Of a stretch of 64,000 bases of DNA, positions 1 through 64,000 are shown in pieces. A program made the translations under genes and the position numbers. The DNA is from an uncultured Solirubrobacteraceae bacterium (GTDB taxonomy: Bacteria; Actinomycetota; Thermoleophilia; Solirubrobacterales; Solirubrobacteraceae): positions 518,390-582,389 of the forward strand of contig CAVYMP010000010.1 in NCBI GenBank assembly GCA_963769565.1, written 5' to 3'. The notes beneath the pieces are model-generated. The model searched no databases and was not told where the DNA came from. It was given only the letters and a program-made list of their open reading frames with translations. Each line of letters opens with the position of its first letter. Position 1 is the stretch's first letter.

Positions 1-497
1 ATGACGTGTTCGTCGCCGGCGAACGCCGGCTGGGGGAGGAGGGTCAGGGCTTCTCCGGCCTGATGCACACCTTCGACCGCTCCCGGGTGACGCTGGCGGC
101 ATCGGCAACCGGGCTCGCCCGGGCGGCCCTGGAGTACGCCGTCGACTACGCCAAGGAGCGCGAGCAGTTCGGCAAGCCGATCGCCCAGCACCAGGCGGTC
201 GCCTTCCGCCTGGCCGACATGGCGCTGCGCGTCGACGCCGCGCGGCTGCTGACGTGGCGCGCGGCCGAGATGCTCGACCGCGGCGAGCGGGCCACCAGCG
301 AGGCGGCGATGGCCAAGCTGGACGCCTCGGAGACCGCCATGTGGTGCACCTGGGCCGCCGTCCAGACGCTCGGTGGCTGGGGCTACTCCCGTGAGTACCC
401 GGTGGAGAAGTGGATGCGCGACGCCAAGCTGGAGGAGATCGAGGAGGGGACCTCGGACATCCAGCGCCTGGTCATCTCCCGCGGCCTGCTGCGATGA
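1..497 (+). CDS. Acyl-CoA dehydrogenase, C-terminal part (5' end outside window)
   Basis: Motifs REQFGKPIAQHQAVAFRLADM, QTLGGWGYSREYPVEKWMRDAK and EGTSDIQR. Confidence 0.93.
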   Translation, partial: DVFVAGERRLGEEGQGFSGLMHTFDRSRVTLAASATGLARAALEYAVDYAKEREQFGKPIAQHQAVAFRLADMALRVDAARLLTWRAAEMLDRGERATSEAAMAKLDASETAMWCTWAAVQTLGGWGYSREYPVEKWMRDAKLEEIEEGTSDIQRLVISRGLLR

Positions 498-1915
498 TCA
501 GGGCGGCCGAGGCGCTCTTGCCGGGATTGAAGATCCCGTCGGGGTCGAGCGCGTGTTTGATCGCCTGCATCATCTCGACGCCGGCGAGGCCGTGCTCGTC
601 GACGAGGAACTTGGCCTTGCCGTAGCCGACGCCGTGCTCGCCGGTGCACGTCCCGTCGTGGGCGAGCGCGCGGCGCACGAGGCGGGCGTGGAACTCCTCG
701 CCGCGGGCGACGTCGGCGGGATCGCTGGGGTCGACGAGGATGACGGCGTGGAAGTTGCCGTCGCCGGCGTGGCCGACGATCGCCGAGGACAGCTCGTGCT
801 CGGCGATGTCGCGCTGCGTCTCGGAGATGCACTCGGCGAGCGCCGAGATCGGCACGCACACGTCGGTGGTGAGCGCGCCGCTGCCCGGGCTTCATCGCCC
901 GGGCGGCCTCCATCGCGCCGTGGCGGGCGTGCCACAGCTTCCGGCGCTCGCGCTCGTCGGTGGCCCAGGAGAACTCCGAGCCGCCGAGCTCGGCGGCGAT
1001 CTCGGATGTCTCGCGCGCCTGCGCCTCGACCTCGGCGTCCGAGGCGCCCTCGAACTCCAGAAACAGCGCCGGGGCGACCGCGAACGACGTCCCGAAATGA
1101 CGGTTGAGCGCCTCGACCTGCCGCTCGTCGACGAGCTCGATCCGGCTCACCGGGATGCCGTACTGCTCCACCCGGACCACGCACTGCACGGCGGCCTGCA
1201 GCGACGGGAACGTGCACTGGGCGGCGGCCGTCGCCTCGGGAATGGGGTGCAGGCGCAGGACGGCCTCGCAGATCAGCCCGAGCGTGCCCTCCGACCCGAT
1301 CATCAGCCGCGTCAGGTCGTAGCCGGCCGAGGACTTGCGCGCCCGCGAGTGGGTGCGCACGATCCGGCCGTGCGCGTCGACGAGCGTGATCGAGATGACG
1401 TTCTCGCGCATCGCGCCGTAGCGCACGGTCGTCGTGCCCGAGGCGCCGGTGGCGATCATGCCGCCGACCGTCGCGTCGGCGCCCGGGTCCACCGAGAAGA
1501 ACACGCCCTCGGGACGCAGCCGCGCGTCGAGCTGGCGGCGGGTGACGCCGGCCTGGACGTGCACGTCGAGGTCCTCGAGCGACAGGTTGCTGATGGTGTT
1601 CATGTCCCGCATGTCGACGCTGATCCCGCCCGCCAGCGCCGCGACGTGGCCCTCGAGCGAGGTGCCGGCGCCGAACGGGATCAGCGGCAGCCGATGGGCG
1701 GCGGCGATCCGCACGATCGCGGCGGCCTCCTCGGTGCTGCGCGGCCACACGACGGCATCCGGCCGTGCCTCGGGGTGGAAGGACTCGTCGTGGCCGTGCT
1801 GGGAGAGCACGTCGTCGCCGAGCGCAACGCGGTCGGCGCCGAGCAGATCGCTCAGCGCGCGCTTTCCGTCGGCCACGGTGGCGGCGGCCGGGCGGTCCAG
1901 GACGGACATGGACAA
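472..1915 (-). CDS. FAD-linked oxidase (D-lactate dehydrogenase/GlcD family), one frameshift near 890
   Basis: PFGAGTSLEG, DPGADATVGGM and GSEGTLG in ORF 383..1915; C-terminal GHAGDGNFH, GEHGVG and LDPDGIFNPGK in ORF 472..861. Confidence 0.9.
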
Positions 1916-1927
1916 CAGCTTGACAGG

Positions 1928-3361
1928 TCAGGCCGGCAGGCCCGACAGTGCGGGATAGAGCGCCCGGTAGCGCTCGCGCTGGGAGGCGTAGGCCTCGACC
2001 CAGGCTGGATCGGGCGTGACCTCGGCGCTCACCTTGAAGCCCAGCTGCGCCCCGCTGCGAGCGTCGGCGAAGACCCCGCCGGCAACCCCGCCGAGCACCG
2101 CCGCGCCGTAGGCGGCGCCGGCCTCTGACTCGGTCCGCTCGATCGGCAGCTCCAGCATGCTCGCCAGGATCCGCAGCCACAGCTCCGAGCGGGCGCCGCC
2201 GCCCGAGGCGCGCGCGCTGGGCGGCGCGGGGTCGGCGGGATTCGATTCGATCAGGTCGAGGCCGTCGCGCAGAGCGTGGCCGACTCCCTCCAGCGTGGCG
2301 CGGACGAGCGCGCCGCGGTCGTGGCGCAGCCCCAGGCCGACGAATGCCGCGCGCACGTCGCCGTCGGCATGCGGAGTACGCTCGCCCGACAGATAGGGCG
2401 CGAAGGTCAGCCCCTCGACGCCCGGCTCCCACCGCGCCGCCTCCTCGAGCAACGCCGGGATGCCGTCGTCGTGGCCGATCGCGTCATCCAACCAGGCCAG
2501 CGCGCCGGCCGCCGACAGGATCACGCCCATCACGTGCCAGCGGTCGGGCAGCGCGTGGCAGAAGGCGTGCAGGCGGCCCTCGGGGTCCGGCGCATAGGCG
2601 TCCTGAGCGGCGAAGATCACGCCGCTCGTGCCCAGCACCAGCGACGCCGGGCCGCCGGCGTCGGTGACGCCGACCCCGAGCGCGCCGGCCGCCTGATCGC
2701 CCGCGCCGGCGGCGACCGGAACGCCCGCCGGCCGTGTGCCCGCTCACCTCGTGGGACTCGTGGACCGGCGGCAGCCACGCGGGGTCGACGGCAAAGGCCT
2801 CGGCCAGCTCGGGGCTCCATGCTCGCCGGCCGACGTCGAGCAGCACGCGTGCCGGAGGCATCGGAGACGTCGGTGCCCAGCTCGCCGGTGAGGCGAAAGC
2901 GGACGTAGTCCTTGGGCAGCATCACCCGGGCGATGCGGCGGTGCACGTCGGGCTCGTGCTCGGCCAGCCACGCGAGCTTGGGCGCGGTGAATCCGGCCAG
3001 CACGCGGTTGCCGCTGAGCTCGACGAGCCGTTCGATGCCCAGCCGCTGCTCGATCGCCGTCGCCTGCGGCTGGCTGCGGCCGTCGTTCCAGAGGATCGCC
3101 GGGCGCAGCGGGCGATCGTCGGATCCGAGCGCGACGAGGCCGTGCATCTGGCCGGTCAGCCCGATCCCGGCGGCGTCGTCGGCGCCCAGCTCGGCGAGGA
3201 CGGCCTCGGTGGCGGCGACCCAGTCGTCGGGATCCTGCTCTGACCAGCCGGGGTGGGGCATCTGAGACCGGATAGGCGCGCGTCGCCTCGGCGAGCAGCG
3301 TGCCGTTCTCGTCGATCGCCACCCCCTTGGCCGACGAGGTCCCCACGTCGACGCCGATCAC
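1928..3361 (-). CDS. xylB: Xylulokinase (FGGY family), split by about 3 frameshifts
   Basis: IGVDVGTSS, GLTGQMHG, AILWNDGR, LGTSG and APYLSGERTP across consecutive frames; divergent from xylA. Confidence 0.92.
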
Positions 3362-3380
3362 CCGTACGCTCTCTCCGCCA

Positions 3381-3402
3381 TTCTGTCTAATCTTAGACAA
3401 AA
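3381..3402. promoter_or_regulatory. Palindromic operator, probable ROK/XylR site
   Basis: TGTCTAA-TC-TTAGACA (3384-3399), AT-rich, in the short xylB/xylA divergent gap. Confidence 0.7.
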
Positions 3403-3421
3403 CTCGGATCGAGAGGATGAC

Positions 3422-4558
<1,137 letters not shown>

Positions 4559-4562
<4 letters not shown>

Positions 4563-5640
4563 GCGCACGCGAGGTCGTCGTCGACTGCCTGTGGCGCGAG
4601 GGGCCGCTCGACCGGGCGCAGGTGGTGCGCGACACCCGGTTGTCGCGGGCGACGGTGTCGCGGCTGATCGGCGAGCTGCAGGCCGAGGGGCTCGTCGACG
4701 AACGCCCGGCGCCGCGGACATCGCGGCCGCTCCGGCCGGCCGACCTCCCTGCTCGCGCATCGAGCCCCGGCTGGCCGCCGTCGGCGGGATCGACTTCGGG
4801 CACGGGTCGGTGCGGGTGGCGCTCGCCGACCTGGCGGGGACGATCGTCGCCGAGGCCCGGCACGAGCTCGACGTCGACAACGAGCCGCGCGGCGCGATCG
4901 AGGTGGCGGTCGCCGAGCTTCGCCGGCTCGGGCGCGACGTCAACCGCCTGCTCGGCGTGGGCGCCGCGATCTCGGCCCCGGTCCGGCGCGACAGCGGGAT
5001 TCCGGTGGCCGAGCGGGATTCTTCCCGGCTGGATGTCGATCTCGCTCGGCGCCGAGCTGCGCGGGCGACTGGGCGTCCCCGTGCACGTCGGCAACGACGC
5101 GAATCTGGGGGCGCTGGCCGAGGTGCGGGGCGGGGCGGGGCGGGGTGCCGACAACGTCGTCTACCTGATGGTCTCGAGCGGGATCGGCGCCGGGCTGATC
5201 CTCGACGGGACCTTGTTCACCGGCCACAGCGGGATGACGGGGGAGCTCGGCCACGTGGTCGTCGATCCTGACGGGGCGCTGTGCCGCTGCGGGCATCGAG
5301 GATGCCTGGAGACGGTGGCCGGCGCGCGGGTCGTGCGGGCGCGGGCCGGCGGCGCGCGGGGCCTGCGCGAGGCGGGACGAGCGGTGGGGCGCGTTGCCGG
5401 GGCAGCCTGCAATCTCGTCAACCCCGAGCTGGTGATCGTCGGCGGTGAGCTTGATCGTCGACGGTGAGGCGCTCGTCGAGGGCGTTCGGGCGGGGTTGCG
5501 TGAGACCGCGATCGACGTGGTGTGGCGCGACGTCTCCGTGGTGGCGGCCCAGCTCGGCGATCAGGCCGAGCTGCTCGGCGCGATCGGTCTGGCTCTGGCC
5601 GAGGTCGACGCCGACATGCTGTTGAGCGCGGCGGCTAGCG
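4559..5640 (+). CDS. ROK-family transcriptional repressor (XylR-like), frameshifted; 3' end approximate
   Basis: N-terminal HTH ([13 protein letters not shown]), [19 protein letters not shown] and [10 protein letters not shown]. Confidence 0.85.
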
Positions 5641-5689
5641 GGGGCACGAGTGCCGCGTGCGCCGGCCTGCCGGGCGGCGATGCGGCTGC

Positions 5690-6590
5690 TCAAGCGCGGG
5701 GCGCGCTGACCGCGCGGGCGATCTCGTCGGCCACCATCGCGGCGCCGTGGGAACCCCAGGCGATCGTGTAGTGGTTGACGTCGGGTACCTCGATCGCCCG
5801 CCGCCGCTCGGGGTCCTGCGCCGCCCAGGCCTGCACGATCGAGAGCGGCTGCATCGGATTGGGGTCGTCGACCATCCCGCGAGGAGCGCACAGGAAGGTC
5901 GCGGGCACCGAGAGCGCGGTGGCGTCGGTGACTTCGAACAGGTCGACGCCGTCGTCGCGGACGGCATCGGGATTGACCGAGGAGCGCATCTGCGGGCGGC
6001 TCGCCGACGAGGTCGTGGGCCGCGTACTCGGACGAGATCGGCGGCGTCGATGTCGGCGTGTACGACCGCCGGATGCTCGGCCCACCAGGCGCGGTAGGCA
6101 TCGTGGTCGGCGAAGGTCATCCGCAGCCGCGCCAGGGTCGGTCCGAGGAACGCCTCCATGAACTGCTCCGGGTCGACGCCCTTTGCGTCCGGGAATCGTC
6201 AGCCCGCCGTCGACGAGCACGAGGCTGTCGACGCGATCGGGATGCAGCGTCGCCAGCCGGGCGGCGATGTACGCGCCCAGCGAGTGGCCGACGATCACCG
6301 CCCGTGGCAGGTCGAAGTGGTCGAGCACCGCGATCACGTCGCGGACGTGGGCGTCGATCCCGAACGGCGGGGGCAGCGCGTTGCTCGCCCCGCGCCCGCG
6401 CAGGTCAAGGGCGATGAGCGACGCGCGATCCTCCAGCGCCCGCGCGATGGCCAGCCAGGTACGGCTGGTGGATGTGATCCCGTGGATGGCGATGGCCGGG
6501 CGGCGCGCTCCGGGTCCGCCCCAGGCGGAAGGTGGCCAGCCGGCCACCCGCGACCACTACGTCAACACGCTCTTCCTCGGTGACCGTCAT
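5690..6590 (-). CDS. Alpha/beta hydrolase, frameshifted
   Basis: HGIT, DLRGRG, GHSLG nucleophile elbow and VNHYTI. Confidence 0.85.
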
Positions 6591-7559
6591 CGCCCGGAGT
6601 CTAAATCGCCACGTCCTCGGCGGGGGACTCGCTCGCGGGCCCGCAGGTCGCCGGCGACGTCGCGGACCAGCGCCGAGGGCGGCGCCATCGTCGGCTCCCA
6701 CGGGCGCTTGAGCCACAGCCAGGCCACAGCCCCGGCCAGCAGCGTCGCGCACAGGATCCAGCCGAGCGCGGTCGTCTGCACGCCGATGTACTTCAGGCCC
6801 GAGGCGAAGATGACGAACGTGATCACCGGCCGGACGTAACGGTCGGGCACCGTCGAGGACAGCAGCGAACCGATCAGCACCGCCGGGACGCTGCCGATGA
6901 TCAGCGAGCCGGTGACCGAGAACTCAACGTGGCCGAAGGCCAGCGCCCCGAGGGCCGCCGCCAGCGTCAGCGGGACGGCCTGGCTGAGGTCGGTGCCGAC
7001 CAGCTGGTTGGCGCCCAGCCGCGGGTAGATGAAGAGCAGTGCGACGATCATCAGCGAACCTGAGCCGACGGAGGTGAGGCCCGACGATCAGCCCGCCGAC
7101 GATGCCGACGGCCAGCGTCAGGGCCGGGCGCGGCTCCACCTCGGTGATGTAGGCGTCGCGCGGGCCGCCGCCGCGGCGGTCGAGCACGAAGCGCAGCACC
7201 ATCGCGCCGGCGCCGATCAGCAACGCGGCGCCCAGGAAGACCTCGATGTTGTTCTCGGCGGACTTGGCGTCGCCCATCAGATGCAGCAGGTAGGCGCCGA
7301 GAAAGGCGGCCGGTACCGACCCGAGCACCATCCAGCGCACGACCCTGAAGTTCACCGTCCCGGCGCGCATGTGTACGGCTGCGCCGATCGGCCGCATCAC
7401 CACCGCGGCCACGAGGTCAGAGGAGATCGCCGTCGATGGCTTGACCGAGAAGAGCAGGATCAGCATCGGCGTCATCAGGGCGCCTCCGCCGGCGCCGGTC
7501 ATACCGACGAGGAGGCCGATGATCGCCGACCCCAGGACGATGAACGGGTCGATGTGCAC
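6587..7559 (-). CDS. TauE/SafE sulfite exporter family membrane protein, one frameshift
   Basis: GMTGAGGGALMTP, VGTDLSQAVP and multiple hydrophobic helices. Confidence 0.88.
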
Positions 7560-7562
7560 GTT

Positions 7563-8328
7563 TTAGGTCCCGCCGGTCGCCGCTTGATGGCTGGGGTCGC
7601 CGCGGAGCCCGGAGATCTCGCTCGGCGGCTCGCCGGACAGCAGCCAGCCGTGGTCGATCGGCCGCAGCACGTCCGCGGCGGGCCAGGTCGGTGAGCGCAC
7701 TCGTGACCGTCGGACGGCGGGCGGCGACGAGTTCGGCGAGGGTCGTGTGGGTCAGGCGCAGCGGGATGACGACGCCGTCGGCGCGGACGCGGCCCCAGCG
7801 CCCCGACAGATGCCAGAACAGCATGTGAAGGCGGGTGTCGACCCGCGCCTGGTGAACGATCGCCATGTTGACCGCGAGCTGGCGGGTGCGCAGCACCGAC
7901 CGCGCGAACAGGCGGCCGGCCAGCTGCGGAAACGCCGCCAGTTGGCGCACGAAGCGCTCGTCGAGCACTGCCATTCGCGTGCGCTCGAGGATCAGCCAGG
8001 TCATCGTCAGCGCCAGCGTCGACGTCGGGGGCTCCCCGCGCAGCGAGCGCAGCACGTCTCCCTCTCCGAGGAGCTCGGCGCTGTAGCGCTCGTCGATCCC
8101 GACACGGTGCAGGAGCACCCCCTCGAGCACGAGCAGCCCGATCCCGCCGTCCAGCGGAGCCGGGCGACCCTGCCATGCGCCGGCGGGGATGGTGATCTGC
8201 CGCGCGACCAGAGCCTCGGACGCCGCTTCACGCCGGGCGGGCTCGATCGCCTCGGCGAGCTCGGGGTCCTCCTGCAGCGGGTAGCAGACGTTGGCGTTCG
8301 GTCCACCGAGGCGCGTCACCGGCATCAC
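7563..8328 (-). CDS. Crp/Fnr-family transcriptional regulator
   Basis: ELLGEGD cNMP-like domain; C-terminal LTHTTLAELVAARRPTVTSAL HTH. Confidence 0.85.
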
Positions 8329-9408
8329 TCTGTCAGAGCCTGCAACTCGATCACCGCGACCAGGTCACGGGCCGTCGCGCGGAGAATCGATGCTACGACC
8401 TGGTCGGCGTCGACCTGGCGGGCGTTGACCTGGGCGATCGCATCGTCGGCCCGCCGTTGCACGATCGGCCAGGAGCGCCGGCGGCCACGGGCGCTCGGCG
8501 GCCGCCAGATCGCTCAGCCCCTCGGCGAGCGAGGCGATCGTCTGGAGTAGCTCTGCGGGCGGCGCCTGACGATCGTCGCTGCGCAGTGTGGCCGCCCGGA
8601 TCAGGCTGAGCACGGCGTTGGCGAGGAGGTCGACCCGGGCGGTGCGCTCGACCTCCGCGTCGACCGCCGGTCGCAGCGCGAATCGCCGGGGCGCGACCCG
8701 CACGTTGACGCGCGCCGTCGCGCGGGCGCGGGCGAGGGCGGACAGTTGGCGGTGGATGGCGTGGCCGGTGGCCAGGGTCCACTCGTCGGTGGCGGTGCGC
8801 CCGGCGCGCAGGATCTCGACCACCTCGCCCAGCTTCCCCGCGAGCGTGCGCAGCACGTCGGACTCGGCATCGGCGAGCAGCGACAGCGGGTTGGCGGGAA
8901 ACAGTCCGACGCCGAGCACGAACGCGACCGCGCCGCCGACGAGCACATCGATCGCCCGCTCGGCCCCGGCGCCATGTTTGTGCACGGCGACGACGAGCAC
9001 GGCGGAGGCCGCCGCCTGATTGGGGAACATCATGCCGTCGCCGAAGAAGCCGAAACCGACGGCGATGGTGACGAGCATCGTGACGAGCACGATCACGCCC
9101 AGCGCCGCGGTGCTGACCCCCAGCAGCGGAGTCAGCACCTCGGCGATGCCGATGCCCAGCAGCACGCCGGCGACCATCTGGGCGATCCGCCGGCTGCGCT
9201 GGATGTGACTGGTGCTGAGCGAGATCGCCGCCGCGATCGGGGCGAAGAACGGCTGCGGATGGCCGAGCACGCGATGCGCGATCAGCCACGACAGGGAGGC
9301 GGCGAGCGACGCCTGCAGCACCGCTCCGAAGGAGTCCAGCACCCGCCGACGGGCACGCTGTCCGGTGCGCGCGACGTCGATCCGGGCGGTCAGCGGTCCG
9401 GACACCAT
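8325..9408 (-). CDS. FUSC/aromatic acid exporter family membrane protein
   Basis: HPQPFFAPIAAAISL, NQAAASAVLV and ERAIDVLVGG. Confidence 0.8.
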
Positions 9409-9412
9409 CGGA

Positions 9413-10456
9413 TCAGCCGGCGGCGATGCTCGCCGTCGACGCTGCGCCGTCGATGAGTTCAGAGAGCGCCTCGACGATCTCCTGCGGCCGCTCGAGCGGG
9501 CTCATGTGCCCGGTCTGCTCGAGCACGATCAGGCCCGCCGGGCTGGGCAGCGCCTCGGCGATCCGGCGCCCGTGCTCCGGTGGGGTCAGACGGTCACGGT
9601 CGCCGGCGAGAACCAGCGTGGGGACGGTCAGGCCGGCGACCGCCGACCACAGATCCAGGTCGGAGAGGATCACCCCGCAGGCCGCGCGGACGTCGGCCGG
9701 GCAGTCGATCAGCATCCGCTCGTAGAAGTCGACGTCGCCGTCGGTGGCGCTCGGCCCAAACGCGGCATAGCGGATCAACGCCTGCGAGACCGGCGAGGAG
9801 AACGGGACCAGCGGCGCCCCGAAGCCGAGCACCGCCCGGCTAATCCGCGGATGGTTCATCCAGCGGGCGAGCTCGCCGAACAGCAGGCTGCCGGCGACCA
9901 GTTCGCCGAGGCCGGTGTTGACCAGCGCGGCCGCGTCCGCGCGGGCCGCAACGTCATGGGCGCCCGCCCATGCCACGATCGACATCGCGCCGAGGGAGTG
10001 GCCGACGAGGGTCGGCGCGGGTGTGGGGACCCGCGCAAGGGCGGCCTCGAGGACGACGGCCACATCCTCGCCGAAGCGATCGAGCGAGTAGTCGTTGTCC
10101 ACGGCCTGCCCGCTGCGCCCGTGCCCACGGAGGTCGTAGGCGACGACCCGCTGGCCTCGGGCCGTCAACCGGGCGATGACCGGCCCCCAGAAGCTCAGCC
10201 GCTCAGTCCATCCATGGGCGAGGACCACCGGGTGCCCGTCCGGCGGCCCGAACGCCTCGGCGTGCAGCCCAGTGCCGTCGGCCGAGACGATGCGCAACGG
10301 CCGGCCGCCCAGCGGCCTGGTCAGCCGGGCGTAGTCGGGGTCACTGGCCAGGGTCCGCAGGTGGCGACGCTCCACGGCGACCCCCGCGGCGGCGGCGGCG
10401 GTTGCGGCGGCCACCGCCGACATCGTGCGCGCGGTGAGGCGGGGACGGGCCAGCAT
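9413..10456 (-). CDS. Alpha/beta hydrolase
   Basis: LAHGW, YDLRGHG, GHSLG, GDRDRLTP and GHMSPLE. Confidence 0.88.
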   Translation of the reverse strand: MLARPRLTARTMSAVAAATAAAAAGVAVERRHLRTLASDPDYARLTRPLGGRPLRIVSADGTGLHAEAFGPPDGHPVVLAHGWTERLSFWGPVIARLTARGQRVVAYDLRGHGRSGQAVDNDYSLDRFGEDVAVVLEAALARVPTPAPTLVGHSLGAMSIVAWAGAHDVAARADAAALVNTGLGELVAGSLLFGELARWMNHPRISRAVLGFGAPLVPFSSPVSQALIRYAAFGPSATDGDVDFYERMLIDCPADVRAACGVILSDLDLWSAVAGLTVPTLVLAGDRDRLTPPEHGRRIAEALPSPAGLIVLEQTGHMSPLERPQEIVEALSELIDGAASTASIAAG

Positions 10457-10499
10457 CGCGCGAAACCCTAGCGGCGCGCTTATGCGTAGGATCTCCGCG

Positions 10500-11529
10500 G
10501 TGCGCATCGGCATGCTCACCGGCGGAGGCGATTGTCCCGGCCTCAACGCGGTCATCCGGGCGGCCGTGCGCAAGGGGATCGACGAATACGGCGATCAGCT
10601 GGTCGGATTTCGTGACGGCTGGCGCGGCGTGCTCGAGGACGTCCAGGAGGAGCTCACGATCGAGTCCACCCGCGGGATCCTGCCCCGCGGCGGGACGATC
10701 CTCGGCAGCTCGCGGACCAATCCGTCCAAGCGCGGGGACGGCGTCGACCTGGTCGCGCAGAACCTCGAGCGCCACCGGCTCGACGGTCTGATCGCCATCG
10801 GCGGCGAGGACACGCTGGGCGCCGCCAACCGGCTGAGCGAGGCCGGAATCAACGTGATCGGCGTCCCCAAGACGATCGACAACGATCTCGGCTCGACCGA
10901 TCAGACGTTCGGCTTCGACACCGCGTTGCACGTCGCCACCGAGGCCATCGACCGCCTGCACACGACGGCCGAGAGCCACCACCGGATCCTCGTCGTCGAG
11001 GTGATGGGACGCAACGCCGGGTGGATCGCCCTGCACTCGGGCGTCGCCGGCGGGGCCGACGTGATCCTGATCCCCGAGATCCCGTTCGACATCGAGGAGG
11101 TGTGCCGGCTGATCGGCCGCCGGCACGGCCGCGGGCGCTACTTCTCGATCGTCGTGGCGGCGGAGGGGGCGACGCCGAAGGAGGGCACGATGAGCGTGGC
11201 CACGGGCGAGCTCGACGAGTTCGGCCACCCCCGCCTCGGTGGAATCGGCCAGGCGCTCGAGCGGGAAATCGAGGAGCGGACCGGGCTTTGAGACGCGCGC
11301 CACCGTGCTCGGGCACGTGCAGCGCGGCGGGACCCCGACCGCGTTTGACCGCGTGCTGGCCACGCGCCTGGGGCTGGCGGCGATCGAGGCCGCTCACGCC
11401 GGGCGGTGGGGCACGATGACCGCTCTGCACGCGACCGAGATCGAGCTCGTGCAGCTGGCCGATGCCGTCGCCGAGGTGCGCCGGGTCCCGGTGGAGGAAT
11501 ACGAGCGCTATGGCGTGCTCTTCGGTTAG
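10500..11529 (+). CDS. pfkA: 6-phosphofructokinase, frameshift near 11285
   Basis: [31 protein letters not shown] and LGHVQRGG. Confidence 0.95.
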
Positions 11530-11640
11530 GCGGGTAGTTCACAGGAGCTCGGCATTTGCGGCTGAACTTCTGTCTATGCTGAGTTTCAGGGGCCGTGTCA
11601 GCCCGCCGCGGCCCCAGACGTCAACCCACGGAGCGCAGCG

Positions 11641-12780
11641 ATGAGCACGACCGAAGCCACAAACGTCAATCCCAACCTCCGCTCGCTGGCCGAGGCCGGA
11701 ACCAGCCCCTGGCTGGACTTCCTGAGTCGTTCGCTGGTCCAGGACGGCGAGCTGGCCCGCCTGGTCGCCGAGGACTCGTTGCAAGGGGTCACCTCGAACC
11801 CCTCGATCTTCGACAAGGCGATGCTCGACCCCGAGTCCGACGACTATGACGAGCAGCTGGAGTCCCTGGCCCGCGAAGGGCGCGACGCGCAGGCGATCTA
11901 CGAAGCGCTCGCCGTCGCCGACGTCCAGCACGCCTGCGACGTCCTGCGCGACCTCTACGAGGAGTCCCAACCACCAGGACGGATTCGTCTCGCTGGAGGT
12001 GGCCGCCGACCTGGCCCACGACGAGCAGCGCTCGATCGAGGCCGCCCGCGACCTTCTGGCGGCGCGTCAAGCGGCCCAACGTGATGATCAAGATCCCCGG
12101 CACGCCCGAGGGCGTCGGACGCGATCGAGCAGAGCGATCTACGAGGGCATCAACATCAACGTAACCCTGCTGTTCTCCGTCGAGGGCTACGAGAAGGTCC
12201 ACGACGCCTATCTCAAGGGGCTGGAGCGCCGCCAGGCCGAGGGTAAGCCGCTGGACGTCGCCTCAGTGGCGAGCTTCTTCGTCTCCCGCGTGGACACCGC
12301 CGTCGACAAGCTGCTGGAGGCCAGCGGGCACGAGGAGCTCTATGGCAAGGCGGCGATCGCCAACGCGCGCGTGGCCTATCGCAGCTTCGAGGCCGTGTTG
12401 GCAAGCCCGCGCTGGGAGGGTCTGCACCATGGCGGCGCCCACCCGCAGCGGCCGTTGTGGGCCTCCACGGGGGTCAAGAACGAGCGCTATCCGGACACGA
12501 TGTACGTCGACGAGCTGGTTGGAGCCCATACCGTCAACACGATGCCGCTGGCGACGCTCGAGGCGGTTGCCGACCACGGGCGCATCTCGGGCCCGACGGC
12601 CCAGCACGATCCGGCGCAAAGATCTCGAGGCGATGAAAAGGCGGGATCGACATGACGAGGTGACCGACGAGCTGCTGGTCGCCGGGGTCAAGATGTTCGA
12701 GGACGCGATGACCCGGCTGCTCGAGCGGGATCGAGGAGCGCCGACAGGCCGCGGTGACTGGCAAGTCCTAGGTCTGAGTT
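11641..12780 (+). CDS. tal: Transaldolase, frameshifted
   Basis: SPWLD, GVTSNPSIF, NINVTLLFS, SFFVSRVD and RPLWASTGVK. Confidence 0.93.
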
Positions 12781-12815
12781 GATGCCTTCCCGGCCCCGCC
12801 GGCGGCGCCCAAGAC

Positions 12816-14361
<1,546 letters not shown>

Positions 14362-14436
14362 GGGCGGCGGCCCACGTGTCAGGCGTGTGTCCGCCGACGA
14401 GTCGCTGATGTGGGCAGCTCGAGCGGAGGATGAGCT

Positions 14437-15487
14437 ATGAGTGAGGACGTCTGGGCCGAGCAGGACACGAGCCCCGAGCGCATCGAGGCCGCGCTGCGCG
14501 AGCTGCTGCGCCAGCGCCACGCCGCCAACGAGCAGCTGGCGCCCGCGCGGGTGCTCAACCTGGTGGTGATCGTCGATCGGGAGTGGAAGGGCGAGATCGC
14601 CAACCGGCTGGAGCGCGTCGGGCGCTATCACGCCTCGCGGACCGTGCTGTGCGCCGTCGAGAACGCCCGTACGACGCTCGACGCGGTGGCGACGGTCAGC
14701 TACGAGGAGCCGAAGAACGGCCTCGGGGTGATCCACGAGACCGTCGAGATCGATTGCGGGCCCGAGCACCTGCTGGGGCTCCAGACGATCGTCGACCCGG
14801 TGCTCGTCGGCGAGATCCCGACGGTGGTGTGGTCCCCCCACGGTCACGACGAGGCGGTGGAGGCGCTCCTGGAGTTGATGGACGTGATGCTCGTCGACTC
14901 CGACGACCTGCCCGAGCCCGCTGACGCCTTTGACCGCGTCCACGATCTGCGCGAGTATGCCTACGTGGTCGATCTCGCGTGGTTGCGCACGACGCCGTGG
15001 CGCGAGCGGCTGGCCGCCAGCTTCGATCTGCCGTCGCGCCTGGCCGCGCTTCACCACATCTCCGAGCTGGAGATCCGCCACCAGGAGCGCTCCACCGCCA
15101 GCGGCCTGCTGCTGGCCGGCTGGATGGCCTCGCGGCTGCATTGGGGCCGCGCGCGGCTCAGCGGCGGCATCGGCATGTTCACCGGCTCCCTGGACCGCGA
15201 GGACGGAGCGGTGGCCGTGGAGCTGCGCGCGCTCGAGCAGGAGTCCCCGGGACTGGTCGGGGTGACGGTCTCCTGCGACGAGGGGACCTCGCTGTCGCTG
15301 CAGCGCGGTCTCGGCGGACTGGATGCCGCCGAGCGCAACCGCAACGGCGAGCAGCGTGAATGGAAGATCCTCGGGGCCTCCCGGGGGGAGGGCGGGATCC
15401 TCGGCGAGGGGGTACGCCAGGCGCTGCTGCGCGATCCGACCTACGTGGGCGCGCTCGACGCCGCCCGGGAGCTCTGTCCCGATATGA
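14437..15487 (+). CDS. opcA: G6PDH assembly protein OpcA
   Basis: ARVLNLVV and DLAWLRTTPWRERLA; directly follows zwf. Confidence 0.85.
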
Positions 15488-16199
15488 GTGTCACGTTCGA
15501 GGTTGTCGAGGATCCGGCGCGCGCCTGCGCGGCCCTGATGGTGGGCGCGGCGATCGGCGGCGGGGAGATCGTTCTCGCCGGCGGTTCCACGCCCAAGGCG
15601 GCCTACGAGCACTTCGTCGACGCGGTCAGGGCGGTCGGACTGAACCTGGCCGGCAGCCGGTTCTGGATGGGGGACGAGCGCTGCGTCGACCCCGACGACG
15701 AGCGCTCCAATTACCGCATGATCAAGGAGACCCTGATCGACCCGCTCGACGGGATCACGACCGTCGACGTCGAGCGCGATACGGGGCGAGCTCGGCCCCG
15801 AACCGGCGGCCGACGACTACGAGCAGCGGCTGCGGGCGGCCGGCCCGCCGAAGCTTCGATCTCGTGCTGCTGGGCATCGGGCCCGACGGCCACACGGCGT
15901 CGCTGTTTCCCGGTCAGCCGTCGCTCGCCGAGCGCACGCGGCTGGTCGTCGGCGTCCCCGAGGCGGGCCTCGAGCCGTTCGTCCCGCGCGTCACGCTCAC
16001 GATTCCGGCGCTCACCTCCAGCCAGCGGATCGTGTTCCTGGCCTCCGGGGAGTCCAAGGCGGACGCGATCGCCGAGGCCTTCGGGCCCGACGCCGATCCC
16101 GACCCGGCCGTTCCCGCATCGCTGCTCGTCCCCGACGCCAAGCAGATCACCGTGTTGCTCGATCGCGCCGCCGCCCAGCGGCTCGGTCCCGAGGTCTGA
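15484..16199 (+). CDS. pgl: 6-phosphogluconolactonase, frameshifted
   Basis: LAGGSTP, GDERCV, SNY, LGIGPDGHTASLFP and RVTLT. Confidence 0.9.
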
Positions 16200-16206
16200 C
16201 CGCGTC

Positions 16207-17195
16207 ATGACCGATGTGATCGGCGTCGATCTCGGCGGGACGAAGATCGCCGTCGCCCGCCTGGCCGGACGCGAGCTGGCCGACTCCACGCTCGCCCCGA
16301 CGAATTGCGACAGCGCCGATGCGCTGATCGACCAGCTGGTGGGGCTCGTCCAGGACTGCCGCGGCGCCGAGCTCGACGGCGTCGGCATCGGCGTCCCTCG
16401 GTGGTCGAACTTCGAGAAGGGGCGGGTCGTCTCCTCGGTCAACATCCCGCTCGTCGACGTCCCGCTGCGCGAGGTGCTCGGCGAGCGGCTGGGGGTGCCG
16501 GTGTTCGTCGACAACGACGCCACCGTCGCCGCCCTGGCCGAGGCCCACGACGAGGACCTGAACATGGTCGCCCGCGACCTCGTGATGCTGACGATCGGAA
16601 CCGGCGTGGGCGGCGGGCTCGTGCTCGACGGGCGGATCTACCGCGGGGCCACCGGCGGGGCCGGCGAGCTCGGCCACACGCTCGTCGGCATGGACCTCAG
16701 CGGTCCGGTTCCGCCCGCGGGCAAGTTCCCGCAGCCCGGCTCGCTGGAGGCCGCCGCCGCCGGGCACGCCCTCGATGGTCTGGTGTGCGGGTTTGCCGGC
16801 GAGCAGCCCGAGTCGGCGCTCGGCCGGCGGTACGCCAGCCGGCGAGAAGCTCACCGGCGTCGAGGCGGTGAAGGCCGCCCAGGCCGGCGACCCCGACGCC
16901 GCGCGGCTGATCGAGCTGTGGGGCGAGCGCGTGGGAATCGGGGTGGCCAACGTCGATCAACACCTTCGATCCCAAGGAGGTGGTGATCGGCGGCGGCGCC
17001 GCGCGCGCCGGTGACCTCCTGCTCGAGCCCGCCCGGCGGACGGCGTCCGCCTACGTCCTGCCCGGCCTGGGCACCGAGACGACGATCCGCCTCGCCCGCC
17101 ACGGGGTGCAGGCCGGCGTCCTCGGGGCGGCGCTGCTGGCCGTCCACGAGCTCGCGCGGGTCGACTCGCCGTCGCCGACCGAGGTGGCGCGGTGA
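16207..17195 (+). CDS. ROK-family sugar kinase (glucokinase-like), frameshifted
   Basis: GVDLGGTK, DNDA, TIGTGVGGG and GELGH; no HTH. Confidence 0.87.
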
Positions 17196-17665
17196 TCGTC
17201 GCCTGCGGGTTCGACCACGCCGGCTACGTGCTGCGCGAACGTCTGCTCGGGGTGATCGCCGCCGGCGGGCACGAGGTCCTGGACTTCGGGACCGATCGCC
17301 CCGACCCGATCGACTACCCCGACAAGGCGCTCGAGGTGGGGCACGCCGTCGCCTCGGGACGGGCGCAGCGCGGGCATCATCGTGTGCGGCTCGGGGGCCG
17401 GCGTGTCGGTGGCCGCCTGCAAGATCCGCGGGGTCCGCGCGGCGACGATCCATGACACCTACACCGCCCACCAGGGCGTCGAGCACGACGATGTCAACGT
17501 GCTCTGCCTGGGCGGCCGCGTGATCGGCGTCGAGGTGGCGGCGCAGATCGTCGTCGCCTTCCTGGCCGCTCGCGTCTCCGACGAGGAGCGCCACGTCCGC
17601 CGCCGCGCCAAGGTCGACGAGATCGAGCGCACCGGCGGCGACGTCGGGTCGCTCGTCGGTCTGAG
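17192..17665 (+). CDS. rpiB: Ribose-5-phosphate isomerase B; 3' end approximate
   Basis: [26 protein letters not shown] and RHVRR. Confidence 0.9.
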
Positions 17666-17671
17666 GGCGGC

Positions 17672-18250
17672 GTGGCCGGCGCGGATCTTCATCGTGCGCC
17701 ACGGCGAGACCGAGTGGAGCGCGAACGGCAAGCACACGAGCGTCACCGATCTGCCGCTGACCGAGAACGGACGCGACGCAGGCGGCGATCGCCGCCGAGA
17801 AACTGACCGGCGAGCAGTTCGAGCTCGTCCTCTGCAGCCCGCGGCTGCGCGCTCGCGAGACGGCGCAGATCGCCGGCTTCGGCGAGACGGCCGAGCTGTG
17901 CGACGACATCGTCGAGTGGGACTACGGCGAGTACGAGGGGCTCACCTCTCCCGAGATCTGGGAGCGCCACGATCCCAACTGGAACCTGTGGCGCGACGGC
18001 TGTCCGGGCGGCGAGTCGCCGGCGCAGGTCGGCGCCCGCGTCGACCGCGTGCTCCAGCGGTTCGCGGCGGTCGACGGCGACGGGCTGGCGTTCGCCCACG
18101 GCCACATCCTGCGGGTGCTGACCGCGCGCTGGTGCGAGATGGAGGTGGCCGCCGGGGCGCACTTCAAGCTGGCCACGGCGGCGATCGGCGTCCTCGGTCA
18201 CGAGCGCGCGACGACCGACGATCGACCGGTGGAGCGTATGACACTTGTCA
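17672..18250 (+). CDS. Histidine phosphatase family protein, frameshifted; ends approximate
   Basis: [17 protein letters not shown] and AHGHILR. Confidence 0.85.
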
Positions 18251-18311
18251 TGGGCGATTTGGGCCGCGCGCCACTTACCGCGCGAGTCCGGCCGAGCCTA
18301 CGCTGCCGGGC

Positions 18312-19286
18312 ATGAGTTCACATGCGACAATTCACAATCACGGCCCCGCCATCGAGGTGCGCGATCTCCGGCGCTCGTACGGCGAGACGCAGGCGGTGCG
18401 CGGGGTGAGCTTCGACGTCGCGCGCGGCGAGGTGTTCTGCCTGCTCGGCCCCAACGGCGCCGGCAAGACGACGATCGTCGAGATCCTGGAGGGGTACCGC
18501 TCCCGCTCGGCGGGTGAGGCGCGGGTCCTGGGGATCGATCCCGCGACCGGCGCCCGCGAGCTGCGCGAGCAGGTGGGGATCGTGCTGCAGCAGTGCGGCG
18601 TGCAGGCCGACCTCTCGGTGCGCGAGCTGGTCGAGATGTACGGCCGGTATCACCTGCGCCAGCGGCCGGTCGACGAGGTCATCGAGCTCGTCGAGCTGAC
18701 CGACAAGCGCGACGTGCGCGCCAAGCAGCTCTCCGGTGGCCAGCGTCGCCGTCTGGACCTGGCCCTCGCCCTCGTCGGCGACCCGGAGCTGATCTTCCTC
18801 GACGAGCCGACCACCGGCTTTGATCCGGCGGCGCGCCGCCAGGCCTGGTCGACGATCCGGTCGCTGTGCGAGCTCGGCAAGACCATCTTCTTGACAACCC
18901 ACTTCATGGACGAGGCTCAGCATCTCGCCGACCGCGTGGCCATCATGCGCAACGGCGAGATCATCGCCTCGGGCCGTCCCGAGGAGCTGGGCGGTCGCGA
19001 TCTGCGGCCGGCCGAGATCCGGTTCTCGCTGCCGCGGACGATCGCGCTCGGTGACGTGCCGCCGGTGCCGTGCGAGAGCCGGACGCTGGACGGTGAGCGC
19101 GTGCTGGTGGTGACGCGCGAGCCGGTGCGGGCCGCGCAGATCCTCACCACCTGGGCGTTGGAGCGAGACGCGGATATCGGCCATTTCTCCGTCACCCAGC
19201 CCACGCTCGAGGACATCTACCTGGAGCTCACGGGTGGGGGAGAGCAGAATTCGGTGTCGCAGTCGGAGGAGGTCGTCGCATCATGA
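18312..19286 (+). CDS. ABC transporter ATP-binding protein
   Basis: [21 protein letters not shown] and TTH. Confidence 0.93.
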
Positions 19287-20086
19287 GTACGGTCAGTCAA
19301 TCCACGTTCGCCCGCGACCTCGGTCTGGTCGGCTGGCAGATCCGCTACGAGCAGCGCTCGTACTGGCGCAACCGCGGACGGGGCGTGTTCACGTTCGTGT
19401 TCCCGCTGATGTTCCTGGTGATCTTCGCCAGCCTCGACAAGGGCCAGCACATCTCCGAGCGGGGTGGGATCCCCTACAACGACTTCCTCGTGCCGGGGAT
19501 CCTCGCCTATTCGGTGATCACGACGACGTTCGTCAACCTGGCGATGAGCACCGCCATCCTGCGCGACAACGGCATCCTCAAGCGGATGCAGGGCACGCCG
19601 CTGCCCCGCTGGGCGTACGTCACCGCGCGCATCGGGTCGACCTGCCTGGTCACGCTCGTGATCAGCGTCACCGTGATCGTGGGCGGCGTGCTCATCTGGG
19701 GTCTGCACTTCCGCGCGGGCGCGCTGCCGGGCCTCGTCGTGACGATGGTGCTGGGGACGGCGGCCTTCACGGCGCTCGGAATCGGGCTCACCCGCCTCAT
19801 CCCCAACGCCGAGAGCGGGCCGGTGGTCGTCAACCTGCTGATCCTGCCGCTGACCTTCATCTCGAACATCTGGTTTCCGACCGATTCGCTGCCGTCGGCG
19901 CTGAAGTCGATCGCCGGGGTGTTCCCGATCAGGGCGCTGGCCAACGGGCTGCAGTTCGTCTTCGATCCCCGGCGACACGGCGCCGGCTTTGACGGCGCCA
20001 GCCTCCGCGTCCTCGCCATCTGGACGGTCATCGGCGTCGTGATGATGGTCAAGTTCCTGCGCCAGCCTCAGGGGGAGGTGGCGTGA
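19283..20086 (+). CDS. ABC-2 type permease
   Basis: About 6 TM helices; [13 protein letters not shown]; start overlaps the ATPase stop. Confidence 0.9.
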
Positions 20087-21274
20087 CCGACGGCGCATGC
20101 GGCCGTTCTCCGGCCTGCGTCCTCCGGCCGGCGCCGACCGGCCGCCGCCGGAGGACCCGTGGCACGCCGGGCGCCGCTGAGCCGCCGCCGGGCGATGATC
20201 AGCCTCGTCTGGCTGGGCTTCATCGTCGCTCCGCTCGTCGATGCCATCGGCCATGGCGGGCACGGGCTCGGCTATGGCTGACGATCGCCGCGGCCGCCGT
20301 CTTCGCCGCCTGCTACGTCTGGCTCGTCTTCATCTGGGTCGAGGATCGCCGGCGCTGGCGAGCCTGGGTGCTGGCGGCTCTGCTCACCGCTGGCGATCGC
20401 CCTGACGGTCCTCAGCCGCTCCTCCTGGGGCTACCTGTTCTCCTACGTGGCGGCCTGCACGGCGCTGGTCGTGCCCTCGGGCTGGAGCTTTCCGGCGGTC
20501 CTCGTCATCGGCGGCGGTCGCTGGGGGCGACGGCGCTGGGCGGCGGCGACGCGGGCGCGGCCGCCGGTTACGCGATCAGCGCCGTCGGGGTCGGGCTGCT
20601 GCTGTCGCTCATGCGCGACCTGCGCACCCGCAACCAGGAGCTGACCGAGGCCCGGGCCGAGCTGGCCCGCACCGCGGTCGCCGCCGAGCGCGAGCGCTTC
20701 GCCCGCGACCTGCACGACCTGCTCGGCCACAGCCTGTCGGTGATCGCGATCAAGGCGGAGCTGGCCGGGCGGCTGCTGCCCGATCGTGTCGACGAGGCCG
20801 CGGGGAGATCCGCGACGTCGAGCAGGTTGCCCGCCAGGCGCTCAGCGAGGTGCGCGAGGCGGTCAGCGGCTATCGCCAGCCGACGCTGGCCGGGGAGATG
20901 GAGGGCGCGCGGATCGCGCTCTCGGCCGCCGGGATCATCGCCGAGTTCGAGCGCTCGCCGGTCACGCTCGATCCCGACGTGGAGGCGGTGCTGGCCTGGG
21001 CGGTGCGCGAGGGGGCGACGAACGTGATCCGCCACAGCGGCGCGTCGCGCTGCCAGGTCCGGGTCGCTGGCCGGGCTGGCCGACGCGGAGGTGGAGGTCG
21101 TCGATGACGGCGGCGGTGGCTGGTCGCTGGGGCGGACGACGGCGGGCAACGGGCTGGTCGGTCTGCGCGAGCGCGCTGAGCGTCTGCGCGGGCGGATCGA
21201 CGCCGGCGCGCTGCCGGACGGCGGCTTCCGGCTGTCGGTGTCGCGTTCCCGTCTCGGCGGCGGGCGCGTCATGA
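20083..21274 (+). CDS. DesK-like sensor histidine kinase (HisKA_3), frameshifted
   Basis: ERERFARDLHDLLGHSL, VREGATNVIRHS, DDG and GNGLVGLRER. Confidence 0.88.
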
Positions 21275-21877
21275 TCCGGGTGCTGATCGCCGAGGACCAG
21301 GGGATGGTCCGCGGCGCGCTGGCCAGCCTGCTGTCGCTGGAGCACGACATCGAGGTGGTCGCCCAGGTTGCCCGGGGCGACGAGGTGCTGGCGGCGGCGC
21401 TGGCGGCTCAGCCCGACATCGCGCTGCTGGACATCGAGATGCCCGGGGCAGACGGGGCTGGACGCGGCCGAGGAGCTGGCCGCGGCGCTGCCCTCCTGCC
21501 GGGTGTTGATCCTGACGACGTTCGGCCGCCCCGGGTATCTGCGCCGGGCGATGGAGGGCGGAGCATCGGGTTTTCTGCTGAAGGACGCGCCGGCCAGCGA
21601 GCTGGCGTCCGCCATCCGCCGCGCCCTCACCGGCGAGCGGGTCGTCGACCCCGGCCTGGCCGCGGCCGCGCTGTCGCAGGGCGAGTGCCCGCTGACCCCG
21701 CGCGAGCACGAGGTGCTGGCCGCCTCCCGCGATCATGCCACCGTCGCCGAGCTGGCCAAGGCGCTCTACCTGTCACACGGGACGGTGCGCAACCACCTGT
21801 CCTCGGTGATGCAGAAGCTCGATGCCCGCAACCGCGCCGAGGCGGTCCGGCTGGCCGAGGAGCGCGGCTGGCTGTGA
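21271..21877 (+). CDS. DesR/NarL-family response regulator, one frameshift
   Basis: IAEDQ, LDIEMP, LTTFGRPG, LTPRE and GTVRNHLS. Confidence 0.92.
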
Positions 21878-21985
21878 GCCGGGGCTCGATGACGTGCCCA
21901 GGGACCGTTCGAAACGTGATGGGTAGGTCCGGGGCAGGGGGCCGATCCTGGCAGCTATTTGTCCTGAATCCGCCACCGCCTCCGC

Positions 21986-22604
21986 TCAGAGGGCGTGCGC
22001 CGCGTTCGGTGGCCGGCGGGCTGCTCTTGTGGGTCGGCACCCGACCGGTTCACCGCGCTCAACGGCTAGACGAGCGCGGGCTGGCCCGACGGGTTGGTGC
22101 CCGGTCGGCGGCGAGGAGGTGGCGGTGGCATCGGCACGGGGAGACCGCGCCCGGCGTGCTCTTGCGGGCCAGCCAGGTGACGAACGCCACCGTCTGGCCG
22201 TGGCACCAGGGATTGCTGCGGGCCACCTGCGCCGCGTAGCCCCGGCACGGGCGCAGTTGGACAGCGTCGAGCCTTTGAACCTGGTCGAGATGCTCTCGAT
22301 TCCGGCCACCGATCGCGCCCAATCCACGCACAGCCGGGCGCGCCATGCCGTCACCCGCGGCGGGGCGCGCGTGTCGACGATCTCGGAGGCCAGACGCGAA
22401 CAGCTCCTGGCGCAGATCATCCGGCAGCCCGTCGTTGTAACTCTGCAGGAACTCCCGCAGTGCCGGGCAGACCGATCGCGGCCGATCGCTGAACGGCTCG
22501 GCGTTGAGCATCGAGGCCAGCTCGAGCACGCACGCGCCGTCGTGCGGCGCTGCATGCGAACCGGCGCTCAACCTGACGGTCTGGTGCGTGCCTATCGACT
22601 CCAT
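21986..22604 (-). CDS. Hypothetical protein, frameshifted; 3' end approximate
   Basis: GSH...GACVLELASML..EPFSDRP.SVCP motif; function unknown. Confidence 0.55.
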
Positions 22605-22677
22605 CGAAAGAGCACGTTCGAAGCTACCAAAGACAGTCGGTTTGAGGAGGTTCTGGTCAGCGCCGACGGCGCTCTGA

Positions 22678-22761
22678 TGCGGCTGAGAGGATTCGAACCT
22701 CCACGCCCGTGAGGGCACGGCGACCTGAACGCCGCGTGTATACCAGTTTCACCACAGCCGC
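22678..22761 (-). tRNA. tRNA-Leu(CAG)
   Basis: Reverse complement GCGGCTGTGGTGAAACTGGTATACACGCGGCGTTCAGGTCGCCG...GGAGGTTCGAATCCTCTCAGCCGCA; long variable arm. Confidence 0.95.
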
Positions 22762-23020
22762 GGGAGCGTTGAAGTTAGCAACCTTCGACCTCCCGCAGAT
22801 ACCCGATCGCCAGTCGACAGCGCGACTCGATGGCGGCCGCGTCTGACGTCGACCTGAGATCCGTGCGCGTGCGGTGCGTCGTGCGACGCCCGAGCATCGA
22901 GCTCGTTCGCGGTTCGCCGCTCGATGCACCGCTTCTGCGAGATCAGGGAGATCATGAGCCACGCTAAGCTGATCAACGCTGACCGGTTGGTGTGCGATTT
23001 TGCCTGCCACCAGCGTCCCC

Positions 23021-23093
23021 GCCGCTATCGTCTAGGGGACTAGGACGCCGCCCTCTCACGGCGGAAACCCGGGTTCGAATCCCGGTAGCGGTA
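23021..23093 (+). tRNA. tRNA-Glu(CTC)
   Basis: GCCGCTATCGTCTAGGGGACTAGGACGCCGCCCTCTCACGGCGGAAACCCGGGTTCGAATCCCGGTAGCGGTA folds as a cloverleaf. Confidence 0.95.
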
Positions 23094-23133
23094 CTAACGA
23101 AGTGCCTGCAAACGACGCAGTTTTGGTCCTCTA

Positions 23134-23155
23134 TGGTGGCCAATTGGTGGCCAAT
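23134..23155. repeat. Tandem 11-bp repeat TGGTGGCCAAT x2, possible integrase arm-type site
   Basis: Exact tandem repeat 40 bp downstream of tRNA-Glu. Confidence 0.55.
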
Positions 23156-23347
23156 TCGCCTCGTACGAAGACGGCGGGGGCCGCTCCCGGTACCGAGCAG
23201 TCAGCGGTTCGACGTCTGCCGCAGCCCGGGAACAAGAGGCCCGCCGGAGCCGTCGACGGCCGGTGAGACCATCGGGAACATGCCCAGCATCAGCTCCGAT
23301 CGGGCTCCGGCGATGACCACGCGCCACGCCGTCGGAAAGCTCGCAGC

Positions 23348-23959
23348 GTGAACTACGCGCGACGCCAGCAGTACCGCAGGCTGTCGCGAGCCGCGGCGAT
23401 GGCGATGGCGAGCGCCGGGACCGGACTACTGGCGCTGGCCGCCATCGGGGTGGGAGCGATCTCAGCCGCCGGAGTCCTGCTCGTCCTCGCTCTCGGGTCT
23501 GGCCTCTACGCTCGCCACTGGATATCGCTCGCCGGGCGCAGCCGCGTGGGTGCTCGCTCGGAGGATGAGGTCCGGCGCGCGCTCGAGCATCTTCAGGCGG
23601 AAGGGTGGCGGCTCCGGCACTCGCTGCCGTGGCGAGGCCGGGGGGACATCGACTCCCTGGCGATCGCGCCCACCCGAGTTGCGTTCGCCATCGAGACCAA
23701 GACGAGGAGCTACGACGATCGCCATCTCGCCCGGGTGCGGGAACAGGCGGCGTGGCTGTCGCGCTGGCGTCGGCGGTGGTGTCGGCGCGGCGCCGTGCCG
23801 GTGGTCTGCCTCGTTCGCCCGCGTGGCGTCGAGCGGGTCGAGCACGGCGTCCTCGTGATCTCGGTCGATCGGCTGATCCCCGTGCTGCGAAGGTGCGGCT
23901 TCAGCCAGCGCACTGCGGTCACGCGCAGACGCAGGCTCTTCAATCAGCGCGGCGCCTGA
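23348..23959 (+). CDS. Membrane-anchored NERD-domain (PD-(D/E)xK) protein
   Basis: Two N-terminal TM helices; GARSEDEV, LRHSL, GDIDSL and AIETK. Confidence 0.8.
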   Translation: MNYARRQQYRRLSRAAAMAMASAGTGLLALAAIGVGAISAAGVLLVLALGSGLYARHWISLAGRSRVGARSEDEVRRALEHLQAEGWRLRHSLPWRGRGDIDSLAIAPTRVAFAIETKTRSYDDRHLARVREQAAWLSRWRRRWCRRGAVPVVCLVRPRGVERVEHGVLVISVDRLIPVLRRCGFSQRTAVTRRRRLFNQRGA

Positions 23960-24086
23960 GCCGAGTGCATAGAGGCCGCCCGGCTGACGGAGCGTCCGGA
24001 GGAGTTCCCTTCGTACCGCGCATTCCGGAACTCGAGCCGAACGGTCTGAATGCTCGTCGCAGCTATGAACCGGGTCGTCTTCGCGG

Positions 24087-24500
24087 TCAGGCCTGGTCGT
24101 GAAACGACGGGATGTGCGAGATCCCGATAATGGCGCCCTCGGGTGACTGCAGCCTGGCCACGGTTTGGCCCCACGGCTCCTCGCGTGGCTCATGCAGCAG
24201 CTCGTAGCCGGCTTGCTCGAGCTCGCGTGCCGCTGAGGTGACTGATCGGGCGTTCGCGACGTCGAACTCGAGACTGGTCTGTGGTGTCGGCCGGTCGGTC
24301 GGCCATTGTGATGTTCCAAAAGCAGGCCTCAGCCGCCTGGAACAGCGGCCAAATGCCGAAGGACTTGCAGCCGGCGAGCTGTTCGCTGTGGAGGTACTCG
24401 TCGCCCTCGAGCGGCAGAGCGAGCGTGTCGAGGTACAGCCTTCGGCTGGCGGGCGGATCGGGCGTGATCGCTGCCACGGTCGATAGGAACTTGATGTCCA
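24087..24500 (-). CDS. VOC/glyoxalase family protein, frameshifted
   Basis: LEFDV, LLHEPREEPWGQTVARLQSPEG and N-terminal SRRLYLDTLALPL. Confidence 0.78.
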   Translation of the reverse strand, partial: WTSSSYRPWQRSRPIRPPAEGCTSTRSLCRSRATSTSTANSSPAASPSAFGRCSRRLRPAFGTSQWPTDRPTPQTSLEFDVANARSVTSAARELEQAGYELLHEPREEPWGQTVARLQSPEGAIIGISHIPSFHDQA

Positions 24501-25901
24501 TGCCACCTCCTCGCTTCGGGTCTACGTGCACGACGATGCAACCAGGCTCCCGCAACCCGCGCATTGCGCGAGCCACACCACGAGCAGGTAAAGACCTTTT
24601 TGTGTGAAAGCAGGGCCGTCGTGCCTCCCCTACGTTGAGACCGTGGCCTGTCCGGCTGCCCGAGGCGGCAGCCCACGGTTCAGGTCGGCTGCATCGCTGG
24701 CGGCGGCCCCGGACAGCCCGCCGACATCGCTCGCGCCAGCCTGAACGAGCGGATGGCGTGCTCGTAACCTCTAAGTAGGACATGGAGCTCTACTTCTCGC
24801 AGTACTTCGACGTCGATCCGGACCTGCTCGAGGAGTATGGGGCGCTCGACATCAGCCTCGTCTCAGACCTACCGCTGTTCGTCGATCCGTTCCTGCTGTT
24901 TAACAGCGACGATGCCGAGTACCAGGGCCTGCACGAGGAGATCCTGCGTTACCTGAAGTTCCTGCGCGACCTTGCGGCCGACGGGCACCTCGATAAGGGA
25001 TTGATCGACAGCCTCTACCGATTCCAGGAGGTCAAGCAGAACTGGCTTGGCTTCACGTTCTTTGGCAACGGCGGTGCAGGCCTCGGCAACGACTTCGCCA
25101 TGGCGCTCCACGGCGCACTCGGCGCCATCCTGTCCGGCTTCGGGGAGGAGAAGATCACCCGCGGCAGTCACCTCGAGAAGCTCTGCCTGATCACGTCCGG
25201 CGTCGGTGCCGACAAGATCAGCGACTTCACAACGAACCTGATCAAGCGCTACCTCTGCAGGTACACCGAGGCGTTCGGGCGCGAACACATCGATGAGGAC
25301 AGCTGCGACCTGTTCGCGGTGCCACGGGCCGTCTTCAACTACGACACCAAGACCTGGGCTACTAAGAAGTACTTCTTGCCGCGGCTCGGAGATGACTTCG
25401 TCCTCCTTACGCCGCTCGACATGCTCACGCGTGACGACACGTGGATCAGCCAGGGGGACATGATCAACAAGTTCCCGCAGCTGCCGGCCGCGGTGCCAAA
25501 CGCGCAACTGCGCGCGCAGATCAACCAGTACTTCAGAGACAAGCTCGGCCGGGATCCCAACGCTAAGCGCAGGCGGCAGGCGGCGAGCGAAACAATCATG
25601 CGGTTCCCAGAGCTGATCGATCGCTACATCAGACTGCAAGAGGAAAACGGCGACGCAGCGGAGTCGGTGAGTTCCTCGAAGGTCGACGACACGAAACGTG
25701 TCCTGATCGAGCAGATGAAGAAGGCGATCAGCGACCTCGAGGGCAGAACCGAGTTCTACGACAAGCCGTGGACCAGCTACGACGAATGCCTGGCGCGGGC
25801 GAAGTACTTCAAGACGTACATCGAGGACAACGACGGTTATAGGCTGCTCAACCGCGCCGGGCAGCCGTTCACAACCGAGACCGAGGTGCAGCTGGCATTC
25901 G

Positions 25902-27324
25902 TGACCCGACCCCCTGAGATCGGTCCGGTCTGTGTGAGAGCTTCGATGACCTTGTTGAATGGGTCGAAGGAGCGCATCGATGAAGGGTCGACGTCACACC
26001 CCGGAGCAGGTCGTCCGCAAGTTGCGGGAAGCCGATCGGCTGCTGGGCGAGGGGCAGGAGCTGCCGGAGGTCTGCAAGGTCTTGGAGGTCTCAGAGGCGA
26101 CGTATCACCGTTGGCGGGCACAGTTCGGTGGGCTGAAGGCCGACGATGTCAAGCGCCTGAAGGAGCTCGAGGTCGAGAACGCGCGGCTGAAGCGGATCGT
26201 GGCCGATCAGACCTTGGAGAACGCGGCGTTGCGCGAGGTGAGCCGGGGAAACTGGTGAGCCCGTCGCGCCGGCGCCAGGCGGTCCTGATGCTTCAGGACC
26301 GCCTTGGCCTGTCGGAGCGGCGGGCGTGTCGATATGTCGGTCAGCACCGCTCGACGCAGCGTCACGAGCCGGTGGCGGCTGGTGAGGATCAGGCGTTGCG
26401 CTCTGAGCTGCGTGGGATCTCGCGGGATCGCCCGCGGTGGGGGTATCGCCGCGCGCATCAGCTGCTGCTCGAGCAGGGTTGGCAGGTCAACCGCAAGCGC
26501 ACGCAACGGCTGTGGCGCGAGGAAGGCCTCCGGGTGCCGCAGAAGCGCCGCAAGCGCCAACGGCTCGGCGTGTCAACCGTGCCGGCTGACCGCCTGCGGG
26601 CCGAGCGACCGGATCACGTATGGGCGATCGACTTCCAATGGGACCAGACCGCCGACGGGCACAACCTCAAGCTGCTGCACGTCGTCGACGAGTTCACGCG
26701 CGAAGCGCTGGCGATCGTGTGCCGCCGCCGTATCGACGCTGACCAGACCGTCAACGTGCTCGATCGGCTCGTCGCCGAGCGCGGCAGCACGCCGGCGTTC
26801 GTCCGTTGCGATAACGGGCCGGAGATGACCGCCAACGCGCTGCGTGACTGGTGTCGGTTCTCCGGGGCTGGGAGCGCCTATATCGAGCCGGGGTCGCCGT
26901 GGCAGAACCCCTACGTCGAGAGCTTCGGCGGTCGCGTCCGTGACGAGCTGCTCGCCGTCGAGCTGTTCTCGTGTCTCGCCGAAGCACAGGTGCTTGTCGA
27001 GGACTGGCGCCAGGATTACAACCACCACCGACCGCACTCGTCGCTGGGCATGATGACCCCGGTCGCGTTCGCCGCCAATCTCCGCCAACCGCTGCCCAGA
27101 CCGACAGCAACGGCGGCTGAGGAAGAGGTCGATAGAGGCGGTCGGCTGACCAGCACCACGCCGCCAGCCACCTGCGCCGTCTTCCCAACCGCGCTACGGC
27201 AGAATCCTGCTGAGGACATCACCGCACCCGCCTCGCAAGCCAACAGCCACAGCAGCTACCGTGGCGCAACCACTACACCCACCCAGCTCTCACAACGGGT
27301 GGACCGATGAACGGGGTCCGGTCA
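25902..27324 (+). mobile_element. IS3-family element (IS407-like), 1423 bp, 4-bp target duplication TTCG
   Basis: TG...CA ends; IRL TGACCCGACCCCCTGAGATCGGTCC versus IRR reverse complement TGACCGGACCCCGTTCATCGGTCC; TTCG at 25898-25901 and 27325-27328. Confidence 0.95.
25980..27310 (+). CDS. IS3 transposase OrfA (25980-26258) and OrfB joined by -1 frameshift
   Basis: OrfA HTH; slippery GGGAAAC at 26246-26252; OrfB DDE motifs WAIDF, DNGPE and PWQNPYVESF. Confidence 0.93.
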
Positions 27325-27722
27325 TTCGGGCTCGTCTGGTGCAACACCGAGTTCGACATCAACCGCGAGCCGAACAACGGCCGCGGACCCGTCGACTTCA
27401 AGGCCAGCTACGGCGCCGGGGATAAGTCGCTCGTCGAGTTCAAGCTCGGTAGCAACTCGCAGCTCAAGCGGAACCTCGAGAAGCAGGTCGCCATCTACGA
27501 GAAGGCAAACCGCACCTGGTGCTCAGTCAAGGTCATCGTGTACTACACGGCCAAGGACGAGCAGCGCGTCAAGAAGATCCTCAAGGAGCTTGAGCTTGAG
27601 AGGGAGAAGTCGATCGTCCTGATCGACGCACGCGGCGACAACAAACCATCGGCCTCAAAGGCTTAGTCGTTAAGTAGCTCGGCCCTCATGCTGACTGCGC
27701 AACTGGGGACTCCAGCCACACC

Positions 27723-27778
27723 ACCACTACACCCACCCAGCTCTCACAACAGGTGGACCGATGAACGGGGTCCGGTCA
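27723..27778 (+). repeat. Orphan copy of the IS3 right end
   Basis: 55/56 identical to 27269-27324, ending GGTCA. Confidence 0.9.
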
Positions 27779-28339
27779 CGTGGATGCGGCGCCCACGGTC
27801 TGGCTTTCGCCCCGCCGGCACACTGAGGTGTTCCGCCAGCTCGCGGAATGTCGCATCGGATGTGATCTACCGCTTTCAACGAGTCCGTAAGTGCGGTGTC
27901 ACCATCGCTCAGGTCTGTGCGTCGTGACACTCGCCTGAACATGGGCGCCATCGGGCGATCCGTTGTTCGTCACCGAGCGAGAAATCGGGTTTGTCGCTCC
28001 GTGGCCGCCTCTTGTCCGTCCTGCTCTTCCACTGTCAGCTATGACGCTGCTCGGCTCGGGAGAGAAACAGCCGCGAGATCTCCTTGAGAGCGTCCCGGTG
28101 ACGCGGTCGCTGCACCAGAGCGACCGCAACGCTCGACGCGAGCAGTCGCACCGTGCTCAGTAACCGCTGGAGCTGTCAGTTGAAATCAGGTGCTCGTCCA
28201 CGCCGATCGTCTTCAATGCTTCTGTTGCTGCTGCTGCCATTCCGGGCGGACCGGCGACCATGTAGCTCGGCGCGTTTAGGTCGTCACCGAGGTAGTCCCG
28301 GAAGAAGCTCGCGTCGACCCGCCGCCGCTCGCCCGATCA

Positions 28340-28813
28340 ATGGTCATCATCCGTCATCGTCAGGATCAACCGAATCCGAGGATTCGCGCGTTCGATTTCC
28401 TCGAGTTGGTGGACATCAGCGCGCAGATGGAGCAGATCTATAGCGTTCTCTCCGACGTGAGCCACGTCCGCCGCTCGGGGCTGCGCGGCATGGTCAGCGT
28501 GCCCCTGCGCCGCGCGGTCTACCGCGCGCATCCAGACCAGGTCGCACGCGCGCACGCCACCGTCTCCACCGTCCCGGCCGTCGAGGCCACCGTCCTGGGC
28601 GTCGGCGACGCGCTAGCCGCCTTCTTCGGGGACCGGTCCTACGCGCAGATCATCAAAGCCGATCCAGGACGGCCTGATGGCATCGGCGGCGCAGCTAATC
28701 GCGCTTACCGACTCGCTCCGCTGAGGCTCCGACACAGCGCCGGAGCGCGCGGCGGCCCATGGCCGACGCCGACCGCGGCCGTCAACGCCGCCCTCGCACG
28801 CTCGGCACCCTGA
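28340..28813 (+). CDS. Hypothetical protein or fragment
   Basis: Protein-like composition only; no motif recognised. Confidence 0.35.
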   Translation: MVIIRHRQDQPNPRIRAFDFLELVDISAQMEQIYSVLSDVSHVRRSGLRGMVSVPLRRAVYRAHPDQVARAHATVSTVPAVEATVLGVGDALAAFFGDRSYAQIIKADPGRPDGIGGAANRAYRLAPLRLRHSAGARGGPWPTPTAAVNAALARSAP

Positions 28814-29018
28814 CCGACGGTCCCGCGAGCAGATCTGTTCACGGGACACCAGCTTCGCTGGCGACGCACAACTCCCCGCCGGCTGTCCGCGGCTTTCCCG
28901 CCTTGCGCCGGAAGGAGGCTCAGCCGGGTGCGCCGGCACGTGATTGCCGACCTCGACGGAAACGCCAATTGAGCGAGGTAGCGTGACCCGTGTCACGGGC
29001 CAGGCATCAACCGCGGGA

Positions 29019-29558
29019 ATGAGTCGGGTTCTCGAGCGTCGACGGGCGGTCGCCCTGGCGCGGCATTACCGCGAGTTCGAGGGCCTCTCGATCCGGCAGA
29101 TCGCCGACCGACTCGGCCGCTCGCCCGCGACGGTCAAAGCGTACTTTTACGACCCCGCCGGCGAGAAGGCCCGGGCGGTCAAGGCCCGCTAGCAAGGCGT
29201 GTGCCGCGGCTGCGGCGCCTACACCCAGCCGCGCAACGGCAAGGGCGACGCCTACGCGTACTGCAAGGCGTGCCACCCCGGCGCGACCGAGCGCCGCTGG
29301 ACGCGGGAGCGGGTGGTCGACGCCATGCTTGACTGGCACCGTCGGTATGGACAGCTGCCGTCGTCCTACGACTGGTCGCGCACGCATGCGCGATGCCGTG
29401 GCGGCGAGCCGCTCGAGCGACTACGCACAGGCGACTGGCCTTCCTCCGGCGTCGTGACCGCGGTGTACGGGAGTTGGAAGGCGGCACGGGCTGCGGCCGC
29501 CAAGCACATCGTCCAGGCTGGCGACGACAGTCGACGGTCGCGGGAGCGTCGTTCCTGA
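29019..29558 (+). pseudogene. HTH + CxxC/CxxC zinc ribbon + homing-endonuclease-associated-repeat-like protein with internal amber stop
   Basis: GLSIRQIADRLGRSPATVKAY; TAG at 29190-29192; frame continues CRGCG...CKAC, WTRERV and YGSWKAA. Confidence 0.7.
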
Positions 29559-29706
29559 CGACACACGGCCAGCCAGGTCGGTCATCGCCGATCGCCAATG
29601 CGCACGACTGTGCAGGAAGCGGCGCGCCAGCCCGGGATTCAGGGCCGGAAACGCCGTACCTAAGAGGCAGTGCTTTCCGGCGGCGGTTGAAACGGAGCGC
29701 GGTGTC

Positions 29707-29991
29707 GTGACCACCCAGATCAGTGAGCTCGGTCGGGCGCAGGTTCGGGTGCGGGCCGTAGCGTCGGTCTCGGACCGCGCGGCCGTCACGACCGTGCAGC
29801 CGGTTCCGAGGATCGCGCTGACGCAACAGGAGGCGTGCGCCTCGGTTGGCTGTGGCGAGGAGTTCTCGGTGGAGCACGTCCGGTGGCGCATGCGGGTGGC
29901 GCGCCGCGCCTGCAAGGGGCGGTTCCCGGCGGACGAGCTGAGGCGTGAGGCGACCGAGTACACCCTGTGTACGGGTTGGAGCGAGCGATGA
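29707..29991 (+). pseudogene. Degenerate excisionase/HTH-like protein
   Basis: PRIALTQQEACASVGC.EEF..EHVR...FPADELRR resembles Xis/HTH_17 proteins. Confidence 0.45.
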
Positions 29992-30376
29992 CCGATCTCG
30001 ATCTGACCGAGCAGCTCGGTCGCGCCCGTGAACGTGCGCGACGACCACGCCTGAGAGCGGCAGCGCGTTCCTGTTGAATCGCCGCGCCGCAGAGTTGAGC
30101 GCGTTCATGTTTGCGGGAGTGTCGTGTAGGCCCGCAGCCAGCGTTGATCGGCGGACTGCATCGGGCGATCAGCAGGCGCGGTTGAAGTCGGGCGTCCGGG
30201 GTTAGACGATTGCCGGGTGAATCCAGTGACGCTGATTCGGGCTGCGACCGCGGTTGGCGCCCGAGGAGGGCGGCATCGTCGCCGTTGCGCCGAGGCTGGC
30301 GTTGCCAGGCGGGCGCCGCGCCTCCTCGTCAGCATATGCCGCGCGAGCAAGTGTCCGGACGATAAGGAGCAGAGAG

Positions 30377-30895
30377 ATGGCTGAAACCGAGAAGGCGATC
30401 CTTGCAGGCGGGTGTTTCTGGGGTATGCAGGATTTGATCCGCGAGCTCGATGGTGTGATCAGTTCGCGCGTTGGCTACGCGGGCGGCGACACGCCCAACG
30501 CGACCTACCGCAACCACGGCTCGCATGCGGAGGCGATTGAGATTCTGTTCGACCCAGACCGAATCTCCTATCGAGACCTGCTCGAGTTCTTCTTTCAGAT
30601 TCACGATCCGACGACGAAGGGTCGTCAGGGCAACGATGTCGGCCCGAGCTATCGCTCGGCGATCTACTACGTCGATGACGAGCAGCGCTGTACCGCGGAG
30701 GCCACGATCAATGACGTCGATGCCTCCGGCTTGTGGCCCGGCAAGGTTGTCACGGAGGTGGCGCCGGCCGGACCGTTTTGGGAGGCGGAGCCCGAGCACC
30801 AGGACTACCTTGAGCGCTACCCCGACGGGTACACCTGCCACTTCGTCCGTCCAGGCTGGAAGCTGCCCCGCCGACCGCAGGAGGCGGCGCACTGA
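30377..30895 (+). CDS. msrA: Peptide methionine sulfoxide reductase A
   Basis: [27 protein letters not shown] and GYTCH. Confidence 0.96.
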
Positions 30896-31049
30896 GACAG
30901 CCGATGCAGGAGGCCGTGCCACCGGCGCTCTGATCAGCCCGGAGGCGTCCGCCGACGCGCTGATCCGGCGCCTCGACGGCGATGTCACCGGCGAAATCTG
31001 GGACGTCGCGGACGAGCGCCCGAACCCATCCGCGAGCACCGAGAGGATC

Positions 31050-31538
31050 ATGGCCAGGCTCAACCGCGGCGACGGCTTCCCGTCGCTGACCATCACACCG
31101 GTCGACGGCCGGCCGCTGGAGCTGCCCCGTGCGCCCGCCGGCCACTTTGGCGTCGTGCTGCTCTACCGCGGCGGCTGGTGCCCCTACTGCAACGCCCAGC
31201 TGCGCGCGTTCCAGCGCGTCGCCGACCGGCTCGAGGAGCTCGGCATCCGCGTTGTCGCGTTGTCGGTCGACGATGAGGCGAGCACGCGCCAGACCATCGC
31301 CGAACACGGCCTCGAGTTCCCCGTCGGCTACGGCGCCGACACCGTCGCGGCGGCCAGCGGCGCGTTCGTCAACGACGATCCGCGGTACCTGCAGTCCACC
31401 GGGTTCGTGCTCGACCCCGCGGGTCGGCTGATCGTCGGCGTCTACTCCAGCAGCGCGATCGGCCGGCTCGTGCCCGAGGATGTCATCGGCCTCGTCAAGT
31501 ACGTGCGCGACAACGACGCCCACGAGCAGGCTGCCTAA
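31050..31538 (+). CDS. AhpC/TSA peroxiredoxin-like redoxin
   Basis: YRGGWCPYC and ALSVD; stop TAA lies inside the IS110 end. Confidence 0.88.
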   Translation: MARLNRGDGFPSLTITPVDGRPLELPRAPAGHFGVVLLYRGGWCPYCNAQLRAFQRVADRLEELGIRVVALSVDDEASTRQTIAEHGLEFPVGYGADTVAAASGAFVNDDPRYLQSTGFVLDPAGRLIVGVYSSSAIGRLVPEDVIGLVKYVRDNDAHEQAA

Positions 31539-31546
31539 TGGTTTTG

Positions 31547-32743
31547 TCAAGCAGTTTTTGCGAGTGTGATCTCGAACGGGCGGCGGTCGCGCAGGATCGC
31601 GTGAAGGACGTTGACGCGGCGGCGGGCGAGCGCGAGGACGGCTTGGTGATGGCGTTTGCCTTCGGCTCGTTTGCGGTCATAGAAGGCGCGGCTGGTGGGG
31701 TGGCTCAGCGAGCAGAACGCGGATTGGTAGAAGACGCGTTTGAGCGCCTTGTTGCCGGCTCTGGCGCGTTGGAGGTAGTGGACTTTTCCGGACTGTCTGA
31801 GCACGGGCGCCAGGCCCGCGGCGGAGGCGAGATGGTCTGGGCTTGGGAAGCGAGCCAGGGTGCCTGCCTCGGCGATGAACTCAGCGGTGAGCGTGGCCCC
31901 CATCCCGGGCAGGCTGCGGATGAGGGCTGCGTCAGGGTGACGTTGCAACGCCACCTCGATCTGTTGGTCGAGGGTGATGAGTCGTTGACGGCCTTGGCGC
32001 AGCTCGAGCGCGAGCTCTCTGATGATCTCGGCGCTGAGCTGCTCGCCCGGAAGGACGAGTCGCTGGGCGGTGGCGGCGGTCAGGGCATCCTCGACGAGCT
32101 GATCGATATGACGGCGCGACAGGCCACCAGCGCGCAGCAGGTAGTCGGTCAGTCGCGTGCGGCCGGCGCGACGGATCTCGGCTGCGGTCACGTAACGCGA
32201 CAGCAGCCACAGGCCGCCTTTCTGGGTGGGATCCACGACCCGTTCCAGTCCGGGATGAATCGCGACCAAGAGCTCTCTGAGTCGCTGGACACGACGGGTT
32301 TGGTCAGCGACCAGATCGCGGCGACGGCCGACCAGCAACCGGACCTCGATGTCGATCTCCTCGCCGATGTCGACCGACCGCAGGTTTGGGCGCACCCGCA
32401 CCTGGTCGGCGATCACCGCAGCGTCTCGCGGGTCGCTCTTGTTCTCCCCGCCTGCGGTTCGCTGACGAGCACGGTTGACCGCCAGGCCGGGCACGTGAAC
32501 CACCGCGACGCCGGCCTGATTGAGCATCGCCGTCACCAAGCCGGCGATCCCGCCGATCACGTCGATCCCGACGCGCACCGGCCCGTGGGCGTCGGCCCAG
32601 CCCTCCAGGTCACTGATCAGGGCATCGATCGAGGCCGGGTCGTTCTCAACCCGCCGGCTGGCCAGCACCGCGTTAGTGGTGGCGTCGATCGCGCAGACCC
32701 AGTGGAACTCCTTGGCGATATCGATCCCGACAACAACTGCCAT
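31547..32743 (-). CDS. IS110 recombinase (RuvC-like + Tnp domain), 398 aa
   Basis: GIDIAK, GID, KSDPRDA, SLPGMG and GLAPVLRQSG. Confidence 0.95.
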   Translation of the reverse strand: MAVVVGIDIAKEFHWVCAIDATTNAVLASRRVENDPASIDALISDLEGWADAHGPVRVGIDVIGGIAGLVTAMLNQAGVAVVHVPGLAVNRARQRTAGGENKSDPRDAAVIADQVRVRPNLRSVDIGEEIDIEVRLLVGRRRDLVADQTRRVQRLRELLVAIHPGLERVVDPTQKGGLWLLSRYVTAAEIRRAGRTRLTDYLLRAGGLSRRHIDQLVEDALTAATAQRLVLPGEQLSAEIIRELALELRQGRQRLITLDQQIEVALQRHPDAALIRSLPGMGATLTAEFIAEAGTLARFPSPDHLASAAGLAPVLRQSGKVHYLQRARAGNKALKRVFYQSAFCSLSHPTSRAFYDRKRAEGKRHHQAVLALARRRVNVLHAILRDRRPFEITLAKTA

Positions 32744-32774
32744 TGCGCTCCTCTCGTCCTTGTCGATGACGCGT

Positions 32775-32948
32775 GCTTTCCCGGTGCCGGCATCGCCCTA
32801 CATAGCGATCGAGTCGCGGTGCCTAATCAGCGGTCTGGAGAAGCGGTGAAGCAGGGGGATCAGCCTCCTGAGCCATCGAGGGCAGCCAGCATGAAAACCA
32901 TCCCTGCTTCACCCACGCACCCCGACTCTGACAACTCCCGGGGACGCA
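32775..32948 (-). ncRNA. Predicted IS110 bridge RNA (~175 nt)
   Basis: 5' hairpin; 11-bp stem 32846-56/32902-12 encloses target guides; second stem-loop carries donor guides. Confidence 0.8.
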
Positions 32949-32989
32949 ATCTAAAAGGTAGGACGGCATGAGCGGCGTCCTGGTCGAGC

Positions 32990-34381
32990 GTGAGAAGGCG
33001 TTGCGGGTATCGGAGACTGGCCTTGTCCGCCCCCGCCGATAAGCGTCTCCTGGCGCCCGACGACCGGCTCGGTCTGTTCGCCACCGTCGCGATCGTCGTG
33101 GGCGGGATCGTTGGCACCGGCATTTTCACCGTCCCCGCTGCGATCGCCGCCTACGGCTGGCTCAGCGTGCCCGCGTTCGCCGTGGTCAGTGCCGGCTCAC
33201 TCACGCTCGCGCTGACGTTCGCGCGGCTCGTGCGCCGGACCCGGCGCTCGGGCGGCCCATACGCCTACGCCGACGATGCGTTTGGGCGGTTCGCCGGATT
33301 CCTCTCCGCCTGGACATATTGGATCCAAGGGTGGACCGGGCATGCCACGATCGCGGTTGCCGCCGCGGGCTACGCCGAGGCGCTGTTCGGGCTTCGGTCG
33401 GGCGGGGTGACGACGTTCGCCGTGGCTGGTGCCGTGCTCTGGCTTCCGGCGCTCAACAACCTCGTCGGCACCCGGTCGGTGGGTGCGGTGGCCGTGGCCA
33501 CGACTGTCCTGAAGGTCACGGCCCTGGCGATCGTCGCCGTGGCCGGATTGCTCGCGTTCCACGCCGGCCACGTGGGGCCAGTGCGCGCGCATGGCGGCTC
33601 GTGGACGGCGCTGCCCAGCGCATCCGCCCTGCTGCTCTTCTCGTTCCTGGGCATGGAGAGCGTCGCCGTCGCGACCAACCGCGTGCGTGATCCCGAGCGC
33701 AACGTTCCGCGAGCGATCATCGCCGGCGTGGCGGGCGTGGCAGTGCTCTACCTGGCGAGCACGCTGGCCGTCCAAGGTACGGTGCCGCAGGCGCGACTCG
33801 TCGAATCCGGCGCCCCGTTCGCCGACGCCGCGCAGGCGATCTTCGGCGGCGCATGGGCGGCGAAGGCGATCGCTGCGGTGGCGCTGATCTCGGCGCTCGG
33901 CGCGCTCAACGGCTTCAACCTGGTCAACTCCGAGATGGCGGCGGGCGCCGCACGGGACGGCCTCTTCCCACCCCCGCTGCGCCGTCGCGTGCGCGGACTG
34001 CCCGTGCCGGCATTGCTGCTCAACGCGATCCTCGCCACCGCACTGATCGCGTTCAGCGCGGCGGGAGACCTGCTGGCCGTCTTCACCACGCTCGCGCTGT
34101 TGAGCACGTTCGTCTACGTCTTCGGCTACGTCCTCTCCGTGGCCGCCGAACTGTCGCACTCGCTCGCCCGGCGCACCCCCGCAGGCCCACCGACGGGGAC
34201 ACTGGCGATCGCCGCGATCGCCCTGGCAATGGCGTTCTCGCTGTGGATGGCAGGTGCTACGGGCGCCGAGGCCGCGCAGCGCGGCACCGTGCTGATCCTG
34301 ATCGGCATCCCGGTCTACGTGATCACTCGAAGGACGAACGGGAGCCGGGAGGCACGGGCAGGGGGACCGATTGAGCATTGA
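32990..34381 (+). CDS. APC-family amino acid permease (true start may be ATG 32968 with an indel)
   Basis: GGIVGTGIF, GGPYAY, FLGMES, PERNVPRA and ARDGLFP. Confidence 0.9.
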   Translation: MRRRCGYRRLALSAPADKRLLAPDDRLGLFATVAIVVGGIVGTGIFTVPAAIAAYGWLSVPAFAVVSAGSLTLALTFARLVRRTRRSGGPYAYADDAFGRFAGFLSAWTYWIQGWTGHATIAVAAAGYAEALFGLRSGGVTTFAVAGAVLWLPALNNLVGTRSVGAVAVATTVLKVTALAIVAVAGLLAFHAGHVGPVRAHGGSWTALPSASALLLFSFLGMESVAVATNRVRDPERNVPRAIIAGVAGVAVLYLASTLAVQGTVPQARLVESGAPFADAAQAIFGGAWAAKAIAAVALISALGALNGFNLVNSEMAAGAARDGLFPPPLRRRVRGLPVPALLLNAILATALIAFSAAGDLLAVFTTLALLSTFVYVFGYVLSVAAELSHSLARRTPAGPPTGTLAIAAIALAMAFSLWMAGATGAEAAQRGTVLILIGIPVYVITRRTNGSREARAGGPIEH

Positions 34382-34409
34382 ACAGAAGCAAAATGGCTGA
34401 CGATGTCCC

Positions 34410-34757
34410 GTGCTCCATCGGCGAGGAGCAGAGCCCGCCGACCGGGTCGAAGTTCCTGGCGAGCCGCGTCGCCGATGCGATCACGCTCTAGGACGGGCGG
34501 ATCCTCGAGCACGCCGCACGACTTTTCACCCCGCGGGGACGTGCGCGATGGGTGCGGTGGTCGACGCGGAGCTCCGCGTATGCGGCGCCGAGGGCCTGCG
34601 CGTGGTGGACGCATCGATCCTGCCGAGCGTCCCGCGGGGCGATACCAACGCACCGACGATCATGATCGCTGAGAAGGCCGCCGACCTGATTCGCGGGCTG
34701 CCGGCGCTACCTCGCGCGGCCGCCGCCGGACGCCACGCCGGGCCCGCTCACGCGTAG
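34410..34757 (+). pseudogene. GMC oxidoreductase C-terminal remnant
   Basis: [18 protein letters not shown] and [14 protein letters not shown]; no N-terminal FAD domain. Confidence 0.8.
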
Positions 34758-36798
34758 CCACCTCCCCGGTCACCCCGAGCCGTAGCAACACAGTTAGCGG
34801 GCCGCGGCCTAGGGGGATGAGCCTCGCTCGTTACGACCCGGTGGTCGAGGGCCGCCGCTGCGCGGGGCACTGCGCATGGGCGAGAAATAGGGACCTCCCG
34901 ACGACCGGCACGGCCGCGGCGGCGGAAGGAGATCTGACCCGGCTCACAGGGCGACGCGGAGCAGCGCGCGGGGGCCATGGCGGCCGCCTGGGGAGGAGAG
35001 AGACGACCGGGCAACACCGACCACGCCGCCCTGTCAGCCGGGCGCAAATCAAGGGCGAGGCAACTTCGCTTCCACGCGCTCAACGATGCACCAGAGGAGG
35101 GCCGCTCGCAAATGGGTTGCGCGAGCGTGTGATACGTGGCGGCGATCAGGATGCTGCTGATTCGCGGCGTCGATCGTTCGATCAGGGGCCGCTGTTGCGC
35201 ATCGTCGCGCGCCCCGAATACTCACGAGGATGAACGGCGGCCCCATCACCTCCAACGCCCGGTCGATGATCGTGCGCGAGCAGCCGTCGGCAGGTCGATC
35301 GATTCTCGCCGGGCGCGGTTGGCGCGCGCTGACCGGGGACGACTTCCGGCCGAGGCTCGACCGTGTGCAGTGGAGCCGGACGTGCCCCGTCTGAGCCGAA
35401 CCCGCCAGCGCAACCAGGCGCGTCGCAAGAAGCGGCTCGCAGCGCGCAAGCGCATTCGACGCGAGCGAAGCCAGGCCCGCAAGAGCCGGTGGCAGGGCGG
35501 GTGACCCCATGTCCGCAGCGGCCGGGGACGCCGCTCCGCGAGAGATGCTGATCTGCAACGCCCGAGTGGGCTGGCTGACCGGGCGACCGGACGGGCATGC
35601 CGCCGCCTCGGCTCGCGTGCCGTCGCTGCGCTGCCGCTCACTGCCTCGCGCGCGCGGGCGCGGGCGCGCGAAACCGGAAGTCACTGACCCGGTGAGCTGA
35701 TCGCGGCAGCACACGCCACCGCTTTCGCCGCAACCCGCGCGCAGATCCTCGCGTTCGACCGTGCGCGGCGCGGGAACTGGTGGTTTGAACCACGCTGCGC
35801 GCGCGCCGGGCCGTCGTACGAGCTCCGGGGCCGTGGCGATCTCCGTCCCGGCTCGTGTCGTCGAGCTGGACCTCCAGCGCGTGCAGAGAGCGGCACATCT
35901 CGCCCTTGAGCGCTGTCGACGGTCGTTCTGCGTGGGCACAGACACAGCTCACGTTCACCGCGCACTCGGAGCGGGCGCCCCATGCCACTGCTCCGGTGGC
36001 TGCCCGCTCGCCGCGGAGCCGGGGATGCGGATCGGCGGGGGAGAGGGGAGCACGCAAGTGGCGGTACCCGTAGGCCCGCTGTTAGCGCTTGCACGCTCCC
36101 CTCTGACGCAGCGGTGCCGGCGAACCCGGGAGGGGAGGTCGTCAAACACCTGCTCGAAGGAACCGTACGGAGCGAGGAGCGATCACCAAGCTGGATGTGC
36201 GAGCAACCGATCGCGACACGCTCTCGCTCGGATGACGCGATGAAACGCGGCGCGGGTCCGTCCATGCGCCGGAAGCCCGATCACGCACGGTCATCAGAGC
36301 GCGGGCAGGGGGGTTGTGCGGACCGGCGCGGCGCGCTGCACCCCACGCCATCCCCCGAAGGCGGGGCCGTCCGTCTCACAACTTTCTCCCAGGAATGGAT
36401 GCCGCGCCATCGCGGTCGTGTCAGGGAGCCGCCACGTCGTGCGGGGGCAGAACACAGCACGGAAGATGACCACGGAGGAGAGCGCGGGAGCGCCTCCGCA
36501 CGAGGCCGGCGAGCACCCATCCGGGGAGGCCGGGGCGCGATGACTGCGCGGCTCGCCGCGTCCGGGTTCGGACAGCACCAGGACGACTGCGCCGACGGTC
36601 GCCGTCGGTCCGAGCCGGCGCCGGAGGACGCCGTGCGAGCGGAGCTTCTCGGGCATCGGCTCGGCCGGGCGGTGATCACGCGCTCATCCGCGGCCGCCGG
36701 CTTTCAGGGCGAGCGACGGGTTTCAAGCGCAGGCTGTGATCCGGCGATCGACGCGCCAAATGCGTGCCGACCGTGCTCGGCTCATGTCGCGTCGACGA

Positions 36799-37218
36799 TC
36801 ACGCGTCGCCGGCCGGCCAGAGTGTGGCCGTCAGCGGGTAGTCGAGGCCGGACTCGACGAGATGACCGACCTTCGCCATCAGCCGGGCGTACGTCTCCGC
36901 AGCTGCCTGCTCACGATCGAGCGTCGCCACGTACGCCGTGTAGGCAAGCGCTGCGTCTGCCGCCGGCGCACGGACCCAGTTGCGGTACGTGCCGTGCGCG
37001 GCGGTGCAGGCGGCGCGCCACCCCACATAGGCGGCGACGGCCGCATCAACCATGCGCTGCTGCTCAGCGATCCCGTCTAGGCGGGCGGATTCGTCCGCAC
37101 GCTCGCGTGAGGCGACCCTGGGAGTTCGACGCCGAGATCCCGCCCCGCGGCAAACGCGCCCGAGCGCGTATTCCAGGATCGAGGCGTATCGCGTCAGAGG
37201 TTTCGAGGCGTCAGACAC
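36799..37218 (-). CDS. Hypothetical helical protein
   Basis: AYVGWRAAC...Y..W...DREQAAAETY; overlaps the upstream ORF. Confidence 0.6.
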   Translation of the reverse strand: MSDASKPLTRYASILEYALGRVCRGAGSRRRTPRVASRERADESARLDGIAEQQRMVDAAVAAYVGWRAACTAAHGTYRNWVRAPAADAALAYTAYVATLDREQAAAETYARLMAKVGHLVESGLDYPLTATLWPAGDA

Positions 37219-37411
37219 GGCGGTGCAGATGCCCCGGGTCGTAGCCGAGCCGCAGGTGCGCGCGCGGGTCGCGTCGATACAGCGTCACGAGCCCGTCGAT
37301 CCATTCGACGCGCCAGTTCTCGTTCGGCATCGGCATCACCTGTCGCGGTCGTCTGCGGCTGCCGTCGGCCGTGAGCACGATCGGATACGGGTCGATCATT
37401 AGCATCGCCAC
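37211..37411 (-). CDS. Small hypothetical protein
   Basis: Packed between the patatin gene and the next ORF. Confidence 0.45.
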   Translation of the reverse strand: MAMLMIDPYPIVLTADGSRRRPRQVMPMPNENWRVEWIDGLVTLYRRDPRAHLRLGYDPGHLHRRV

Positions 37412-38469
37412 TAGCTCCGCACTGCCTGCAGGTGGGGCCGTTGCCCGTCCGCTGCCGGGAGGGCGGCACGCCGCGCGAGCTCGGCCCGGCCGGGTCGAAC
37501 GTCGCGATCTGTGTGCACGAGCCGAAGGTGGCTCGAGCCCGGGCGCGAAGCGAGACGTCTGCGAGCCCCGGTGAGCGCTTCGCTCATCAGCGTGCGCCCG
37601 TGCTCAAAGCTCGTTGGCTGGACGCCGGCCGAGTCCGGTGCGGGCAGGACAACCAGCTCGGCCTCGCGCGAGTATCTGGCCAGGTCAGCCTTGAGCCGGC
37701 TGGAACCGAGGAGGCCAAGACCGTGGATCGCGGCATCGAGCGCGGTCTTCGCCGGGCGTGTGAGCGGCTGGCATGGATCCTGCGCCGGAAGCACGTAGAC
37801 CGTTTCCGCGCCCAGCGCGACGGCATGGGAGATCGGGGTGTTGTTGACAACACCCCCGTCGATGAGCCGTTGTTCGCCGATGGCGACGGGGGGATAGATC
37901 CCCGGGATCGACATGGACGCCGCGATCGCGTCGAGGGCACGTCCCTCGGAGAGCAGCACCTCGCGGCCTGCGATCTGATCGAACACCACCACATGGAGGG
38001 GGATCGCAGCGTCGGCAAGATCGTCGAACTCGAGGCATCGGCGCACGAGTGCTCGCAGCCCGCGGTCGGGGACGAGATGGTCGCGTCGTCCGCAGACACC
38101 CCCGACGAGGGCGGTCATGCTGACCGGGAAGACGTCCTCCCGGGACAGGTCGCTCCAGATTCGCCCAAGCTGCCGGGCCGTCGCGGCGGTGGGGGGCCGG
38201 GAGGCGGCAAACGCTGCGTTGAGCGCTCCGGTGGATGTCCCCACGAGGACGTCGGGCTCAATCTGGTGCTCGTAGAGGGCCTGGAGCATTCCGACCTGGG
38301 CCGCGGCAAGGCTCCCGCCGCCTGACAGAACGAATGCCGTGCGTGGCCGGCTGCCGCCGATCGGCGCGAAGCGCCGGCGTGGGGCACGTGATGGATCTCC
38401 GGTGCCGATGCTTGCGGGTGTCGTTCGCGTCATGGTCGAAAGCCTCCGCCAAACGTCTCGAGGTCGCAT
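37411..38469 (-). CDS. Patatin-like phospholipase (start uncertain)
   Basis: SGGGSL, GTSTG, ASMSIP and DGG. Confidence 0.9.
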   Translation of the reverse strand: MRPRDVWRRLSTMTRTTPASIGTGDPSRAPRRRFAPIGGSRPRTAFVLSGGGSLAAAQVGMLQALYEHQIEPDVLVGTSTGALNAAFAASRPPTAATARQLGRIWSDLSREDVFPVSMTALVGGVCGRRDHLVPDRGLRALVRRCLEFDDLADAAIPLHVVVFDQIAGREVLLSEGRALDAIAASMSIPGIYPPVAIGEQRLIDGGVVNNTPISHAVALGAETVYVLPAQDPCQPLTRPAKTALDAAIHGLGLLGSSRLKADLARYSREAELVVLPAPDSAGVQPTSFEHGRTLMSEALTGARRRLASRPGSSHLRLVHTDRDVRPGRAELARRAALPAADGQRPHLQAVRS

Positions 38470-38960
38470 CTAGGAGGCCCCTAGTCGGGCACTAGCCGCA
38501 CCCGCGCAAGCCCCGGCCGCGGGCCGTGGCCGGACTCGGGACCGGTGATCGGCGGCGGCGACGGCGTGATCGGCACGCGCGCTCACGGGGGCCGAGGCGG
38601 CTGCGCTGGCACGGCGATGATGATGAACGTGGCCGCGTTCGGCGCGGTCGCGCGCGGTCGCGTCCGTCGGCGGCTTCGCCGCGGCGCATGGTTGGAGGCC
38701 ACTCTTCGGCGATCGTTACCGGTGTCGCGCTGGCGGCGCTCGGGCTCTCGGTGCCGCTTTCCGGGCTCGCCGCCGTCCGATCGCCGGCAGGCGAGTGCTC
38801 GCCGCCGGCCCGCAGCTCCCACGCAGCGCGCCCTCCGAGTGCCTCGGCAGGGCGTCATGGGCGGCTCGCCTCTCGGCGAAGACGGCTGACCGAACGGCGG
38901 CGGCGGCGCCCCGCTCCCGCCTTTCTCAAGGGTCGTCCCTGGTGGGCCGGCGAGCTTCGG

Positions 38961-39518
38961 TTAGGACTGCTTGACCGCGGAAATGTCGAGCCTGAGAGTG
39001 ACCGTGTCGCCGACGAGCAGATTGCCGCTGCCCAGCGCCTGGTTGAACCTCATCTCGTAATCGCTGCGCGAGATCTGGCCGGTGACCTCGAGGCCGACGC
39101 GCTCGTTACCCCAGGGGTCGACATCGGTGCCCTGCGCCTCGGCGTGCAGGACGATCTCGTTTGTGACGCCGTGGATCGTGAGCTGTCCGGTGATCCGGAA
39201 GGTCTCATCGTCGAGCGCCGCGATCCTCGTCGACTCGAAGCTGATCTCAGGGAAGTGCGCGGCGTCGAAGAAGTCCGGCGAGCGGAGGTGCTCGTCGCGC
39301 TGGGGCTCGTTGGTGTCCACGGACTGCGCCTTGACGGTGCCGGATGCCTTCGCGGCCGCGAGATCGTCACCGATCTCGATCGTGCCCTCGAACTCGGTGA
39401 AGCTGCCGCGGACGGTGGCGAGACCCATGTGTCTGACGGCAAAGCCGATGCTGGAATGCGCTGGATCGACCGCCCAGGTGCCGGCGGGTATCACGGTATT
39501 CGACGGGACGGTGCTCAT
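38961..39518 (-). CDS. YceI family protein
   Basis: WAVDPAHSSIGFAVRHM, RDEHLRSPDFFD and DPWGNER. Confidence 0.93.
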   Translation of the reverse strand: MSTVPSNTVIPAGTWAVDPAHSSIGFAVRHMGLATVRGSFTEFEGTIEIGDDLAAAKASGTVKAQSVDTNEPQRDEHLRSPDFFDAAHFPEISFESTRIAALDDETFRITGQLTIHGVTNEIVLHAEAQGTDVDPWGNERVGLEVTGQISRSDYEMRFNQALGSGNLLVGDTVTLRLDISAVKQS

Positions 39519-39785
39519 TGTCTGCTGCTCCGGTTTCGATGACGAAGGCGACCGTGTCGATCGCCTCTCCTGGGGTTGTCGGCCGCCGACACGCGCTGAG
39601 CCGGGGCTCCGGGGCGCTCGTTCGCCGGCCTGATTGAAACGTAGCCCGGCGCGGAGAGCTCACAAGCGGGACGGGCGATCAGTTACTACACCGAGACGAT
39701 CGGATCGCCCCGTGGCGCCTGAGACGCCACAGCATCGCCGGTGCATTCGGCGTCATGGTCTGTCGCCGGTCGCCGTGACTGGCGG

Positions 39786-39996
39786 TCACGATGCCACCGT
39801 AGGCCCGGGTGTGTTCAGCGAGCGCTCGCTCGCCGCCTCGAGCCCTCGGAGTGGGACGAGCCGCCGGTCGGCCTCGGCGCGCAGCGCGCAGCGCCGGGCG
39901 GGATCGCCAGATCGAGCAGCCATGTCCGAAGGCAAACGGGAAGTCCATGCGCGACTTGAACCGCTGATATTCACGGCGGGCTTCGTCGAGGGTCAT
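39786..39996 (-). CDS. Small hypothetical protein, probably frameshifted
   Basis: MTLDEARREYQRFKSRMDFPFAFGHGC then continues in another frame. Confidence 0.35.
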
Positions 39997-40237
39997 TGCC
40001 GCGCATCACCTCGCGGGTCCGAGGTCTTTGCTGTGCGGCTGCCCCGCGATCCCGAGGCGCTCTCGTCGATGACGATTCCGAAACTGGCCCGGACCGGTGT
40101 CGGAGCGATCACGCGGCACAAGGAAATGCTCCGCACCCGGCCGAACGGCCGGAGACGACGAGTTCGGCAAGTGGCATCGTCTCTGCTCCGTGATTGACGC
40201 AGTGAGTCAGCCGGGTCTCTCGATGGTGACGCCGTGG

Positions 40238-40672
40238 CTACACGTCCGCCGACCTCTGAAGATCCCGGAATGGCTCGGCAAAGAGCAGCGCGGTGCACGC
40301 TTCGATGCAGGCTCGACAAGCGTCCTCGCAGATTGCGCAGTGCCGATGGTGCTCGGCGTGCCGGGCGCACTCCTCCGCACAGGTCACGCACGCGCGGACG
40401 CACGCCTTGATTAAACGGTCGAAGGTGAGGAGATCCGACTGCGCCGGTTGCGAGAGAACCCGGGCCGTGGTGTCACAGACATCGGCGCAGACGTGATTGA
40501 GGGCGATGCAGGTTCGGAGGTTGGCGACATCCGGCTCGACGAGATCGGAATCCGCGCACTGCGTGCAGGCCTGTACGCAGGTGAAGCAGGCGTCGATCGC
40601 CGCGGCGAGGCGCCGGGTACCGATCAGGAGCGGCGCCGGGGAGGCTTCCAACATGTGGCGGGTATTGGTCAT
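40238..40672 (-). CDS. Cys-rich four-helix copper storage protein (Csp3/DUF326)
   Basis: Repeated CxxC/CxxxC; HAEHHRHCAICEDACRAC. Confidence 0.88.
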   Translation of the reverse strand: MTNTRHMLEASPAPLLIGTRRLAAAIDACFTCVQACTQCADSDLVEPDVANLRTCIALNHVCADVCDTTARVLSQPAQSDLLTFDRLIKACVRACVTCAEECARHAEHHRHCAICEDACRACIEACTALLFAEPFRDLQRSADV

Positions 40673-40817
40673 GCCGATAGACAACCGCATGGGAGGCGTG
40701 GAACAACAAGACCTGGCGCTGAATCGATCTGCGCTTGCTATCGCCCATCCGATCGGGGCGGCGAGCGAGCGATCCCCCACGGGCATCGAGTGATCGGGCC
40801 GGATGCCCGACGCTCGG

Positions 40818-41606
40818 CTACGCCCGCTTCGTGGCCAGACGGCGGTCCGCCAGCGCGGCGAGGTCGATGTCGTCCAGGCTCGTGACCACGATGTCGGCGT
40901 GGGCCGCTGCCAGGAGCTCGGCGTCGTCGGCGCGTGCGATGCCGATCGCTCCCATTCCCCCGGCCTTGGCGGCCTGAACGCCCGCGGCGGCGTCCTCCAT
41001 CACGATCGCGTCCTCGGGCGCCACCCCGAGCTCGCGCGCAGACGTGAGGAATATCTCGGGATCTGGCTTTCCGTGTGCGAAATCCCGGCCCGACAGGTCA
41101 GCGTCAAAGTACTCGAGCAGCGTCAGGCCCGGTCGCACGGTGGCCGAGGAGATCCCCTGTTCCCGGGCGAACGTGTCGAGCCTGATCTTGCGCAGGAACA
41201 GATTCGCGTTCTTCGAGGAGGAGGCGGCGGCGACGCGGACGCCCGCCTCCTTGAGCGCGATGATGAACCGCAGGGCGTCGGGGTAGGCGGTGAACTCGCC
41301 GGCTTCGATGAGCTTCACCACCGTCGCCTGCTTCCGATCGGCGTACTGGGCCAGGCGGTGGTCGTCGTCATCGGGCACGTGGAAGTACTCAAGCGCGGCG
41401 CGCGCGCCGTCCATCCGCGGCTTGCCTGACATCTGCTCCTCGTATACGTGCGGCGTGAACGCCTCCGCTGACCAGCTCGTCTGATCGCGGATGTCGCTCC
41501 AGTCGCTCTCCATGAGATCGCGCAGCGACTCGCGCCAGGCCTTCTCGTGCGGCGAATCCACGAGAACCCCGTCGACGTCGAAGATCGCTCCTTCAAATCG
41601 CCGCAT
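40818..41606 (-). CDS. HAD hydrolase, beta-phosphoglucomutase family
   Basis: FDVDGVL, SSSKNA, GKPDP and EDA; overlaps the GH65 gene. Confidence 0.9.
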   Translation of the reverse strand: MRRFEGAIFDVDGVLVDSPHEKAWRESLRDLMESDWSDIRDQTSWSAEAFTPHVYEEQMSGKPRMDGARAALEYFHVPDDDDHRLAQYADRKQATVVKLIEAGEFTAYPDALRFIIALKEAGVRVAAASSSKNANLFLRKIRLDTFAREQGISSATVRPGLTLLEYFDADLSGRDFAHGKPDPEIFLTSARELGVAPEDAIVMEDAAAGVQAAKAGGMGAIGIARADDAELLAAAHADIVVTSLDDIDLAALADRRLATKRA

Positions 41607-44080
41607 CCTGCACCCTTTCGTCCGAGTTTCGCGGCCCACCGACTGCGGCCGGCATGGAGAGCGCGAACGTCTCCGTATCACCGGGACACAGGTCACGGAT
41701 CTCGTGGCCGATGCCGACCCGTATCGCCCCGCCGGCGCCCTCCCGGTCAACGCTCAGCGCGAGCCGGTCATGGTCGAGCGTCACCCGCAGGGGGGTTCGC
41801 TCGGAACTGCATCGAGAAGGACACCTCTTCGAGCGCTGCGGGGAGCCTCGGCTCGAACCGAAGGACGCCGTCGCGAATCTCGCAGCCGGCGTAGGCACGC
41901 TGTATGAGGTCGAGCGTCCCCGACATGACGCCCATGTGGATGCCCTCTCGGGTCGTCCCGCCCTGGATGTCCTCGGCGTCGCTTCGCAGCGCCACCCGGA
42001 AGCGCTCCCACGAGCTCTCCGGGTTCAGCGCAGCGAGCACACCCGCATGGGCGACGAAGCTCAGGGTCGACCCGTGCGAGGTGCGCTCGTCGTAGTAGGC
42101 GATGTTGCGGGCGGCGGTATCGGCACGGTACTGATAGCCCAGGCGCTCGAACAGCTGCCGGAGCGCGCCCGGGGAGAAGAGGTAGAACAGCATCACGGTG
42201 TCGGCCTGCTTCGCGAGCTTGAAGCGGTTGGGGTCCTCACCCTCCGCGTGCAGGATCCGGTCAAGCCGCTGGATGTTCCCGTACCGCGCCCGGTATCCCT
42301 GCCAGTCGAGCTCGTCGAGCTGCTCGTAACCCTCGAACTGGCTGATGATGCCGTCGCCGTGGAAGGGGACGAACATGCGGCGGCTCACATCGCGCCACAG
42401 CTCCAGCTCCTCGTCTGAGATCTCCAGCCTTGAACGCAGCGCCTGGCCTCGGCTGTCGGGCAGCAGCGAGAGGACCTCACCAGCCAGCCCGCACAGCCAC
42501 GCCACCATCAGGTTCGTGTAGGCGTTGTTGCGCAGCCCGCCGCGATCGGCCCCGGGGTACTTCTCATGGAACTCATCGGGGCCCATCACGCCATGGATCT
42601 CGTAGCGTTCGCGCTCGGGATTGAAGTGCGCGATGGAGCCCCAGAAGCGCGCGATCTCGAGCATCAGCTCGGCGCCGTAGTCGCGGAGGAAGGCCAGGTC
42701 CCGGGTGGCCTGGAAGTAGTGCCAGACGTTGTAGAAGATGGCCGCGTTCACGTGACGCTGGTTGCGGCTGAGGTCGGGCTCCCAGTGGCCGGAGAGCGGG
42801 TTGAGGTGGACCTGCTGCGTCTCCTCGGTGCCCTCGCTGCCGCTTTGCCACGGGAACATCGCGCCGCGGAAGCCCGCTTCTCGGGCCGCAGCCCGCGCCT
42901 CCTCCAGCCGACGGTAGCGGTACATCAGCAAAGCGCGCGTGACCTCGGGCATCCGGAGGCTGAGGAATGGATAGACGTAGAGCTCGTCCCAGAACACGTG
43001 TCCGCGGTAGGCCTCGCCGCTCAGGCCGCGGGCTGGCACCCCCGCGTCCAGATCCGCCGTGTGCCGGGAGCAGACCTGCAGGACGTGGCAGATGTGCAGC
43101 CGCAGGAGCGCCTGGACCTCCTCGTCCCCGCGCACGCGTATGTCGCACACGCGCCAGAGCTCTTCCCAGCTTGAGGCGTGGCGGTCGAGCGCCTCCCCGA
43201 AGTCCGGGCGCCGCAGGGCGCCGGCGCCCGCCTTCGTGAGCGTGTCACTGGTGGCCGCGTCGCGCGATGTCGAGAACGCGACGACCTTCTCGACCCGGAT
43301 CGGCGCGTCCTTCCTGACCTCGAATGCGAGTACCTGCTGAACGTAGTCCTCGACCTGGTACACGCGGCGGTCGACCGGCAGGGGATGCTCGCCAGCGAAC
43401 ACGCGGGTACGCGCCGCCTGGCTGACGTACACGTTTGACTGGCGCGTCTGGAGCTTCAGGGCGATCACCTGCGGACCGAAGGTCCGCGGCGAGACCGGAT
43501 CGAGATGCCGGCCCTCGAGCTTCAGGTAGCGGGCGACGCCGCGGTTGGTGATCCGGCCGTCGATCGCCGAGATCACCTCGACCCGCCCCGACCAGTTATG
43601 GGCGCTCAGCGTCCATTCGATCGCGGCGCAGTGCGGATCGGCCATGCTCACGAAGCGTCGGCTGCGCAGCGTCGTCTCGCGCCGCGCGTGGTCGCGGAAG
43701 CGAACTGAGCGCGTCATCAGCGCCCGCCGCAAGTCGAGCTCGTGACGGTAGTCGAGCAGCTCGACATCTGCGAGCCGGATGGCGTCCTCGCCCTCGATCC
43801 GCAGCCTGAGCACAAGCCAGTTGGTCAGGTTCACGAGGTCCTCGTTGAGCACCGGGACACCGCCGAGGATCGTCGTCTCCCGGTTATAGACGCCGTGCGC
43901 GTAGGTCCCGGGGTAGTGGACCCCGTCGGCGTCCTCCCACTCGGCGGCGCCACGCGAGCAGAAATGCCCATTGCCCGTTGAGGTCAGCACTTCGCGCAGA
44001 CCCTCCTGATCGGGGTCAAAGCCCTCATAGGCGAGCGAAAACTCCTCTGCCGCGGCTCCTCGGATTGCCGGTGTGACCAA
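41593..44080 (-). CDS. Glycoside hydrolase family 65 (trehalose/maltose phosphorylase-like), frameshift near 41790
   Basis: ARGLSGEAYRGHVFWDE, FPWQSG, GPDEFHE, KQAD and HGSTLS. Confidence 0.93.
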
Positions 44081-44405
44081 TGAGCCGCCGTCCTGAACCA
44101 GCTGACCGTTGGCAGCCAGGCTCAACCCAGTGGTTGGCGAGTCGGCCTTCAGATGGTGCGGGCTGGCTGCCATGACGGTAACCATGCGGGCCAGCGCTGT
44201 CCGGCACAAACCGCGGATGCGACGACGCGATAGCCGCCGGTTATCACCAGCAGCTGATCCGCGGCGTCGATCGCGCGATCACGGGTCACTGTTGACCCCG
44301 ACGGGCACGCGGGGATGCTCGTGGCATGACGCCACGGAAGCGCACAGCCGGCGAAGGCTGCGGGATGAGCGCAGCGCTCTTCCCGGTCCGCTGAGGGGGC
44401 GGCTC

Positions 44406-46496
44406 GTGACGCCCATCAAGCGTCGTTCACCGTGCGAGCACTCGTTCGCGTGTCTCTACCGCCAGGGCTGCGCGCGCGTTGCCGCGGCGGTTCCGCAGCT
44501 GCGCCCTGCCGAGCCCGATTTCAACGCAGCGCGCACGCTGGCGCTCGCCGGGCGGGCATCGGCGGAGCGCGCCGCGGTCGTGATCTTTCCCGAGCTCGGC
44601 ATGTCCGCCTACGCGATCGACGACCTTCTGCACCAGCAGGCGCTCCTGGACGCGGTGGAGGCCGCGCTGGCCCGGGTGGTGGCCGGAAGCGAGACGCTCC
44701 TGTCGGTGATCGTGGTCGGCGCGCCGCTGCGGACAGAGGGCGGAGTGTTCAACACCGCGGTCGTGATCCACCGCGGACGGTTGCTCGGCGTCGTTCCGAA
44801 GAGCTACCTGCCTGAGTACCGGGAGTACTACGAGAAGCGGCAGTTCCGCGCGGCCCGGGACGCAATCGGCGATCAGCTGAAGCTGCTCGGCACTACGGTG
44901 CCGTTCGGCGCCGACCTGCTGTTCGCGTGCCGGGACTGCCCGAACCTCGTGCTCCACGCCGAAATCTGCGAGGACCTGCGGGCGCCGATTCCACCAAGCA
45001 CATACGCGGCCATGGCCGGTGCCACAGTGCTCGCGAACCTCTCGGCGAGCAACGTCACGATCGGGAAGGCGGAGTACCGCCGCCGCCTGTGCGCATCGCA
45101 GTCGGCGCGCACGATCGCGGCCTATCTGTATGCGGGCGCCGGCGCAGGCGAGTCAACCACGGATCTCGCGTGGGACGGCCAGGCTCTGATCTACGAGAAC
45201 GGTGACCTTCTGGGGCAGAGCGAGCGGTTCTCAGGCCGGGAGGAGCTGATCCTCGCCGACATCGACCTCGACCGGATCATCGCCGACCGCACCAGCACCA
45301 GCAGCTACGCCGACTCGACCCACGACCACATCGAGCGCCTGCGGCGCATGCGGCGCATCGAGTTCGACCTCGTAACCCCCGACGAACCGCACCCGATGCC
45401 CCTCCGTCGCCGGATCCGGCGCTTCCCCTACGTCCCAGCCGATGCGGCCAGCCGGAGCGAGCGCTGCGAGGAGGTCTACAACATCCAGGTCCAGGGGCTC
45501 GAGACGCGCCTTCGCGCGACGGGGATCGAGAAGGTCGTGATCGGCGTCTCGGGCGGGGTGGACTCGACGCACGCGCTGATCGTTGCCGCGCAAGCGCTTG
45601 ACCGCCTCGGCCTGCCGCGCTCCAACGTCCTGGCGTACTCGATGCCGGGGTTCGCGACCAGCGAGCGCACTCTGAGAAGCGCCCGCGGGCTGATGCAAGC
45701 ACTGAGCGTGAGCGCGAATGAGCTCGACATCCGCCCGTCCGCCACCCAGATGTTGCGTGACCTCGGCCATCGGGCCGTCGAGGGAGTGCCGAGCTACGAC
45801 ATCACATACGAGAACGTGCAGGCCGGCGAACGCGCCTCGCACCTGTTCAGGCTCGCGAACCACCACGAGGCGCTCGTCGTTGGGACCGGCGACCTCTCCG
45901 AGCTCGCGCTCGGCTGGAGCACCTACGGGGTCGGTGATCAGATGTCGCACTACAACGTGAACGCGTCCGTCCCGAAGACCCTGATCAGGTTTCTCATCGC
46001 CTGGGCGATCCACACCGACCAGTGCGGCCGGCGGGCGAATGAGGTGCTCCGGTTGGTCCTCGAAACCGCGATTTCCCCGGAGCTCATTCCCGCCGGCGAT
46101 CCCGTCCACGGCCCCGGCCAGCACAGCGAGACGGTCATCGGCCCGTTCGAGCTCACGGACTTCTTCCTCTATTACACGCTGCGGTTCGGCTACCGGCCCA
46201 GCAAGGTCGCATTCCTGGCCCAGCACGCATGGGGGGACCGCAACCGCGGCAGGTGGCCCGACGGTATCCCCGAGGATCGACGCAACGAGTACAGCCTCGC
46301 CGAGATCAAGCACTGGCTCGGTGTGTTCCTTGAACGGTTCCTTCACACGAGCCAGTTCAAGCGCTCGGCACTGCCCAACGGTCCCAAGATCGGCTCCGGC
46401 GGGGCGCTGTCGCCACGCGCAGACTGGCGGGCCCCGAGCGACTCAAGCGCTGCCGTGTGGCTTCGCGAGCTGGAGCAGAACGTCCCGGATCAGTAA
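44406..46496 (+). CDS. nadE: Glutamine-dependent NAD+ synthetase
   Basis: Nitrilase triad FPEL/PKSYLP/ICED; [22 protein letters not shown] and QFKR. Confidence 0.95.
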
Positions 46497-47007
46497 TGCC
46501 TGGGGGTGGGTCGGAGCCTCGGACGGCGCCCGTACGGTGATCGGCGCGTCGTCGCGGCCGCACCTTCTCCACGCAGCTGGCGCGAGCCTGAGGCCAGGTT
46601 GTCGGCGATGTGCGGACTGCATGGAAAACAAGCCCGGCAGCTCCCACACGGGTGAGGGCCGTCGGGGAGCCGACGGGGCGGCGTGGGGGGGACCCACAGG
46701 GGTTTCCGGCTAGGGGTTCGACTAGGGGCACTCCAGATGCGATCGCCGCGCCGTGAGCGCAAGCTTCTCGCAGCGATGAAGACGACGGGAGAACATGGAC
46801 TTCAGCTCGGCGCGTATTTCCTGCACCAGACGCGCGGATTCTGTGCCCGACCGTCGATCGCCATCGGGACTAGCCGCACGCGCTCGCGGGCTGTGATGCA
46901 CCAGTCGCCGCTTTGCCTGAGCGATCGGACCCCAGGCCGGGGAGCGCGACCGCGTTTCCCGCTCCACCTACAACAGGCGTCGGACCGACGCCAGAAGGAC
47001 GCCGCCC

Positions 47008-47190
47008 GTGCTCGTTGAACTGGACACACGCCGCAATGATGGTTTCGCGGTCTCGCTCGAGTGGAACCGCGACACCGGACAAACCCAAATCGTCATCGAC
47101 GACACCCGGAACGCAACACAGACCGTGTTCGCGGTTCCGGGGGTCAATGCCGGCGACGCATTTCGGCATCCATTCAGGTACGCACGATGA
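47008..47190 (+). CDS. Small hypothetical protein
   Basis: ELDTRRNDGFAVSLEW...DAFRHPFRY. Confidence 0.55.
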   Translation: MLVELDTRRNDGFAVSLEWNRDTGQTQIVIDDTRNATQTVFAVPGVNAGDAFRHPFRYAR

Positions 47191-48130
47191 ACGCCGTTGC
47201 CCGACGCGCCGAGCTCGCGTGCCGACTCGCGGAACTGCGACGGCTCGCCGAACGCCCGACGCGAGATCGACGCTGAGATCAACTGGTCCGCCTGGCGCGT
47301 GACCGCTCAAGGGGTGACCGCCTACGGGAGACTCACGCGCGCGAGCTGCGAGTTCGGGCATGAGGTGGCCGCTGGCTAGCGGGGGAGCGGATGGTGGTCG
47401 AGACGCCGGGGAACCCGTTGGCGTTGTCAGAATTTCCGCGGGGTCCCACGGGCAGAGCTGGTGTTGTGGCAGCCGCAGAGCCGGTCGGCGACCCGGCGCT
47501 GCTGTAGGGCATCGCAGGGCGACTGGATCGCATGTGAGGCGCCTCGCTCGCTTGGTCGCCGAGCTGTTGGAGGTCGGCGGCTCGGCTCGGCTTCGCCATT
47601 CGCTCGTGCGCTCGGGGTGGCGAGGCGTCGCGCGCGCCGCTCGCTGCGGAGTCCGGTCCCGGTTTGTCAGCGCCGGATTACGGTGTACCGGAACGTGATC
47701 ACCGCGGCCGATCGCGCGGTCGCGCCACGGTGTTGTGGCCACCGACGTCTTGGCGGATCGTTGCGTGTGTGGAAACGCGGTCGTTGTCTGGCCGCTGATG
47801 TGCCCCCGGCTGACGGGGCGGCGTGGTCGGGCCGTCTGGTCCTCCTCTCTCCCCAGGGACGGCTCTCGAGCCCGCGCTGCGCGCTGGTACCGCGTCGCCC
47901 CGTGAGCCGGGTCGCAGCCTTGCACGAGGATTCACGCGCGAGTGCCCGACGCCTGCACAGCGGCCGGACAGTCGACGCGGTGGAGATGCGCACCTTTGGC
48001 GAATCGGAGGTGCGAGCCGACACGCGGACCGACACCCGTTTTCACTTCGGGACGGGTATCACGGTTCATGGCCGATCGATCTCACGGCCACGACCTTACC
48101 GGCCTCCCGGGAGGCAGAGCGACGGGGCGC

Positions 48131-48260
48131 TCAGAGCAACCAGTACGCCAACCCGCCAAACACGATCGACGCCAGCCACGAGAAGTCCACCCCGCCGGTG
48201 GCGCGCGACATTGGACTCTGGGAACAGCGAGACCCCACCGTATTCGAAGGCCAGCCACTA
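48131..48260 (-). pseudogene. Possible purine-cytosine (NCS1) permease C-terminal remnant
   Basis: PMSRATGGVDFSWLASIVFGGLAYWLL*. Confidence 0.4.
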
Positions 48261-48526
48261 GTACGCCTCGCAGGGCCACTGTGCCGCCTTGCTCGCCGCC
48301 CGCGGCCCCGACCTGTCTGGGTACGGACACCGGCAGCCGGACCAGGGACTGACGCGGCACGACGCTGACCCGTCGACGGCGGACGGGTTGCGCTCTCATC
48401 GGCCCGTCCGATCGGGCGATCGCCCAGCGCGCTTGTGGCGCACCGGCGCCGGCCGCATCGTGGGGGTCCGTCACTTACGCGAGCGGCGCAACTCGGCGCT
48501 CGCCCGAACTCCCGAAGGAGAAGGTA

Positions 48527-49609
48527 ATGGAGGAAGTCGAACAGTCCGGGCGCCGGGCGAGCCGCCGTGCGTTCCTGCTGAAGGGTGCCGCGGTCGGAGC
48601 CGGCGCCATCGGCGCGAGCGCTTTGCTGAGCGCTCCGCCAGTGTCCGCCAGCGGAGGGCTCACGAAGGGGGACGTGGCCGTTCTGCAGTTCTTGGCCGCG
48701 GCCGAACTGCTCGAGGCGGACCTGTGGGAGCAGTACAACGAGCTGGGTGGGGTCCAGGACAGCGAACGCCGGGGCGGAACCGGGAACAAGGCCTACACCA
48801 GAGCCCTCGAGGTGTTGGACAAGGACATCCCCCAGTACATCCACGACAACGCCGATGACGAGCAGAGCCACGCGAGCTTCATCAACGCGTATCTGGCGGC
48901 GAACGGCGCGGATCCCATCAACCTGGACAAGTTCCGTACGGTGGCCGGCAGCAAAGCGACTGGCGCTCGTCACATCGGCCGTTTGACCAACCTGATGGAG
49001 CTGACCATCGACACCAGTTGGTGGACGCGCTACCGCAGCGACTCGAAGAATCCGGACCTGGGTGACACCCTGCCGCAGGCCGTCCCCGACCTGGCTGTCG
49101 GAAAGCACCCGGCGATCCCGCGCAGCGACGACGATCTGACACCGCGTAAGCATCTGCAGGCGATCGCAAACACAGCCGGCTTTCACTTCGGCACGATCGA
49201 ACAAGGCGGCACGAGCCTCTACGCCTCCCTCGCGCAGCGCGTGACGAACCCGGAGGTGCTGCGCATCCTGCTCAGCATCGGCCCCACGGAAACGATGCAC
49301 TTCCAGACCTGGCAGGACAAGGCCGGCAACGCTCCGCCACTGACCGACCCCACCACCGGGCTCACGTTCCCCGACCTGAACGCGAGAGGGGCGCTGTTCA
49401 AGCCCAACGGGATCCTGCCCGAGCCAACGAGGTTCCTCGATCGGAAGTTCCCGAGGTGCTCGATCATCCGCCCCACCAACAGCGAGGGCGCTGCCCTCGG
49501 CGCGGCGAAGTTCCTGACCGCCATGGGGCTGTTCAACGGACAGTCACCAGATTTCTTCGCGGGCGTCAAGGCGCTGGCGGAGGCTGCGGACGCCGCGCAG
49601 CGTCAGTAA
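48527..49609 (+). CDS. Tat-exported ferritin-like (Ferritin_2/desiccation-related) protein
   Basis: SRRAFL signal peptide; ELLEADLW, DEQSH, TIEQGG and TETMH. Confidence 0.85.
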   Translation: MEEVEQSGRRASRRAFLLKGAAVGAGAIGASALLSAPPVSASGGLTKGDVAVLQFLAAAELLEADLWEQYNELGGVQDSERRGGTGNKAYTRALEVLDKDIPQYIHDNADDEQSHASFINAYLAANGADPINLDKFRTVAGSKATGARHIGRLTNLMELTIDTSWWTRYRSDSKNPDLGDTLPQAVPDLAVGKHPAIPRSDDDLTPRKHLQAIANTAGFHFGTIEQGGTSLYASLAQRVTNPEVLRILLSIGPTETMHFQTWQDKAGNAPPLTDPTTGLTFPDLNARGALFKPNGILPEPTRFLDRKFPRCSIIRPTNSEGAALGAAKFLTAMGLFNGQSPDFFAGVKALAEAADAAQRQ

Positions 49610-49628
49610 CGAGCGTCGCCGCAAGACC

Positions 49629-49665
49629 GAGACGAGGGGCCCGCTGAAGCGGCGCCCCTCGTCTC
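49629..49665 (+). terminator. Hairpin terminator
   Basis: GAGACGAGGGGC...GCCCCTCGTCTC 12-bp stem after the stop codon. Confidence 0.7.
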
Positions 49666-49781
49666 TTGCCGTCCGCAGACGGGGGGCGATAGCGGTTGAC
49701 TACCGGTCAATCGCCCGTCGTGCTTGAGCGGGTCCGCGGCGCACTTACCGTCGAGCCCCCGACCCGAACTAAGGACCACGC

Positions 49782-49991
49782 ATGATCGAGAGCATCCTCA
49801 GCCCCACTCATCTCCTCCTCATCCTGGTCGTCGCGCTGATCGTGCTCGGCCCCAAGCGACTGCCGGAGGCAGGCCGTGGGCTTGGCTCGGCGATTCGCGG
49901 CTTCAGGGACTCGCTCACCACGGCCGAACGTCGCGAGGAGCAGCCCGCGATCCAGCCGTCGCACGAGCCCGATCACACGCCCGGCGCCTAG
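49782..49991 (+). CDS. tatA: Twin-arginine translocase TatA
   Basis: TM helix followed by LGPKRLPEAGRGLGSAIRGFR. Confidence 0.92.
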   Translation: MIESILSPTHLLLILVVALIVLGPKRLPEAGRGLGSAIRGFRDSLTTAERREEQPAIQPSHEPDHTPGA

Positions 49992-50072
49992 ACGCAGGAG
50001 GGCGCGATTCGAAATGGAAGCGACCGGCGGCGCAGTTCCCGTAACTCTCCGCGGGCGAACCAGGACACATAT

Positions 50073-50366
50073 TTGAATGTCGGGGATAACAGTTTGCTGA
50101 CGTTGCGATGGCGGGGTCGCTCCTTCGTTCTGCGCACACCTGCGCAAGTCGAGCAACTCGCTCGGAGGCTTAGACAGAAAGGCTTCGCCAACATCGCGGT
50201 GTCGATTTCAGGCGCAGTGATCGAGGACAAGGGCTCCGGGAAATTCCTCAGCGACGTCGAACGTGAGGCTGTCTGTGCTGTCCTGACTGACGCTGAGAGC
50301 GATCCGGCGCTGAGGAGAGCATTCAATCTCTTGTGCGCAGAATCGGAAGTGTTGCGAGCGACGTAG
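50073..50366 (+). CDS. Hypothetical protein
   Basis: Protein-like ORF in a lower-GC patch. Confidence 0.4.
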   Translation: MNVGDNSLLTLRWRGRSFVLRTPAQVEQLARRLRQKGFANIAVSISGAVIEDKGSGKFLSDVEREAVCAVLTDAESDPALRRAFNLLCAESEVLRAT

Positions 50367-50431
50367 CCTCCGACTGGTAATCCATGAGCGCGCCCCTGGT
50401 GCCAGCCGCCCCACGTCAACCGGCCATGGGG

Positions 50432-50776
50432 TCAGGCGCCCCGAGTACCGTCCGGTGCCAGGGCTCGAAGGCTCGACCGGGGATCGCTGTGACGACCAGT
50501 GTCCGGATCCCATCGGCCCCGGCGAGCACGCGGCGCCGTTCGGCTGGCCCGACCGAAGCAGGGAGTCGCGCTCGAGCGGAAAGTGCTCGCCCGATTCAAG
50601 CTCGAGCGCGCCGCGCCCTCGAGCGCGATGTACATCTCCTCCTGGCCGTCCTCCGCGTCGTCGTGCCAGGGGTGGCCGGTGGAATCCGGCGGGGATTCGA
50701 TCGTCAGCACGCTGAAGCTCGTCAGCCCGAGTTGGGCGGGGACCTTTCGCATTGACCCCCGAAAGGTGGCCTTCAT
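50432..50776 (-). pseudogene. Degenerate cupin-domain protein
   Basis: HPWHDDAEDGQEEMYIALEG. Confidence 0.55.
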
Positions 50777-50897
50777 CTCCTCGGGCGCTTACACGTCGCG
50801 CCTGTCATCGCGTGCTTCCGTTCATCGTGGTGTGGTGGTGCCGGTTCGCCGCACCGTCGGGGCAGCTAGGACGGGGTTGGTGCAACCTCAGCAAGGG

Positions 50898-51200
50898 ATG
50901 GTCCGGGATGTGCTCGCCCCCGACCCTGGTGGCCGTGTTCGTCGGCACGTCGGTCAGCACGACTTCGGCCGAGAAGAAGCACTACTACGCCCAGCCCAGC
51001 AAACCGCTGCTGGGAGCTTCTGGATGCGACCGGGCTACGAATCGTGCCCGGTGGTGCAGTAGCCGTGACCGCGAGCTCACCGACTACGGCGTAGGTCTCA
51101 CGGATCTCGTGACGGTGGGCGGGGCGGCATCCGACGGGCTGCTCGAATCGAGCCACTACGAGCGCTCCGGATGCATCGCGTCGGATCGAGCGCGTGCGCC
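50898..51200 (+). pseudogene. Mismatch-specific uracil DNA glycosylase (Mug-like) remnant
   Basis: VFVGT, HYYAQPS, WELL and YGVGLTDLV across frames; truncated. Confidence 0.6.
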
Positions 51201-51235
51201 CGCCGATGCGGTCGTGCGCGTAGCGCGCCTTCGAC

Positions 51236-52498
51236 CTATGAGAGCGATCCCGGCGTTGAATCTCGGGGTGCGCGCGTGAGCGACGGTGCGCGGAGGGCCG
51301 AGGGCGTTGGACGACTCTCTGGCTGCGCGCGGCGGAGCAGCACGAGTCCGAGGGCCGGGGAGATCACCACCGAGAGAAGACCTGCGGCAACGAGCCCCGC
51401 GGCGCTCGCCTGGCTGACCACGCCGAGTTGGAGCCCGATTTGGGTGGCGGCGACGATGACCGTCAGGGAGGTGGCTTGAAGCACGCCGGCGATCACCGAG
51501 CGCGAGAGGCCGAGCAGTCGCACGTACACGATCGCAGGGAGCCCGCGGGCGAGGTAAAGCGCGAGCAGGAACAGCGGTACCCGCGCCACGGTCGACGGGC
51601 TCGCGAACAGCGCGTTCACGTTGAAGCGCAGGCCGCTTGTGACGAAGAACACCGGGATGAATACGCCGAATGCGGCGGTCTCGAGCTTCAGCCTGAACTG
51701 GGGATGCGTCGTCTGGTCGCGGTCGATCAGCGACAGCAGGACGCCGGCGGCAAACGCTCCGAGGATCGTCTCCAGCCCGAATTGGTCGGCGAGTTCTGCG
51801 AATCCAATCATCAGCACGAACGCCGCGCGGACGCGGATCTGTGCGGTTGTGTCCTGGAGGCGCTGGACGACGTGTGAGAGGCTGATGGACCGCTCGACAC
51901 CCGCGATCGCGACGCCCGCCAGGGCTACGACCAGCCCGAACACGCCGACCAGGATCAGCGTCGCGGCGGTGCTGCTCGAACCTTTGCCCGAGAAGAACAG
52001 CGATAGCAGGATGATCGCGCCGAACTCTGCGACTGAGGCCGACGCGAGCACGAGTTGACCGAAGCGCGAGCCGGTGAGGTTTGCGTCCTTCATGACCGGG
52101 AAGATCACGCTGACCGACGAGGCGGCGAGCACGATCGCGACGAACAGCGGCGAGTTGACGAATCCGGCGGCTTTCAGTCCGAGGCCGAGGGTGATCGCGA
52201 TCGCGAACGAGAGCGCGAATCCGATCGTGGTCAGCTTGAGGACCGGGCCGCGTAGGCGCTCGACGTCGATTTCCAGGCCGGAGAGGAACAGCAGGAACGC
52301 CAGTCCGATCAGAGCGAGGGTCGAGACGGGCAGGTCGGGCCTGGCCCACCCCAGCCCGGACGGACCGATCACGATGCCGAGCACGAGCTCGAGCACGATC
52401 GCCGGCAGCCGGAACCGCGGGAAGAAACCCAGTGCGAGCGGGGCGAGCAGGCCGATCGTGACGACGATCAGGAGGTTTGTGTAGTGCACAGCGGGCAT
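51236..52498 (-). CDS. Cation:proton antiporter (CPA2)
   Basis: GIVIGP, FLSGLEID, GAFAAG and PVFFVTSG; about 12 TM helices. Confidence 0.9.
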   Translation of the reverse strand: MPAVHYTNLLIVVTIGLLAPLALGFFPRFRLPAIVLELVLGIVIGPSGLGWARPDLPVSTLALIGLAFLLFLSGLEIDVERLRGPVLKLTTIGFALSFAIAITLGLGLKAAGFVNSPLFVAIVLAASSVSVIFPVMKDANLTGSRFGQLVLASASVAEFGAIILLSLFFSGKGSSSTAATLILVGVFGLVVALAGVAIAGVERSISLSHVVQRLQDTTAQIRVRAAFVLMIGFAELADQFGLETILGAFAAGVLLSLIDRDQTTHPQFRLKLETAAFGVFIPVFFVTSGLRFNVNALFASPSTVARVPLFLLALYLARGLPAIVYVRLLGLSRSVIAGVLQATSLTVIVAATQIGLQLGVVSQASAAGLVAAGLLSVVISPALGLVLLRRAQPESRPTPSALRAPSLTRAPRDSTPGSLS

Positions 52499-52715
52499 GT
52501 CGAGGCCGCAGTCGCGCCGGTCGCGCTCAGTTCCTCTCGCTCCCGGCCAGACTCGGGCTCCGCCCGGCCAACCAGCGGCCGAGGGTTGGCCGGCCGCCGC
52601 GACCGCGGGATACGTCTGGCCGGGCGTCCACAACGGTTCAGCCCGGACGGTCGGTGGACGCGTCCGGGCTGAAGCCGCCTCGGTCCTGTGGGGCCGGGCT
52701 TGCGTGGCGTCCGGC

Positions 52716-53414
52716 CTATCGCGGCTCGTTCGAGCTGATCTCGATGGGCGGGGCGATCGGCGACTGCGGGAGGTCGTAGAAGCGACCGGCGGCGCTCCCC
52801 TGCTCGCCGAAGCCGAAGCCGGCGCTCTGGGCGGCCGCGGCGATGTCGCTGACGCGATCGAATTCGTACTCCGCGAATCCGAGGTCGTTGGGCGGGTTTG
52901 CGCCGGCGAGCGTTTGCCCGAGCAGGCGGTGCTCGGACTCGTTCGCGGCAAGCTCGGCCGCGTAGCGCGCGTACGTGGAGTTCCCGGCGGCCGCGAACGT
53001 CGTGACCCCGAGCAGGTACATGTTGACGAACAGGTGCTCGCCGGCCGCGACTCCCTGGCCGACCGCGGTCAGGTCGAGCGCGTCGCCCTCACCGCCGTAG
53101 AAGCCGTCCGGGATCCAGAACCGCGTGGTGGCCGGATCCCAGTGCTTACTGGTGAATCGCCAATGGTCCAGCTCGGCGGCGTACACGCCGCCGACGATGG
53201 CCGCCACCGAACTTGGGACTTCGGGATGCTCGCCCGCGCGGCGCAGCAGCTCGGTCAGGATCGTGAGCGTCAGCGCCTCGGTCGTGGACGCAAAGACCCC
53301 CCACTCATCGATCGTGTCGTGCGGCGCGCCATTGGGCGAGTCGACCGTGCCCGCGGCGCCGGGACCGGTCAGGTCAGATTTGATCCGGGACACAAAGTCC
53401 CCCATGTGGGACAT
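52716..53414 (-). CDS. Ferritin-like domain protein without a signal peptide
   Basis: TEAL...AELDH...GEHLF...NESEH carboxylate/His pattern. Confidence 0.65.
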   Translation of the reverse strand: MSHMGDFVSRIKSDLTGPGAAGTVDSPNGAPHDTIDEWGVFASTTEALTLTILTELLRRAGEHPEVPSSVAAIVGGVYAAELDHWRFTSKHWDPATTRFWIPDGFYGGEGDALDLTAVGQGVAAGEHLFVNMYLLGVTTFAAAGNSTYARYAAELAANESEHRLLGQTLAGANPPNDLGFAEYEFDRVSDIAAAAQSAGFGFGEQGSAAGRFYDLPQSPIAPPIEISSNEPR

Positions 53415-54164
53415 GCGATTGCCTTTCTGTAGTGGGGTCCGACAACAGTCGGGTGCAGGCCCGCCGAGCGCAGATCGGGTGTGGCCCCGACTCAGCGCCT
53501 GCCGTCCTAACGATGCGGGCCGCTCGCCGGTCCCACAACACGATTGCCCGAACGGCCGATAGGCACCCGCGATCAGCGCCAGTTATCCGTACGGCGCCAC
53601 GGGAACCGTTCTACTGGCGGCAGCCCGGGCTCGGCGCGCCCACACTGACGGACTCGGTCGAGGTCGATAAGTGCGTGGCGGCCCGATCACTGGCCGGCGC
53701 CCAGGCGGCCGGACGCTGGCCGACGGCGGAGAGGGGTTCGCCGAGCGTGAACCGGCAGTGACGGCTGCCGGGCGCCATCCACGCAGCGGCCGCCGCTGTC
53801 CGTCTGTGGCCGGTCGTGTCCGATACCGGCAGCGCGACCGCCGGCGGTGCGGCTACTGCTCTGGTGCTTGCAACATCCAGGCCCGTGGCTAGCACGGGAC
53901 GCTTCGAGCTCGGCGGTGGACCGATCGTGGGCGAAATGCGCGCTATCCGCGCATACCGGGGAGGATCGCCGGAACGTCGAGATGCCCGTGCTGGAAGGGG
54001 AGCAGGTGTCACCATCCGGGCACGATCGAGCGGGCGCTGCCGCTCCACGCCTGGACCGGTCACGCCTGCCGCGTGGCCGCTTCCGTGAGCGAAGGGCCAC
54101 GCGCCGGGACGCGTCCACGGCCGGTCGGCGACGCCGGCGCGGGTTCGCCCGCGCCACGCCGGTA

Positions 54165-55567
54165 GGCCTCCGTTAGTAGCAAGGGCTCCTGCTAATTCGC
54201 CGGCGGGGAGATGCGCACCTTCCGCGGCGGTCTCAGGCTGTCGCCGCACCACCCGGGAGAGTCAGCGATTCGCTGACCAACGAGGTGAGGTGCGGAGATG
54301 CCGAAGGGTCACTACCTGGCCGAGGTTGTGAAGGATGCGATCTGGGAGCTGCGAGCAGAGGGGGTGAGCGAGGCCGAGATCGCCCGCCGGCTCGTGATGC
54401 CGAAGCGGACGGTGAGTAAGTACCTGCAGAGGATGGGAGGGATCCGCCCGAGGCCGCGTCGTCGGGCTGAGTGCTGCCTGACGGTGGCTGAGCGTGAGGA
54501 GATCTCGCGTGGGATCGCTCGGGGAGAATCGGCCCGCGCGATCGGTCGCACCCTCGGCCGGTCCCACTCCACCGTCTCCGGCGAGATCAACCGTTGCGGT
54601 GGCCGTGGGCGCTCTCGCGCTCACGCAGCTGAGCGGACTGCCTGGGGTCGGGCCAAGCGCCCGCGACCGTCGAAGCTCGCGCTGTGTCGCGAGCTGCGTG
54701 AGCTCGTGATTCAGCGGCTCGAGCAGGATCACTCCCCGCAGCAGATCTCGGGCTGGCTCAGGCTCTCATACCCCGACAATGATCAGATGCAGGTCTCGCA
54801 CGAGACGATCTACCGCGCGCTGTACGTTCAGTCGCGTGGGTCGCTGCGACGCGAACTTACCCGGCATCTCAGAACCCGGCGTCAGAAGCGCTACGCACGG
54901 ACGCACTCCAATCGCGGGCAGGGCCCCGGCTGCATCGCCGGGATGGTGATGATCTCCGAGCGTCCACCAGACGTTGCCGACCGAGCGGTGCCCGGGCACT
55001 GGGAGGGCGACTTGCTGATGGGAACTCGTGACACGGCGATCGCGACCCTGGTCGAGCGCCAGACCCGTTATTGCCAGCTCGTCGCGCTGCCCGAGGGGAC
55101 CAACGCCGAGCCGGTCTGCGAAGCGCTCAAGGCGAGCATCACGACACTGCCCGAACAGCTTCGACGCTCGCTGACCTGGGATCAGGGAAAGGAGATGGCA
55201 CAGCACCGACGGTTCAGCATCGAGACAGGCGTCGAGGTCTACTTCTGCGATCCCCGCAGCCCGTGGCAGCGAGGGTCCAACGAGAACACGAACGGTCTCC
55301 TTCGCCAGTACTTCCCGAAAGGCAAGAACCTCGCCGGCGTGAGTCAGGCAGACCTCGACGAGGTCGCCCGCAAACTCAACGACCGACCCCGCCAAACGCT
55401 CGGGTTCCGGACACCCGCCGAGAAACTCACCGCACTGATCGACCGGCCCCACACGGGCGGCGCGTCCGAGCGCTGATCTCGCTCCGGCCTACGGCCTTCG
55501 CTCGACAGCGCCCGGACGGAATGACACGATCCACACGTCAGGGGTGGTGCACCGACCAGTTGAGGCC
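54165..55567 (+). mobile_element. IS30-family element, ends approximate
   Basis: GGCCTC...GAGGCC terminal match flanking the transposase. Confidence 0.6.
54298..55476 (+). CDS. IS30 transposase
   Basis: SPQQISG, SHETIY, GHWEGDL, TWDQGKE and RGSNENTNGLLRQYFPK. Confidence 0.96.
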   Translation: MPKGHYLAEVVKDAIWELRAEGVSEAEIARRLVMPKRTVSKYLQRMGGIRPRPRRRAECCLTVAEREEISRGIARGESARAIGRTLGRSHSTVSGEINRCGGRGRSRAHAAERTAWGRAKRPRPSKLALCRELRELVIQRLEQDHSPQQISGWLRLSYPDNDQMQVSHETIYRALYVQSRGSLRRELTRHLRTRRQKRYARTHSNRGQGPGCIAGMVMISERPPDVADRAVPGHWEGDLLMGTRDTAIATLVERQTRYCQLVALPEGTNAEPVCEALKASITTLPEQLRRSLTWDQGKEMAQHRRFSIETGVEVYFCDPRSPWQRGSNENTNGLLRQYFPKGKNLAGVSQADLDEVARKLNDRPRQTLGFRTPAEKLTALIDRPHTGGASER

Positions 55568-55857
55568 AAGGCGCATAGCGGGGCTCTCGAGCGCGGCGCT
55601 GGGGCCTGGGGGATGTCTATCTATGCAAGCGGCGGGACTTGGACGCTCTCGATTCGGCGATCGTTGCCGCAGATCGTTGGCGCCCCGACTCGACGCCCGT
55701 TGCGCTGCGGGTTGATCGCCAGGCCAGCGCACTACCGCACCGGAGCCAGTGCCGTCGGTGGCGCCCGGGCGGTCGCCGTACCCACGGCCGTCGTCGCCAG
55801 CCGCTGATCCAATACGCCGCGGTCGGCCGAGCTCCCCCGAGCGCTGATCACCTTCGG

Positions 55858-56287
55858 TCAGAGCGTCGGCATCCAGGGCCCAGCGGCGTGTACCTCCTGG
55901 TAGCCCTCTTGCGCGGCCGCCAGCGGTGGCTCGTGCGAGCCGTAGAACGACAGCTCGACGATCCCGTTCGGGCTGTCGCGCAGGATCACCGCCCGCTGGT
56001 ACGGGCCGTGCTGGCCGTAGTCGAGCAGCTCGTACCGCGCGGTCAGCTGGCCGATCCAGACATCGGCCTCTGGGTGCTACTGGGTGCCACTGGGTGCTCA
56101 GCTCGTGCCTCGCCGAGCGCAGCTGCGGGAAGAACTCCTTCAGGACGGGCGCACTTGCTCGATCCCCTCCGCACGCTGACCGTCGGTTCGCAACAGCGTT
56201 CCCGTGTCGGCGAACATCGCCAGCGCCGCATCGAGATCGAGCGCGTGGAGCGCCCCGAGCACCGCCCGTGATCGGCGACTCGGTCAT
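55858..56287 (-). pseudogene. SnoaL/NTF2-like protein disrupted by a 10-bp tandem duplication and indels
   Basis: LDLDAALAMFAD...EGIEQVR / LKEFFPQLRSARHELSTQWHP / EADVWIGQLTARYEL. Confidence 0.6.
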
Positions 56288-56382
56288 TGGCGCGGATTGC
56301 GTGTTGGCCGAGCCGCTTTTAGTTGGGTGCATCACGAGCGCGGGGGTCAACCTGCTTTGTTCACGACCGGCGGGACGCCTCA

Positions 56383-56715
56383 TCAGTAACCCCAGCCGTG
56401 TCCCCAGGGGGCGAAAATGATGAAGATAAAGACGATCCAGATCAGCCACCACGTGTAGTTGAACCCGATGAAGTCGTAGCGACTGCGCGGCTCGGGCCGG
56501 AGGTGATACCAGCGCCGCCCGCGCTCGTCGGTCGCCTCGAGCTGGTCTTCTCCGTGGGGCCCGACGGTGTGATGCTCCTCGATCAGGCGCGGACGCTCAC
56601 CTCTGGAGTAGTTCGGCGGCGCTACGTTGAGCGCGTTCTGCTCGGGGACTCGGTGTTGGTCTTCTGAGGCGGCGCCGTCGGGAGTGCTTGATGAATCAGT
56701 TGGTGTGTAAGCCAT
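56383..56715 (-). CDS. Small membrane protein
   Basis: C-terminal WWLIWIVFIFIIFAPW helix. Confidence 0.55.
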   Translation of the reverse strand: MAYTPTDSSSTPDGAASEDQHRVPEQNALNVAPPNYSRGERPRLIEEHHTVGPHGEDQLEATDERGRRWYHLRPEPRSRYDFIGFNYTWWLIWIVFIFIIFAPWGHGWGY

Positions 56716-56767
56716 GAGGCTCCTGTTCGGGTTGACACTGGTGGGCAAGGCAGTCCGGTTGGCTGTG

Positions 56768-57286
56768 TCAGGTGACGCGGGCTGTGAGGTGGGCGTGGTC
56801 GGCCCATCGGTGACGCCGCTCTGCGAGGGCCGGGGATGGAGTGACCAGGACGGGGCGGTCGGCGTGATGAAGGACGGCGTTCGAGACGCTGCCCATGATC
56901 AGCGACTTCACAGAACCGCGACCGCGGGTACCAAGGACGATCAGGTCGGCGCTCACGTCGCCGGCTACGGCAAGGATGTCGGCGGCGATGTCGTACTCGC
57001 GATTGACGACTCGGGGCTCCGCGACGAGTCCGGCGGTCGTGGCTCGCTGCGCGCCGTCGGTGGCGGTGTCGAGCGCGGCATTCTGGAGCGCGGTGTCAGT
57101 CCCGCCGTCACCGTAGGCGCCAAGCATCCCGAATCCCATCGCCAGGGAGCCGTTGCGGGTCATCGTCTCCAGCAGCGTCTCCCAGATCACGAGTACCGTC
57201 GCCTCGCTTCCGGGCATCAACTGCCCGGCGCGGTCGATCGCGGCTTGCGCGTCCGCGGAACCGTCGTAACAGATCAGGACCATCAT
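56768..57286 (-). CDS. Universal stress protein
   Basis: ICYDGS, IVLGTRGRG, MGSVS and PVLV. Confidence 0.92.
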   Translation of the reverse strand: MMVLICYDGSADAQAAIDRAGQLMPGSEATVLVIWETLLETMTRNGSLAMGFGMLGAYGDGGTDTALQNAALDTATDGAQRATTAGLVAEPRVVNREYDIAADILAVAGDVSADLIVLGTRGRGSVKSLIMGSVSNAVLHHADRPVLVTPSPALAERRHRWADHAHLTARVT

Positions 57287-57538
57287 GCCCGCGCCGCCGA
57301 CCGATGTTTGAGGCTCCGATGAATCGATCCAATGCGCTCGTGAATCCAAGCCATGTGTGCTTCCTTTCGGGGGAAGAGAGAGGCCATCAACCCCGCTCAC
57401 TCTGAACCTCGCCGCCGCCGCTCGCGCCCGGGAGGTCACTGGCCTGTGACCACTGGCTTGTGACCGGGCCGATGCAGTCACGAACCGTCAGCCGGGCAGA
57501 ACCCCGTGAACAAGGGGGGTTCCGCCCGGAGACCATCG

Positions 57539-58306
57539 TTAGGCCATAGCGAACGGGGTCGTCCGCTCGGCGAGTATCTCCAGCATCCGGTTGCCCAGGA
57601 CCGCGGCCGAGTGGGGATTTTGGCCGGTGACCAGGTTGCGGTCCTCGACCATGTACGGCTGCCAGATCGGGCCTCGGCTGAATTCGACGCCGACCTTCTC
57701 CTTCAGATCGGTCTCCAGCAACCAGGGCGCCATTTGTGCTACCCCGACGGCCTCCTCTTCCTCGTTGGTGAAGCCGGTGACCCTGTAGCCCTTGAACGGC
57801 GAGACGCCATGAATCCTGGTCGACAGCATCGCGGCAGGGCCATGACAGACGATGAACAAGGGGTTGCCCGAGGCCAGTTGCGCGGTTAGCAACCGCCCGC
57901 AATCAGCGTCCCATGCCAGGTCTGACATTGGGCCGTGACCGCCCGGCAAGTACACCGCGTCGTAGTCCTCGAGACGCACGTCTGATAGCTCCAGCGGCCG
58001 ACGCATCGCCTCGGCGGAACGGATGATGCCCTCGAGTTCGAGCGCCTCGTCGTTGCCGCTGAGCATCTCGGGGCGCAGGCTCATCATGTCGACGTTTGGC
58101 GTCACGCCATTCGGCGTCGCAACGACGACTTCGTGGCCGGCATCCGTGAGAATCTTGTATGGGTTCGCGAACTCCTCGGCCCAGTAGCCCGTCGCGTACC
58201 TCGTTCCGTCCTTCATCACCCAGTAGGTGGCACCGGTGACGATGAAAAGGACCTTTGCCGTGGCGATCTCGGTCGCCGTGTCACTGCTCACGTCGATGCT
58301 GCTCAT
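57539..58306 (-). CDS. DJ-1/PfpI (type 1 glutamine amidotransferase-like) protein
   Basis: GYWAEE, PGGHG, VCHGP and TGQNP. Confidence 0.92.
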   Translation of the reverse strand: MSSIDVSSDTATEIATAKVLFIVTGATYWVMKDGTRYATGYWAEEFANPYKILTDAGHEVVVATPNGVTPNVDMMSLRPEMLSGNDEALELEGIIRSAEAMRRPLELSDVRLEDYDAVYLPGGHGPMSDLAWDADCGRLLTAQLASGNPLFIVCHGPAAMLSTRIHGVSPFKGYRVTGFTNEEEEAVGVAQMAPWLLETDLKEKVGVEFSRGPIWQPYMVEDRNLVTGQNPHSAAVLGNRMLEILAERTTPFAMA

Positions 58307-58357
58307 GTCTACCTCCGAGGTTGATTTGCCTGGCGTAACCGTCGCGCCTCGGCCGAT

Positions 58358-58384
58358 CGGTCGCGCCCGTGCATGCCCTGGTCA
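58358..58384 (-). promoter_or_regulatory. Conserved upstream motif; 27 bp identical to 63546-63572
   Basis: TGACCAGGGCATGCACGGGCGCGACCG about 55 bp upstream of the DJ-1 start. Confidence 0.7.
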
Positions 58385-58619
58385 CTCCCCGTGTCCGCGT
58401 CGCGCACGCCGGACTTCGGCCAGCGCAAATAGGACGTGACCGTGCACGCCGAAGGTCATGGGGTCCCAATCGATCTTCCGGCGCGAACAGAGCGGGCGGG
58501 CGTTTGAGCAGCGGTGGTCCGTGAAGGTCGCACTTCGCGCGTCGGCGACTCGCCGACGCTCGCCCGGCCGGCGAGACCTGCGCGGCCTCGTGAGCGACGT
58601 CCTCTAGCATCACCCTTCG

Positions 58620-61397
58620 ATGCAGAGCAGCTTTCGCCCACCGGGCGAGCGGACGCTTCTACGTGGGCGGACACGCGAATGTGCGCTGCTCGATGGGCTG
58701 CTCGATTCGATTCGCGCCGGCGAGAGCCGCGCGTTGGTCGTGCGGGGGGAGGCCGGGATCGGCAAGACGGCGCTGCTCGAATATCTGATCGAGACGGCGC
58801 CGGATCTGACGGTCGTGCGAGCGGGGGGCGTGGAGTCCGAGATGGAGCTGGCGTACTCCAATCTTCAACTGCTGTGTGGTCCGATGCTCGCGTGGCTCGA
58901 GCGGCTTCCGGGGCCGCAGCGGCAGGCGCTCGAGACCGTGTTTGGGTTGAGCGTCGGCCCACCTCCGGACCGGTTTCTCGTCGGGCTCGGAGTGTTGGGC
59001 TTGCTCTCGGAGGCTGCCGAGGAGCGTCCGGTGCTGTGTGTCGTCGACGACGCGCAGTGGCTCGACCAGGCCTCGGGGCTGATCATGGCGTTTGTGGCGC
59101 GGCGGCTGGTGGCCGAGCGGGTCGGGATCGTGTTCGCTGCGCGTCACCCGGCGGACGAGTTGAGTCGCTTTCCCGATCTGGAGGTGCGTCGCCTGCGTAA
59201 TGGCGACGCCCGCGCGCTGCTGGGCGCGGCGGTGCAGTCGATGCCGGACCAGCGCGTTCGGGACCGGATCATCGCCGAGGCAGGAGGGAATCCGCTCGCT
59301 TTGCTCGAATTGCCGCGCGGGCTGACGGCGACACAGCTGGCGGGTGGGTTCGGGCTGCTCGGTGCGGGGGATGTCGCAGGACGGCTGGAGCAGACCTTCG
59401 TTCGACAACTCGACGCGCTTTCGGACGATGCGAGGCGTCTGTTGCTGCTGGCGTCGGCCGAGCCAGTCGGCGATCCGCTGCTGCTGTGGCGTGCCGGCGA
59501 ACGGCTCGGTATCGCGCAGGCGGCGGCTAGGACCGTGGAGACGAGCGGGCTGCTGGCGATCAGCGAGCGTGTGATGTTCCGTCATCCGCTGGTGCGCTCC
59601 ACGGTCTACCGATCGGCGCCGCTAGAGGAGCGACGGGCCGTGCACATGGCGCTGGCGGACGCGACCGATCGGGAGACGGACCCCGACCGTCGGGCGTGGC
59701 ATCTGGCCGCAGCCGCTCCAGGGCCCGACGAGCGTGTCGCCTCGGAGCTCGAGCGTTCCGCGGGCCGGGCGCAGGCCCGCGGTGGTGTCGCCGCGTCGGC
59801 GGCGTTCCTGCATCGCGCCGTGGCGCTGACAGAGGATCCCGCACGGCGAGGCGATCGCGCGCTTGCCGCGTCCGAAGCGAGCGTCCAAGCCGGGGCGTTC
59901 GAGGCCGCTCTCAGACTGCTGTCTGCGGCAGAGGCCGGGCCGCTGAGCGAGTTCCAGCACGCGCGAGTCGACCTGCTGCGGGGCCAGGTCGCGTTCGTCT
60001 CAGGAATCGGCGGCGATGCTCCATTGTTGTTGCTGCGCGCCGCGATGCGGCTCGAGCCGCTTGACCTCGAACTCGCTCGCCAGACATATCTGAACGCGCT
60101 CATCGCTTCGGTCTTCGCCGGCCAGTTCGCCGGCGCCGGTCTCATGCAGGAGATCGCTCGGGCCGCCCGCGCTGCGCCGACACCCCCAGAACCTCGGCGC
60201 CCGTCCGATGTCCTGCTGGACGGCCTGGCCGCCGCGGTGAGCGAGGGACGGGCCGCAGCGGCTCCCATGCTGCGCCGGGTCGCGCGCGCGTTCGCGGAGG
60301 AGGAGATCGGCATGGAGGAGGTACTGCGATGGGGCTGGGCAGCGCCGATCTCCGCGGCCATGCTGTGGGATGTACAGCGCTGGCAGTCGATTGATGCCCG
60401 CCAACTCGGGTGGGTCCGCGAGGCGGGCCTGATGCTCCAACTCCCGATCTATCTGAATAGCCTGGGACACAGCGCGATCTTGCGAGGCGACTTGGCGACG
60501 GCCGGCTCGCTGATTGCGGAGACCGATGCGGTTGTGGCAGCGACCGGGGCCCGCGTGGCCCGATACACAGCGGTGCTGTTGGCGGCCGTGCGCGGCTCGG
60601 AGGCCGACGCCGTCCCGCTGATCGAGACCGCGATGGGCGAGGCGCGAGTGGCCAAGCAGGGCGTTGGCGTGCAGTGGTGCCAATGGGTGTCCGCAGTCCT
60701 CTACAACGGTCTCGGCGAATATGAGAAAGCGTTGCGTGCGGCGGAGCAAGCTGCGGAGCAGGCGCCTGAGCTATATGTGTCGATGTGGGCGCTGCCTGAG
60801 CTGGTCGAGGCCGCCGCTCGGACCGGAGAGCTTGGGGTTGCCGTCCACGCGCTGGAGCGTTTGGTGAAGGAGACCGGCGTGAGCGATACCGACTCGGCGT
60901 TGGGGATCCGAGCGCGCTCGCGCGCCTTGGTCAGCGAAGGCGTCGCGGCCGAGCCTTTGTATCGAGAGGCGATCGATCGGCTGGGCCGTACCGGGCTCCG
61001 GCCTGAGGTGGCGCGCGCGCATCTGCTCTACGGGGAGTGGCTGCGCCGCCAGCAGCGACGGGTGGACGCGCGTGTCGAGCTGCGCGCCGCATACGACCAG
61101 TTCACCACGATTGGCATGGAGGCGTTCGCCGAGCGTGCATCCAGGGAGCTGCAGGCAACGGGCGCGACGGTGCGGAAGCGAACGGTGGAGACGCGCGACG
61201 ATCTGACTGCCCAGGAGCGGCAGATTGCGTACCTCGCCCGCGATGGCCTCTCGAACCCGGAGATCGGTGGGCGGCTGTTCCTCAGTCCGCGCACCGTGGA
61301 GTGGCATCTGCGCAAGGTGTTCTCGAAGCTCGGCATCCGCTCTCGGCGCGAGCTCAGCTCGGCCCTGCCGGCCGAGTCCGAGTTGGTCCCGAGCTGA
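58620..61397 (+). CDS. LAL regulator (AAA ATPase + C-terminal LuxR HTH), 925 aa
   Basis: GEAGIGKT, VDDAQWLD, GGNPLAL and LTAQE...SPRTVEWHLRKVFSKLG. Confidence 0.93.
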   Translation: MQSSFRPPGERTLLRGRTRECALLDGLLDSIRAGESRALVVRGEAGIGKTALLEYLIETAPDLTVVRAGGVESEMELAYSNLQLLCGPMLAWLERLPGPQRQALETVFGLSVGPPPDRFLVGLGVLGLLSEAAEERPVLCVVDDAQWLDQASGLIMAFVARRLVAERVGIVFAARHPADELSRFPDLEVRRLRNGDARALLGAAVQSMPDQRVRDRIIAEAGGNPLALLELPRGLTATQLAGGFGLLGAGDVAGRLEQTFVRQLDALSDDARRLLLLASAEPVGDPLLLWRAGERLGIAQAAARTVETSGLLAISERVMFRHPLVRSTVYRSAPLEERRAVHMALADATDRETDPDRRAWHLAAAAPGPDERVASELERSAGRAQARGGVAASAAFLHRAVALTEDPARRGDRALAASEASVQAGAFEAALRLLSAAEAGPLSEFQHARVDLLRGQVAFVSGIGGDAPLLLLRAAMRLEPLDLELARQTYLNALIASVFAGQFAGAGLMQEIARAARAAPTPPEPRRPSDVLLDGLAAAVSEGRAAAAPMLRRVARAFAEEEIGMEEVLRWGWAAPISAAMLWDVQRWQSIDARQLGWVREAGLMLQLPIYLNSLGHSAILRGDLATAGSLIAETDAVVAATGARVARYTAVLLAAVRGSEADAVPLIETAMGEARVAKQGVGVQWCQWVSAVLYNGLGEYEKALRAAEQAAEQAPELYVSMWALPELVEAAARTGELGVAVHALERLVKETGVSDTDSALGIRARSRALVSEGVAAEPLYREAIDRLGRTGLRPEVARAHLLYGEWLRRQQRRVDARVELRAAYDQFTTIGMEAFAERASRELQATGATVRKRTVETRDDLTAQERQIAYLARDGLSNPEIGGRLFLSPRTVEWHLRKVFSKLGIRSRRELSSALPAESELVPS

Positions 61398-62115
61398 GTG
61401 TCACCTCGTCGACGTATGACTTGGTGCGGACGAGCGCGTCGTGGTCGAGACGCGCGAGCCGGGAGGCGATCGCGTCCACTTCATTGTCAAGCCGGTCATC
61501 GGCGATTACGCGGTTGACGTACCCGTACTGCTCTGCGCGCGGTCCGTCGAGATCGTCGGCGACGAGCAGGATCTCGAGCGCCCGGCTGTAACCCGTGAGG
61601 CGTGACAGCCTCGCCACCGGACCGCCGCTGAGGTGTAGGCCGGTCCCGACCTCAAACTGGCCGAGCCGCGTGTTCTCGCGCGACGCGAAGCGCAGGTCGC
61701 AGGCCAAGATGAATTCGCTCCCGGCGCCCTGGGCGCGGCCGCGGATCGCGGCGATGCTGAGGACCGGGGCGCGAGAGAGGCGGACGAGCAGGTCCAGCCA
61801 CGCGGGCAAGCCGGTCGGACCGGCGGGCAGCCGCGTGCGGTCAGGCGCGTGCTCGGTGCCGGAGCCGGTTAGAAAGAAGTCGGGGTTCGCACTGTCGAAC
61901 ACGACGACGTTGAGATCTGCGTCCTGATCGATCAGGTCGACAAGCTCGGCAAGCTCCGCGACCGTGATCGCGTCGATCGCGTTGATCGGCGGATGGTCGA
62001 ACGTCATTCGGCAGTACCCGGGGCTCCGGCGATCGACGCGCAGATGCATCCACGATCGGGCCCACACGTCCGAGCCGTGGCCGTTGTTGGATGGGCTGTT
62101 TTCGATCGTGCTCAT
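61354..62115 (-). CDS. Enoyl-CoA hydratase/isomerase family, possibly C-terminally truncated
   Basis: HPPINAI, GAGSEFILACDLRFA and GQFE; overlaps the LAL 3' end by 44 bp. Confidence 0.85.
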   Translation of the reverse strand: MSTIENSPSNNGHGSDVWARSWMHLRVDRRSPGYCRMTFDHPPINAIDAITVAELAELVDLIDQDADLNVVVFDSANPDFFLTGSGTEHAPDRTRLPAGPTGLPAWLDLLVRLSRAPVLSIAAIRGRAQGAGSEFILACDLRFASRENTRLGQFEVGTGLHLSGGPVARLSRLTGYSRALEILLVADDLDGPRAEQYGYVNRVIADDRLDNEVDAIASRLARLDHDALVRTKSYVDEVTLSSGPTRTRPAGPS

Positions 62116-62209
62116 GGCCAACTCCTATGGCTGGTTTGGCGTCTGGTGATGTCGCCTGGAGGCCCCGCGGGAGAGGGGCGGGGGCTCCAGGCGAGCACCG
62201 GGCTGGCGG

Positions 62210-62416
62210 TCAAGTCCGCGGGACGACGACGTTCTTGACCTCCGCCATGTAGCGCCCGGCGGCCGCGGAGGCCTCCTCCGGGGCGCTCCCACGCTCGCGA
62301 GCGTCGATGTACGCCGCGTACCAGTCCCACCACTCGTGTGGCGGGGCGACAGCCTCGAACGAGCCATGCCGCTCGGCCGTCTCGTGCAGGAGCTGCGCGA
62401 GTCCTTCGACGTCCAT
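62210..62416 (-). CDS. Small conserved protein associated with the VOC gene
   Basis: LLHETAERHGSFEAVAPPHEWWDWYAAY. Confidence 0.6.
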   Translation of the reverse strand: MDVEGLAQLLHETAERHGSFEAVAPPHEWWDWYAAYIDARERGSAPEEASAAAGRYMAEVKNVVVPRT

Positions 62417-62418
62417 CG

Positions 62419-62921
62419 TCACGCGCGGCCCGGAAGCCGCTCCTTGATCTCCTGGAGCACCCATCCGTTGCCGTCGGGATCGCCGAACGACGCGAAGCTC
62501 CCATAGGAATGCCCCCCGGGTCCGGGCCGGAGACCCTCGCAGTCGTTCCGGCGTGATGGAAGATCCCTGTCGCGTCGTGCCAGATTTCGCTGACCTCGGC
62601 TCCGCGGCCGATCAACTCGTCGCGCGCCGCGTCGATGTCATCGACGACGAGCATCAGGTCCTGAACCGAGCCGGGCGCCATCGTCGTCGTGCCCTGGCCG
62701 AAGATGATCGACGCCGGCGAGCCCGGCGGCGTGAACTGGATCACCCGGTAGCCCTCGTCGACCGTGAGGTCGGCATCGAGGCGCCACCCAAGGCCCTCGT
62801 AGAACACCTTGGCGCGATCGACGTCGGCGACGGGCACCACCGCCACCTCGAGCCTCAGCGCCACGCTCGCGGCACGCGGGCTCTCGGTCGGTGACTCGGT
62901 ACTCAGTTGCGTACTGCTCAT
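62419..62921 (-). CDS. VOC/glyoxalase family protein, one frameshift
   Basis: VPVADVDRAKVFY, QFTPPGS and DPDGNGWVLQE. Confidence 0.85.
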
Positions 62922-63016
62922 GGGAACCTCCGTTGTCGTGTGACAGCAGATTCGTCGCTCGGCCGATCTTTCGCGCCCGTGTGGTCACTGGTCTGCTCCG
63001 GATGCAGTCGTTGCGG

Positions 63017-63493
63017 CTATACGGCTGCGGTGGTCGTGACGGACCCAACGTCTCCGCGTTGGTGTGCGTGAACGGTCAGAACCGGGACGGGGCTGTGGTT
63101 CAGGACGTAGTGGCTGACGCTGCCAAGCAGCACTGAGCGGGCCTCGCCACGCCCCCGCGACCCGATCACGACGAGATCGTGGTGCCGTCGGTGATCTGTC
63201 GGACCAGCGCACTCCGGATCGATTGGTCGCTGAGCAGCAGGGTGCTCACGTGCAGGCCAGCTGGCACGCGATCGCCTGCTTGCTTGACGATCGCCTGGCC
63301 GTCCGCGAGGGCGGTCCTCGGTGAGCTCGCCGATCGGTGCGCCAGGCATCGGGTAGACGCCCCAGGGCAAGGGCTCCACGACCGTGACCACGCTCAACCG
63401 GGCGTGTTCACTTTCTCCGAGATCGATCGCGTGCCTTAGCGCCTGATCGGCGTCCCGCGAGCCATCAACGGCGACGAGGATGTTCTGGAACAT
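63017..63493 (-). CDS. Universal stress protein
   Basis: [16 protein letters not shown] and LGSVS. Confidence 0.88.
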
Positions 63494-63545
63494 GACGTTC
63501 TCCTTAAACCTTGGGTGTTGTCATCACCGTCCCGCTTTGCGCTGC

Positions 63546-63572
63546 CGGTCGCGCCCGTGCATGCCCTGGTCA
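63546..63572 (-). promoter_or_regulatory. Second copy of the 27-bp upstream motif
   Basis: Identical to 58358-58384; about 56 bp upstream of the USP start. Confidence 0.7.
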
Positions 63573-63869
63573 ATGGCTCTGGCTGCAACGCTCGTCCCAG
63601 ACGAATAGCTCTGTCGTACACCAACCGATGACTGGGACGAGCGCGATGGTGACGAGCACGCCAAGCGCCAGTCGCGCGGACCGCCGGGACTGCGTGGACG
63701 CCGCTGACGGTGCCTCCGGGTCGGCATCCAGCCGCAGTACGCCGCGTGCGATCGGCGCCCGCGAGGCCTCGACCAGGACGGTCGCGTGTTCCGGCGCCAT
63801 GACGAGAATACCTCCGTGGGCCCGAGATCATCGAGCACACGGGCATGACCGGCGGGGCCCGAAGCGACT

Positions 63870-63969
63870 AACGAGGCGTTCCAGTCCCCCGGCCAGCATC
63901 GTGTTCGAGCAGGCCCAGAGCCGCCTACACACGATCAAGGCGATCCTGGTAGCGACCATCGGATCCTGA
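63870..63969 (+). pseudogene. Ornithine carbamoyltransferase C-terminal remnant
   Basis: SIVFEQAQSRLHTIKAILVATIG* with no upstream domains. Confidence 0.65.
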
Positions 63970-64000
63970 GGTGCGTTGGCCGATGGCAGCCGCCGTTCTG

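What the first reader, a model, noticed from the sequence alone, without database searches (positions are those of the whole stretch)
32775..32948. IS110 bridge RNA with readable target and donor guides and a GC core
Seen (element/minus orientation): the reconstructed target is GCTCAT-GC-AGCCTG and the donor junction is CCATTAG-GC-CGTCCTAC. The non-coding left end folds into a 5' hairpin and two larger loops. Loop 1 is closed by a perfect 11-bp stem (GTGAAGCAGGG/CCCTGCTTCAC). It contains TCATGC (32894-32889, equal to left target plus core) and AGGCTG (32866-32861, reverse complement of CAGCCT). Loop 2 contains ATTAGGC (32827-32821, equal to left donor plus core) and GTAGGGCG (32801-32794, 7/8 to right donor with a G:T wobble). 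Known: IS621-type IS110 elements use a bispecific bridge RNA of this layout, with a CT core. Inference: this is an intact, programmable RNA-guided recombinase from a high-GC actinobacterial branch, with a GC core. The right target and right donor guides pair one nucleotide out of register with each other, which may be a subfamily trait.
Basis: partly seen in the sequence, partly recalled or inferred. Interest (0 to 1): 0.85.

Follow-up and report, generated by a model that had tools for sequence, protein, structure and literature searches.

The report
IS110 bridge RNA, guide register corrected

Summary
The element lies on the minus strand at about 32964-31532 (1433 bp). It has a 398-aa DEDD_Tnp_IS110 + Transposase_20 recombinase and a 222-nt non-coding left end.

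Across 80 homologous loci, the stem closing loop 1 shows many compensatory changes. All four guide segments covary with the flanking DNA (permutation 0/10000 for both target guides).

The interpretation needs one correction. Empty sites show the core is the second GC. These come from two metagenome contigs for the sister copy in this genome and two Amycolatopsis genomes for a homolog.

- **Inferred target (this copy):** TCATGCC-G(C/T)-CTGC.
- **Donor:** TTAGGCA-GC-CCTAC.
- **Re-read guides:** LTG UCAUGC(U); RTG GGAG+GC followed by handshake UG; LDG (A)UUAGGCA; RDG GUAGG+GC followed by handshake GA.

A promoter split across the circle junction is conserved. No RNA or activity data exist.

Verdict: a new member of a known kind. 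In passing, an in-phase antisense ORF spans the whole element, and the target looks like a ribosome-binding site plus start codon, as for IS900.

The parts
31530..32964 (-). Whole IS110-group element with both core copies. Core at the left junction is GT (32964-32963); core at the right junction is GC (31531-31530). The element is 1433 bp counting one core copy.
   Evidence: A second, >99% identical copy lies in the same genome and a third in another MAG; they diverge exactly here. Empty sites for the sister copy and for a homolog fix the register. Metagenome contigs break at 31523/31528 and 32962-32974.
32965..32971 (-). Left target, positions 1-7: TCATGCC (flanking DNA, not part of the element).
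   Evidence: Positions 1-6 equal LTG UCAUGC. Position 7 varies among copies of one element.
31523..31529 (-). Right target: CTGCTCG (flanking DNA). It has one mismatch to RTG, which expects CTCC.
   Evidence: The 99% identical element in L003 sits next to CTCC, a perfect match.
32955..32960 (-). -10 box TACCTT (TANNNT type) of the promoter split across the circle junction. It overlaps the right donor CCTACC (32962-32957).
   Evidence: TACC(T/G/C)T sits at the same place in 40 of 42 distinct elements, exactly 17 nt from the -35 across the joined ends.
31545..31550 (-). -35 box TTGACA in the right end.
   Evidence: TTGAC(A/T/G) is conserved in 40/42 elements with a 17-nt spacer across the RE-core-LE junction.
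31532..31538 (-). Left donor, positions 1-7: TTAGGCA (element right terminus).
   Evidence: It equals LDG UUAGGCA. Its last base, A, is complementary to the first handshake nucleotide of the target loop.
32915..32947 (-). 5' stem-loop of the bridge RNA.
   Evidence: Folds at -13.6 kcal/mol, z = -1.96. It is present in most homologs and absent from six short left ends.
32845..32913 (-). Target-binding loop module. Closing stem: 32913-32902 pairs with 32856-32845, and 32899-32898 pairs with 32858-32857.
   Evidence: 14 pairs, 12 with changes on both sides in 38 sequences. z = -3.42.
32888..32894 (-). Left target guide UCAUGCU. Positions 1-6 specify the target; position 7 does not.
   Evidence: LTG 1-6 against LT 1-6: 4.76/6 paired against 3.27 in permutations, 0/10000. 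Examples of covariation: CTACAG, TCACTC, TCAGGC, TCATCAC.
32861..32868 (-). Right target guide GGAG (32868-32865), core-binding GC (32864-32863), handshake UG (32862-32861).
   Evidence: RTG against RT: 3.89/5 against 2.81, 0/10000. The core binder changes to AC in elements with a GT core. The first handshake nucleotide complements donor position 7 in 52/55 loci.
32786..32835 (-). Donor-binding loop module. Short closing helix G(A)CCG/CGGC and inner hairpin GCGA/UCGC.
   Evidence: Two 4-bp helices, 98-99% paired, with three pairs showing changes on both sides. It is thermodynamically weak on its own.
32820..32827 (-). Left donor guide AUUAGGCA.
   Evidence: Equals the element's right terminus. 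Covaries in homologs, for example TCAGGCT with TCAGGCT, and TTGGGCT with TTAGGCT by a G:T wobble.
32793..32801 (-). Right donor guide GUAGG (32801-32797), core-binding GC (32796-32795), handshake GA (32794-32793).
   Evidence: Reverse complement of GC-CCTAC at the left terminus. GUAAG goes with CTTAC in L054/L068, and a GUAGG-AC core binder goes with core GT in L014/L059.
31547..32743 (-). Recombinase gene, 398 aa (P0001).
   Evidence: Pfam DEDD_Tnp_IS110 8.5e-39 and Transposase_20 6.9e-20. PDB hits: ISCro4 transposase 9t56 and IS621 transposase 8wt6. D8, D61, D104, D107 and S318 are invariant in 64 homologs.

Best explanation
The region 32948-32775 is the bridge-RNA gene in the left end of an intact IS110-group insertion sequence. 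The element lies on the minus strand at about 32964-31532.

**Proposed mechanism (inferred by homology to IS621).** On excision the two ends join through the 2-nt core. This brings a -35 box (TTGACA, right end) exactly 17 nt from a -10 box (TACCTT, left end). An RNA of about 170-200 nt is then transcribed, with a 5' hairpin and two internal loops.

**Loop 1 reads the target 5'-TCA(T/C)GC-N-GC-CTCC.**
[quoted passage not shown] - The next two nucleotides (UG) match donor positions 6-7 (CA). They would act as a handshake guide after top-strand exchange.

**Loop 2 reads the donor 5'-(A)TTAGGCA-GC-CCTAC, formed by the joined ends.**
- LDG AUUAGGCA and RDG GUAGG plus GC do the reading.
- The handshake G can pair with target position 7 when it is C, the commonest base there.

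The DDDD+Ser recombinase then exchanges strands at the core.

**Shown here:** the anatomy, RNA-level covariation, guide-flank covariation, the true target from empty sites, the conserved split promoter, and recent mobility (near-identical copies at different sites).

**Inferred:** transcription, RNA-protein binding, the strand-exchange chemistry and programmability.
For: - **Recombinase.** Pfam DEDD_Tnp_IS110 + Transposase_20. PDB hits to IS621 and ISCro4 transposases. Catalytic-type residues invariant in 64 homologs.
- **Copies.** Two copies in this genome and a 99% identical one in another Solirubrobacteraceae MAG, each with different flanks. Further flanks appear in soil-metagenome contigs.
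- **RNA structure.** In 38 diverse left ends, 98.1% of cells pair and 81 cells have changes on both sides, against 17.9 in shuffles (0/500). The slid controls collapse.
- **Guide-flank covariation.** LTG/LT and RTG/RT both give 0/10000 in permutations. The core binders of RTG and RDG change to AC in elements whose core is GT. RDG GUAAG goes with CTTAC.
- **Handshake.** The first handshake nucleotide of the target loop complements donor position 7 in 52/55 loci. This is the relation described for IS110 orthologues in PMC11208158.
- **Empty sites.** ...GGTCATGCCGCCACCTCC... in two metagenome contigs for the sister copy. ...GCTCATGCCGCCTCCTCC... in two Amycolatopsis genomes for homolog L018. Both equal LT7-GC-RT.
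- **Position 7.** Target position 7 differs among copies of one element in one genome: G, T and C in L022-L024.
- **Split promoter.** TTGAC(A/T/G), 17 nt, TACC(T/G/C)T in 40/42 elements, as described for IS621 in PMC11208160.
Against: - There is no RNA evidence. No listed run holding the sequence is on record as RNA.
- No empty site was found for the window copy itself, so its target is inferred from the sister copy and from homologs.
- The donor-loop module does not fold better than shuffled sequence (z = +1.31), and its closing helix is only 4 bp.
- LTG and LDG do not fully pair with the core (LTG has GG, LDG has CC/CU opposite GC), unlike the published IS621 model.
- The window copy has GT at the left junction but GC at the right junction. 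Its right target has one mismatch to RTG.
- Rfam 15 gave no match for this region, so no curated model confirms the RNA.
Confidence: 0.9

Rival explanations
1. One reading: the core is the first GC. The target would be GCTCAT-GC-AGCCTG and the donor CCATTAG-GC-CGTCCTAC. LTG and LDG would cover the core, and RTG and RDG would be offset by one nucleotide.
For: Both junctions carry a GC at that position. LTG UCAUGC and LDG AUUAGGC would then both end in the core, as in the published IS621 scheme. Elements L067/L068 have TC at that position in both LTG (TCACTC) and LDG (TTGCTC).
Against: - Empty sites read TCATGCC-GC-C..., not TCATGC-A-GC-C....
- The base after TCATGC differs among copies of one element, while the base after ATTAGGC is constant.
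- In L059 the first dinucleotides differ between the junctions (CG against CC), while the second ones agree (GT and GT) and match the AC core binders.
Confidence: 0.02
2. The conserved left end is not a guide RNA. It would be a DNA-level recombinase binding site, or the 5' UTR or promoter of the recombinase gene, and the matches to the flanks would be leftovers of site-specific recombination.
For: There is no expression data. The donor-loop module is thermodynamically weak. The left terminus also carries a -10 box.
Against: Compensatory changes on both sides in 16 of 25 stem pairs point to selection on an RNA fold. Segments inside the loops change together with flanking host DNA that is not part of the element. 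A protein site or a UTR does not explain that. Homologous recombinases work this way in solved complexes.
Confidence: 0.04
3. The family is active, but the window copy is a crippled or immobile copy.
For: The window copy has private changes relative to the sister copy and L003: T instead of C in the core at the left junction, C instead of T just 3' of LDG, one more in the 3' tail, and a Pro/Gln difference in the protein.
Against: The reading frame is intact at 398 aa, with all invariant catalytic-type residues. All four guide segments are identical to those of the other copies. G:U pairing tolerates the core T. It is the sister copy, not this one, that carries a frameshift.
Confidence: 0.1

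Closest known systems
IS621 bridge recombinase system of E. coli (IS110 group; PMC11208160, PMC11208158)
   Same: - Left-end ncRNA with a 5' stem-loop, a target-binding loop and a donor-binding loop.
[quoted passage not shown]
- The 3' side is complementary to the core plus the right half-site and is followed by 2 handshake nucleotides.
- 7-nt left halves and a 2-nt core.
- A promoter rebuilt across the RE-LE junction.
- RuvC-like plus Tnp domains with a catalytic Ser.
   Different: - Core is GC (GT in a few relatives), not CT.
- The protein is only distantly related (phmmer 1.2e-14, Tnp domain only).
- The second acidic residue is Asp, not Glu.
- LTG and LDG each pair with only one core position.
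- Target position 7 is unspecified.
- The target is a ribosome-binding-site/start-codon look-alike.
IS900 (with IS901/IS902/IS116) of mycobacteria and Streptomyces, IS110 family
   Same: - Orientation-specific insertion into CATG...CTCC. The IS900 motif is CATGNNNNNNTCTCCTT (PMC8141618); here it is TCATGC-N-GC-CTCC.
- An ORF on the strand opposite to the transposase spans the element, like the 'hed' ORF.
   Different: The spacing between CATG and CTCC differs (7 nt in the IS900 motif, 4 nt here). I did not fetch IS900 itself, so homology of its left end to this RNA is untested. No paper in the searched library links IS900 to a bridge RNA.
ISCro4 transposase (PDB 9t56)
   Same: Best solved-structure match (5.9e-15). 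It aligns over both the RuvC-like part (KSDPRDA with KTDAVDA) and the Tnp part (QSGK with ESGS).
   Different: Low identity. Nothing about its RNA was compared here.
IS1111-group elements (seekRNA / bridge RNA in the right end)
   Same: A DEDD-type recombinase with an RNA guide that reads both target and donor (PMC11208160).
   Different: There the RNA lies in the right end and longer subterminal inverted repeats are present. Here the RNA is in a 222-nt left end and the right end is about 15 nt past the stop codon.

Membership tests
IS110 family, IS110 group (bridge recombinase elements) | Recombinase with an N-terminal RuvC-like DEDD domain and a C-terminal Tnp (Transposase_20) domain | tested here: met
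   PF01548 8.5e-39 (residues 5-164, full profile) and PF02371 6.9e-20. PDB hits to IS621 and ISCro4 transposases.
IS110 family, IS110 group (bridge recombinase elements) | Catalytic acidic tetrad plus Ser (IS621: D11, E60, D102, D105, S241) | tested here: met
   D8, D61, D104, D107 and S318 are invariant in 64 distinct homologs. D104/D107 and S318 align to the ISCro4 motifs. Position 61 is Asp where ISCro4 has Glu. Its equivalence rests on a weak alignment segment.
IS110 family, IS110 group (bridge recombinase elements) | Long non-coding left end, short right end, no terminal inverted repeats, 2-nt core at both junctions | tested here: met
   The left end is 222 nt and the right end about 15 nt past the stop. 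The core is GT/GC at the junctions. Empty sites contain a single GC.
IS110 family, IS110 group (bridge recombinase elements) | Left-end RNA fold with a 5' stem-loop and two internal loops, supported by covariation | tested here: met
   25 pairs, 98.1% paired, 16 pairs with compensatory changes, 0/500 shuffles. The donor-loop helices are short and weak.
IS110 family, IS110 group (bridge recombinase elements) | Loop segments covary with target and donor DNA (LTG/RTG with the target, LDG/RDG with the donor, core included) | tested here: met
   RTG and RDG include the core. LTG and LDG each pair with only one core position, which departs from the IS621 scheme.
IS110 family, IS110 group (bridge recombinase elements) | Handshake guides complementary to positions 6-7 of the non-cognate DNA | tested here: met
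   The first target-loop handshake nucleotide complements donor position 7 in 52/55 loci. The donor-loop handshake G faces target position 7, which is C in 27 of 56 loci that carry G.
IS110 family, IS110 group (bridge recombinase elements) | Promoter reconstituted across the RE-LE junction of the circular form | tested here: met
   Sequence only: TTGACA, 17 nt, TACCTT, conserved in 40/42 elements. No circle junction was seen in the contigs.
IS110 family, IS110 group (bridge recombinase elements) | The RNA is expressed, binds the recombinase and directs recombination | not testable with these tools
   No RNA run is listed for this sequence. This needs bench assays.
IS900-type elements (insertion at translation-initiation signals, 'hed' antisense ORF) | Target is CATG, a short spacer, then CTCC, in one orientation | tested here: met
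   Junction table and empty sites. The published IS900 motif is in PMC8141618. The spacing differs by 3 nt.
IS900-type elements (insertion at translation-initiation signals, 'hed' antisense ORF) | The insertion point lies between a real ribosome-binding site and the start codon of a host gene | tested here: inconclusive
   The ATG opposite the target opens 100 or more codons at 26/35 sites, but a control frame does so at 19/35. The window copy itself sits at a stop codon, not a gene start.
IS900-type elements (insertion at translation-initiation signals, 'hed' antisense ORF) | Sequence relatedness to IS900 itself | not tested

The most novel reading that the evidence does not exclude
This clade may be built for insertions that do not silence the downstream host gene.

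Its bridge RNA is set to the universal SD-spacer-start codon signal. On the opposite strand that signal reads GGAG-GC-N-GC-(A/G)TG-A. The LTG U at position 4 pairs with A or G, so it would accept both ATG and GTG.

The element places its own ATG (the reverse complement of CAT in the CATTAGGC terminus) behind the host SD. A stop-free antisense frame of about 478 codons then runs through the recombinase gene and the bridge-RNA gene. It ends at a TGA that overlaps the host start codon (ATGA).

Ribosomes would therefore keep translating across the element and could re-initiate on the host gene. That would avoid polarity. It would also mean the bridge-RNA gene evolves under a second, protein-frame constraint.
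Probability: 0.3. Interest if true: 0.65.

Novelty: new member of a known kind. Interest (0 to 1): 0.42.

Why it matters
It adds a well-anchored natural example of a bridge RNA with a GC core (GT in relatives). The example comes from Solirubrobacterales-type Actinomycetota. Close relatives with nearly the same guides occur in Streptomyces, Amycolatopsis, Micromonospora, several Proteobacteria and other phyla.

The guide register is fixed by empty sites rather than by eye.

It also gives a mechanistic reading of the long-known IS900-type target (CATG...CTCC): one loop side would read the start-codon side and the other the Shine-Dalgarno side. That link is an inference. I found no paper making it in the searched library.

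The biology is otherwise as expected for the family.

Tried and rejected
- **Rfam 15, permissive scan of 31400-33100:** only two chance-level hits to eukaryotic families, and no bridge-RNA model matched.
- **Whole-left-end MFE fold:** z = -1.37, dominated by long-range pairs, not informative.
- **Empty site for the window copy among 40 relatives:** the best flank match was 72% identical and did not reach the junction.
- **Exact empty-site pattern for the window copy:** 0 hits in metagenome contigs and in genome contigs.
- **Streptomyces empty site for L071:** flank matches were about 80% identical and stopped short of the junction.
- **Sequencing runs:** 20 soil-metagenome holders, none listed as RNA.
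- **Laying contigs of four runs:** no contig joined across the element and no circle junction was seen. The contigs simply break at the element ends.
- **First regex extraction of guides:** it matched the wrong places and was discarded. It was replaced by alignment-column extraction.
- **Considered and rejected:** the first GC as the core, and the 'out of register' guides as a subfamily trait.

Full report
**What is there**

Read on the minus strand, the window holds a 398-aa ORF at 32743-31547. It is preceded by 222 nt without a sense ORF and followed by about 15 nt. The protein carries full-length DEDD_Tnp_IS110 (8.5e-39) and Transposase_20 (6.9e-20) domains. Its only solved relatives are the ISCro4 (9t56) and IS621 (8wt6) transposases. 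D8, D61, D104, D107 and S318 are invariant in 64 distinct homologs.

**Copies and boundaries**

The same genome has a second copy on another contig. A 99% identical copy lies in another Solirubrobacteraceae MAG (L003). Alignments diverge just outside ...TCATGCN|GCCCTACC... on the left and ...CATTAGGCAGC|C... on the right. The sister copy has a 1-nt insertion that breaks the reading frame near codon 119. The window copy is intact.

**Where the core is**

- Both junctions carry GC-N-GC: TCAT-GC-x-GC-CCTAC on the left and ATTAG-GC-y-GC-CTCC on the right. A 2-nt repeat can therefore be drawn in two places.
- Against that, x differs among copies of one element in one genome (G, T and C in L022-L024), while y is constant.
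- In L059 the first dinucleotides differ between the two junctions, while the second ones are both GT.
- Empty sites are decisive. Two Amycolatopsis genomes carry ...GCTCATGCCGCCTCCTCC... where homolog L018 is inserted.
- Two metagenome contigs (L111, L112) carry ...GGTCATGCCGCCACCTCC... at the locus of this genome's sister copy.
- Both equal LT7 + GC + RT.
- So the core is the second GC. The A after ATTAGGC belongs to the element, and the base after TCATGC belongs to the host.
- For the window copy, the target is inferred as TCATGCC-G(C/T)-CTGC. The element then runs 32964-31532 (1433 bp with one core copy).

**Guides re-read**

With the IS621 numbering (left half 1-7, core 8-9, right half from 10):

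| Guide | Sequence | Window coordinates |
|---|---|---|
| LTG | UCAUGCU | 32894-32888 |
| RTG | GGAG | 32868-32865 |
| RTG core binder | GC | 32864-32863 |
| Target-loop handshake | UG | 32862-32861 |
| LDG | (A)UUAGGCA | 32827-32820 |
| RDG | GUAGG | 32801-32797 |
| RDG core binder | GC | 32796-32795 |
| Donor-loop handshake | GA | 32794-32793 |

The handshake UG is complementary to donor positions 6-7 (CA). It came from counting one or two handshake nucleotides as guide.

**Family evidence**

- Eighty homologous loci (56-99% protein identity) were fetched. They come from Actinomycetota, and also from isolates and MAGs of Proteobacteria and other phyla.
- Guides were taken from alignment columns, and junctions from each locus's own flanks.
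- LTG 1-6 pairs with LT 1-6 at 4.76/6, against 3.27 in permutations. RTG pairs with RT at 3.89/5, against 2.81. Both give 0/10000.
- Examples: LTG CTACAG, TCACTC, TCAGGC and TCATCAC each sit next to the same word. RTG GGAC, AGACC, GGUG and GGAUG sit next to GTCC, GGTCT, CACC and CATCC.
- The core binders of RTG and RDG are AC in the elements whose core is GT. RDG GUAAG goes with CTTAC.
- The first target-loop handshake nucleotide complements donor position 7 in 52/55 loci. This is the relation reported for IS110 orthologues.
- Target position 7 is not specified (C > G > T >> A).
- LTG and LDG each pair with only one core position, which differs from the IS621 scheme.

**RNA fold**

- RNAalifold on 38 diverse left ends recovers a 14-bp stem closing loop 1, with abundant compensatory changes.
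- For a structure of four helices, 98.1% of cells pair, and 16 of 25 pairs have changes on both sides (0/500 shuffles; slid controls 36-58% paired).
- Loop 1 alone folds at z = -3.42 and the 5' hairpin at z = -1.96.
- Loop 2 alone is weak (z = +1.31). It rests on two conserved 4-bp helices.

**Promoter**

Joining the ends in silico gives TTGAC(A/T/G), exactly 17 nt, then TACC(T/G/C)T in 40 of 42 distinct elements. The -35 box lies in the right end (31550-31545). The -10 box lies in the left end (32960-32955), overlapping the right donor. This matches the junction promoter described for IS621. It remains sequence evidence only.

**Comparison and novelty**

The anatomy matches the IS621 bridge system in every testable defining feature. 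Durrant et al. predicted bridge RNAs in 85.7% of ISfinder IS110s. This is therefore a new member of a known kind. It has a GC core, a distant recombinase and partial core pairing by the left guides.

The target resembles the published IS900 motif CATGNNNNNNTCTCCTT. No paper in the searched library links IS900 to bridge RNAs. I did not fetch IS900, so that link is a lead and not a result.

**Seen in passing**

- On the strand opposite to the recombinase, an ORF starts at the ATG formed by the CAT of the right terminus. It stays open through the whole element, bridge-RNA gene included, and ends at the TGA formed by the TCA of the target.
- This holds in about 40 of 46 distinct elements. That frame has no internal stop, while the other two antisense frames have 6-24 stops.
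- Element lengths take 15 different values, all divisible by 3. Left-end lengths are almost all congruent to 1 mod 3.
- Codon bias can explain the part opposite the recombinase gene. It does not explain the phase kept across a non-coding RNA gene.

**Limits**

- No empty site was found for the window copy itself.
- There are no RNA data, and no circle junction was seen in contigs.
- Function is inferred from homology and covariation.

Noticed in passing
window 31538-32971 (+ strand); same in L003-L082: An antisense ORF of 477 codons spans the whole element. It starts at the ATG that is the reverse complement of CAT in the CATTAGGC terminus and ends at the TGA that is the reverse complement of TCA in the target. 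It is stop-free in about 40 of 46 distinct homologous elements, while the other two antisense frames have 6-24 stops. Element lengths take 15 values, all divisible by 3, and left-end lengths are nearly all congruent to 1 mod 3. It resembles the 'hed' ORF of IS900.
   Followed up: partly
L002 (G000 contig 18, sister copy), alignment A4 column 643: The second copy in this genome has a 1-nt insertion (GCGCCA[C]AAACC) that shifts the recombinase frame near codon 119. It could be a real defect or an assembly error.
   Followed up: partly
window 32963 (core at the left junction) versus 31530: The window copy has GT at the left junction and GC at the right junction, whereas the other copies have GC at both. 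Either the original target core was GT and the heteroduplex segregated, or a C-to-T change happened later.
   Followed up: no
left junctions of L004, L005, L009-L011, L014-L016, L019, L025, L029, L034, L039, L042: Many targets read TCACGC instead of TCATGC. On the opposite strand these are GTG and ATG. The U at LTG position 4 can pair with A or G, so one guide would accept both common start codons.
   Followed up: no
window 30471-31538 (+) and 32968-32971: The insertion sits at the stop codon of a peroxiredoxin-like ORF. The element's terminus now supplies GCC TAA. With the corrected register, the pre-insertion end was GAG CAG (G/A)CG GCA TGA. The C-terminus is therefore unchanged (EQAA) only if the old core was GC.
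   Followed up: partly
L040, right junction: The right flank after the core reads CCTACGT, which looks like the start of an element left end (CCTACC). It may be an insertion next to a remnant of another copy, or chance.
   Followed up: no
L076 and L078 (two of six copies in one alphaproteobacterial MAG): One or two extra bases lie between TCATGC and the core, which suggests some slack in the spacing of the left target.
   Followed up: no
L005, L006, L008, L011, L016, L054: These Solirubrobacterales-type elements have short left ends of 184-196 nt. They lack the 5' stem-loop but keep both loops.
   Followed up: no
record titles of L010, L026-L029, L031, L042, L051, L053, L062, L067: Elements with nearly the same guides occur in isolates of Ensifer, Salinarimonas, Humitalea and Falsiroseomonas, and in MAGs labelled Gemmatimonadales, Limnocylindria, Dormibacteria and beta proteobacterium. 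This points to wide horizontal spread with a conserved target. MAG binning of repeat contigs may be unreliable.
   Followed up: no
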